In this document: positions 1 through 64,000 of the stretch, piece after piece | Layout of the letters: the number at the start of each line of letters is the position of its first letter | Position numbering within the stretch: the stretch's first letter is position 1 | From: Heterodontus francisci | Lineage: Eukaryota | DNA: 64,000 nt | Direction of reading: 5' to 3' | Assembly (NCBI RefSeq): GCF_036365525.1 | Contig: NC_090375.1 | Location: 199,073,864-199,137,863, forward strand | Position numbers and translations under genes: made by a program | The notes under the pieces: generated by a model | The model's input: the letters and a program-made list of their open reading frames with translations, nothing else | What the model was told of the DNA's origin: nothing | Databases searched by the model: none

Positions 1-585
1 TTTAACAAAAATTGTACATAGGCAGATCAGGTCATTGCAGGGAATAGAGGTGAAAAAAATGAAATTAGAGTTCCTTTTATCTGAATGTATGAAGCATCTG
101 TAATAAGATAAATGAACTAATGGCACGAATAGAGGTAAATGATCTAGATCTAATTGCCATTACCGAGCTATGGTTACAAGGAGATCAAGGTTGGGAAATG
201 AATATTCTGGGGTACACAATATTTCGGAGATACAGACAGAATGATAGTAAAGGATGGCATAAGGACATTAATAAGAAGGGATCTGGCCTCAGAAGCTCAT
301 GATGTAGGATAGGTTTGGGTGGAAATTACGAACATCAGGAGTCATTAAACACTGGTGGGATTAGTTTACAGGCCCCTTAACAGTAGTTATATTATTGGAC
401 AGAACATTAAATGGAAAATTATTGGAGCATGTAAAAAAGTTAATGTATTAATTGTAGGGGCTTTAATCTGCATGTAGACTGCGACAATCAAATTGGCAAC
501 TGTGGTCTAGAAGATGAATTTGTAGAATGCTTTCATGACAGTTTCTTGGAGCAATATGTTTTAGAACCAACTAGGGATAAAGCTA

Positions 586-771
586 GAAATGCTGGAAATA
601 CTCAGCAGGTCTGGCAGCATCTGTGGAGAGTGAAGCAGAAAGATGAAAGGTCACTGACCTGAAACGTTAACTCTGCTTCTCTCTCCACAGATGCTGCCCG
701 ACCTGCTGAGTATTTCCAGCATTTCTTGTTTATTTCAGATTTCCTGCATCAGCAGTATTTTGCTTTTATTT
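586..771. mobile_element. Penelope-like element (PLE) fold-back terminal fragment
   Basis: Inverted arms matching the PLE end at 42280-42420; TSD TAGGGATAAAGCTA at 572-585 and 772-785. Confidence 0.75.
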
Positions 772-1504
772 TAGGGATAAAGCTATCTTAGATCGCGTAT
801 TGTGTAATGAAGCAGGTTTAATAAGCAATGTCATAGTAAAAGAACCACTGGGCAATAGTGATCATAATACCATTGAATTTCATGTTAAGTTTGAAAGTGA
901 TACATTTCAATGACAAACAAGAATCTTAAACTTAAGCAAAGACAATTGCGAAGGTATGAGGGGAGAGCTGGCTAAGGATGATTGGATAAATAGACTGGAA
1001 GGTATGGTGGTAAATGAACAGTGAGAAACAGTTAAAGAAACAATTCAAAGTGTTCAACAAAAGTACATTCCATTCAAAAACAAAAACTCATTGAGAAAGA
1101 CCCATCCATGGCTCACTCAGGAATCTAAGGAGAATATTAGACTAAAAGAAGAGGCTTACAATGTTGCAAAAATAGTATCAAGTCTGAGGATTGGGACTGT
1201 TTTAGAAACTAGCAAAGGGCCACCAAAAAGTTGATAAAAAAGGAAAAAAAAAAGAATGAGAATAATCTAGCCAGTGATATAAAACAGATTATAAGAGCTT
1301 TTATAAGTATATAAAAAGGAAGAGAGTAGCTAAAGTAGATGCTGGTCCCTGAGAGACAGGATACATCATCATGGGGAATAAAGAAATGGCAGAGTCATTG
1401 AACAAATATTTTGTGTCTGTCTTCACAGTAGAAGATACAAATTCCATACCAGAAATAGGCAGTAACCTAGGGGCTAAAAAGAGTGAGGAAATTAAGGATA
1501 TTGA

Positions 1505-1856
1505 TATTTTTTTATTTTAAGATACAGCACTGAAACAGGCCCTACGGCTCACCGAGTCTGTGCCAACCAACAACCACCCATTTATACTAATTCTACATTA
1601 ACCCCATATTCTCTACCACATCCCCACCATTCTCCTACCACCTATCTACACTAGGGGCAATTTTTTTTTAACAGTGGCCAATTTACCTATCAACCTGCAA
1701 GTCTTTGGCTGTGGGAGGAAACCGGAGCACCCAACGGAAACCCACGCAGACACAGGGAGAACTTGCAAACTCTGCACAGGCAGTACCCAGAACTAAACCC
1801 GGGTCGCTGGAGCTGTGAGGCTGCGGTGCTAACCACTGCGCCACTGTGCCGCCCAG
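1505..1856 (-). mobile_element. HE1-like tRNA-derived V-SINE
   Basis: Minus strand begins GGCGGCACAGTGGCGCAGTGGTTAGC (tRNA A-box) and has a CR1-like tail. Other copies at ~14975-15186, 22845-23179 and 53045-53350. Confidence 0.8.
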
Positions 1857-4800
1857 CCAAGAAAAAGTATTAGAGAAACTTGAGGGGCTAAAAACTGACA
1901 AGGACAAGGGACCAGATCAAGAAAAACATGCCTACATCCTAGGGTTCTAAAAGACATAGCTGCAGAGATAGTGGATGCACTGGCAACGATTTTCCAGAAT
2001 TCCTTAGATTCAGGAATGGTCCCATCATATTAGAAGCTGGTAAATGTTACACCACTTTTCAAGAAAGGCAGTAGAAGAGAAAATAGGGAACTGCAGGCCT
2101 GTTAGCCTAACATCAGTCATTGGGAAGATGCTGGAAACTATTACTAAAGAAGTTTTAACATTGCACCTGGAAATGCATAGTATGATAAGAACAATGGTTT
2201 TACTAAAGGTAGATCCTATTTGACAAATTTATTAGAGTTTTTTGAAGATGTAACTAGTAGTGTAGATAAAGGGGAATCAGTGGATGTAGTATGCTTGGAT
2301 TTTCAAAACGCATTTGATAAAGGTGCCACATAAAAGATTAATAGGCATGGTAAGGGCTCATGGTGTTGGGGGTAATATATTAACATGGATAGAGGATTGA
2401 TTAACAGACAGGAAGCAGAGATTGGGCATAAATGAGGCGTTTTCAAGTTGGCAGGCAGTGAATAGTGGGGTGATGCAAGGATCAGTGCTGGGACCTCAGC
2501 TATTTACTCTATATTAATGACTTGGATGAAGAGACAGAGAGTAATGTATCTAAGTTTGTTGATGATACAAAGCTCAGTGGAAAGGTAAGCTGCACGGAGG
2601 ATGTAGAGAGGCTGCAAAGAGATATAGACAGGTTAAGTGAATGGGCAACAAGATGGCAAATGGAGTTTAATGTAGAGAAGTGTGAAGTTATTCACTTTTG
2701 TCATAAAAATGGAAAAGCAGAATATTTTTAAAAAGATGTGAAACTGGTTAGTGTTGATGTTCAGAGAGACTTGGGGGTACTCGTACAAAGAACACACAAA
2801 GTTAACATGCAGCTGCAGCAGGCTATTAGGAAGGCAAATGGCATGTTGGCCTTTATTGCAAGGGGATTGGAGCACAGGAATAAAGAAGTCTTACTAAAAT
2901 TGTACAGGGCTTTGGTGAGACTGCACCTGGAATACTGTGTGCATTTTTGGTCTCCACATTTAAGAAAAGATATACTTGCACTGGAAGCAGTGCAGTGAAG
3001 ATTTACTAAATTTGTCCCTGGGATGAGGGAGTTGTCCTGTGATGAGAGGCTGAGTAAATTGGATCTATATTCTCTGGAGTTTAGAAGAAATAGAGGCAAT
3101 CTAGCTGAGACATAAAAGATTCTGAAAGGGCTTGATAGGATAGAAGCTGAGAGATTGTTCCCACTGGTCAGGGAATCTACAACACAGGGACACAGTCTCA
3201 GGATCAGGGGCCAATCATTCAGGACTGAGATGAAGAGAATTACTACACTCAAAGGGTTGTGAATCTTTGGAATTCTCTACCCCAGAGGGTTGGGGTTGCT
3301 CCATCATTGAATACATTTAAGGCTGGGATAGATAGATTTTTGGTATCGCATGGAATCAAGGGATATGGGGAAAGGCAGGAAAGTGGAATTGAAGCCCAAG
3401 ATCAGCCATGATCATATTGAATGACGGAGCAGGCTCAATGGGCCATATGGTCTACTTCTGCTCCTACTTCTTGTGTTCTTATCATAACTTCCTTCATTTT
3501 GTACTCTATGCTCCTATTTAGCTCCCATAAAGCCCAGGATCCTGTACATTTTATGAACTACTTTCTCAACTTGCCCTGCAACCTTCAATGATTTGTGCAC
3601 ATACTCCCCAGGTCTCTCTGCTCCTGCATCCCCTTTAGAATTATACCCTTTAATTTATATTGCCTTTCCTGGTTCTTCCTACCAAAATGAACCATTCACA
3701 TCTTTCTACATTAAATTTCATCTGCCACTTGTCTACCCATTCCACAAACCAGTCTATGCCCTCTTGAAGTTTATCATTATCTTCTTTACAGTTCACAATA
3801 CCTCTAAGTATTGTGTCATCCACAACTTTTGAAATTGTGCCCTGTACACCCAAGTCTAGGTCACTAATGTATATGAAGAAAAGCAGGGGTCCTAACACCG
3901 ACCCCTGGGGAACCCCACTATCTACCTTCCTCCTGTCCGAAATACAACCAATCACCACTGTTTCCTGTCACTCAGCCAATTTCGTAACTATGCTGCTACT
4001 GTCCATTTTATTCCATGAGGTCTAGCTTTGCTGAAAATCATGTATTGTGGCACTTTATCAAATGCTTTTGGAAATTGTTATGACCAGGTGAGGAGGGGGA
4101 TCACAGGCTCCCCTCTTGTTTTTCTTCTTGTTTGCTTGCGCAGGGGTTATTCCTTTTTCTACAGTGGATGTGATTACTACCTCAGCAACTGTTTTACCTT
4201 TTACCTTTGTTGTGATCATAAAAGAACTAATCAGGCAGGTTTTCCTAAGTTTAAATAAGAAAGAGGTGAGTTTATTATACTTAACAATCTAAACTCACTC
4301 TAAATAAAATGATGAAAAGTACACTATACATTCACACACACACGCATGAGAATCACACACACACAGTAAGGAGTAGATTTGTGGTTGGATTAGAGTCCAG
4401 AATAAATAAAAATTAGTACACAGTCTGTGAGGTTGGATGTCTCTGTTGTCTTCTGGCTGAAGTTATATTTTTGGAGTCTTTGTCTGGTAGAGGTGCACTT
4501 TGTGGCTGGATCATCTTGCTCAGGGTTTTCTTGGAGGTAGGGTTGTAGGTGGCTTTCTTCCCCCAGTGTCTTTGTCTTGGATCTAGCAACCAGCAGCTGG
4601 GCTTCACACGCCACACCAAGCTTTTTGAAGAGAGAGAGAGAGAGAGTGAGAGAAAGCCCTTCTGGCTCCCGCACAATTTGAGTCACTGGCTTGTCTGCCT
4701 TGATCAAGGGAAACTCCCAGCTTTCACAGAGATGGACAGGTGGCACAATTTAAAGTATTTGGTAAGAGAAGCAAAAGTGACAGGAGGAAAAACTTTTTCA

Positions 4801-5324
4801 CGCAGCAAATGGTTAAGGTCTGGAATGCACTGCTTGAGAGTATGATGCAGGCAAGTTCAACTGAAGCATTCAAAGGGAATTAAACTTTTATATGAAAAGG
4901 AAGAATTTGCAGGGTTATGGGGAGAAGGTGGGGGAATGGAACTGAGGGAGTTGTTCTATTGGAGAGCCGGTGTGGACACGATGGGCTGAATGACCTCCTT
5001 CTGCATTGTAACAATTCTGTGATTCTGTGACTGTGTCAGTGTATTCTCTGGAACTTTCTAACAAGATTCAGGTTTAGGAATTTCCATCTCTTCAGGCCTT
5101 AGGATGCCAATATTTACACTTGGAGGGGTTTGTTCTTTCAATGTTTATGTTCCAGGATGCATTGAATGCCATGCTAATGAAAGCAATCTCACGTAATTCA
5201 ATCAATAGAGCAAGCCATTGTTTTGGGTACAGGCTCATCAGACATGAGTCCCCTCTCCGATGCCTTGGAATGTGAAAGATGTTTTAGATGCAAATTGCGG
5301 TGGCCATCTTGGCTGCCAGCTTTT

Positions 5325-6522
5325 TAAACAAAGTGACTCCTGACATCAGAACACTCCAAGCTGTGCACATGCACAAACAGTCTCCTGCACTCAGTGAGAT
5401 GCTGCGCATGCGCAGCCTACGTCTTACCAGAACTAACTGGCACATGCACAGGAAAACATCTTCAGCTACTCTCTTCCACCCCACTGGCCGCTCTCACTCC
5501 TCAGCCACTCACTCCAGATTTCCCCACCCCCCAGCCACCCCGCTCTCCAGTCACTTGCTCTCTGCCTACCCCCTTCCCTCCAGCTGCCAGCTCCGGGCCA
5601 TGCCACTTCCCTCCTCTTGGCCACTCGCTCCTATGTTGCTCCGTCACTCCTTACGGCCCATCTTGCTTCTTCGGGTGCCGCGGTGTGGAATGATCGAATA
5701 TGGGAGCAAGTGGCCAAGAGGAGGGAAGTAGCGTGACCTGGAACTAGCGTCTGGAGGGATAGGGAGGGCGGAGATGGAAGCAGGGAGTGAGTGGCCAGAG
5801 AGCGAGGGTGTTGTGGGGGAATCGGGGAATGAACAGCTGGGGAGCGGCATTGGGGTGGGTGGGGTGAAGCAGGGAGCAAGTGGCAGGAAAGTGGGTGTGT
5901 GCAGGAAGTGGGGAGCTGAGACAGGGAGAGAGAGATCTGCATCACAGTTGCAGGCTGACCTGGAAGTCTCATTTTATCTCGAAAGATCCCCCGGGAGATA
6001 GATAGTGCAGTTTCATCTCTCACTGATATTGTATCAGAAGCGGGCACGTTATTGTTCCTAGACTCTGGGAAACAGAGAGCGAGGTGAACAAGGTTCCAAA
6101 TTTAAGGCTCTTTGCCCTGTTGAATTCTTTGCAATCTTTCAGCTCACACCATTCGCTATGACTCTCAGTGACGAACAGTTTCAATGTGATGGACATTAAT
6201 CTGGGACAGTTCGAGTGGCTGGAGAGCAGGGTGGATGGGGAGGGCGGAAGTGAGGAGCAGTGTCAAACCAGAGTTCTATCTTTGTCAATAAAAATCAAAA
6301 CAGTTGAGCAGGAGACATCCAAGAAATTATACAAATGAAGCAATGGCAGGGGATTTTTGGGTTGAAGTTGTTTTTCTTTGATAAATTAAGCAACACCATC
6401 TTTAATTCTGGCAGCTGCCTGAACGTCACAGACAATGACGTTTCAGTGGAAGAGGCTGCACTTGCACATGTGCTAATACTGTGCCATCCAGTGGTTGCGT
6501 TGTCAGCAAATGCAGCCTTTTT
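5325..6522. mobile_element. Unclassified non-autonomous interspersed repeat with an internal inverted repeat
   Basis: Absent from the sister LTR (near 11390). Similar ends (AACAAAGTGACTCC ... GTCAGCAAA) recur at ~41688-43428. Inverted arms ~5570-5635 and ~5697-5760. Confidence 0.6.
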
Positions 6523-9500
6523 CAAAAGTTAACTGTAGGTTTCCAGCCTTTTTTCCACTAAAAGTTTAATATAAGTTTCCAACTGATTGAATTAAAATTC
6601 CTCATTTGGCTGGTCATGTTTTCTTGACACCCCACACCACAAGGAATGAAATGTGATGATAGGAACATTTCATTATAGAGTTGTGGAAAAGGAAAAGTCA
6701 AAGAAAACACACATTCATTCTCCAACACTCACATCTCAAGTCCACACATTAGTCCTGGAATTGTTGAAGCTGGCATTGTCTGCCAACAGCTATGCTGATT
6801 TAATTTTTTTAGAGTTTTGTCTGGAATGGCTCTGTGTTGGGTGATGTGTCATCAAATGGGGTTAAAGTTTCCCTAGCATCAATTTGTGGTACTCTGGAAA
6901 TGTTCATCTCAATAAACATGTGGTTGTTGGTGAAGCTTGGGGTATGCAAATTTCTATTACTGCTTAAGGCAAGTTGTACAAGCTTTAACACCTCAACTGA
7001 TGTTTCTGCAATATGTGGCTTTAACTAGGTTCCAGCACCTTGATAGTTTTACTCTCTATAGTGACAGTGGGTGATAAATTATTTTTTTAGCCCTTATGAG
7101 GTGTCTGAGATTTCCTCTGGACCCTGTTCTTGCTGAGTTCTGAATTGAAATTGTTGGGTTTGATTAGCTTTGGATTTGGGACCTGATCATTGGGTTCTTC
7201 AGTGGGTAGATCCACCCTGACCTCACTTTTTGTTTTCCGATGAGTTACACAAGTGCTGTTTACTGTAGGGCATTTTCCTTTCCCTTTTCCTTTTACTGTG
7301 GGGAGGTTCTCTTTGCTCATCTGCCCCATGTCCTCCGGGACATTCCTGCTTGCAGGTGTCTGGCCAGCTTTCACTGCACACCCCTGTGGCAGTTCAACTA
7401 GCTGAGGCATCTCCCTCACTGTTGGCTTGCCTTTTTGGGAACTTTCCTTGTCCCTGCAGCTTTCTGTAAATGCTGTTAGCAGCCTTTTTCAGGCACCTCT
7501 TTGGCCTGTATTTAAGTAGGAGAGTGTGGGATCTAATTTTTCTAACATTCCAGGGTAGGCTAACCGGACAGTAGGGGATTCCAGTTGGGAATCCTCCGGC
7601 CCTCCTCTAACTTGTCCTCACTGTCCTTTCGTCCTCTTCCTTCCTGACTGTCTCACAGACCTGTGCTGATCTATCCTTTTCCCAGCTGTGATATTGTTTA
7701 ACATGTGAATGTGGCATAGCTGTTGTTTTTTTTCCCAGTCTGGAAGTGTCAATCAAATAATTTACCTGGCTAATCCTTTTTCCTTGGTATGGGCCACTGA
7801 ACTGGGCTTTCATAGGTTCTCTCTGAAATGGGAGTATTACCAATACATGCTCTCCCGTGCCAAAATGTTCTGACCTTGGTATGTTTATCTGCCTGCCTTT
7901 TCACAGCTGTCTGGGAGGTTTTTGGTGCTCCTGAGCCACTATGCAGTCTCTTGTGAGCTGCTTCTGGAACATGGAAATGTAGTCTAACATGGATGACTCA
8001 TCCTGTGTCCCAGAAACCTCTCCCTGACTAGTTTTAGAGGATCTCCCACCTCGTGTCCATAAAATAATTCAAAGGAACTAAAGCCAGTGGATTCATTGGG
8101 TTAATCCCTGGTGGCAAATAGGAGAAATCCCAGCCCTTTGCTCCAGTCATGGGGGTACTTCAAGCAGGCTGTCTTGAACATTGTCTTTAGGATCTGGTGG
8201 TACTGTTCCAAAGCCCCTTGTAGGCTGAGGACTTTAGTTGGGTTATGCTCAGATTACCCATGACTTTTTGAAAGATCCCAGACATGAAATTCATGCAGTG
8301 ATTTGTCTAGATCTCAGCAGGCAGTCCATATTGGGTAATGAATTGCTTTAGCCCCGCCACCATTACCTTGGCAGAGATAGTTTTTAGGGGAATGGCCTCT
8401 GGGAATTGGGTAACCACATCCATAATGGTGAGAAGATACTGGTAGCCCCCGTTTGTTTTTGGCAGGGGTCCCATACAATCCACCAGCATTCTGATGAAGG
8501 GTTCCCCAAAAGCTGGTATGGGAATTTGGGGTGCATGTTTTATTGCAGGTTGGTGCTTCCCCACAACCTGGCACATGTGGCAAGTTTTACAGAACTCCAA
8601 TACATCTTTGGGTGTTTTGACCAGTCTTGCTGTCTTATGCCGGCTTGGTTTTTTTGTACACAGACATGTCCAGCCATTGGGAATTCATGGGCTATCTTAG
8701 TGTTTCCTTATGATACCTTGGCAGCACAACTATCTAGTGAACCAGTGTCCACTCTTCATCCGCAGGTCTGCAAGGAGGTCTCCACTTTCTCATCAGCACC
8801 TCATTCTTTAAATAGTATCACTCTGAAACTCCTTCTGCTTCAACTTTGGTGTGGGCAGTCTGTGCTTTTTTTAAATACTGGGTTGGCTTGCTGAGCCTCA
8901 ACTAAGGAAGATTTGTTTAACCCATCCTTTGGGTCCTCCAACTTCCCAAAGAAGGGTGCAGATAACAAGACAATAGGTCATCTGTCTGCAGTGCCAGTTC
9001 AGCCTCCTCTGATTGGGCTTGTTTGGCCATGGACTGAGTCACCACACAGTCAGGGAAAATGCCAGGGACATTCTCCTGCAATTGCTCTGTTTCCCTGACC
9101 TCTTTCAGTCTCTCTAAAACTACTGGGGAAGCTTTCAGCTTTGTCCAGCCAGAAGCAAGTCGACCCCGTCTACGGGCAAATTAGGGACAATCCCCACAGT
9201 TGTCAGTCCTGAAACTAGATCGCATTCCAAGTGCACCCGATATAAAGGTATGGGCACACACTGCCCTCCGATACCATTCACTAACACCCTATCATTCACT
9301 GCACTCTCTGGGGGAAAGGTCACCCATTTTCCCAGCAGAAGGGATTGGGTGGCCTTGTATCCCTAAGTATCACTATGGGCTTGCTTGTCTCACTTATGGG
9401 GTATGGGGTCACTTTTTCTCTGGACACAAAATTCTGGTAACTCGGGGATTTTGTTAAGTTTTCCTGCACTTTCAGTGGTAGGTTTACTGGGTCTTACTGC

Positions 9501-9682
9501 CGCAGTTAAAGTCACAACCTGCTCTGCTATGCTTTCCATCAGGGCCCCTTGTCCTGCATTGGTCTGGTGTACCCTGACTAAACCTATGGGTTTTCCCCAT
9601 AATTTCCCGTACTCATCTTGAAGGTGACCTGCCTTGTTATAATGGAAAGACACAAGTCTTTGGGTGTTACTCCTGCTCTGAG

Positions 9683-10697
9683 TTTTTTTTTATTCGATCA
9701 TGGGATGTGGGCATCGCTGGCTAGGCCAGCATTTATTGCCCATCCTGAATTGCCCTTGAGAAGGTATTGGTGAGTGGCCTTCTTGAACCGCTGCAGTCCA
9801 TGTGGAGTAGGTAGACCCACAGTGCTGTTAGGAAGGGAGTTCCAGGATTTTGACACAGTGACAGTGAAGGAATGGTGATATATTTCCAACTCCAGATGGT
9901 GTGTGGCTTGGAGCGGAAGTTGCATGTGATGGTGTTCCCATGCATCTGCTGCCCTTGTCCTTCTTGGTGGTAGAGGTTGCGGGTTTGGAAGGTGCTGTCT
10001 AAGGAGCCTTGGTGCATTACTGCAGTGCATCTTGTAGATGGTACACACTGTTGCCACTGTGCATCGGTGGTGAAGGGAGTGAATGTTTGTGCATGGTGTG
10101 CCAATCAAGCGGGTTGCTTTGTTCTGGATAGTGTCAGGCTTCTTGAGTGTTGTTGGAGCTACACCCATCCAGGCAAGTGGAGAGTATTCCTTCACACTCC
10201 TGACTTGTGCCTTGTAGATGGTGGACAGGCTTTTGTGAGTCAGGAGGTGAGTTACCTACTGCAGAATTCCTAGCCGCTGACCTGTTCTTGGAACCATGGT
10301 ATTTATATGGCTACTCCAGTTCAGTTTCTGGTCCATGCTAGCCCCCAGGATGTTGATAGTGGGGGATTAATCATCTCAGCTCCAGGACATCACTGCAGGA
10401 GTTCCTCAGGATAGTCCTGGGCCCAGCCAGCTTCAACTGTTTCATCAATGACCTTCCTTCAATCATAAGGTCAGAAGTGGGGATGTTCGCTGATGATTGC
10501 ATAATGTTCAGCACCATTCATGACTCCTCAGTTACTGAAGCAGTCCATGTAGCAAGACCTGAACAATATCCAGGCTTGGGCTGATAAGTGGCAAATAACA
10601 TTTGTGCCTCTCAAGTGCCAGGCATGTACATCTCCAACAAGAGAGAATCTAACCATCTCCCCTTGACATTCAATGGCACTACGATCACTGAATCCCT
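9683..10697 (-). mobile_element. Jockey-group (CR1/L2-related) LINE, 5'-truncated and 5'-inverted
   Basis: EYSPLAWM..SLHHR..TIYKMHC C-terminus on the minus strand. 10370-10697 is inverted relative to the copy at 58356-59481. Confidence 0.7.
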
Positions 10698-12152
10698 AGA
10701 GAATCACACACACATAAATAGATTACAGAGTGAGAAGTAGATTTTGGTTGGGTTAAAGTCCAGAATAAATAAAAATTAATGCACAAGCTGTGAGGTTGGA
10801 TGATTCTGTCTACCGGCTGAAGTTGTATTCTTGGAGTCTTTTTGGCTGATAGAAATGCACTTTGTGGCTGGCCCACCTTGCTCAGGGTTTTCATGGAGGT
10901 AGAATTGTAGGTGGTTTTCTTCCGCTGTTGTCTTTGTCTTGGATTAAACAACCAGCAGCTGGGCTTCTCACGCCACACCACGCTTTCTGGAGAGAGAGAG
11001 AGAGCACCCTTCTGGCTCCTGCACAGTTTCACCATTGGTTTGTCTGCCTTGTTCAAGGGAAACCTCCAGCTTTCACTGAGATGGACAGATGGTCATATGA
11101 CTGCCTCAGTGTATTCTCTGGCACCTTCTAACAAGATTGAAGTTCAGGAATTTCCATCTCCTCAGGCCTCAGGATGCCAATATTTACACTTGGAGGGGTT
11201 TTTCCTTTCAATGTTGATGTTTCAGGATGCTTTGAATGCCATGCTAATGAAAGCAATCTCAGGTAATTCAATCAATAGGGCAAGCCATTATTTTGGGTAC
11301 AGGCTCATCAGACATATGTCTCCTCTTGGTTGCCTTGGAATCTTAAAGATATTTCAGATGCAAATTGCGGTCGCCATCTTGGCTGCCAGTTTTAAAAAAG
11401 TTAACTTGTAGGTTTTCAGCCTTTTTTTAAATCAAAAGTTTAATGTAAGTCTCCAACTGATGAATTAAAATTCCTTATTTAGCATATCATGCTTTCTTGA
11501 CAAACACCACATCAATTGCATTACCCTCATCAAGCACTTTGTTACTCATCAAAAAACTTCAATTTATTTACACACAATTTTCCCTCTACAAATCTATGTT
11601 GGCTTTCCTTAGCTAATCCGCATTTGTCCAAGTGACTATTAATTTTGTCCCGAATTATCATTTCTAAGAGCTTTCCCACTAGCGAGTTTAAATTGACCGA
11701 CTTGTAGTTTCTTTCTTTAACAAGGGTGTAACATTTGCAATTTTCCAGTCCTCTGGCACCACCCCTGTATCTAAGGAGGATTGAAGATTATGGCCTGTAC
11801 CTCTGCAATTTTCACCCTTACTACTCTAAGTATCCTTGGATGCATCTCATCTGGTCCTGGTGACTTATCAACTTTAATTACAGCCAGGCCATCTAATACC
11901 TTCTCTTTATCAATGTTTAGCTCATCCAGTGTTTCAACTGCCTCCTCTTTTACCATGACTTGGGCAACATCAACTTCCTTGGTAAAGACAGATGCAAAGT
12001 ACTCATTTAGTACCTCAGCCATACCCTCAGCTCCATGCACAAATCTCCTTTTAGGTCCTGAATTGGCCCCACCCCTCCTTTTTACCACGTTTTTCCTATT
12101 TATATGTCTGTAGAAGGCTTTTAGATTCCCTTTTTAAAAGATGAATGAAATG

Positions 12153-15100
12153 TGTTCCGACCAAGGCAGAAGTAATGCACTCTTAGTTCAGTCCCACTAC
12201 TCCACAGGTCACAGCTTATTAGTAAAGTTTTCTCCCCAGTGGAAATTATCCAAATTAAACACTTTATTTATCCCCCAGTATAAAGCATGCCAAACCAGGT
12301 TTCTTTAAACAACAACAAAATTAACCATTTATTAATAAACCAAGTTTGAAATGTTAATGAGATAAATCTATATTTATGAAAAGATTTTATAACTTCTTAT
12401 TCTTCCTAACCCTCATGCACACATGCATACATTCAAGAACCAATGGTGAACCAATTTTAAAAGGTTGTTTTTAAAGGTTGTTTTAAGTTGCAACAGTTTC
12501 TTATGAATAATAAAATAATTAGTTGCCACAGTCTGGTATTTCCAGATTGGTGAGGTGTCCCAGAGTTGAACAGTTGGATGCCATGCAAAGTCTCTTCAGG
12601 TGAAATTAATGAACAGTCTGTGATGGCTAGGCATTTAAGGCAAATCGTCTGCAGCAGATCTTTCAGCAAAAGGTCTACTTACATTTTAGCAGTCTAACAT
12701 GAGAAATTTTCTTCAGATTTCAGGATCTCCCAAAAACACAAAAGGCAATATAACTCACCCATGAGGCAGGGATTCATGAGACTGGATGCAATAGCAATCT
12801 GCCATACCCAAAGCACAAGGCTTCCTTTCTCCAAAGCAGTGTTTCTCCACAGAGTGTAGCAACTCCTTTTCCTGGGTCTTTTCTCTCTCTTCTGGCAGGT
12901 CAAAACCACACCTGAAATGTAGTATTTCCTTCTAAGAGATGCAAGGCTTATTTTTTTTCAGAGAGAATAGGCCTTTTCTCTGGTCTACAAACTCAAGTCC
13001 CAGCGAGCTCACTGCTAGCTGGTCCAAGCTCCTTGGTCTGTTTCACACTGGAAAAATTAAACTAAAATCTTTCAACAACCAAAACAGTCATAAATCTTGC
13101 TTGGATACAGATTTCACAGCCTGCACACTTCAAACACCAAGTGTCAGCATTCAGTGTTCACAGAAATCCCCCTTTCCTGCTCTTAAAAGCATTCAGACCT
13201 CTTAGTTTATAAAAAAAAACTCTTGAGATATCTCTGCTCATGGCAAAATGAGATGCCACTTTTGAATGTGTTTCATCTCAAGGTAAAACAGAAATTGAAA
13301 AAAAAAAAACATTTTAAACATATTTTCGCATTCATACCTTTTATTCACTGCACTGTTAGTTAACACAATTTTCTTTGTACCATTGTTAATCATGTAACTC
13401 AACAAGGTTAAATTTGTGGCAAATCATCAGCGATAACATTGTTTTTTTCCTGAAATGTGTACAATTTTCAAATGATAAGGCTGTAACAATAAACTCCATC
13501 TGAATATTCTGGCATTTTGGTTTTTAAATTTTTCCACGAAAGTTAATGGATTATGGTCAGTGTATATATTAGTGTTTCTTTGTAGTTGTGGTGGACATAT
13601 GCTTCAAAATGTTTAAGAGCCAGCAGAAGTCCTAATGTTTCTTTTCCCACGGTGGAAGACTTTTTTTTTTGGTGGTGATTCAATGTTCTTGAAAAGTACC
13701 CAATTGTTTTATCTACATCTGATTCATCATCCTGCAACAGGACTGCACCAACTCCCAGGTCAGTAGCATCAATCACTTGCTTGAAAGATTTAGCAAAATT
13801 TGGAGCAACCAACACTGGTTCATTAGTTAAGATTGTCTTTAGCTTTTCAAAAGCTGCCTGGTATTCACCTGACCATACGACCTTGGTTTTATTTTCCTGT
13901 AGCAAATTAGTTAGTGGAGCAGCTACAGCACTAAAATTCGGCACACACTTTCTGTAGAAACCACACATCCCCCAAACCTCATGATTTCACGTTTAGGCTT
14001 AAGGATGGGGAACTCCACTAAGGCCATTACTTTTGCCATTCATGGCAATACTTTTCCTTGCCCCACTATATGTCCGAGGTAGATCACTTTGCAAATTCAC
14101 TTTTTTCCAGAGTTACCACCAAATCAGAGGCTTTTAATTTTTAAAACAGAGTTTCTAGCTGTGTTAAGTGTTCCTTCCAAGTGTTATTGCATATTAGTAC
14201 ATCATCAAGATACACTACACAGTTGGGAACACTGGCTGCCACTTGATTCATTAGTCTCCGAAAAGTTGCTGGCTCATTTTTGAGCCTGAATGGCATCATT
14301 CAGCACTGATAAAGACTGTCTGGTGTGACAAAAGCTGATATTTCTTTAGCTCGAGGTGTCAAAGGAACTTGCCAGTATCCCTTTAACAAATCTATTTTGA
14401 TAAGAAACATGGCACTGCTCACTCTGTCAATACAATCATTCAAGCGAGGAATTGGGTAGGAGTCAGCCTTCATTACTGCATTGACCTTTCTGTAGGCTAT
14501 GCAAAGCCAGGTTGACGCATCAGATTTAGGCACTAATAATATTGGTGAACTCCAGCTGCTTTGACTAGGTTCAATTAAGTTGTTTTACAGCATGTATTGA
14601 ATTTCTGCTTTTACTTGGGCCTGTTTGTCTGTACTTAAATGGTAAGGATGCTGTTTTAAACGAACAGATTCCCCTATATCCACATCATGTGTGGCTAAGG
14701 TTGTACATCCTTGCTTATCCCTATGGACACTTTTAAATGTTATGAGTAGCATTGTTAGGTCTTCTCGTCATTCTGCATCTAAGTATGAAAGCATGTTGTC
14801 CAATTTTGCTAGCCATTCTGTATTAGCTAATCGGATAGTAGGAGCTTGAATCTGAGAATTGTCTAGGTCTCCTTCTGCCTCATCCTCACTATCCTTTTCC
14901 TTCTCAACGGTCCCTATTACCTGACATACCTGCACTGGCTTATCCTGCTCCCTTGGATAATATTGCTTTAATATCTATTTATTTTTATTTTATTTAGAGA
15001 TACAGCACTGAAACTGGCCCTTCGGCCCACTGAGTCTGTGCTGACCATCAACCACCCATTTATACTAATCCTACACTAATCCCATATTCCTACCACATCC

Positions 15101-16800
15101 CCACCTGTCCCTATATTCCCTTACAACCTACCTATACTAGGGGCAATTTATAATGGCCAGTTTACCTATCAACCTGCAAGTCTTTGTATAGATATGACAA
15201 CTCTGATCACAAGAAAAAGAATCAGTTATGTCAATCAAGTAATTTACCTTGCCCACTCTTTTTAAGCACCTTATATGGACCACTGCTTTTAATGGTTCAC
15301 CCTGTAATGGTAACAATATTAATATTTCATTCCCTGGTTGAAAATTTCGGATCTTTGCGTTCTTGTCTGCCCAGTTTTTCATATTGGCTTGGGATGCTTG
15401 AAGGTGTTCCTGAGCCACATTGCAAGTTTTTGTGAGCCATTCTCGGAACAAAGGTACATATCTAATATCGAAGATTCATTCTTTTGTTCTAAGAACCTGT
15501 CTTTGATGGGTTTGAGAGGACCTCTTATTTCATGCACACAAACCAATGCGAAAGGACTAAAACCTGTAGACTCATTCAGTGATTCTCTGGTAGCAAATAA
15601 AAGAAAGTATAGCCTTTTATCCCAACCATGCAGATATTCGTGACAGTATGCTCTAATCATTGTTTTGAGAGTTTGATGGTCCCTTTCTTAAGCTCCCTGT
15701 GTCTGTGGGCGATATGCTGAAGATTTTATACCCAAATTACCTATGACTTCTTGAAATATCTTCGACATGAAATAAGAACCTTGATCCAATTGAACTTCAA
15801 GTGGCAATCCATATCCATAAAAAATTGGGTTAACTTCTCTACCACTACTTTAGCAGTAATTGCCCTCAAAGGAATGACCTCTGGGAATTGAGTAGCCATA
15901 TCCATGATAGTAAGTATATATTGATGTCCTGCCTTTGTTTTTGGCAATACCCTACTAAATGGTTCCACAATAACTGGTATAGTGGTGCCAGTTTTATAGT
16001 AGGTTGCAGTTTTCCCACCATTTGGCATGTATGGCATGTGCAACAAAACTGCTTCACATCCTTTGTAAGACCTGAACAGTAATAATGTTGACTTATATGT
16101 AATTTGATCTTCTGAATCCCCATATGTCCTGCTAGAGGAATGCCAGGTGCTAACCTTAATAATTCTTGGTGATATTTAGGTGGTACCACTATCTGTTGAA
16201 CAACCATCCAGTCTTTGTCCGCAAGTCTATGAGGCAGTCTCCATTTCCTCCTCAAAACCCCATCTTCAACATAATAGCCTTTTGGAACTCCTTTTGCCCC
16301 AGCTTCTGTCAGATCCAACTGTGCCATTCTATGCAACTCTGGATCAGCTGGTTGTGCTGCAATTATAGAAGATTTGCTGAACATCTCATTTGGACTATCT
16401 AAATTCCCAAGGAACGTTTCAGATACTCAGCTATTTGTTTGTCATGCCAATTTTACATCCAACAATGGAACTTGCTTAGCCATTGCTCGGGAAATATTCA
16501 TGGAACTTGTTCGTGCAATTGTTTCATTTCTTTAACTTCACTTGGTTTCTCTGTGACTACTGGAGAAGCTGATACTCTTGATCTGGCCAAATCTTTCCCT
16601 GGAAGTAGGTCAATTCCCTCTATCAGCAAACTATGGACAGCTCCTACAGTTACCATCCCAGATATAAGGTCACACACTAGGTGTACTCTATATAAAGGTA
16701 CGGGTATATACTCCCCACCAATACCATTAACTAAAACCTGAGCACTCAGTGTGCTCTCTGGTGGAAATGTTACACCTTTCCCCAGCAAATGCATCAGTTA
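12153..16800 (-). mobile_element. Gmr1-like Gypsy element with pol order PR-INT-RT-RH
   Basis: Minus-strand remnants: protease region 16498-16794, integrase 15137-16384 (GHMGIQK, CHTCQ), RT 14300-14533 (KIDLLKGYWQVP), RNase H 13543-13968 (DATDLGVGAVL). LTR-like sequence starts near 12153. Confidence 0.8.
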
Positions 16801-17234
16801 AGACAAAGGATGGAAATTACAGTGCGGAGTAGGGCAGCTTTGAGATAAGGTGAGGTGGCGCTTCTGGAGAGAGAGGTCGAGTATGTACATGTGCCGGCAC
16901 ATGGCACTGAGTGTGGATCTCAGGCGAAAACAGCAGTTTGCAGAATGTTGTATATCACAGTTATACCTGTAGTCTTGGGTGGATTCAAAACATGAAGGAT
17001 GGAACTTCAGTTGGAATCCAGTGGAATAAGTCGGAGCCAGAGACAGTCACTGAGGAAGGAAATGTGGCTGTGAAAAAGAGTTTAGGTAGACACTTTATCA
17101 AACATCAGGAGGGAAATGGAAAGCAATGAATGTGAACAAGGTAAAAGAGATAAATGGAAATCCCGTTGGAGAGAAAAGCAGAAGTTCTTCAAGGTAGGCT
17201 TTCCTGGAAGAGAAGAGGTAATGAATTAAACAGG

Positions 17235-17800
17235 AACAGAAGAGCAAAATACTGTCAATGCTGGAACTCTGCAATAAAAACAGTAAGTGTTGGAAATACT
17301 CAACAGGGCTGGCAGCATTAGAGAAGCTCAGTTAAACCTTTCTTCAGAACTGGCAAAAGTTAGAAATATAATAGGCTTTGAGCAAGTGAAAGGGGGGAGT
17401 GGGGAAGAAGAACAAAGGGTTAGATGTATGATAGAGCAGAGGGCAGGAGAGATTAATGACAGAGATGTTGCAGATCAAAAGACAAAGGGCGTTCCACTAG
17501 TCGTAGTCTGAGATGAAGCATTAATCCAGAGAGAGTGTTAAAAGCAAAATACTGAACTGCTCTGATCAAAAGCAAAAACATGAAAGACAAGTTTAAGATA
17601 GGTACGTAGTTAATAAATAAAATAAAATAACATTAAACTGGCAGTCATACTCTGAAATTGTTGAACTCATTGTTGAGTCCAGAAGGCTGTAGAGTGCCTA
17701 ATTGGAAGATGGGGTCCTGTTCCTCAAGCTTAGGTTGAGCTTCGTTGGAACACTGTAGCAGGCCAAGGACAGAAATGTGGGCATGAGAGCAGTGTGGTGA
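17235..17800 (-). mobile_element. Penelope-like element fragment
   Basis: Collinear with 42280-42930. Confidence 0.65.
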
Positions 17801-18451
17801 ACTAGATGCTCCAATTACTGGTCCAGTTACATATCCATTATGCTACTCTACTCCGTATCCAGAGATTGACAAATTCATAGCTTGGCCACAGCTCAGAGTA
17901 ATCGATCTGCTCTCTTGCTGCAGCGTTTCATGTCCGGAGCATCAGGATCACAAAATATATTTTAATTCACATAAATGCGGGTTCAGATCATTTATTTCTT
18001 TGTCGAGTGTAACTACATTAGGAGAGTGAAACGAAATCACTGTTAAGTTTGATCCAGTTCTGGGAAATAGGTTTGCCTCTTCCCCCTGTCTCTGCCCCTC
18101 CAATCTGACTGCACACCTCCCAGCCGGTTCAAACAGATGAACTCAGAGCCATTCATTTCCTATTTAAAAGTTAACAATCCGAAATTGACTTTTGAATTAA
18201 TAATTTGCGCGAGTGTTAAAGCAATAGAAACAAATGAAAAACAACAGAACGAGGTGAGTTATCACACAGAGAGTGACAGGTCTCACATTTTATAATGTAG
18301 AGTGACTGTAAACTAGGCGGGTTTTATGTCGAGAGGAAATTCGCGCCATTGGACTGATTACAGGAGGAGGGGGCGGGGTAGAAGGGACCCCGGTCTTTTA
18401 CATTTATATCCGTGAGAGCAACCGAGTACCAAGCGGATCGGTCACTGCACG

Positions 18452-18870
18452 ATGTTCTGGGTGATAGTGACGCTATTTTTACCCAGTGTGTGCTTATATT
18501 TATTTATTTATATCTTATGTCTGTCCAGCATTCTTTATCATCATTTTCAAATCAGATAATTTTGCGCATTTTTTCTAGGTGGGTGTTTTGCCTTGTCTGT
18601 AACACAGACTGCAATATCAATAACAAGAAGCCCCGGTAAAAGTGTCAGATTTCAGTGTACGGTAAGCGGAGAGAGCACCGTGATCCATTGGTACCAGCAG
18701 AGACCCGGTCAGGCGCTCGCCAGAATCCTCTATTATGACCAGAGCCTCACTCGGGATCCGGAATTCAGCTCCAGGTTCAAAGCAGACAAGAATAACAATG
18801 TGTGCACGTTAATAATCAATAACATCGCGGAGGAAGACTCTGCCACTTATTACTGTGCCTATTGGGACAG
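18452..18870 (+). CDS. TRGV: TCR gamma-like V segment V1, apparently intact (leader 18452-18485, V exon 18579-18870)
   Basis: Leader MFWVIVTLFLP, phase-1 GT..AG intron (donor GTGTGT is weak), then SGCFA-LSVTQTAISITRSPGKSVRFQC..IHWYQQRPG..DSATYYCAYWDS. Canonical Cys/Trp/Cys, IHWY and CAYW motifs typical of TRGV, followed by an RSS. Confidence 0.88.
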
Positions 18871-18909
18871 CACAGTGCTGAACAGAGACAGAAACCCTTA
18901 TCAAAATCC
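18871..18909 (+). other. 23-RSS of V1
   Basis: CACAGTG (18871-18877), 23-nt spacer, TCAAAATCC (18901-18909). Confidence 0.9.
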
Positions 18910-19758
18910 CAGGCGTTTCAGCTCGCTCCCCCGTCAGCTACCATGCAAACAACAACTTACATTTATATATGTCTTTAACGTAATTTAAAATTTCAAGATG
19001 GATGGATTTTTGTTTAGGAGTATGAAAGGATATCGAGCAAAGGCGGGAACATGGAGTTGAGGGACAAACCAGCCATGATCAGACTGAACAGTGAACAGGC
19101 TTGATGGACTGAATGGCCTCCTCCTGTTTCTGTGATCCACAAGAAATGATCTTGGTCAATTTCGTCCCTTCACATTCCCGACTGGAATACAAGCTGGATT
19201 TAAAGAAGAAATAAGCCCATGTGTGTCTGACACAAGCACAGGCCTTTAATCCTCCTGATAAAACGGTGCCCAACAGAATATTACAAATGATCGATTTTTC
19301 TATTATCTACTTTACAGTTTTTTCTTCTTTTTTTCTTTTCTCATTCCATTACCACCTCCTTTTGCCTCACACCATCATCCCTTTTCTCATTTAATCTCTC
19401 CTGCCTCCCACTCGATCACAGACATTCCCTTTTGTTCTTTCACCCATTCACCCCGCCCCTTTCCCAGCGTCTGTTTTTGCCCAAAACATGTCACATTTCT
19501 AACTTTTGCCAGTTCTGACGAAAGGTCATCGACCTGAATCCTTAACTCTGTTTCTCTCTCCACAGATGCTGCCGGACCTGCTGAGTATTTCCAGCATTTT
19601 CCGTTTTTATTGCAAATCCGGGCATCTGGAAAGAGGTGAACGAGAAGACGGGGTGGGTTTGACAAAATCTCACTGATGGGGTTGTGGGAAGTGAATCATT
19701 TCCTTTTAGTTTGTAACCAGCTGGTTGAGTGAACAGTCCCTGATCCAGCAGAGTGAAC

Positions 19759-21913
19759 ATGTCACTGTATTACTGGTTCATTGTGGTGATCGTTTTTCCC
19801 CTGTATGTGTTTCTGATGCTATTATTCAAATGCTGTTATTCAGTCTGCTCTGTCACGCTGTTTTGCTCAAACCTTGGAACAGATTATCCCATCCGTTAGC
19901 TAAACTGCAGGTAAAACTGAAATACAAGGTGGCTCGGTCAGCAGCAATGTAGGCCCACGAAAAGCTGAAAACGGAGATATTGTCATTGATAATGGGGAAA
20001 TGGCAGACATGTTGAACAATTACTTTGCCTCAGTATTTACAGTTGAAAAGGAGGATAACTTGCCGGAAGTCCCCCCAAAAATTAATAGCTGATAGGGGAC
20101 AGGGACTTAATACAATTAACATAAATAAAACATCAGTAACAAGGAAATTAATGGAACTAAAGAGTGAGAAATCCCCAGGACCTGACGCTTTCCATCCGAG
20201 GGTGTTAACGGAAGTCGGGGAGCACATTGTAGATGCCCTAACTATAGTCTTTCAGAGTTCCCTAGATTCAGGAGTGGTCCCTCTGGATTGGAAAGTTGCC
20301 CATGTCACTCCACTTTTTAAGAAGGGTGAAAGGGGGAACCAAGGAAATTACAGACCAGTTAGCCTGACATATGTGGTGGGCAAGTTGCTGGAGTCTATAG
20401 TCAAGGATCGGGTGACTGAACACAGGCACAGCCAGCATGGCTGACAAATCTCATTGAATTTTTTGAAGAGGTGACTAAGGTAGTGGACAGGGGAATGTCT
20501 ATGGATGTTATTTATATGGACATCCAGAGGCATTTGATAAAGTCCCACATAAGAGACTGTTCACTAATGTAGAAGCTCATGGAGTTGAAGGCAAATTATT
20601 GACATGGTTAGAAAATTGGTTGAGTGGTAGGCGACAGAGAGTGGGGATAATGGGTAAGTACTCCGATTGGCAGGATGTGACTATTGGTGTCCCGCAGGGA
20701 TCTGTATTGGGGCCTCAATTATTCACATATTTCATTAACGACTTGGATGATGGCAAAGTAAGTCATATATCCAAATTTGCTGATGATACAAAGTTAGGCG
20801 GCATTGTAGACAGTCTAGATGATAGCATAAAATTGCAAAGAGATATTGACAGACTAGGCGAGTGGGCAAAACTATGGCAGATGGATTTCAATGCAGGCAA
20901 GTGTGAGATTATCCATTTTGGACCAAAAAAGGATAGAGCAGGGTACTTTCTAAATGGGAAGAGGTTAAGTACAGTGGATGTCCAAAGAGACTTGGGAGTT
21001 CAGGTGCATAGATCTTTAAAATGCCACGAGCAAGTGCAGAAAATAATCAAAAAGGCTAATAGAATACTAGCCTTTATATCTAGAGGATTGGAGTATAAAG
21101 ACAGAGAGGTTATGCTGCAGCTGTACAAAACACTGGTTAGAACCCACTTGGAGTACTGTGAGCAGTTCTGGGCACCACACCATAGGAAGGATATATTGGC
21201 CTTGGAGGGAGTGCAACGTAGGTTTACAAGAATGATACCTGGACTACAGGGGTTAAGTTACAAGGAGAGATTACACAAATTAGGCCTGTTTTTGCCAGAA
21301 TTTAGAAGGTTAAGGGGTGATCTGATCGAAGTCTTCAAGATATTAACAGGAAAGGACAGGCCAGATAAAGACAAACTATTTCCACTGGTTGGAGATTCTA
21401 TAACTAGGGGGCATAGTCTAAAAATTAGGACCAGACCATTCAGGAGAGATGTTAGGAAGCACTTCTTCATGCAAATGGTGGTAGAGGTTTGGAACTCTCT
21501 CCCACAAACAGCAGTTGAAGCTAGAACAGTTGTTAATTTTAAATCTGAGATAGATAGATTTTTGTTAAGCAAAGATATTAAGGGATATGGGCCAAAGGCA
21601 AGTAAATGGAGTTAGGCTGCAGATCAGCCATGATCTCATTGAATGGCGGGACAGGCTCGTGGGGCTGAATGGCCCACTCCTCTTCCTGTCTTCCTATTTT
21701 CCTATGTTCCTGTAACGATCCCCTTCACTGGTACCAACAGAAACCCGGCCAGGCACCCACCAAAATACTCTATTATGGGGGAAGTATATCGTGGGATCCG
21801 GGATTTGGTGAATGGTTTAAAGCCGGGAAGAGTAAAGACAATGAATTCTACCTCACAATCGACAAAATAAAGGCAGAGGACGCGGCCACTTATTACTGCG
21901 CGTATTGGGTGTA
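19759..21913 (+). pseudogene. TRGV: TRGV pseudogene V2, split by a CR1 LINE
   Basis: Leader MSLYYWFIVVIVFP at 19759 (out of phase, acceptor damaged). 5' V half CFAQTLEQIIPSVS*TAGKTEIQGGSVSS at 19859-19945 (TAA 19901-19903, first Cys missing). CR1 at ~19946-21711. 3' half NDPLHWYQQKPGQAP..DAATYYCAYWV at ~21712-21913. Confidence 0.85.
19946..21711 (+). mobile_element. CR1 LINE inserted inside V2
   Basis: ORFs 20025-20444 and 20599-21615 (GVPQGSVLGP, KFADDTKL) plus a 3' TTCCTAT-type tail. Confidence 0.9.
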
Positions 21914-21952
21914 CACAGTGTGAAACAGAAAGACAAACTCTGTGCAAAAACC
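21914..21952 (+). other. 23-RSS of V2
   Basis: CACAGTG, 23 nt, GCAAAAACC. Confidence 0.9.
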
Positions 21953-22099
21953 CTGAACCAATTATCAGAGAAACCCACACACTCCTTGCCTAATCCGACA
22001 CCGCAGCTGGATTTGTCTTAACTTTTTCCGCCTAAAGCCCTGAATTGCCAAGTGATGCGATGCGAGCCAAGACTCGGTCATTTTGATCTATTTGCCTCT

Positions 22100-25000
22100 T
22101 CTGATAGCCTTCTTCTGATGATCTGATAGCCATTACGGAGACGTGGCTGCAGGATGACAAGGATTGGGTCCTGAATATTGAGCAGTATATGCCATTCAAG
22201 AAGTATAGGAAACGAGGTAAAGGAGGAGGGGTAGCGCTCTTAATCAAGGATGGTATTGGTGCAATAGTTAAAGCTGACCTTGATTCAAGAGATCAGGATG
22301 TAGAATCGGTTTGGATGGAAATGAGGAATAATATGGGAAAGAAGTCATGAGTGGGCGTGGTCTACAGGCCCCCTAAAAGTTATCACAATGTAGGACGAAG
22401 TATAGAAGAAGAAATATTGGGTCCTTGTGATAAAGGGACGGGTCGCTCTTCCGGGTCTGGCTTTCGGGCTCGAGTCGGGCCGGGCCGGGTCCAGGTCGGA
22501 TCGGGCCGGGTCCAGGTTGGACACTCAACTGCTGTTAAGTGTTAAAAGTAAAAAAACCTACCTGAGCTGGGAGTCTGGGACGTCAAGGAGGGAAACTCTG
22601 AGTCTGTGCAGTGAGCGAGTGAGTGTCTCGATGATGTCGTCATGCTCATGCTGCAGCTTCCTGCAGATTCGGAGTCGCAAGGTAGGTAAAGGGAACATTC
22701 CGGTGGTCGGGTTGGGCTCGGATCGAGTTGGGGTTGGGTCGGTCGGGCGAAAAAATGGAGGGATTTGGGCTGGGTTGGGCTCGGGTTCGAGTCAAGTTTT
22801 TCCCCCTGACCTGAGCAGGCTTTTAGCCTGGATGAGGAGTTTAGATTAGATTAGATTAGAGATACAGCACTGAAATAGGCCCTTCGGCCCACCGTGTCTG
22901 TGCCGAACATCAACCACCCATTTATACTAATCCTACACTAATCCCATTTTCCTACCAAACATCCCCACCTGTCCCTATATTTCCCTACCACCTACCTATA
23001 CTAGTGACAATTTATAATGGCCAATTTATCTATCAACCTGCAAGTCTTTTGGCTTGTGGGAGGAAACCCACGCAGACACAGGGAGAACTTGCAAACTCCA
23101 CACAGGCAGTACCCAGAATCGAACCCGGGTCCCTGGAGCTGTGAGGCTGCAGTGCTAACCACTGCGCCACTGTGCCGCCGGATATCTCAGATTATTCAGA
23201 ATAAGTATATTCCTACTATAAAGAAAAATTCTCAGGGGTGGACCCACCAACCATGGTTAACTTAAGTTAAAGAAAGCATCAAGCTTAAGGAAAATGCAAC
23301 TAATTGCGCAAGGATGAATGGCAGGTCAGATGATTGGTCAGAATATAAGTAACGGCACAGAATGACTAAAAGGTTAATCAGGAGAAAGAAATTGGAGTAT
23401 GAGAGGAAGCTAGCTAGAAATGGAAAAAAAATGGATAGCAAGAGTTTCTACAGGTATTTAAAGAGGAAAAGAATAAGTAAAGTGAGTGTTGGTCCTCTAG
23501 AGAGTGAGAATGGGGAGTAACAAAATAGCAGGTGAAAAGAACAAATATTTTGCTTCTGTCTTCATGATAGAGGATACAAAAAAATTCCAGTAATAGCTGT
23601 AAATCAGGAGGTGGAAGGAAGAGAGGAACTTGGTGAAATTACAATCACCAGGTAAGTGGTACTGACCAAACTGATGGAGCTGTGGGCTGACAAGTCCCCT
23701 GGTCCTGATGGGCTTCATGCTAGCGTTTTAAAAGAGGTGGCTAACGAGGCAGTAGATGTGTTGGTGTGAATTCTTCAAAATCCGCTAGATTCTGGAAAAG
23801 TTCCATCAGACTGGAAAGTAGCAAATATAACCTCTCTATTCAAGAAGGAGAGAGGCAGAAAACAGGTAATTATAGACCAGTTAGCCTGACGTCTGTCGTG
23901 GGGAAGGTGTTAGAATCAATCATTTAGGAGGTTATAGCTGGGCACTTAGAAAACTCAAGGTAATCGGGAATAGTCAGCATGGTTTTGTGAAAGGGAAATC
24001 ATGTCTAACCAATTTATTGGAGTTCTTTGAAAGAGTAACATGCGCTATGGATAAAGGGGAGCCCGTTGACGTAGTGTACTTGGATTTCCAGAAGGCATTT
24101 GACAAGGTGCCACATAAAAGGTTATTGCACAATGTAGGAGCTCATTGTGTAGAGGGTAACATATTAGCATGGATAGAAGATTGGCTGGCAGAAGACAGAA
24201 AGTATGCATAAATGGGCCCTTTTCTGAGTGGCAGGATCTGACAAGTGGAGTCCTGCAGGGGTCTGTGCTGGGGCCTCAACTTTTACAATTTACATCAATA
24301 ACTTAGATGAGGGAAGCGATGGCATGGTAGCTAAATTTGCAGATGACACAAAGATAGGTAGGAAAGTATGTTGTGATGAGGACATAAGGAGTTTGCAGCC
24401 TGATATAGATAGAGTGAGAGGGCAAAAATCTAGCAGATGGAGTATAATGTGGGAAAAGGTGAAGTTGTTCACTTTGGCAGGAAGAATAAAAAGGCAGAGT
24501 ATTACTTAAATGGAGAAAGATTGCAGATTTCTGAGGTGCAGAGGGATCTAGGTGTTCTAGTGCACAAAAAGTTATAATGTAGGTACAACAAGTAGTAATG
24601 AAGGCTAATGGAATGCTATCCTTTATTACGAGAGGAATTGAAAATAAAAGTAAGGACATTATGCTTCAGTTATACAGGGCTTTGGTGAGACCACATCTCG
24701 AATACTGTGTGCAGTTTTGGTCTCTTTATTTAAGGAAGAATGTAAATGCTTTGAAGGCGGTTTAGAGGAGGTTTACAAGATTGATACCTGGAATGAGCGG
24801 GGCATCTTATGAAGAAAGGTTGGACAGACTGGGCTTGTTTTCAATGGAGTTGAAAAGAGTGAGGGGAGACTTGGTTAAAGTATATAAGATCCTTAACAGT
24901 CTTGACAAGGTGGATGTAGAAAGGATGTTTTCTCTTGTAGGTGAGTCAGGAACTAGGGGGCACTGTTTTAAAATTAGGGGTCGCCGTTTTAGGACAGAGA

Positions 25001-25150
25001 TGAAGAGAATTCTTTTCTCTCAGAAGGTTATGCAACTTTGGAACTCTCTGCCTCAGAAGATGGTGGAGGTGGGGGGGGGGGCATTGAATATTTTTAAGGT
25101 GAAGGTAGATAGATTCTTGTTAGGCAAAGGAATCAAAGGTTATCGATAAG
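22100..25150 (+). mobile_element. CR1 LINE, decayed, with nested MITE-like element and SINE
   Basis: Endonuclease and RT fragments (GVVYRPP, YLDFQKAFDKV, KFADDTK). Confidence 0.8.
22438..22826. mobile_element. Possible non-autonomous DNA transposon (hAT-like)
   Basis: GC-rich insert in CR1 with CGGGT/CGGGC-type repeats near both ends; no clean TIR or TSD. Confidence 0.4.
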
Positions 25151-27990
25151 GCACAGAAAGAGGCCATTCAGTCCATCATGTCTGCACCAGCTGAAAAAAC
25201 TAGCTGCCCAATCTAATCCCACCTTCCAGTACCTGGTCCATATCCTTGCAGGTTACAGCATTCAGGTACAGGTCCAGGTGTCTTTTAAGTGAGTTGAGGG
25301 TTTCTGCCTCCACCACTGATCTGGACAGTGAATTCCAGATATCCACCACCCTCTGGGTGAAAAGGTTTTTCATCATGTCCCCTCTAATCCTTGTACCAAT
25401 CGCCTTAAATCTGTGCTCCCTGGGAACTGATCTCTCTGCTAGGGGAACAGGTCCTTCCTTTCTACTCTATCTAGGCCTCTCATAATGTTGTACCTCAATT
25501 AAGTCACTCCTGAGCCTCCTCTGTTCTAAGGAAAACAACCCTAACCTATCCAATCTTTCCTCATAGCTGCAACTTTCAAGCCCTGGCAACATTCTTGGAA
25601 ATCTCCTCTGTACTCTCTCCAGAGCAATTTTGCCCTTCCTGTAATGTACTGGCCAGAACTGTATGCAGTACTCCAGATGTGGCCTAATCAGCATTTTATA
25701 CAGTTCCAGCATTACATCCCTGCTTTTGTATTCTATACCTCAGCCAATAAAATAAAGCATTCCATATGCCTTCTTCACCACTTTATCTACCCATCCTGCC
25801 ACCTTCGGAGACCTGTGGACATGCTCTCCGAGGTCTCTCACTTCTTCTACCCCTCTCAATATCCTCCTGTTTATTGTGCATTCCCTTGCTTTGTTTGCCC
25901 TCACACTTCTCCAGATTGAATTCCATTTGCCACTTTTCTGCCCACTCAACCAAACCATTGATATCATTCTGGAGTCTACAGCTGTCCTCTTCACTATCAA
26001 CTACACAGCCAATTTTTGTGTCATCTGCAAATTTCCCAATCATGCCTCCCACATTTAATTCCAAATCATTGATATATATCACAAACAGCAAGGGACCCAA
26101 CGCTGAGCCCTGTGGAATGCCACTGGAAACCACCTTCCAGTCACAAAAATATCCGTTGACCATTACCGTTTGTTTCTTGTCCCTGAGCCAATTTTGCATC
26201 CAACTTGCCACATTCCCTGTATCTCATGGGCTTTTATTTTTACGGCCAGTCTGCCCTGTGGGACCTTGTCAAATGCGTTACAAAAATCCATGTCGACCAC
26301 ATCCACTGCACCACCCTCATCAATCCTCCTTGTTACTTCCTCAAAAAGTTGAATTATGTTAGTAAGACACGACCTTCCCTTAACAAATCCATGTTGAATA
26401 TCCCTGATTAATCCTTGCCTTTCTAAGCGGCAGTTTATCCTATGTTCCTGAATTGATTCTAATAACCAACACACTATCAAGGTCAGACTGACTGGCCTAT
26501 AATTATTTGGGTTATCCCTTGCACCCTTTTTACACAATGGTACAAGGTTTGCGAACCTCCAATCCTCTGGTAACTCACCTGTATCTAGTGAGGATTTGAA
26601 GATGATCCTCGGATCATCTTCTATTTCTTCCCTTGCTTCTTCTAACAACCTGGGATACAATTCATCCGGCCCTGGTGATTTATCCACTTTCAAGGATGTG
26701 AGACCCTCTAGTACCCACTCTCTCATTATGCTTAATACATCTAATATTTCACACTCCTCCTCTTTTACTACGATGTCTGCATCATCCCACTCCTTTGTGA
26801 AGAAAGAGACAAAGTACTCGTTAAGAATCCTGCCCACATATTCTGCATCCATGCATAAGTTCCCTTGTACATCCCTGTTAGGCCCTACCCTTTCCTTAGT
26901 TATCCTCTTGTTCTTAATGTACTGATAAAACAGTTTTGGGTTTTCTTCAGTTTTACTTGCCAATAATTTTTCATGTCCTCTCTTTGCTTTCCTAATTTCC
27001 TTTTTTACTTCACCCCTGCTCTTTCTATACTCCTCTAGGCTTTCTAATGTTTTTTGTGACTGTCATAAGCTTTATTTTTCTACTTTTTCTTATCTTGTGT
27101 GCTTCTAGCTAACCAGGGAACTCTAGATTTGGCAGGTGTCTACACTGAATGCCTCCCCTTGGTTTGCCACTGATTTTCCTTCAAGTAGCTGTATACAGTC
27201 CACTTTCATCAGATCAACCCTCAGCTTCATAAAATTTTCCTTCCCCCAATTTAGAACTTTTACTATAATAAAAGCAAAATACTGCGGATGCTGGAAATCT
27301 GAAATAAAAACAAGAAATGCTGGAACCACTCAGCAGGTCTGGAAGCATCTGTGAAAAGAGAAGCAGAGTTAACGTTTCGGGTCAGTGACCAAAGAAAGGT
27401 CACTGACCCGAAACGTTAACTCTGCTTCTCTTTTCACAGATGCTGCCAGACCTGCTGAGTGGTTCCAGCATTTCTTGTTTTTAGAACTTTTACTCCTGCT
27501 CTATCTTTCTCCTTATCCATAATAATGCTAAAATTAACTGTGTTATGGTCACTAGCTCCAAAATGGTCACCCACTGCTAATTTATCCACTTGCCCAAATT
27601 CATTACCAAAGACTAAATCTAGAATTGAGCCCCCTCTTGTTGGGCTTGTTACATGCTGGCTAAAAAAGTTCTCGAATGTAGTTCAAGAATCTTGTGCCCT
27701 CTGTGCCCTTGACACTGTTTGTATCCCAATTGATATTAGGGTGGTTGCAATGCCCAACTATTATTGCCCTGCAGTTTTTGCACTCAGAAATTTGCCTACA
27801 TATTTGTTCTTCTATCTCCCTCTCACTATTTGGGGGTCTATAGTACACTCCCAGTAGTGTTGCTGCCTCCTTTTTACTTCTGAGCTCAAGCCATATGGCC
27901 TCATTTGATGATTCATTTAGTATATCATCCCTCCTCACAGCTGTTATTGATTCCTTAACCAATAATGCTAGACTGCCTCCTTTTTTTTTA
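25150..27990 (-). mobile_element. CR1 LINE with a nested PLE fold-back fragment (~27265-27479)
   Basis: Minus ORFs 25467-27962 are CR1 ORF2. The PLE insert is flanked by TSD TTTAGAACTTTTACT. Confidence 0.85.
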
Positions 27991-28849
27991 TCCCCCTCTC
28001 TATCCAGCCTACTGGAATAGTACCAGAGATGAGGAACTACAGTTATGTGGAGAGATTAGAGTAGATGGAGCTGTTCACTTTAGAGCAGACAAGGTTAAGA
28101 GGCAATTTAATTGAGGTGTTCAAGTTGTGAAAGTTCTTGATAGAGTAAAAAAGGCAAAATTATTTCCACTGCCAGGAGAGTCACTGGCCAGAGTACACAG
28201 ATTGAATTGGATAAGAACCAGAGGGGTGATGAGGAGATTTTGTTTTAATTGGAGTGAGATGTCGAGATTGGACACACTACCTTAGTGGTGGTGATCTCAT
28301 AGTAACTTTCAAAAGGAAATGGGATCAAAATTTGAAAAGGAAACGTTTGTAGGGTTATGGGGAAAGAGCAAGGCAGTAGGATTAATTGGATAGCTTTTTC
28401 AAAAGAGCTGCACAGGCATGGTGGGCCGAATGGCCCCTTCATTACTGTACGATTCCGTGATTCTATCAACTCTACATGACATCACCAGTCCCTACACTCC
28501 AAAATGTTATGGTCAGCTCACTTACAGGAAAAGATTTACATTAAAAAAAAAGGCAGGAAACCCTATTAACTTGCTTTCTCACCACCCAGATCATGAGGTG
28601 AAAGTAGCTGGAGACCCAGGCTAACACCACCTGATCTTGACTTATGGGTCCATGTAGGTACATCGGCTACCATGACCAAAGATGAGAGCCAGAGGATCTC
28701 ATTTGTTGTGTGGATTGTGGAACACACATGTCAGAGGTCCACCTCCTGCTAATAAAGAATTTGCATATTTTATAGCACCATTTACCATCTCAGGACGTCC
28801 CAAAGTGCTTTACAGCCATTGAAGTACTTTTTGAAGTTTAGATGCTGTC

Positions 28850-29872
28850 GTAACGGGTCTTTTTCTGAATGGCAGGCAGTGACTAGTGGGGTACCGCAGG
28901 GATTGTTAGGACCCCAGCTATTCACAATATATATTAATGATTTATATGAGGGAACTAACTGTAATATCTCCAAATTTGCAGATGACACAAAACTGGGTGG
29001 GAGGGTGAGTTGTGAGGAGGATGCAGAGAAGCTTCAGGGTGATTTGGACAAGTTGAGTGAGTGGGCAGATGCAGTATTATGTGGATAAATGTGAGGTTAT
29101 CCACTTTGGTAGCAAAAATAGGAAGGCAGATTATCTGAACAGCTATAAACTGAGAGAGGGGAATATGCAACGAGACCTGGGTGTTCTCGTACACCAGTCG
29201 CTGAAGGTAAGCATGTAGGTGCAACAGGCAAATGGTATGTTGGTCTTCATAGCGAGAGGATTCAAGTACAGGAGTAGGGATGTCTTGCTGCAATTATACA
29301 GGGCATTGGTGAGGCCACACCTGGAATATTGTGTGCAGTTTGGTCTCCTTATCTGAGGAAGGATGTTCTTGCTATAGGGGGAGTGCAGCAAAGGTTTACC
29401 AGATTGATTCCTGGGATGGTGGGACTGATGTATGAGGAGAGATTGAGTCGGTTAGGATTATATTTGCTGGAGTTCAGAAGAGTGAGGGGGTATCTCATAG
29501 AAATCTATAAAATTCTAACAGAACTTGACAGGGTAGATGCAGGAAGGATGTTTCCGATGGTGGGGGAGTCCAGAACCAGGGGTCATAGTCTAAGGATACA
29601 GGGTAAACCTTTCAGGACTGAGATGAGGAGAAATTTCTTCACCCAGAGAGTGGTGAGCCTGTGGAATTTGTTACCACAGAAAGCAGTTGAGGCCAAAACA
29701 TTGTATGTTTTCAAGAAAGAGTTAGATATAGCTCTTGGGGCAAAAGGGATCAAAGGAGATAGGGGGAAAACAGGAACAGATTACTGAGTTGCATGATCAG
29801 ATGTGATCATAATGAATGGTGGAGCAGGCTCGAAGGGTCGAATGGCTTACTCCTGCTCCTATTTTCTATGTT
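28850..29872 (+). mobile_element. 5'-truncated CR1 inside a Deu-type SINE
   Basis: GVPQG and KFADDTKL motifs; SINE sequence on both sides. Confidence 0.8.
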
Positions 29873-30200
29873 AGGAAAAGTGGCTGTTAAATTGCTCGCA
29901 GCAAGCTCCTACAAACATCAATAGATAAATAGCCAGCTAATCTATTTTAGTGATGTTGGTTGAGGGATAAATATTGGCCAGGATACCGGAGAGAACTCCC
30001 CTGCTCTTCCTCAAATAATGCCATGGGATCTTTTACATCCACTTGACAGGGCAGAGGGGCTCTCAATTTAAGGTCTCATCTGAAAGACGGCACCTCCGAC
30101 TGTGCAGCACTCCCTCATTACTGCACAGTGAGCGTCAGCTTGGATTCAATGTTCAAGTCTCTGATGTGCGTCTTGAACCCACGAAATTTCGAGGCTGTCA
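29873..30200 (-). mobile_element. Deu-domain SINE (SacSINE1/AmnSINE-like)
   Basis: ATATTGGCCAGGA..GAACTCCCCTGCTCTTC..GCCATGGGATCTTTTAC core. Related copies at ~36230-36505, 40620-40865 and 46190-46560 (+). Confidence 0.65.
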
Positions 30201-30555
30201 ATGACCAAACTTTCAGAAACTGAAAATAATCGCCGAGTTTCTCTGTAATGTTAGAGAGCGGGGTTGAAGAAAATATGAAGGACGGAAAGTGAGAAAAAAG
30301 ATAAAAGCAGAGAAAATGCAAAAGGGGGGTGGGGGCGTAAATGACAGATAAATACAGTCAGCAAGACAGGACAGTAAGAACTCCAGTCATACGAGAGAGC
30401 GAAACGAATTGTTGGAGCCAATAATGATTACAAAATTATTAATGGGAGTAAAAAGACAAGAGCGAGGCAGTAATTTAATTACTTCAATTTTGTATAAAAG
30501 GTGCACCGTCTGTAGTTGACAATAGGTTTAAACCACGGCGGCTCTCACCTCCTGT

Positions 30556-30650
30556 TCTTTCTTTTGGGCCTCCTTATCTCGAGAGACAATGGATACGCGC
30601 CTGGAGGTGGTCAGTGGTTTGTGAAGCAGCGCCTGGAGTGGCTATAAAGG
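30556..30650 (-). mobile_element. Short 3' end of an RTE LINE in the V3 upstream region
   Basis: Reverse complement of the RTE tail at 50203-50261; TSD CCTCCTGT at 30548-30555 and 30651-30658. Confidence 0.75.
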
Positions 30651-30779
30651 CCTCCTGTATATCAATGGATAAACGCTTAACCATTGTGTAAACAGCGGCG
30701 AAGCAATGATCCAGATCCTGAACAGATCACGGTACCACCAGGAAGTGGAACCGCTTTACTCCGACTGCATCCGAATTTC

Positions 30780-30791
30780 GAGTCATTTCCT
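30780..30791 (+). promoter_or_regulatory. Candidate TRGV promoter motif GA(G/A)TCATT(T/G)CC
   Basis: The same motif sits with its TCATT at -62/-63 from the ATG in V2, V3, V5 and V7. Confidence 0.5.
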
Positions 30792-30845
30792 GTTTAAGAA
30801 TCTGATTTAACAGAGCAAGTGCAACCTAATCTTCATTGCTGTACC

Positions 30846-31593
30846 ATGTCGTTCCACTGGTTGGTTATTGTGCTGATACTTTCCTCCAGTAAGTGTGCCA
30901 GGAATCAGTTACAATCATAGAATCATAGAACAGCTGCAGCACAGAAGCAGGCCATTCGGCCTGTCGTGTAGGTGCTGGCTCTCTGCAAGAGCAATTCAGC
31001 TGGTCCTTCTCCCTCACCCTTTCCCCGTCGCCCTGCATTTTTTTCTCTTCAGGTGTTTATCCAATTCCCTTTTGAAAGTCACGATTGAATCTGTCTCCAG
31101 CACACTCTCAGGCAGTGCATTCCAGATCCGAACCACACACTGCGTGAAAAAGATTTCCTCCTTATTTTTTTTGCCACTCGCCTTAAATCGGTGTTCTCTG
31201 GTTCTCGACGCTTCCGCCAATGGGAACAGTTTCGCTCTATCGACTCTGTGATTTCTGCCTACCCTTCAAAACTATATGGCTTTTCTGTGTTTAATTTGCA
31301 GATGAATATTTAGCCAAGGCTTTGAAGCAGTTTCCGATATCGATCACCAAGCCTAAGACTACAACGGTCAAAATACAATGTGTGACACAAGCCACGGAAA
31401 CTATTCACTGGTACCAGCAGCAACCAAACCAGGCGCCTAGAAGAATAATCCATTATAGCAACAGAGGAGCGGAGTTGGATCCTGGAATCTCAGCCAAATT
31501 CTCAGCTGAGAAGAGTGACTCTTCGTTCTTTCTTGTCATTGATAACATTGAACTGTCTGATTCTGCCATGTATTACTGTGCCTACTGGATCTC
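30846..31593 (+). CDS. TRGV: TCR gamma-like V segment V3, intact (leader 30846-30888, V exon 31302-31593)
   Basis: Leader MSFHWLVIVLILSS, GTAAGT donor, TTTGCAG acceptor at 31301. NEYLA-KALKQFPISITKPKTTTVKIQC..IHWYQQQP..DSAMYYCAYWIS. Confidence 0.9.
30915..31250 (-). mobile_element. CR1 3' fragment inside the V3 leader intron
   Basis: FFTQCVVRIWNALP on the minus strand (ORF 31014-31220). Confidence 0.8.
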
Positions 31594-31632
31594 CACAGTG
31601 AGAAACAACAGCAGAAGCCCATTACAAAAACC
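31594..31632 (+). other. 23-RSS of V3 (perfect consensus)
   Basis: CACAGTG, 23 nt, ACAAAAACC. Confidence 0.95.
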
Positions 31633-33179
31633 CCCAGGGCTCCCCGCTGCTCAGCGCAGTCACACAAGTTCCCAGAGCAAAGGAGATTCAAAGTCTGATT
31701 GCGTGAAATTCCAAATTGCAAAAGCAATACAGGAAGTAGCTTTTATTTCAACAGTTAAAGCACAAACAACTGTAATTGTGTTTTTAAAATCCGGGGATGC
31801 GTATGGATAAAGGGAAAGGGGAATATCTTTCAGAAACAGTTTATCAGTCATTTCATTCACTGAAGCGCGACTTTTGTTACACGGTTGGTGAATCTGTGAA
31901 TCTTTGCGACATATTTTCCATTTAGTTTCGGTTATGGATTTAAATTTGGAGATAAAGGTGTTTTTTGAAACTGTTCTCACTATGTGACGATGAGGCCGCC
32001 AATGCTTTTTAATCTGTTTCGAAGAATTCTTACTTTCAAAATGAGAAAAAATATAAATATCAAAGGATACCAAATATAATCGATGCATCACTGATGAATC
32101 AAGAATCAATCATTAATCAATCAATCACTAATCACAGCTTCGGTGCTCGCTTTAACATTGGTGACAACTGGACTCCAGGCGCGGGACACAACACAACTCC
32201 CACACACCAGGACAATGTCCCTCTGCAAATCCTTATTCTCAATTTCCCAGTGATCCCTCGTCGTCTCCCTGATAAGCGATGCTCGCAATTCACAAACAAT
32301 CCTTGATGTCTTCTATTTTGGAACAGAATTTTTTTAAATAAATCGTAGATTTCCGTTGTTCTTTCCGAATGTTAATGCCAGCTAGTTTATTTGATGCAAG
32401 TCTCTTCTTTTAAAATCGTTTATAATGGAATAAACGGACAGTGAAAGGAATGATATCGTTCCTTATTTTCAACTTTCTTTGGAAGGCCCTGCATTAAAAC
32501 GAAAACGCGGCCAATAATTGATCAACAGTCTCGTTTTATTGAATTCTCACGTGTACATTTTATGAAGCAGCGCCTGACACACACATTGTAAAGGGTCCAC
32601 GTTCGTGCTTATATTTCGTGGAAGTTGCATTCCCATGTGCTTTTTGTGAACCCAGAGCACATTCGGGTGTATTCACACTGCCAGCTGTGCTTGTCCAAGG
32701 GTCGAGGCAGATTGTTTGGCCTTTGGTTCCCGGAGTTTAGTCAGATCTATGGATAGCAGGTCGTGACGGCTTTGCTTGGGGTTATTGGCTGGAATTTAAC
32801 GCCCCATCCCCTGGAGTGGGCTGGGTGGGGGCGGTGCGATCGTTCACACTGCCTACTAGCGGAGGCAGAGGTCGCAGGCAGCTGGGGCCAATTGAAGCCT
32901 CCCTGCTGCTGGTGGCATTTAGCCAGTGACGTCACCTGGCAGCCTCTTTCCATGCTGGGGGGACCCTCCTGATCGGGACCCCCGTGCCCCACAGAGGGAC
33001 ACCCCGAGCAGCAAGGGCTGCCTCTGCTGGAACAGCTCCCCTCCCCTCTAGAGCAAGCTCCCTGCCCTCACCAGGGCCTGTCTGATTCACCCCTGCGAGC
33101 TCCATCCCACTTGCCTGTTCCAAGGCCTGCTTCCATTGTGACTTTTCTCGCTGCAAGCTGATTGGCCGGCAGTCTACAA

Positions 33180-35200
33180 ACATACGAACGCACGAATTAG
33201 GAGCAGGAGTAGACCACTCGGCCCCTTAGACCTGGTCCGCCATTCATGGCTGATCTGATTGTAACCTCAACACCACATTACCGCCTACCCCCAATAACCT
33301 TTCACCCCCTTGCTTATCAAGAATCTATCTACCGCTGCCTTAAAAATATTCAAAGACTCTGCTTCCACTGCCTTTTGAGGAAGAGAGTTCCAAAGCCTCA
33401 CGACCCTCTGAGAGAAAACATTTCTCCTCATCTCTGTCTTAAATGGGCGACCCCTTATTTTTAAACAGTGACTCCTAGTTTTAGATTCACTCACAAGAAG
33501 AAATATTCTTTCACATCCGCTCTGTCAGGACTCCTCAGGATCTGATATGTTTTAATCAAGTTGCCTCTTACTCTTCTAATGCAAGCCTAGCCTGTCCAAC
33601 CTTTCCTCAGAAGACAACCCACCCATTCCAAGTATTTGTCTAGTAAACCGTTTCTAAACTGCTTCCAATGCATTTACATCCTTCCTTAAATGGGAGACCA
33701 ACACTATATACAATACTCCAGATGTGGTCTCACCAATGCCCTGTATAGCTGAAGCATAGCTTCCCGACTTTTGCATTCACTTCCCCTCACAATAAATTAC
33801 AACATTCTATTCGCTTTCCTAATTACTTGCTGTACCTGCATACTAATCTTTTGTGATTCATGCACTAGGCCACCCAGGTCCCACTGCATCTGAGAGCTCT
33901 GCAATCTCTCACCATTTAGATAATATGCTTCCTTTTATTCTTCCGGCCAAAATGGACAATTTCACATTTTCCTACATTATACTCCATTTGCCAGATCTCT
34001 GCCCAATCACTTAACCTATCATTATCCCTTTTTCATTTCCTTATGTCCTCTTCACAACTTACCTTCCTACCTATCTTTGTGTCATCAGCAAATTTAGCAA
34101 CCATACCTTTGGTCCCTTCATCCGTTAATTTATATAAATTGTAAAAAGTTGAGGCCTCAGTACTGATCCCTGTGGCACACCACTCGTTACATCTTTCCAA
34201 CCAGGAAATGAACCCTCTAACTCTCTGTTTCCTGCTATCTAGCCAATCTTATATCCATGCCAAAATATTACCCTGACACCATGAGCTTTTATTTTCCACA
34301 CTAACATTTGATGTTAGTTAAAGATAGTATATAACTTAAAGAAAAAGCATCTTATTGTGCAAAGATGGGTGGCAGGTCAGAAGATTGGGCAGAATGCAAA
34401 AAGCAGCAAAGAACAACTAAAAGATTAATGAGGGAAAAATTAGAGTATGAGAGAAAGCTGGTGAGAAATATAAAGACAGGAAGAGTTTCTATAAATATTT
34501 GAAAAAGAAAGGAGTTAACAAAGTGACCATTGGTCCTATAGAAAGTGAGTCTGGGGAATTAATAAGGGAAAATAAGGAGATGGTAAATGAATTGAAAAGG
34601 TAGTTTGCATCAGTCTTCACCATAGAGGATACAAGTAACATCCCAGAAATAGCTATAAATCAGGAAATGGAAAGGAGGGAGGAACTCAAGAAAATTATAA
34701 TCAGCAGGGAAGTGGTACTGAACAAATTGTTGGAGCTGCAGGCTAATAATTCCCTGGGTCCTCATGGACTTCATCCTAGGGTCTTAAAAGAAGTGGCGAG
34801 TGAGATAGTTTTGATTGGTTTTGATTTTCCAAAGTTCCCTAGATTCAGAGGGGTTCCATTAGATTGGAAAATAGCCAACATAATTCCTTTATTCAAAAGG
34901 GAGGGAGACATAAAGCAGGAAATTACAGGCTCGTTTGCTTAACATCTGTCAGTGGGAAAATGTTAAAAAAACAATTGTTAAAGACGTTATAGTCAGGCAT
35001 TTAGAAAACGTCAAGGTAATCGGGCAGAGGCAACATAGTTTTGTCAAAGGGAAATCATGTTTAACCAATTTATTGGAGTTCTTTGAAGAGGTAACATGTG
35101 CTGTGGATAAAGGGGAACTGGTGGATATACTCTACTTGGATTTCCAGCATGCATTTGATAAGCTGTAACATCAACGGTTATTGCGAAAAATAAAAGCCTC
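33180..35200 (-). mobile_element. CR1 LINE with 5' inversion (minus 33180-34315, plus 34316-35200)
   Basis: The plus piece ends at about the ORF2 position where the minus piece begins (CATCAA..AATAAAAGC). Confidence 0.7.
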
Positions 35201-36509
35201 AGAGTGGGCAAGGCACAACCTCAGGCAATTAATTGCCTGAGCCATGCAAAATAACGTCGTGGCTTCCAGGGCTGCTGGAGGGAGGCTAGCCCCCAACTTT
35301 TCAGCCGGTGGACAGCACATCACCTCTTGATGAAATTCCAGCCATTGTGTGGGTTCTTGTGCGGGAGGAGGAAGGGGGAAGGCCACGATTCGCTCCAAGA
35401 TTGGACCCCAGACTCTGACATGTTTCCAGTTCCAGGGGTAGGCCGAACATCACCCATTCTGATTTCCATTTTATTTTACCCAGGCTGTTCAGTCCTGTGG
35501 GTGGGGATGGGTTGAATAGCTGATGTGATATTGAGCTTGTTGCATCTGTCACTGTTTGTCCATCCCTATCTGGGAAATGGAATCAGCCTGCAAGTGGATA
35601 CAGGTGGGTGGAACAAACCAACGCACCCACTTGAGAGGGGCATCGCGGCAATTGCGGGATTTGGACCAGGGATGTAAGAGCCCACTGGTTGTTCTGACGA
35701 GAACAAAGAGCGAAGCAGCTGTTACTCTGCCTGCTATCATTTGGAAATTGTACATATAGTCTTTCAAACATGTTCTTTATTGCCTGATTGATAGTGAATC
35801 GGAGCAAAGACTAAAATCTGAAGATGAACACAGATGCAGATGAGCACCTGCTGTTTGAAATGGGTGGTTTCCGAGCTGCTAGAATGACGTCAAAGGTTAT
35901 ACGAGGAAAGGCGAGGGCTTAGCAGTGAACAATGCAGGATATAAAGCTGGGTAGATCTTCAGAAGTTTTGTTTAAGTTAACTTTGGACAGCAGAGTGAAA
36001 CTTAGCAGAACATTTCCTCAGCAGGTGACAGACTTGATCGAGCAGATTACAGAGCAGGTTTTATGTAGTTTGTGGAAGGATTGGGCTTCGTGGGCCACGC
36101 GGCTTTATACTTCTTTTAGCAGATGTGAGGCTGATTCTTTTATGACTTTGAAGCGTTTGAATGATCTGTTCCGCTTTAACTGTGGATCTGGATAGTCTGG
36201 CTAGCTAGGGCAGATTAAAGGATAGAAAGAAGAAATAACTTACATTTGTGTAGCATCTTTCAGGAACTCGAGACTTCCCAAAGTTTTCACTGTTATTCAA
36301 GTGTTGCAATCCTTGGATATGCAGCAGCCAAATTATACACAGCAATATCCCTTATACAGCAATAAGCTAAATAGCAAAAGAAAATATTTTAGTGCCGTTG
36401 GTTGGGGCTAAATATTGGTCAGGACACCGGGAGAACTTCGTTGCTTTCTTTGTACAGGGCCGTGTATTGATTTACATTCACCTCAGAGGGTAGATAGGGT
36501 CTCACGTTA

Positions 36510-36945
36510 AAAGAAAGAGAGGAAGAAAGGCGAGGAAAGAAAGAAATACCGAGAGAGAGAGAGAGAGAAAGATAGAAAGTGAGAAAGCGAGAGAAAGAGA
36601 GAAATAGCTGGACAGAAGGAGAAAGAATGAAACAGAGAAATAGATAGGAGGTAGAGAAATAGAAAGAGACAGAGAAATTGAGAATAAGAAAGACAGCAGG
36701 ACAGAAAAGAGAGAAAGAGAGGAAAGGAGAGAGGAAGAGGGAGAAAGGCGGCAGGAGGGAGAAAGGGCGAAGAGAGAGAAAAAGAGAGGACGAGAGAGAA
36801 AGAGTGGGAGAGGGCAGGAGAGGGAAAAAAGGATTGAGGAAAGAGAAAGACGATAAAGGGTAGAAAGAAAGAGGGAGAAAGAGCGTGAGAATGGAAGAAA
36901 CAAAGAGAGATAGAGAGAGACAAAGAAAGAGAAAGAAATAAAGAG
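36510..36945. repeat. GA-rich low-complexity tract
   Basis: Almost pure purine AG/AGA repeats. Confidence 0.9.
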
Positions 36946-37677
36946 CTACACATTTGTTAGGAACAATGGGCCATGTGTTTATTGTTTGAATGGTTTTGAA
37001 AAGCCAAGGATGACGTTGAAAGAGACCAAGGAGTCTCAGGAAACTCGATGTTCAACACGTCCAAACAACACAGAGCAGCAGTGAACAAAGGCAATAGAAA
37101 GTTCATCTCCAATAGTCAAATCAGTGACTGCAAGTTAGCGGAGGTAATAGATAAAGGATAGATAAAGATCAGATTACATTGAATAACGCTTCCACCTCAG
37201 ACACACAGGAGACAAAGGAGGCAGTGCAGACAGGTGCCAAAAGTTTGAGTTTTGCACAAAGATTGAAGAGATTTGCGCAGTTGATGGTGGCGAGGATATG
37301 TCTGAGAGATGTTCTTAAATGTGTGTAAGATCGTTACCGGAATGGAAGAGGTAGATCTGTAATGTTATTCTCATTTAAACTGTAGGAATAGGACAAGGAA
37401 ACACAGGGAAACCCAGTAGAAGGAAACTCTAGGGCGAGATCAGAAAGCTGGTCAACGCTTGGAATGGACTCCAGGGCAGCGTGGTTGAGATGAAAGCCTG
37501 TTTTAATGAAACAGTGAATAACAATATGAAACGTCACAGACACCAAATGGAAACGCCACCCTTGAGGCCACATGGAAATTCAGCAATGGGTGAAACTGAT
37601 TGACAATTTTCGGTATCTCAGCGTCCCGGTAACAGGTATTTGTAAACCTGGATCAGTTCTGTGTTGGGTACACAAAC

Positions 37678-38122
37678 ATGAAGGGTCAAGTCATTGTGAT
37701 TTTACTCATCACCTTCCTCGGTCAGTATTTAAGGTTCTAACTGATTATTTTTATTAATCTCTCGCCTCCGTTTTGTGAAATATTATAATTGATTTCTATT
37801 CTCTCTTGCAGGGAAATCTGTTGCCCAAACCTTGACACAGTCCCCATTTTCGATGACCAGAGCTCCGACGAAAACTGTACGGTTTTACTGTACAGTTGAA
37901 GGGACAGATTTCGAAGATGCTGTTATCCACTGGTACCGGCAGATCCCGGGTCAAGGGCTGTAACGCATGCTATATTTTAAGAATCCATCTGAGACTATGC
38001 AGGATATGACCGATAAAGATTTATTTTTTGTTGAAAAAGAATCCAAAACTAAATCCTGCACCCTGCTCATGAGGAATATCGAGGAGGATGACGCTTGGAC
38101 CTATTACTGTGCCTGCTGGGAC
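37678..38122 (+). pseudogene. TRGV: TRGV segment V4 with one in-frame stop (leader 37678-37720, V exon 37812-38122)
   Basis: Manual translation: MKGQVIVILLITFL/GKSVA-QTLTQSPFSMTRAPTKTVRFYCTVEGTDFEDAVIHWYRQIPGQGL*RMLYFKNPSET..KSCTLLMRNIEEDDAWTYYCACWD. TAA at 37961-37963; splice sites intact. Absent from the ORF track. Confidence 0.88.
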
Positions 38123-38161
38123 CACAGTGACTGAAAGTGAAGGGAAACCCAGGCAAAAAGC
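38123..38161 (+). other. 23-RSS of V4
   Basis: CACAGTG, 23 nt, GCAAAAAGC. Confidence 0.88.
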
Positions 38162-38679
38162 GAACCTGCACGAACACCATCATGCTCAGTCTGTGCAAGC
38201 TGTTCACATACAAACCACAGGTGTAGCGTTTGGAGATTTCCACGAGCTTTTAATTCATAGTGTGCTGGGTAGATAGCTCGGTATTTTCACAATGTTATTT
38301 GCATAATATTTTTGAGCTGGGATGAATAAAATTGCTTTGTTAACGCCGTGAGATATGATTATGACAGATCTGTCTTTATTCTATAAATGGAATAATTCAC
38401 TTACTGTTTGAACTAACAGCCCCATTCCCTTTATCACATTCTAGAAACTCGCTGTAAATTTCAAAGTGTGCAGTGGCCACACGGTCCTCTGTGAACAAGC
38501 TACCTCAACCATCAAACCAACGCTAAAGATATTTGCAGTCACTGTCCTGTCATTAGAAATTAGGAACAGGAGTAGGTCAGTCAGCTCTTAGAGCCTGTTG
38601 CCCTCTTCAATGAAATCTTGCTGATCTGTGATCTAACTCGACATATCCAACTGGGCTCCATATCCTATAGCCGGGAAGG

Positions 38680-40520
38680 ATAGCATAATGTAACTGGCCC
38701 AGTAATCCAGAGTCCTGGCAACTACGGCAGCTGGAAGAATTTAAGGTCAATTAAGTAAAATGTAGAATAAAAAGCTAGTCTCAGTAATGATGAACATGAA
38801 ACTACTGGATTGTCTGAAAAACCTCATCTGGTTCACTCATGTCCTTTAGGGAAGAAAATCTGCTGTTCTTACCCCGGTCTGGCTTATATGTGACTCCAGA
38901 CCCACAACAATGTGGTTGACTCTGAACTGCCCTCTGAAATATCTGAGCAGTTGTATCAAACATCTATGGAATAGTCAAATAAAAATAAAACATGACGACC
39001 CACCTGCCATCGACCTAGGCATCAGATATAACAAAGACACACCCTGCAAAGTCTTACTCATCAACATCTGGGAATTTGTGCCAAAATTGGGAGAGCTTTG
39101 TTACAGTCCAAGAGTAGTCATAATCAAAGAAGAATACTTTCCAGCCCATATCCCAGACTCTGCCTTCATAATCCCTGGGCTCTCCTGCCAGCAGGACAGA
39201 CCCATCAGAGGTGACAGTACAGTAGTATACAGTTCAGAGGGAGTGGCCCTGGGAGTCCTTAACATTGACTCCAGACCCTGTGAATCAGGTCAAACATGGG
39301 TAAGGAAACCTTCTGCTGATTAACACCTACTGGCCTCTCTCAGCTGATGAATCAGCGTTCCTCCATGTTGAATGCTACTTGGAAAAGACACTAAAGGTAG
39401 CAAAGGGACAGAATGTATTCTGTGTGGGGGACTTCAATTTCCAGCACTGAGTGGCTGGGGAGCACCACTACTGACCTAGGTGACTGAGTCCTGAAGGGCA
39501 TACATGCTAAATTGGGCCTGCAGCAGTAGTGAACCAATATGAAGCAAAGTCTACATGACCAGGTCCTCACCAATCCAACTGCTGCTGATGCATCTGTCCA
39601 TGACAGTATTGATAAGAGTGACGATTGCACAGTCCTTGTGGAGACGAAGTTCTGTATTCACACAGAGGACACCCTCCATTATGTTGTGTAGCACTACCAT
39701 GTTAATTGGATAGATTCAGATTGGATCGAGAAGCTCAAACATTGATTATGACGCAGAATATTCCTCACTCTATCACTGCCATCAGGCCAAGGGACCAACC
39801 GTGGTTCAGTGAGGAGTGTAGGAGAGCATGCCAGGAACAACAGAAGGCATATCTAAAAATGAGGGACCATACTGGTGAAATTTCAAAACAGGGCTACAAA
39901 CAGGCAAAACAGTGGAAGAAGATGCTATAATTAGATTTAATGGACTCCACAACCAAAGATTAGATCAAAGCTCTGCAGTCCTGCTGTATCCTATGGTGAA
40001 TTGTGATGGACAATTATAAAACTAGCGGAAATTCCCCATACATCCCCATTAACATTCTCATAACGAATTTTGGCAGAGGCTGGCCAGCACATCAGTGCAA
40101 AAGACAAGACTGAAGCATTTGCTACCATCTTCAGCCAGAAGTGCCAAGTGCCTTGCTCCTGCAGTCCCCAACATCACAGATGCCAGTCCAGCCAAATTGA
40201 TTTACTCCATGTGATATTAAGAAATGGCTGAGTGCACTGGACACAGCAAAGGCCACAGCCCTGACAACATCCCGGCTGTAGTGCTCAAGACTTGTGTTCC
40301 AGAACTAGCCATGCCCCTAGCCAAGCTACTCCAGTACAGCTGCAACATTGTAATGAACCCAACAATGTGGAAAATTGCACAGCTATGTCCTGTGCACAAA
40401 AAGCAGGACAAATGCAATACAGCTAATTACTTCTCCATCAGTCTACTCTCGATCATCAGCAAAGTGATGGAAGGTGTAGTCAACAGTGCTGTCAAGTGGC
40501 ACTCGCTCAGCAATAACCTG
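38680..40520 (+). mobile_element. Decayed Jockey-group LINE
   Basis: PDNIPAVVLKTCVPELAMPL..ISLLSIISKVME RT-region fragment with upstream endonuclease remnants. Confidence 0.65.
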
Positions 40521-41079
40521 CTCAGAGCTGATGAAATGTCACTCCTCAAAATGTTAATTCTGTTTCTCTCTCCATAGATGCTGCCTGACCTGCTGAGTAT
40601 TTCCAGCATTTTCTGTCTTCGTTGCACAGTGATTGCTCCCCTGTTCTTCTTCGAAATAGTGCCATGGGTTCTTTTATATGCACCTGAGAGGGCACAGAGG
40701 GCCTTGGTTTCACATCTCATCCAAAAGACAGCACCTCTGAGAGTGCAGCATTCCCTCAGTACTGCACTGTCGTATCAGTCTGGAATTTTGTGCATAAGTC
40801 CTGGTGTGAGACTTGAAACCACAACCTTCTGGTTCAGAGGCAAAAGTGCTTCCAGCTGAGCCTTGGCTGATACAGTCCCCATGACTCCAGGGATTTATGG
40901 GCACGGCGCTGTCTCCAGGAACATGACGGATGGCACTGCAGGATCCCACATGTGCTCTGATTCCCTTTGCTTCAGCCGACAACCCTCAATCCCCAATCTG
41001 ACTAATATTTAATCCTCTATATTGCAGTAAAATATCTGCCCAGTTTTTCTGTAGGATTCTGCTGATTCCTCACCCACCA

Positions 41080-41340
41080 TCTTTGTATCCTCCTCCAGCC
41101 CAAAGCCCTCCCTATTGCTGTAAACGTGGCTAGGCCTACAACCCTCCCTATCTCAGTTACCTCCTCCAGCCCCAACAATCTTCCCTATTTTTCTAACTTC
41201 CTCCAGGCCTACAAACCTCTCTAACTGTATCCTCCTCCAGCCCTAGAATCCTCCATAACTCTGTAACCTCCTTCAGTCCCTACACACCCCCCTCCCCTCC
41301 CATCACCGAAATCTCCTCCAACTCTATCTCTGTAGCTTTC
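41080..41340. repeat. Degenerate ~35-bp minisatellite (core CTCCTCCAGCCC) next to an L2-like 3' end
   Basis: At least five imperfect units. Confidence 0.6.
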
Positions 41341-42279
41341 TCCGGCCTTGAGATGCTCCAAGATTTCTGTGCTCCTCAATTCCTGGCCTCTTGTGTCTCT
41401 TGATTTTAATCCGTTGTGCCTTCAGCTGCCTGGGCCTTGAGCTCTGGAATCTCTTCACTTCTCTACCTCTCTTTTCTCCTTTAAGACACTCTTTAAAACC
41501 TGCCTCACTGGCCAATCTTCAGGCCCTCTGTCTTAATATCTGGTATTGTGTCAAATTTATTCTGTTAATGTTCCTGTGAAGTATTTTGGGATGTTTTACT
41601 ACATTAAATGTGCTATTTAATTGCAGGTTTTTGATGCTGTTGTTCAATTTATATTTTATGAACCCGATCTAAGATCCTAATTTAAGTAACAAAGTGACTC
41701 CTAGCAATGCAGCAGCCGCCGACTTCATCAGAGTGCTCCAAACTGCACACACACGCTAACGGTCTCCCGTGTGCTGAGATGCGGCGCATACGCAGCCTAC
41801 GTCTTTCCTTGCCAGGAATAACTGGTACAGGCACAGGAAAACTCGCCCCTCGGCCGCTCACTCCCCACTCCCCCTCACCACCCCCGCTCTCGGGATGCTC
41901 GCTCCCTGCTTTCCCCCACCCCCATGCCTCTAGACGTTAGCTCTAGGCCACTGGGCACGTCCCTCCTCTTGGCCACTCGCTCCGCAGGAAGAAGCAAAGC
42001 GGGTCGTGAGGTGTGACAGACCTATGTAGGAGTGAGTGGTCAAGAGGTGGGAAGCAGCCCGCGGCGTACAGCTAATATCTGCAGGGATGGGGGTGGGGGT
42101 GCACCTGCAGAGCGCGGGGGTGGTGGGGGGGGGGGGAGGTGCTGGGGTTGGGGGGGAGAGTGGGATGGTATGGAAACCTCGCAGAATTACGGAGGGTGTG
42201 CAGCACTGTCAGAGATGCTGTCCTTCTGATGAAACTTTAAACAGCGCAATGCTCTCCGAGTATCAAACATGTCCATTGT

Positions 42280-43255
42280 GTAAAAGCAAAATACTGCGGA
42301 TGCTGGAAATCTGAAATAAAAACAAGAAATGCTGGAAATACGCAGCAGGTCTGGCAGTATCTGTGGAGAGAGAAGCAGAGTTAACGTTTCAGGTCAGTGA
42401 CCCTTCTTCAGAACTGGCAAATATTAGAAATGTAAAAGGTTATAAGCAAGTAAAGCGAGGCTGGGGCAAGAGATAACAAAGGAGAAGATGTTGATAGGAC
42501 AAGGTCACAGAATAGCTGACCAGAAGGTCGTGGAGCAAAGGCAAACAATATGTTAATGGTCTGATGAAAGACAAAGCATTAGTACAGATAGGGTGTTAAT
42601 GGACTGAAAATTGAACAGCCGCAAGTACAAACATGAAAAAAACAGTGGGTAAGCAAACTGAACAAACTAAGATGAAATAAAATAAAATAAACACAAAAAT
42701 TTATAAATAAAAAAGGAAAAAGAAAAAAAAATAATGAAAAATAAAAGTAAAATGGGGGGCCTGTCATGCTCTGAAATTATTGAACTCAATGTTCAGACTG
42801 GCAGGCTGTAGTGTGCCTAATCGGTAAATGAGATGCTGTTCCTCGAGCTTGCGTTGATGTTCACTGGAGCACTGCAGCAATCCCAGGACAGAGATGTGAG
42901 CATGAGAACAGGGGGGAGTGTTGAAATGACAAGCAACCGGAAGCTCGGGGTCCTGCTTGCGGACTGAGCGGTGTTCCGCAAAGTGGTCACCCAGTTAAAC
43001 GTTGAAAGAAGTACAAGTAAATCACTGCTTCACCTGAAAGGAGTGTTTGGGGCCTGGGATAGTGAGGAGAGGGGAGGTAAATGGGCAGGTACTACACCTC
43101 CTGTGATTGCAGGAGAAGGTGCTGTGCGAAGGGGACGAGGTGGTGGGGGTAATGGAGGAGTGGACCAGGGTGTCACTCAGAGAACGATCCCTTCGGAATG
43201 CTGACAGGGGAAGGGAGGGGAAGATGCGTTTGGTAGTGGCATCACACTGGAGATG
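42280..43255 (-). mobile_element. Penelope-like retroelement, 3' part
   Basis: Minus ORF 43022-43273 (FRRDRSLSDTLVHS..CNHRRCSTC) resembles the PLE linker before GIY-YIG; its terminal repeat carries a hammerhead. Confidence 0.75.
42379..42415 (-). ncRNA. Minimal type I hammerhead ribozyme (PLE-associated)
   Basis: Minus strand AGTT-CTGAAGA-AGGGTCACTGACCT-GAAACGTT-AACT: stem I AGTT/AACT, CUGANGA core, stem II hairpin, GAAA, palindromic ACGT stem III. Confidence 0.7.
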
Positions 43256-43509
43256 TCCATTGTGTGCTGCCATGGGTTGAAGTTGTTTTTCTGTGATAAA
43301 TTGTGCAGCGCCATCTTTAATCCTGGCAGCTGCCTGATCGTCGCAGACAGTGACGTTACAGCGCCGCAGGCTGCATTTGCTAGTACAGCGCTACCTAATG
43401 GTTGCATCGTCAGCAAACCGAGCTTTTAAGCAAATAGCTACAAGCTGCAGTTTCCAAGATAAAAGCAAAATACTGCAGATGCTGGAAATCTGAAATAAAA
43501 ACAAGAACT

Positions 43510-43544
43510 GTTCTGATGAAAGGTCACTGACCTGAAACGTTAAC
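43510..43544 (+). ncRNA. Minimal hammerhead ribozyme in a PLE fragment (~43458-43621)
   Basis: GTT-CTGATGA-AAGGTCACTGACCT-GAAACGTT-AAC. Confidence 0.65.
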
Positions 43545-44903
43545 TCTGTTTCTTTCTCCACAGATACTGCCTGGCCTGCTGAGTATTTCCAGCATTTGCT
43601 GTTTGTATTTCAGATTTCCAGTAAATTTGGTGCGGAGCTTCTCAGCAGCTGGAACTATTTCCCAGGTAGAGTGTGCATTAGGAAAGTGCTGTTAATTGAG
43701 GTCAATCAATAATAAAAACAATGCATTGATAGAGCGAATTTAATGTTGGAAAATGCCTCCAGGCTCTTCGCATGAGCATATTCTGGCAAAAATAGACGCT
43801 GATCAAAAGCAGATATTAAATGAAGTCGCCAAAAGTTTGACGGAAGAGGTGGGTTTTCTTAAAGGAGGTGGAGAGTGGTGGAGAGGTGAAGGGTTCTGGG
43901 AGGTAATTTTGGAGCATTGGACCCAGATGGCTGAAGGCACGGCCCTCAATGGTGAGGCAAAGGCACAAGGATCTGAAATATTCACCAGTGGCTAAAATTG
44001 CTGCCTTTATGTACCGCGTGGTTTGAAATCGCGCTTTCAGAATTAGCGGTGGTTTATAACAGCGACAATATCAGTTAGTTTTGGCAGACGCCTTGGAGCT
44101 GGGAAATTCCTTCCAGCGCTTTTCTGTCACAATTTAATGGTGTGCAGGAGAACAAAGGGAATGTCAGAATGCACTGGATGGAGCTCCTGACCCATCAATA
44201 TTTCAGCCACAGGCCCAAACTCAGGCAATGACTGCGGAATCCGCTCTGCGGAGGGTCAAGTTTGGAAGCGAAGCGGTTGTGCTGCAAGAGTTTTTGCAGC
44301 CAACATAGGCAGGACTCTCCGTGTGGTTGTTGAGGTGGCAAGCGCCCTCAGTCACCTTTTCCTCAGATAAGCTATACAAAGCAGATGCTACCTGGGAATC
44401 TGGATGAGACGGCCACAGTGATCGTTAGCTTTCCAGAACCGCTTGAAGATACTCCCACAGGGAGTCAAGCAGGGAGTTGTAGGATTTTGAGCCAGTGATG
44501 TTGCAGAAATGGCCAAGTTAAATGATGTGTGGCGTCGAGTTGATGCTGTTCCCTGGCGCTTGCTGCCCCTGTCCTTCTAGTTAGGGATTTCCTGTCGATT
44601 TGATCACCTTGTATATAATGTTCAATGTGCCAGGGAAAGAACGAGCCAACTTGTGCTTTTATAAATCCTCTTAAAAAGTGTTTGGACTTCATTTGAGATT
44701 TTAATTTACATAATAGATAATGAATACATGTAACATTAGAAGTCTGACTGAAAGGCGTGACTTGTGTCAGATGCTACATATATACCAGTAGAGAGCAGTA
44801 TGAACAGGAAGTCGAGTCACACGTGGAATGTTGTGTTAGAGTCATTGCCCTATATATTTTATCCAGATGTTAATACAAGTGTCTCACACCTCAGACAGAC
44901 AAC

Positions 44904-45330
44904 ATGTTGCTGTGTTGGGTTGTTTTCGTGACATTTTTTCCACGTAAATAGATTTATTCTTTAAGTACGTTTTATTTCTTTTCTTCAGACTGTAAAACTA
45001 TTTGTAATCTGGTATTTCCTTCCCCACAGATGGATGTTTTGCTCAGGATTTGAAACAGAAACAACTGTCAATCACCGTGCGAACGCGGAGAAGTGCTACA
45101 ATTACGTGTGAGCTGGGTGAATCAGTCAGTGCTTCCGTTATCCATTGGTACAAACAGGCAGCGGGACAGCAGCCCGTTCGGATTCTTTACTACGATGGGA
45201 GCGTTCGTCGGGATGACGGATTCGATAAAAGGTTTTCAGCAGTGAAGAGCGGAGACAAACAATATGTTCTGCTTATTGACGGTGTAAAGGCAGAGGATGC
45301 CGCCACCTATTACTGTGCCTATTGGAAGCG
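44904..45330 (+). CDS. TRGV: TCR gamma-like V segment V5, intact (leader 44904-44943, V exon 45030-45330)
   Basis: Leader MLLCWVVFVTFFP, GTAAAT donor, CCACAG acceptor. HGCFA-QDLKQKQLSITVRTRRSATITC..IHWYKQ..DAATYYCAYWK. Confidence 0.9.
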
Positions 45331-45369
45331 CACAGAGCTAAACAGCAATTCAATCCGCTTACAAAAACC
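45331..45369 (+). other. 23-RSS of V5
   Basis: CACAGAG, 23 nt, ACAAAAACC. Confidence 0.9.
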
Positions 45370-47717
45370 TTCAACACTGCAATTCAAACATCACCAAAAC
45401 CACATCCGACTCACAACTGAAAACTGCCGAAATCTTCCTCCTTCAGTTAAAGGTTTACTCTCTCACATATCGTAAAAATTACACAAAGTAAACAGCTACT
45501 CTCACCGAGTTGTCCATTCCTTTACCTTGAGATCCGACATGGAACATCACAGGAGAAGAGGACACAGAAATGTGTCGGGTGAAATGTCCTGTTGATTTTC
45601 CCCACAGACGGTAGCCAGGCGGTGCCCAGCACGGCACTGACCCTGTCTGAGTCTTGCTCACCCATCACCCCATTGTTTTCCAGCCGCAATTGGTTCTCTG
45701 GCCCCTAACAATCGAACTGGAAATCTTGATCCTCATTTCCAAATCCTCCTCTACCCTACCTCTGCAACCTTCCCCACTTTATATCCCGGGACATGTTATT
45801 TGGTCCTCCCACTCTTGCCTCGTGTATCTCTCTGCTCCCTCATCATTCAGCCTGGAAAGTCTACAAGTTGAGATTCTTTTGCTAAACTCTCCCCTTCCAA
45901 TTTTCTCTCCAGCTTCAGAGGTTTCCACAGGAACTATCTTTTTGACGCTTTACAAATGAAGCATTATGTCCTCACCTTTCAGCAGTCTCTGTTCACTCTT
46001 CCACTCATGTTTAACTGTCATATCCCCTTTATTAGCACCTTGGTGATTTTTGAAATTAACGACAAATGAATAGGAACATAGGAACATTAGGAGACCTTTC
46101 AGTCCCATGCGTTTACTGCACCATTCAATTAAATCAAGGCTGTGTACAACTGAAGCATAACTTCTTCACTTTTGTATTCTATTTCTTTGACAGCTGTGGC
46201 TCATTGGCAACACTATCGCCTCTGAGTTAGAATGTAATGAGTTCAAGTCCCACTCCAGAAACTTGAGCATGTAATGTAGACTGACTTTCTGGTGTAGTAC
46301 TGAGGGAGTGCTGTAGTATTGAGGTAGCATCTTCCAGATGAGACATGAAACTAAGGCTCTATCTGCCCTATCAGGAGACATTACGTGTCCATGACACTAT
46401 CTTGAAGAAGAGCAGGGGAGTTACTTCTGGTGTCCTGGCCAATATTTATCCCTGCACCAAAATCATTATCTGGATTACCCAATTGCTGTTTGTGGGGTCA
46501 TGTTGTGCACAAATTGGCTGCCGTGTTTTTTTTTACATCACCACAGTGGCTACACTTCAAAAGTCTTTCTTTCTTCACTACAAAGGCCAATATTTGAGTA
46601 TCATTCTTGATTACACTTTGTTCCAGTTCCCTAGCTTTTACTCCCATGAACATCAAGATTCCATTAGACTTCTACATTTCCTAGTTTCTCACCATTAAGA
46701 AAATATTCCAGTATGTTTTTCTCTGATCGATAATGACCTCACACTTCCCCATATTGAACTCCATTTGACACAGTTTTGCCCACTCACTTTATCTCTCTAT
46801 GTCCATTTGTAATTTGCTGCTCCCATCTGCACAACTTATTGTGTCATCCACAATCTTGGACATACAGCTCCATATTCCTTTATCCACTAATATATATGGT
46901 TAAAAAAATCTGAGGCCCCATTGAGATTATTCACGAATAATCTCGTGAAAAACCTTTCCAAATACCTTCTGGAAGTCCATATAGACAGCATACATAGGCG
47001 CTTCCCTGTCCACCATGTTCGTGATTTCTTCAAAAAGTCAACTAGAACAGTTAGATGTGACCTACCCCTGACAAATCCATGCTGACTCTCTGAGCAGCTC
47101 AGTCACTCTGTCCCTGAAGACAGACTCCAGTAATCCTCCCACAATCCCTGACGCTAGGGAGCTTTGTGAAGTTATGATCAACACTCTTGTAATTTCCTCA
47201 CCCAATTTCTGGTAATACCCTGGGAAGAAACCACTAAGTCCTGGAGATTTATTTATCTGAGTTCCATTATTTCCATCATTGCAATTTTTTTGCCCAGCTC
47301 CTCTCCTTGCCTCCTTTTTGGGTTATCTGGTACCCGTTGATTCATTTGTCTATTTTCTGCTCTTCCACTGTGAAAACGGATACAAACAAGTCTGTCTGTT
47401 CGTTATTATCCTTATAATAAGGATCTGCCTTGAAATGGGTCCACAATTCCGAGCTGGTTGCTCGCCATCTTCCTATTGCCCCCAGTAGGGGGAATGAAAA
47501 GAGGTAGATTAAAAATGTCTGATAAAATCTTACATTACTCCTCCTTCTGGTGCCGGATATGTGCAGACGGCCACCCCGAGTGGTTCGAGCAAGAGGCAAA
47601 GCGCCCAGTTCATATTGGGCGAAAGTAGTCGGGGTCACTTCCTCCGAGTCTGTTGGTGCCGTTTAGTGGGGCCGGGCACAGGCGTTTCTACAGGGAACAG
47701 CCCCGGAGAAAGACAGC

Positions 47718-48278
47718 ATGTCGCCTTACTTAGCCCTGGTGCTCACTCTGTTGTCCTGTAAGTTTATCCCGAAGCAATTAAATAGTTTTAAAAAAGCACG
47801 ATGATATGCCATCGGAGGATCATATTGCACAGAAGGAGGCTATTCGGCCCATCGTGCCTATGTGGCTCGCTGAAAGAGATTCAATATCTGCAGAATCGTG
47901 TGTTGTACAGACTCTAATACCCGCATGGTTATAATGTCTCTCTCTTCTCTCTCTCTCTCTTCAGCCGCGTCTGTCGCTCCGGTGACCTTGAAACAGGAGG
48001 TTTTATCCATGACAAGGAGCGCTGGGAAGACAGCACGCTTCGTGTGCCAGATTGAAGGCTTGGACAATATAGCGACACATCCCATTTACTGGTACCAACA
48101 GAGAGGGACAGTCATCCGCGGGATCGTCCATCACCAGAGCCAGGAAACCACCTGGCTACACCCAGACTTCACCTCCCGATTCAATTTCGAAATCATGGAA
48201 GATTCTGCCATCTGCTTTCTAATAATCAATAACATTGTGCTGAGCGACACAGCCACCTATTACTGCGCCGCCAAGTCA
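47718..48278 (+). CDS. Divergent, intact V segment V6 (leader 47718-47757, V exon 47965-48278)
   Basis: Leader MSPYLALVLTLLS, GTAAGT donor, polypyrimidine-CAG acceptor at 47964. VTLKQEVLSMTRSAGKTARFVC..IYWYQQRGTVIRGI..DTATYYCAAKS. FR1 is TRGV-like but there is no CAxW. Confidence 0.85.
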
Positions 48279-48317
48279 CACGCTGGTGTTGTTTTATTGA
48301 ACCTTCGTACAAAAACC
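48279..48317 (+). other. 23-RSS of V6
   Basis: CACGCTG, 23 nt, ACAAAAACC. Confidence 0.85.
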
Positions 48318-49139
48318 TCCTGCTTTGTAAAGCTGTAGAAAGAAGTTTCTAGAGTTTATCGATCCACCAGCTCCAAAACCGCAGCAGCGAGAGAGTGGCA
48401 GCTCTGGAAACTGCACTCAGAGTTTTACCCGTCTCAACTTCCAAATCTTGGGGCCACTCCCTCCTTCCAGATGTCGGGACAACCCCTGTTTGCTCGTCAT
48501 TCACGGCAGATCTACGGCCCCTGGGAACCTCACATTACCCGCTCGTGTCTCAATCTGGCGCTTGCTACAGCAAACAGGCGCCTTGTGCTTTGAGACGGGA
48601 GGAATGCGGTAACTCCAGGTGTAAGTTGGCATTCACAGCTCCACTTCTTCAGGTGAAGCTCGTTGTAGCTGGGGCCGGGCGCTTGTTCCAACCTTGGAGT
48701 GGGGGCGGGAAGGTGGTAGAACTGCTCAAACTTCCATCCAGTTGAAGCCATCCAACACGATTGAACCTGACACCTTTCTAGCTCAGCAGCTTTCCCGGTT
48801 TCTTAATCACTCACTGTACCGCCAGGGTCAGATTTCAATAAGTTTTAAAAGTAACCGTAATATGTACAGGGACAGTTGAACACTAAGAATCTGATAGGGA
48901 ATGAAGGGATTGTTGATGTAGAAATGGATTGGACCAAGAAGAAGAGACAGTCTTAATGCACGTCATAATCTTGTACATTTCTATAAAATCTCCCCTCAAT
49001 CTCCTTTGCTCCAAGGAGAAAAATCCCAGCTTCTTCAACCTATCCTTCTAGCTAAAATCTCCCATCCCTGGATCCATTCTGGTAAATCACCTCTGCACCC
49101 ACTCAAGGACCCTCACATCCTTCCTAGCGTGTCCTCCAA

Positions 49140-51495
49140 AGGAGGACACAAATAACCTCCCAGAAATGTTAGGGAACCAAAGGTCTAATGAGAGGGAGGA
49201 ACTGAAGGAAATCAGTATTAGTAAAAAAATGTGCTCAGGAAATTAATGGGGTTAAAGGCTGACAAATCCCCAAGGCCTGATAATCTACATCCCAGAGTAC
49301 TAAAAGAAGTGGCCCTGGAAATAGTGGATGCATTGGTGGTCATCTTCCAAAATTCTATAGACTCTGGAGCAGTTCCAACAGATTGTAGGGTGGCAAATGT
49401 AACTCCACTATTTAAAAAAAAGAGGGGGAGAAAAAACAGGGAACTAGAGACCAGTTAGCCTTATATCAGGAGTGGGGAAAATGCTACAGTCTATTATCAA
49501 GGATGTGATAGCAGAACACCTAGAAAGCATAAATGGGATTGGGCAAAGTCAGCATGGGTTTACGAAAGGGAAATCATGCTTAACAAATCTACCTGAGTTT
49601 TTTTCAGAATGCAACTAGTAGAAAACACAAAAGTCCGAGTGCATCAAGCCTATGTCCTCAGTACCTTGCTCTACGGCAGCGAGGCCTGGACAACGTATGT
49701 CAGCCAAGAGCAACGTCTAAATTCATTCCATCTTCACTGCCTCCGAAGAATCCTTGGCATCAGGTGGCAGGACCGTATCTCCAACACAGAAGTCCTCAAG
49801 GCGGCCAACGTCCCCAGCATATACACCCGACTGAGCCAGCGGCGCTTGAGATGGCTTGGCCATGTGAGGCGCATGGAAGATGGCAGGATCCCCAAGGTCA
49901 CATTATATAGCGAGCTCGACACTGGTATCAGATCCACCGGCCGTCCATGTCTCCGCTTTAAAGACGTCTGCAAATGCGACATGAAGTCCTGTGACATTGA
50001 TCACAAGTCATGGGAGTCAGTTGCCAGCGCTCGCCAGAGCTGGCGGACAGCCATAAAGGTGGGGCTAAAGAGTGGCGAGTCGAAGAGACTTAGCAGTTGG
50101 CAGGAAAAAAGACAGAAGCACAAGGGGAGAGCCAACTGTGTAACAGCCCTGACAACCAATTTTATCTGCAGCACCTGTGGAAGAGTCTGTCACTCTAGAA
50201 TTGGCCTTTATAGCCACTCCAGGCGCTGCTTCACAAACCTCTCGAGACAAGGAGACCAAAGAACTAGTAGAATAGATAAGGGAGAGCCAGTGGATGTGGT
50301 GTATTTGGATTTTCAGAAGGCTTTTGATCAGGTCCCATATAAGAGGTTAGAGTGCCAAATTAAAGCACATGGGACTGGGGGGAATATACTGGCATGGACT
50401 GAGAACTGGTTGACAGACAGGAAACAGAGAGTAGGAATAAACGGGTCTTTTGCTGGGTGGCAATCAGTGACTAATGGGGTACCGCAGGGATCAGTGCTTG
50501 GGCCCTTGCTATTCACAATATATATTAATGACTTGGGTGAGGGAGCTAAATGTAACATTTCAAAGTTTTCAGATGACACACAGCTAGTGGGTGAAAGTGA
50601 GCTGTGAGGAGAATGCAAAGAGGCTCCAATGTGATTTGGGCAAGTTGGGTGAGTGGGCAAATGTATGGCAGCTGCAGTATAACGTGGATAAGTGTGAGGT
50701 TATTCACTTTGGTTGTAAAAACAGAAAGGCAGATTATTATCTGAATGGTGACAGATTGGGAAAGGGGGAGGTGTCCTTGTACACCAGTCGCTGAAAGGAA
50801 GTATTCAGGTGCAGCAAGCAGTTAGGAAGGCGAATAGTATGTTGGACTTCATTGCAAGAGGATTTGAGTACAGGAGAAAGGATGTCTTACTGCAGTTATA
50901 CAGGTCCTTGGTGAGACCACATCTGGAGTATTGTGTGCAGTTTTGGTCTCTTTATCTGAGGAAGGGTGTTCTTGCCTTGGAGGGAGTGCAAAGAAGATTT
51001 ACTAGGCTGATTCCTGGGATGCCAGGATTGACGTATGAGGAGAGATTGGGTCGACTAGGCCTATATTCACTGGAGTTTAGAAGAATGAGAGAGGATCTCA
51101 TAGAAACCTATAAAATTCTAACAGGACTAGACAGGCTAGATGCAGGGAGGATGTTCCCGATGGCTGGGCAGTCCAGAAGCAAAAGTTAAAGTCTCAGGAT
51201 ATGGGTATGCCATGTAGAACCGAGATGAGGAGAAATTTCTTCACTCAGAGGGTGGTGAACCTGTGGAATTGTCTACCGCAGAAGGCAGTGGAGGCCAAGT
51301 CATTAAATATATTCAAGAAGGAGATGGATATATTTCTTAATGCCAAAGGGATCAAGGGATATGGGGAGAAAGCGGGAGCAGGGTACTGAATTAGATGATC
51401 AGCCATGATCCTATTTGAATGGCGGAGCAGTCCCGAAGGGACAAATGGCTTACTCCTGCTGTTGTTTTCTACGTTTCTATGCTTCTATGTTTCTA
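49140..51495 (+). mobile_element. CR1 LINE with a nested RTE
   Basis: CR1 ORF2 fragments 49231-51389 and a TTCTATG tail. Confidence 0.85.
49624..50261 (+). mobile_element. RTE-clade LINE 3' end
   Basis: LLYGSEAW..CLRRILGIRWQD..RLRWLGHVRRM..CSTCGRVCHSRIGL; TSD AACTAGTAGAA at 49613-49623 and 50262-50272. Confidence 0.85.
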
Positions 51496-54400
51496 TGGTG
51501 ACCAGAACTGGATGCAAGACTCTAGATGTGGCCGAACCAGAGCTTTATAAAAGTTCAGCATAACTTCCCTGCTATTGTACTGAATACCTCTATTTATGAA
51601 GCCCAAGATCCCATATGCTTTGCTAGTTATGTCCTGCCACCTTCAAAGACCAGTGAACCCCCTCGGTCCCTCTGTCCCTGCACACTCTTTAGAACTGTGC
51701 CATTAAGTCTATATTACTTCTCCCTATCCCTTCTGCCAAAATGCACCTCCTCACACGTCTCTGTATTAAATAGAACCTGCCACTTGTCTGCCCATTCTGC
51801 TAGACTATCTATATCCTGTTGCAGGCAATTTGTATCATCCTCAGTGCCACGCCTCCAAGTTTGATGTTATCAGTAAATTTTGAAATTTTACTCTTTATTC
51901 CAATATCCGAGATATTTATATATATCAAAAAAGCAGTGGTCCTGGCACTGAACCTTGCCGAACACCACTATATACCATCCTCCAGTCTGAAAAAGCAACC
52001 ATTTACTATGACTCGCTGTTGTCTGACCTTGAGGCCAATTTTTTATCCACACTGACCCTCCTATTCCATGAGCCTCAATTTCGATAACCAGTCTTTCATA
52101 TGGTACTTTGACAAACGATTTCTTAAAATCCATATAGACAACATCCATTGCATTCCCTTGATCAACCTTCTCTGTTACTTCATCAAAACATTCAATTAGA
52201 TTAGTAAAGAATGATCTGCCTTTTACAAATCTTTGCTGGCTTTCCTTAATTAAGTCACACCTCTCCAAGTGCCTATTGATATTTTCCCTGATTATTGTTT
52301 CTGAAACCTTACCCACCACTGATGTGAAACTGATTGGCGTGTAGTTAGTAAGAATGTCCTTACACCCTTTCTTGAAGAAGGGTGTCACATTTGTCACTCT
52401 TCAATCCTCTGGTACCTTTCCCATATCTCGGGACGATTGGAAGATTATGGAAAGCCCTTCTGCTATCTTCACCCCAAATCCCTTAGCAACCTGGGGTGCA
52501 AGCCATCTGGGCGAGGTGACATATTCACTCTAAGCAGAGCCAATCTTTCCAGTACTCCTGCATATCAATTTGCACCTCATCCATTACCTCTACCATCGCT
52601 GCTTCTACTGATAGTTAGTCAGCATTCCCTTCCTTAGTAAACGCTGGTACAAAGTACTCATTAATTCTTCTAGCCTTGCTCTGAGCATATATCATCTTCT
52701 TTGTCCCTAAAAATGCCCACCACGTCTCTTACTACCTGTTTACTATTTACATGATGGTAGAAGATTTTGGCTTCCCTTTTATATTAACTGCCATTCTATT
52801 CTCATATTCTTTCTTTGCTACTCTTATTTTCTTCGCTGCACTTATTGAATTTAGCCTGGTTCTCACTTGAAGAATTCATCTTACATGCACTAAACACCCT
52901 ATTTTTTGTTTCATCATATTCATAATTTCTCGTCTTCCAAGGAGCCCTGCCTTTGGTTCCCCTACCTTTTCCCCTTGTTGGAATGTACACCTTTTCCTTA
53001 AACATCACCCATTGTCCCATTACAGTTTTTCCAGTCAGCCATAGAAAGATACAGCACTGAAACAGGCCCTTCGGCCCACCGAGTCTGTGCTGACCAACAA
53101 CCACCCATTTATACTAATCCTACATTAATCCCATACCACATCCCCACCATTCTCCTACCACCAATAGGGGCAATTTACAATGGCCAATTTCCTATCGACC
53201 TGCAAGTCTTTGGCTGTGGGAGGAAATGGAGCACCCGGTGGAAACCCACATGATCACAGGGAGAACGTGCAAACTCCGCACAGGCAGTACCCAGAATCGA
53301 ACGTGGGTCACTGGATCTGTGAGGTTGCGGTGCTAACCACTGCGCCGCCCAGTCTTTGGTTTCATTTTACCCTGGCAAAATCCTATTATACCATTGAAAT
53401 CAGCCCTCTTCCAAACTAGATTTTCTACTTCAGATTGTTCCTTGTTCTTCTCCATGACTAATCTAAATCTTGTGATGCGATGAACACTCTTACCCAAGTG
53501 TTGCCCCCACAGACTGTTGGTTTATTTGGGCCACATCTTCTGCAGCACCAGATCCAGCAATGCTTCCTTCCTAGTTGGACTGAGAACATTCTGGTCAATG
53601 AAGTTCTCCTGAGCACATTTCAGAAATTCCTTTCACTTATTTCCCTTTACTCTAACATTATCCCAATCGATATTTGGTTAATTAAAGTCCCACAATACCA
53701 CCACTCTATAGCTCTTGCACATCTCTGTGGTTACCCTGCAGATTTGTTCCTCTACCTATATGGAGGCCTATAGAATGCTTCTCAACTCTAATCAAATGGA
53801 TTCTGTCCTTGCCCCCTCAAGACGTCCTTTCTTCCCAACACCACAATGTCTTCCCTAGTCAGCACTGCCACCCACCTCCCTTTTTCCCTTCCCTATCTTT
53901 TCTGAACACTTTGTATCCTTGAATATTAAGTGTCCAGTCCTCACCATTTCTAAGCCATATTTCTGTTACTGCAACTACATCATATTCCCACATGGCTATT
54001 TGTGCTTGTAGCCCACCAAGCTTATTCATCACACTTTGTGCATTTACAGAGAAGCATTGTAAACCTGCTTTTGTATTCTTCATAGTCCTTCTTAGTCTGC
54101 TCCTATCTACTATAATACGACTTCATTTTCTAGTACTACCCAACATTCTCACTTTATACAACTTATTCCTCTTTTCTACTTCTATATGCTGGTGCCTATT
54201 CCCCTGTCCTGTTGAGGTGCAACCTATTCCATTTGAATAGGTGTCTCTTGCCCCAGAACTGGTACGAATACCCCAAGAATCTGAAGACCTCCCTCCTGCA
54301 CGATGCATTAATACTCCCTATGCGTGGCACTGGAATAATCCAGAAATTATTAGCTTTGATGTCCTACTTTTTAACTTCCTCCCTAGCTCCTGATATTCTG

Positions 54401-54560
54401 GCAGTAGAACTTCAATACCTGCCTTCTCTATGTTGTTGGTAGAAATGTGTGCCAGAACTTCTGGCTCATTCCTTTTCCCCTGCAGAATATTCACTGCCCT
54501 CTCCATGATGTCCTTTATCCTGACACCATGGACGCAACACATCATGTGGGAATCACAATT
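51496..54560 (-). mobile_element. Decayed CR1 LINE; its 3' part lies at ~48960-49135
   Basis: Minus ORFs 51888-52397 (RT), 53859-54083 (endonuclease) and 54318-54545 (ORF1 esterase-like). Confidence 0.75.
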
Positions 54561-54749
54561 GTAAGACGTTTGGATATCTCTTGTATTTTTTGTTATGCTG
54601 TGAGATATTTGTTAATATCTCCTGCATTTCTGTTCATAAGTGAAGTGTAACCTGTTGTGGCGTGGACCAGCATGTGGAACTCACCCGGTGGTAAAAATGT
54701 GGAAGCGAAAGAAATGGGGGTGTAGGGAGAAGATTTCTGACCAAAGACA

Positions 54750-56840
54750 TTTAAGGGGATATTTCAAAGTACACAGAATAGATACATTCCAACAAGAAAG
54801 AAAAATTCTAAGGGGAGGACCCATCATTCATGGTTAACTAAAAATGTTAACGATGGTATCAAACTTAAAGAAAAAGCCTATAATTATGCAAAGCTGGGTG
54901 GCAGGTCAGAAGATTAGACAGAATATAAAAAGCAGCAAAGAACCACTAAAAGATTAATAAGGAGGGAAAAATAGAGTACTTGAGAAAGCTGGTGAGAAAT
55001 ATAAAGACAGATAGTAAGGGTTTCTATACATATTTACAAAAAACAAAGTGACAATTGGTCCTATAGAAAGTGAGGCTGGAAAATTAGTAAGGGCAAATAA
55101 GGATATGGTAGATGAATTGAACAGGTATTTTGCATTGGTCTTCACCATACAGGATACAAGTAACATCCCAGAAATGGCTGTAAATCAGGAAATGAAAGGA
55201 AAGGAAAAACCCAAGAAAATTACAATCACCAGGGAAGTGGTACTGAGAAAATTGTTGGAGCTTCGGGCTGACAAGTCCCCGGGTCCTGATGGACTTCATC
55301 CTCGGGTCTTAAAAAAGTGGCTAGTGACAAAGTTGATACATTGGTTTTGATTTTCCAAAATTCCCTAGATTTGGGGAAGGTTCCATTAGATTAGAAAATA
55401 GCCAATGTAACTACTTTATTCAAAAAGGGAGGGAGACAGAAAGCAGGAAACTACAGGCCAGTTAGCTTAATACCTGACATAGGGAGAATGCTAGAAGCTA
55501 TTATTAAAGAACTTATAGCAGGGCATCTAGAAAAGTTGAAGGTAATCAGGTAGATTCAAGATGGCTTTGTGAAAATTGTTTAACCTATTTATTGGACTTC
55601 TTTGGAGAAGTAACATGTGCTCTGGATAAAGGGGAACTGGTGGATGGAATGTACTTAAATTTCCAGAAGGCATTTGATAAGATGCCACATCAAAGGTTAT
55701 TGCGGAAAATAAAAGCTCATGGTGTAGGGGGTAACATTTTGGCCTGGATAGAAGATTGGCTAGCTATCAGGAAACAGAAAGTAGGCATAAAGGGGTCATT
55801 TTCTGGTTGGCAAGATGTAATGAGTGGTGTGCCACAGGGATCAGTGCTGGGGCCTCAACTTTTTACAGTTTAGATAAATGACTTAGATGAAGAGACCGAA
55901 GGTATGGTTGCTAAATTTTCTGCTGACACAAAAAAAGGTAGGAAAGTAAGTGAAGAGGACATAAAGAGGCTACAAAGGGATAATGATAGGTTAAGTGAGT
56001 GGGCTAAGATCTGGCAAATGGAATATAATGTGGGAAAGTGTGAAATTGTCCATTATGGCAGGAAGAATAAAAGGAAGCATATTATCTAAATGCTGAGAGA
56101 TTGCAGAGCTCTGAGATGCAGAGGGATCTGGGTGTCTTAGTGCATGAGTCACAAAAGATTAGTATGCAGGTACAGCAAGCAATGAGGAAAGCTAATAAAA
56201 TGCCACCACTTTTTGCGATGGAAATTGAATACAACAATAGGGAGGTCATGCTTCAGCTATACAGGGGATTGGTGTGACCACATCTGGAGTACTGTGTACA
56301 GAATTGGTCTCCTTTTTTAAGGGAGGATGTAAATGCATTGGGAGCAGTTCAGAAAAGGTTTAACAGAGTAATACCTGGAATGGGCTGGTTGTCTTATGAG
56401 GAAAGGTTAGACAAGCTTAGGCTTGTATCCACTGGGGTTTAGAAGAGTAAGAGGTGACAATTGAAACATATAAGATTCTGAGGGGTCTTGACATGGTGGA
56501 TGCGGAAAAGATGTTTTCTCTTGTGAGAGAATCTGGAGGTCACTGTTTAAAAATACAGGGTCGCCCATTGAAGACAGAGATGAGGAGAATGTTTTTCTCT
56601 CATGGGTTCGTGAGTTTTTAGAACTGTTGCTCAAAAGACGGTGGAAGCAGAGTCTTTGAATATTTCTAGGGCAGAGTTAGATAGATTCTTGATAAGCAAG
56701 GGGGTGAAAGGTTATCTGGGGTAGACAGGAATGTGGAGTTGAGGTAACAATCAGATCAGCCATGATCTTACTGAATGGTGGAGCAGATTCGAGGGGCTGA
56801 GTGGCCTACACCTGCTCCTAATTCGCATGTTCATGTGTTC
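54750..56840 (+). mobile_element. CR1 LINE
   Basis: DKSPGPDGLHPRVL and GVPQGSVLGPQLF motifs plus 3' tail. Confidence 0.85.
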
Positions 56841-56952
56841 AGTGGGATGGAGTGCCTGACCCATCAATATCTGAGCCTGCGGGCCCAAACTCAGCTATCT
56901 GTCAATGACTGAGGAATATGCTGCCCAGGGGATCAGGTTTAGCAGTGAAGCA

Positions 56953-57167
56953 AAAACAAGAAATGCTGGATTCACTCAGCAGGTCTGGCAGCATCTGTAG
57001 AAAGAGAAGCAGAGTTAACGTTTCGGGTCAGTGACCCTTCTTCGGGTCACTGACCCGAAACGTTAACTCTGCTTCTCTTTCTACAGATGCTGCCAGACCT
57101 GCTGAGTGAATCCAGCATTTCTTGTTTTTGTTTCAGATTTCCAGCATCCGCAGTATTTTGCTTTTAT
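56953..57167. mobile_element. PLE fold-back fragment
   Basis: Near-perfect hairpin centred near 57040; TSD TTTAGCAGTGAAGCA at 56938-56952 and 57168-57182. Confidence 0.8.
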
Positions 57168-57504
57168 TTTAGCAGTGAAGCAGTTGTGCTGGAAGGGTTT
57201 TTTAGCCAATATAGGAAGGACCCTCCATGCAGTTGTTGAGGTGACAAGGGGCCTCAGTCGCCTTTCTCCTCAAATAAACTAGATAATGAAAGAAAGTGGA
57301 TGCTACCTGGGAATCTGGATGACACAGTCACAGTGACCATTAGCTTTCTTGAACCACTGCAGTGTGTGTGGTGAAGGTGCTCCCGCAGTGCTCTCACGCC
57401 GGAAGGTCTAGGATTTTGACCCATTGCTTTCATAAATCCCCTGAAAAAGTGCTTGTGTAATTCAATGGAGATTTTAATCCACGTAAAAAATAATGAATAC
57501 ATGT

Positions 57505-60500
57505 TGTTACGCCCAGGTGAGCAATCTGCCTAGGGTTTCTCTTGCTCTCTTCACCTGGTTTTATTGTAACAGAGTTTAATTTTAATTTGAGCTCCCCTTT
57601 TTTTGTAAATCCATGTTCACAGAAAGTCTTGGCCAGGCAGACCGGATGGTCATCTGCCTGCAGTGTTAATGCAGTCTGCTCTGGGGGAACTGGTTTAATC
57701 ATAGCCTGACCCATTATACATTCAGGGACTCTGCAGGAGACCGTCTCCTGCCACTGCCCTGTCCCTCTGACCTCCTGCGGTCTTTCTTTCCCTACTGGGG
57801 GGGGGCTACCACCTTCACCCCTGCCAGATCATTACCTAAGAGCAGGTCAACCCCGTCCACAGGCAAGCTAAGGACAAACTTTATGGTCACTGGTCCTGAA
57901 ACTAGGTCGCACTCCAGGTGCACCCGGTGTAAAGGTACAGGCATACGCTGCCCTCCAATACCATTCACCACCATTTTGGTGTTCACTGCACTCTCTGGGG
58001 GAATGGTCAGGCCTTTTGCCAGCAAAAGAGATCTGGTGGACCCTGGGTTCCTGAGAATCACTATGGGCTTGCTTGCCCCATTTGAGGGATATGGGGTTAC
58101 TTTCCCTTCAGATACAAAACCCTGATCACCTTCAGGAATTCTATCAACTTTTCTGGCACTGGACACAGTAAGCTTCCTGGGTAGTACCCTTATTGCAGTC
58201 GCAGCCTCAGCCTGTTCCATGTTTTCCATCAGGCCCTTGTTTCACTGAGCAGGTGTGCCATGATTAACCCTATCGGTTTCCTCTTTAATTTCCAGCAGTC
58301 AGCTTTTAAATGTCCTGCCTTGTTACCGTGGAAGCACACAGGTCTCCAGTCTCACTTTTTTTTATTCATTCATGGGATGTGGGCATCGCTGGCTAGGCCA
58401 GCATTTATTGCCCATCCTTAATTGCCCTTGAGAAGGTGGTGGTGAGCTGCCTTCTTGAACTGTTGCAATCCATGTGGAGTAGGTACACCCACAGTGCTGC
58501 TCGGAAGAGAGTTCCAGGATTTTGACCCAGCGACAGTGAAGGAACGGCGATATAGTTTCAACTCAGGATGGTGTGTGACTTGGAGGGGAACTTGCAAGTG
58601 GTGGTGTTCCCATGAATTTGCTGCCCTTGTCCTTCGAGTTGGTAGAGGGTGCAGATTTGGAAGGTGCTGTCTAAGGAGCTTTGGTGCGTTGCTGCAGTGC
58701 ATCTTGTAGATGGTACACACTGCTCCCACTGTGCATCGGTGGTGAAGGGAGTGAATGTTTGTGGATGGGGTGCCAATCAAGTGCATTAATTTGTCCAGGA
58801 AAGGGTCGAGCTTCTTGAGTGTTGTTGGAGCTGCAGCCATCCAGGCAAGTGGAGAGTATTCCATCACACTCCTGACTTGTGGCTTGTAGATGGTGGACAG
58901 GCTTTGGGGAGTCAGGAGGTGAGTTACTCGCCTCAGGATTCTTAGCCTCTGACCTGCTCTTGTAGTCACGGTATTTATATGGCTACTCGAGTTCAATTTC
59001 TGGTCAATGGTTGCCCCTAGGATGTTGATAGTGGGGGATTCAGTGATGGTAATGCCATTGAATTTCAAGGGAAGGTGGTTAGATTCTCTCTTGTTGGAGA
59101 TGGTCATTGCCTGACACTTGTGTGGCACGAATATTACTTGCCACTTATCAGTCCAAGCCTGGATATTGTCCAGGTCTTGCTGCATTTCTACATGGACTGC
59201 TTCAGTATCTGAGGAGTTGGGATGGTGCTGAACATTGTGCAATCATCAGCGAACATCCCCACTTCTGACCTTATGATTGAAGGAAGGTCATTGATGAAGC
59301 AGCTGAAGATGGCTGGGCCTAGGACACTACCCTGAGGAACCCCTGCAGTGATGTCCTGGAGCTCAGATGATTGACCTCCAACAACCACAACCATCTTCCT
59401 TTGCATTAGGTCTGACTCCAGCCAGCAGAGAGTTTTCCCCTTGATTCCCATTGACTTCAGTTTTGCGAGAGCTCCTTGATGTCAGCACCTTCCTTTTTTG
59501 CTGGAGGTGTGCACTTGTGTCTCCTGCTTTCCTTTTCCTTCCAGGACTGCCTGGGCCTCTATCACCTTCCCATCCCTTGTCCTTTCCAGATTTGTGGGGG
59601 TTCTCCCTGGGAAACCAACTTATTGATTAAAGAAAATTCATTGGCCATAACGGCTGCTTGCTGTCCTCCCTGAACCTGCTGCTCCTCGACCTGAGTTTTT
59701 ATTGAGAATGGGAGAGAGTTTTTAAATTCCTCTATATTGGCCATGCTTTCACTAGGGTTACTTTGTCGCGCCCCGAGTTAACTCAAGCTGTCGTAACTCT
59801 CTTTCTTCAGATTCTTTCTGGAATACCCTTTCTCTCTCTCGCTCCTCTCTCTTTCTTTCCTTATTCTGTCTTTCTTTCTCTCTCTCTCTCTCTCGTTCCC
59901 TCTCCTGTCTTTGTTTTTCATCACGTTCTATTTGGAAGGCTCTTTCTTTCTCCTTTCCCTGCCTCTCTCTTTCTCCTGTCTCTCTCTTTCTTTTTCCTCT
60001 AATTCAAGTTTCCTTTATTCCAATTGTATCTTTGCTAGGAGTAACCTGTCTGGGTCTGAACAAGAACAAAGAACAAAGAACAGTACAGCACAGGAACAGG
60101 CCAATCGGCCCTCCAAGCCTGCGCCAATTTTGATGCCTGCCTAAACTAAAACCTTCTGCACTTCTGGGGACCATATCCCTCTATTCCCCTCCGATTCATG
60201 TATTTGTCAAGATGCCTCTTAAACGTCGCTATTGTACCTGCTTCCACCACCTCCTCCGGCAGCAAGTTCCAGGCACTCACCACTCTCTGTGTAAAGAACT
60301 TGCCTCGCACATCCCCACTAAACTTTGCCCCTCGTACCTTAAACCTATGTCCCCTGGTAACTGACTCTTCCACCCTGGGAAAAAGCTTCTGACTATCCAC
60401 TCTGTCCATGCCGCTCATAACTTTGTAAACCTCTATCATGTCACCCCTCAACCTCTGTCGTTCCAGTGAAAACAATCCACGTTTATCCAACCTCTCCTCA

Positions 60501-61929
60501 TAGCTAATGCCCTCCAGACCAGGCAACATCCTGGTAAACCTCTTCTGTACCCTCTCCAAAGCCTCCACGTCCTTCTGGTAGTGTGGCGACCAGAATTGCA
60601 CGCAATATTCTAAGTGTGGCCTAACTAAAGTTCTGTACAGCTGCAGCATGACTTGCCAATTTCTATGATCTATGCCCCGACCGATGAAGGCAAGCATGCC
60701 ATATGCCTTCTTGACTACCTTATCCACCTGCGTTGCTTCTAACACTGCTTCTGCTTCATCAGATTCATGCAAAAAATGGCCGGTTACTCACCTTAATAGT
60801 TCAGACTTACTAGCCTGGCCATGTACAGTGACCCCACACTGCTCAGTCATTTTCCTCAACTCCTCCATAAACAGTGCTTTGAACTTATCCCAAGTTACTT
60901 CACCCTGGCTTGGGGAGCTACTCGTGCAGACATGTTAGTATACAATCACACACAACCACAAGAAAACCTGTAACAATTTGTTCTTTTTGATTGGGAACAA
61001 TTTGGCTTCCCACTTCAATTTTCACTCATTTGTCTGTGGGTAACAGTCCGGACACTAGCACCCAATTTCTGTTATGACCAGGTGAGAAATGTGTCTGGGG
61101 GGGGGGGGGGGGGGGGGGGTGGGTCTCTCACTGTCTTCACCTGGTCTTCATTGTAACAGTGTTTAATTTTAAACACACTATGTTTTGTCTCCTTTATTTA
61201 TAAATCCGTGTTCACAGTTTCCAATTATCAGGCAAATAACTGAGCACAAGGAGGCTTTCTTTGGTTTAAAGCAGAAAGAGGAAATTTATTAAACCTTAAA
61301 CATAACTTGAATATGGTTCACACCTGCAGATATGCCACATGCTCACGATAGCAAACATACACACGTGATACAAACATGCACGATAGGGACTGAAAAGAGT
61401 AGAAGAGATATGTAGAACAGTTTGGGGCAATATTTTGTTACTGTTTCATGAGCTTGCTGTAGTCATTGATTGAAGTTATATTCTTGCGTTTCATTGGGGC
61501 CCAGTAATCTTCGTAAAACTTTGCTCATGTGGCAAACCTTTCTCTCTTTTAGTTTCATGTATCTTCAATGGTTTCAGTTCCCTGAGAGATCGGCAGGCAG
61601 ACAGGAGGTGTTCTTAGTTCCAGGAGAGCACACGCGTTCTAACTGGAAAATCCTTTGTTTGGGAGTTCAAATTCAAAAACCTCCCAGGGTGCTCAGTAAG
61701 TTAGTCATGTAACTAGCGCTTTATGTGGAACAGTCTCTTCACATCCAGTAGAATTGATTTGACTACTTCTATGTATTGGAAAACAGGGACTGCCTCCCCT
61801 TGGTTTCCACATTGTTTTGTAGTTATGCAAATGCTCGTCCAGTCAGAGATTGCATCTTTTTAAAGTAATAATGTTCATGTGGCGACATCAATGCGTGCCT
61901 CCGTCTTGGTAGGTGGGGTTTGCCTGACA
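57505..61929 (-). mobile_element. Gmr1-like Gypsy LTR element inserted upstream of V7
   Basis: TG..CA termini; ATGT TSD at 57501-57504 and 61930-61933; LTR 61070-61929 and a truncated LTR from 57505; degenerate tRNA-Pro-like PBS at ~61046-61065; gag/protease remnants; nested LINE 58356-59481 and CR1 60062-60737. Confidence 0.85.
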
Positions 61930-62105
61930 ATGTAACATTAGAAGTCTGACTGAAAGGCGTGACTTGTGTCAGATGCGACAAAAATACCAGTAGAGAGCAG
62001 TATGAACATGAAGTTGAGTCACACGCGGAATGTTGTGTTAGAGTCATTGCCCTATATATTTTATCCAGATATTAATACAAGTGCCTCACACCTCAGACAG
62101 GCAAC

Positions 62106-62532
62106 ATGTTGTTGTGTTGGGTTGTTTTCGTGACATTTTTTCCACGTAAATGGATTTAATCTTTAAGTACATTTCATTTGTTTTCTTCAGACTGTAAAAC
62201 TATTTGTAATCTGGTATTTCTTTCCCCACAGATGGACGTTTTGCTCAGCATTTGAAACAGAAACAACTATCAGTGACAGCGGGAACGGGGATACATCCTG
62301 CAATTATGTGTGAGCTGGGTGAATCAGTCAGTGCTTCCGTTATCCACTGGTACAAACAGGCAGCGGGACAGCAGCCCGTTCGGATTCTCTACTACGATGG
62401 GAATGTTCGTCGGGATAACGGATTCGATCAAAGGTTTTCAGCAGAGAAGACTGCATACAAACAATACGCTCTACGTATTAGCGATGTAAAAGCAGAGGAT
62501 GCCGCCACCTATTACTGTGCCTATTGGAAACA
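62106..62532 (+). CDS. TRGV: TCR gamma-like V segment V7, paralog of V5 (leader 62106-62145, V exon 62232-62532)
   Basis: Same leader exon peptide as V5. HGRFA-QHLKQKQLSVTAGTGIHPAIMC..IHWYKQ..DAATYYCAYWK, open frame. Confidence 0.88.
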
Positions 62533-62571
62533 CACACAGTTAAACAGCAATTCAATCCGCTTACAAAAACC
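62533..62571 (+). other. 23-RSS of V7 (non-consensus heptamer)
   Basis: CACACAG, 23 nt, ACAAAAACC. Confidence 0.8.
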
Positions 62572-62854
62572 CTCAACGCTGCAATTCAAACATCACCAAA
62601 ACCACATCCGACTCACAACTGAAAACTGCCGAAATCCAACTCCTTCAGTTAAAGGTTTACTCTCTCGCATATCATAAAAATTACACAAAGTAAACAGCTA
62701 CCCTCACCGTGCCGTTCATTCCTTTACCTTTAGATCCGACATGGAACATCACAGGAGAAGAGGACACAGACAGTGCAATCGGGTGAAATGTCCTGTTGAT
62801 TTTCCCCACAGACGGTAGCCAGGCGGTGCCCAGCACGGCACTGACCCTGTCTGA

Positions 62855-62952
62855 AATAAAAACAAGAAATGCTGGAATCACTCAGCAGGTCTGGCAGCAT
62901 CTGTGGAAAGAGAAGCAGAGTTAACGTTTCGGGTCAGTGACCCTTCTTCGGA
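62855..62952 (-). mobile_element. 98-bp PLE terminal fragment 3' of V7
   Basis: Absent from the V5 copy; TSD ACCCTGTCTGA at 62844-62854 and 62953-62963. Confidence 0.8.
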
Positions 62953-63429
62953 ACCCTGTCTGAGTCTTTCTCACCCATCACCCCATTGTTTTCCAGCCGC
63001 AATTGGTTCTCTGGCCCCAAAACAATCGAACTGGAAATCTTGATCTTCATTTCTAAATCCTCCTCTATCCTACCTCTCCAACCTTCCCCACTTTATATCC
63101 CGGGACATGTTATTTGGTCCTCCCACACTGGCCTCTTGTTCCTCACTGCTCCATCATCTTTCAACCACTGAAGTCTACACGTTGGGATTGTTGCTACCTT
63201 TCTTAGAAACTATCTTTTTGACTCTTTACAAATGAAACATAACTGCTTCACTTTTCAGCGGTCTCTGTTCACGCTTCCACTCCTGTCTAACTGTCATTTC
63301 TCCTTTACTAGCACATTGGTGCTACTATAAAATTAAATGCAAGTGATTAAGAATATAGGAACATGAAAAGACCATCCAGCCCCATGTGCTTACTCCACTA
63401 TTCAATTAGATCATGGCTGATCTATATTT

Positions 63430-64000
63430 CATAGAAACATAAGAGCAGGCGTAGGCCATTCAGCCAATCGAACCAGCTCCGACGTTAAATACGACCATGG
63501 CTGATCATCCACTTCAGTGGCTTTTCCCCACATTATCTCCATATCCCCTTATGTCATTGGTATTTAGAAATCGGTCAATCTCTGCTTTAAACATACTCAA
63601 TGACCGAGCTTCTACAGCCCTCTGGGGTAGAGAATTCCAAAGATTCACAACCCTTTGAGTAAAGAAATTTCTCATCATCTCAGTTCTAAGTGGCTTCCCA
63701 CTTATTTTGAAATTGTGTCATGGATTCTAGACTCCCCAACCAGAGGAAATATCTTATCTGCATCTACCTTGTCTATCCCTTTAAGTATTTTGCAGGTTTC
63801 AGTGAGACCACCTCTCATTCTTTGAAACTTTAGGGAATACAGGCTCTGTTTCCCCAATCTCTCTTCATAGGGCAGTCCCACTATCTGGGGAACAAATATG
63901 GTGAACCTTCGTTGCACTCCCACTATGGCAATAATATCTTTCCTAAGGTAAGGGGAAAAAACTGCAGACAGTACTCCATGTACGGTCTAACTAAGGTTCG
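63430..64000 (-). mobile_element. CR1 3' part
   Basis: Minus ORF 63702-63923 (VQRRFT..YEERL). Confidence 0.8.

Follow-up and report, generated by a model that had tools for sequence, protein, structure and literature searches.

V6, an intact V segment of a probable seventh, strongly diverged TRGV family in the horn shark T-cell receptor gamma locus

The diversity of shark gamma chains is known from few species and has been summarised as five V genes. The sandbar shark TRGV1-5 belong to a single translocon of V and J segments with one C, as summarised in PMC7349638 and PMC5931798. The nurse shark TCR-gamma chains (ADW95910-ADW95915; P0156, P0157, P0165, P0166) share this V-J-C plan and locus type. 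In mammals, V-gamma residues encoded in the germline are known to bind ligand (PMC7608190), with human Vg9 as well as mouse Vg5 and Vg7 engaging butyrophilin-like ligands. Here we describe V6, a V segment of the horn shark (Heterodontus francisci) with an atypical germline end and second framework, in a locus of the same general plan that holds some 51 V segments, sorted into seven families, as against the five V of the sandbar shark. The window referred to below is the whole 64,000-nucleotide stretch of DNA analysed (NC_090375.1, positions 199,073,864 to 199,137,863, forward strand), and coordinates are those of the window unless given otherwise.

The TRG locus around V6

V6 belongs to the TCR-gamma locus of the horn shark. 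Downstream of it lie five J segments, each with a 12-RSS, and a single C exon; a C-containing gene model there shares 45% identity with nurse shark TCR-gamma cDNA over 314 columns, and a MENTAL-domain gene is found ~50 kb 3' beyond on the opposite strand; these three features together identify the locus as TRG. STARD3NL occupies the equivalent (3', inverted) place at other TRG loci (PMC7349638). A survey of 664 kb around the window (G000:C5:199073864-199137863) returned 53 V-like clusters, which were merged by eye to ~51 V segments and sorted, also by eye, into seven families labelled A to G. The V segments span G000:C5:199063847-199475272 and are ten times as many as the five of the sandbar shark. 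Family A occurs by itself at the 5' end, and a B-C-D-E-F-G unit is repeated in tandem, with losses, along the remainder.

Several features of the locus were recorded in passing. Six of eight family-D copies (labels by eye) appear broken, V2 (19859-21914) carries an insertion that splits FR1/CDR1 from FR2 as well as a stop in its 5' part, and V4 (37820-38161) has an in-frame TGA in FR2. V6 is filed in RefSeq as an 'uncharacterized protein', and XP_067888795.1 (44904-48335) fuses V5 and V6 through RSS read-through, an annotation artefact. A degenerate telomere-like tract of the CCCTAA type, ~730 bases long, lies between J1 and J2 (L036:1485-2212). Additionally, a multicopy V family on the small contigs C761, C407, and C1675 (L080, L081, L091, L095) has 23-RSS, an FR2 that is also one residue short, and a very short CDR2 containing a Cys.

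Family G comprises four copies: V6, one further intact copy, and two that are truncated after CDR1. The other intact copy, 98% identical to V6, is the V nearest to the J segments and has five coding differences from V6, of which three are synonymous.

Gene anatomy, unusual residues, and phylogenetic placement of V6

V6 has the anatomy of an intact V gene. On the + strand, a leader exon of 13 codons plus one base (47718-47757, phase 1, GT donor) is followed by a GT...AG intron (47758-47964, acceptor AG at 47963-47964), inside which lie a CT tract and, near 47816-47870, a short piece derived from a repeat, and by a V exon (47965-48278) with an open frame and a predicted V-set fold; spliced together, leader and V exon encode a 118-aa product. 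The leader, splice sites, and open frame are thus as the original prediction had them. The codons for Cys23, Trp41, and Cys104 are at 48045, 48090, and 48264, respectively. The exon is followed directly by a 23-RSS (48279-48317) made up of the heptamer CACGCTG (48279-48285), a 23-bp spacer, and the nonamer ACAAAAACC (48309-48317), which faces 12-RSS J segments as expected of a TRGV. Spacer length and perfect nonamer had been correctly called; the heptamer, at two mismatches from consensus, is a departure that had passed without remark. Both intact family G copies retain CAC, the length of the spacer, and the nonamer. Germline microhomology between V6 and the J segments extends to three bases at most, and none of it is convincing. 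As a separate observation, a CTCF-like 14-mer with two mismatches lies at 47482-47495, ~235 bases 5' of the V6 start, and is present in both intact copies (without a chance control); a scan of the 664 kb gave 137 such matches at two or fewer mismatches, none directly 3' of the V6 RSS (without a shuffle control).

The oddities that first drew attention to V6 were partly borne out. Its germline 3' end encodes C-A-A-K-S (48264-48278), giving YYCAAKS without Trp107, and the six other segments of the window end in CAYW or CACW as described. Across the locus, Trp107 is absent from 2 of 36 RSS-bearing V segments, namely V6 and its copy; the other 34 end in C-x-x-W. The residue is common without being required, as mouse TRGV4 ends in CSYG (PMC11630817). 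The FR2 (48084-48131) is indeed one residue short, with 16 residues as compared to 17 in sister families; the missing residue falls at the apex of the turn between C and C'. Within it Y40, G52, and H55 differ from the sister families and Y42, Q44, and I50 are kept. IYWY is likewise present in V6, although the IHWY ascribed to the other segments is not uniform, V2 having LHWY. A long CDR1 had also been claimed; at 14 residues between Cys23 and Trp41 it is no longer than that of family C, an equality that was missed because V2, the family C member in the window, is broken. FR1, which had been likened to V4 and V1, has its closest matches in family C, at 12-13/21, and family E, at 12/21; the family of V1 reaches 9-10/21. 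FR1 carries the TRG-type KTARF motif found also in the nurse shark chains.

Nucleotide identity of family G to the other horn shark TRGV families is 55-67%, and its amino-acid identity to families A-F and the nurse shark cDNA families is 28-41%. A nucleotide identity of ~75% is the usual threshold for a V family; applied here together with a C-x-x-W end, it leaves family G outside A-F and the nurse shark families on both counts. V6 is most similar to TRGV families B and C, at 36-41% identity, as compared to 24-31% for non-TRG rows. With a mean amino-acid identity to sister families of 35%, versus 37-45% for the others, family G is the most divergent horn shark TRGV family, though by a small margin. 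Since FR1 is closest to C and E, and FR2 and FR3 to B, V6 could also be seen as chimeric, with its 5' part from family C and its 3' part from family B; the margins are small, and this origin was set aside.

Two trees were computed, one of 85 rows and 103 columns and one of 40 of those rows, in which the labels of the non-TRG and most 'TRG-like' rows reflect a reading of motifs and RSS rather than database labels. In the 85-row tree, the two G orthologues (V6 and a bamboo shark counterpart, below) group together at 100/100, on a stem that is the longest among shark TRGV families, outside the group of IgH, IgL, and TRA/D V. In the 40-row tree, G is part of a group of 20 TRGV rows supported at 83/82; monophyly of TRGV including G has support of 63/62 and occurs in 68% of bootstrap trees, from a bootstrap that had not converged. 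AU tests (four tests, uncorrected, 103 columns) rejected a union of G with IgH (p 0.025), with one IgL group (0.034), and with the short-FR2 V L080 (0.035), and did not reject its union with TRA/D V (p 0.081). Both best trees place G among TRGV, with weak support and with the TRA/D union standing at p 0.081, and the proposal that V6 represents a V lineage of its own within TRG is supported, given the 100/100 clade and the bamboo shark counterpart.

Orthologue, transcripts, and competing explanations

The bamboo shark protein GCC19575.1 (chiPu_0000080, P0003; 'hypothetical protein') is the orthologue of V6, with 70% identity. Both have the short FR2, lack Trp107, and carry a Trp on strand C''. 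The bamboo shark model differs in being partial, without the start of FR1, in an FR3 two residues shorter, and in its CALT end. No further orthologue was found among the best 150 of 237 matches in a 50%-identity library. The V6 pair is identical at 56 of 81 positions, exactly as is family C between the same two species, and this equal conservation points to selection on family G at the protein level. The locus tag of a bamboo shark family-B TRGV model neighbours that of GCC19575.1, the contigs of the two models being equal in length, and fusion of the G model to J and C suggests that G may be J-proximal in the bamboo shark too. The V-J join of this model reads into an apparent RSS (HVTVV versus HAGVV) and is thus no proof of rearrangement; it looks like a splice artefact of the gene model.

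Expression data consisted of assembled contigs from three runs (X1, X2, and X3) of one sample, whose RNA nature was guessed. J-C spliced contigs and V ends joined to J occur in X1 and X2, which are therefore likely to be RNA with rearranged gamma transcripts. Contigs cover the V6 exon in all three runs (47994-48277, 48032-48277, and 48109-48272), those of X2 and X3 match the base of the window copy at 48252, and V6 is likely transcribed. The contigs end at 48272-48277, just short of the coding end, a separate low-depth contig begins at the heptamer, and the leader and the unique intron of V6 are without contig cover. These features fit rearranged mRNA but, coming from one study and contigs only, were not counted as evidence; nor, for the same reason, was the lack of contig cover over J4. 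One X1 contig extends past the RSS with the letters of the J-proximal copy and may be germline transcript or DNA. Among the loose-end rows listed (8 of 12) there is no V6-J junction, all four V-side rows ending in a CAYW-type V. Family F, whose heptamers are also non-consensus, is found rearranged. Two side observations concern the same contigs: a T>A at 48216 in one X2 contig (Phe to Ile, residue 84), absent from both germline copies, X1, and X3, could be hypermutation, an allele, or an error; and a contig (L036:3601-4061) that begins ~410 bases upstream of J5 and runs into the C exon resembles a germline J-C transcript.

We favour, with a probability of roughly 0.7, the reading that V6 belongs, as an intact segment, to a strongly diverged seventh TRGV family whose joining, splicing, and delta pairing are ordinary. 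RAG would likely join V6, under the 12/23 rule, to one of the five J segments that follow, the V6 heptamer possibly lowering its use, and the V6-J exon would likely be spliced to the single C-gamma. Family G may be a distinct TRGV family and not a new type of receptor. Another explanation, a V from another locus (TRA/D, Ig-like, or NAR-type) moved into TRG, draws on the Trp-less end, which resembles TRA/D and TRB ends, and on the unrejected TRA/D union; the closer identity to TRGV B and C than to non-TRG rows, KTARF in FR1, the presence of C' and C'' strands, and the place of G among TRGV in the best trees make it very improbable. VNAR and NAR-TCR V domains have lost the C' and C'' strands and CDR2. 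V6 keeps the two strands, and its interval of 57 residues from Trp41 to Cys104 lies in the 54-58 range of its sister families; this identity was rejected. An IgH-like V of the kind used by TCR-delta was rejected as well, on the AU result for IgH (uncorrected) and an identity to IgH V of 24-25%. TAILV, by comparison, is a sequence clade located in the TRA/D locus, and V6 lies in TRG.

Were G a relic whose frame is open but which seldom or never rearranges, transcribed solely in germline form, one would understand the non-consensus heptamer, the truncation of two of the four copies, the contig that runs past the RSS, and the want of a junction among the rows listed. Conservation across two shark orders at the level of an expressed family, the otherwise intact RSS of both copies, and the rearrangement of family F in spite of its heptamers weigh against such a relic, which we consider distinctly unlikely. 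Alternatively, G could be an innate-like V-gamma specialised for a narrow choice of delta partner or for a ligand site encoded in the germline, by analogy with the mammalian cases. In the CDR1 core (48057-48083) 7 of 9 residues are identical between the two sharks, versus 4 of 14 for families B and C together (Fisher p 0.036, post hoc, one species pair); four rim positions have changed together, the stem is the longest among shark TRGV families, and G has kept a low copy number and its J-proximal place. Nonetheless, CDR2 and FR3 of G are no better conserved than those of B or C, its mean identity is only slightly lower than that of its sisters, and the core interface residues are kept, and we regard such a specialisation as unlikely. 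The fuller proposal, in which G would be an undescribed, galeomorph-old V-gamma lineage whose fixed CDR1 and remodelled interface rim would mark an innate-like gamma-delta T cell subset with its own germline ligand or an unconventional delta partner (NAR-TCR/IgH-V delta), we hold to be quite unlikely.

Whether G has already been described as a shark or skate TRGV family, for example as the J-proximal V of the sandbar shark, bears on novelty and not on mechanism. The five expressed sandbar TRGV are described with V5 as the most 5' (PMC7349638), which would give V1 the J-proximal place that G holds here, and three or more V-gamma families are given for the nurse shark (PMC5931798). On the other side, of two word-limited protein searches with V6, one returned 0 of 1 candidates and the other 2 of 37, the two being gene models, and the four nurse shark gamma cDNA proteins compared belong to families A and C, neither of which V6 matches. 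A query with C-gamma (15 matches) retrieved no Carcharhinus or Raja protein, so the absence of such proteins from the V6 searches says little. In the literature covered, which lies outside the primary sandbar shark and skate V-gamma papers, neither the TRG locus of the horn shark nor a shark V-gamma without the Trp is described. As the sandbar shark and skate families are known here by description, the family of V6 may already have a name; we judge an earlier description possible, if doubtful.

Predicted structure and comparison with known receptors

The AlphaFold2 model of V6 (42 aligned sequences) has a pLDDT of 92 and the complete V-set strand order, in which a tight turn connects strand C (40-46) to strand C' (49-57) and C'' (60-63) is present. 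The deletion in FR2 is thus predicted merely to tighten the C-C' turn. The matches from Foldseek and VIA are V domains in general and give no guide to the type of chain; against human Vg9 the model gives Z 14.2 and an rmsd of 1.6 A over 98 residues, a tie with many antibody V domains. By IMGT position, we take Y42, Q44, the hydrophobic residue at 50 (I50), and Y103 to be the core V-V contacts kept in V6, with F118 to be supplied by J. The changes H40Y, R52G, Y55H, and W107K presumably lie at the rim of the interface. Altered chain pairing or ligand mode, the inference originally drawn from these residues, finds no direct support, with the core interface kept, a normal V-domain model, and precedents in ordinary TRGV; altered pairing is unsupported, though conceivable, and on this single-domain model V6 probably pairs normally with a delta chain. 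The chain is predicted to adopt the usual geometry, the rim changes perhaps giving the binding site another floor beneath CDR3 and not abolishing pairing.

None of these oddities is unique to V6, as each has a precedent. Human TRGV9 (PDB 8ZJX, 1HXM) is the best TCR match of V6 in the PDB and shares Y40 (VYWY). V49-I50 replaces the PGQAP/L motif in Vg9 as it does in V6, although Vg9 keeps Pro46, and the two are not sisters in our trees. Unlike V6, Vg9 presumably also keeps Trp107. The gar protein MBN3324669.1 (P0103), which is TRGV-like, combines a short FR2 with the absence of Trp107 yet does not group with G, so that both changes apparently arose there independently. Mouse TRGV4, with its CSYG end, likewise does without Trp107 (PMC11630817). 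Among sharks, the nurse shark chains of family C resemble V6 in the length of CDR1 and the proline at its end, and the nurse shark TCR-gamma chains differ from it in an identity of 33-41%, a 17-residue FR2, and the presence of H40, R52, Y55, and Trp107.

If family G is merely one more divergent TRGV family, the gain is better annotation and an indication that Trp107 and a full FR2 are dispensable, as mouse Vg4 suggests for the Trp. A conserved seventh family with an altered binding-site floor would also be a marker for asking whether innate-like subsets defined by V-gamma exist in sharks, and an innate-like G, if that reading were true, would be the first shark counterpart of the specialisation of the mammalian Vg9/Vg5 type.
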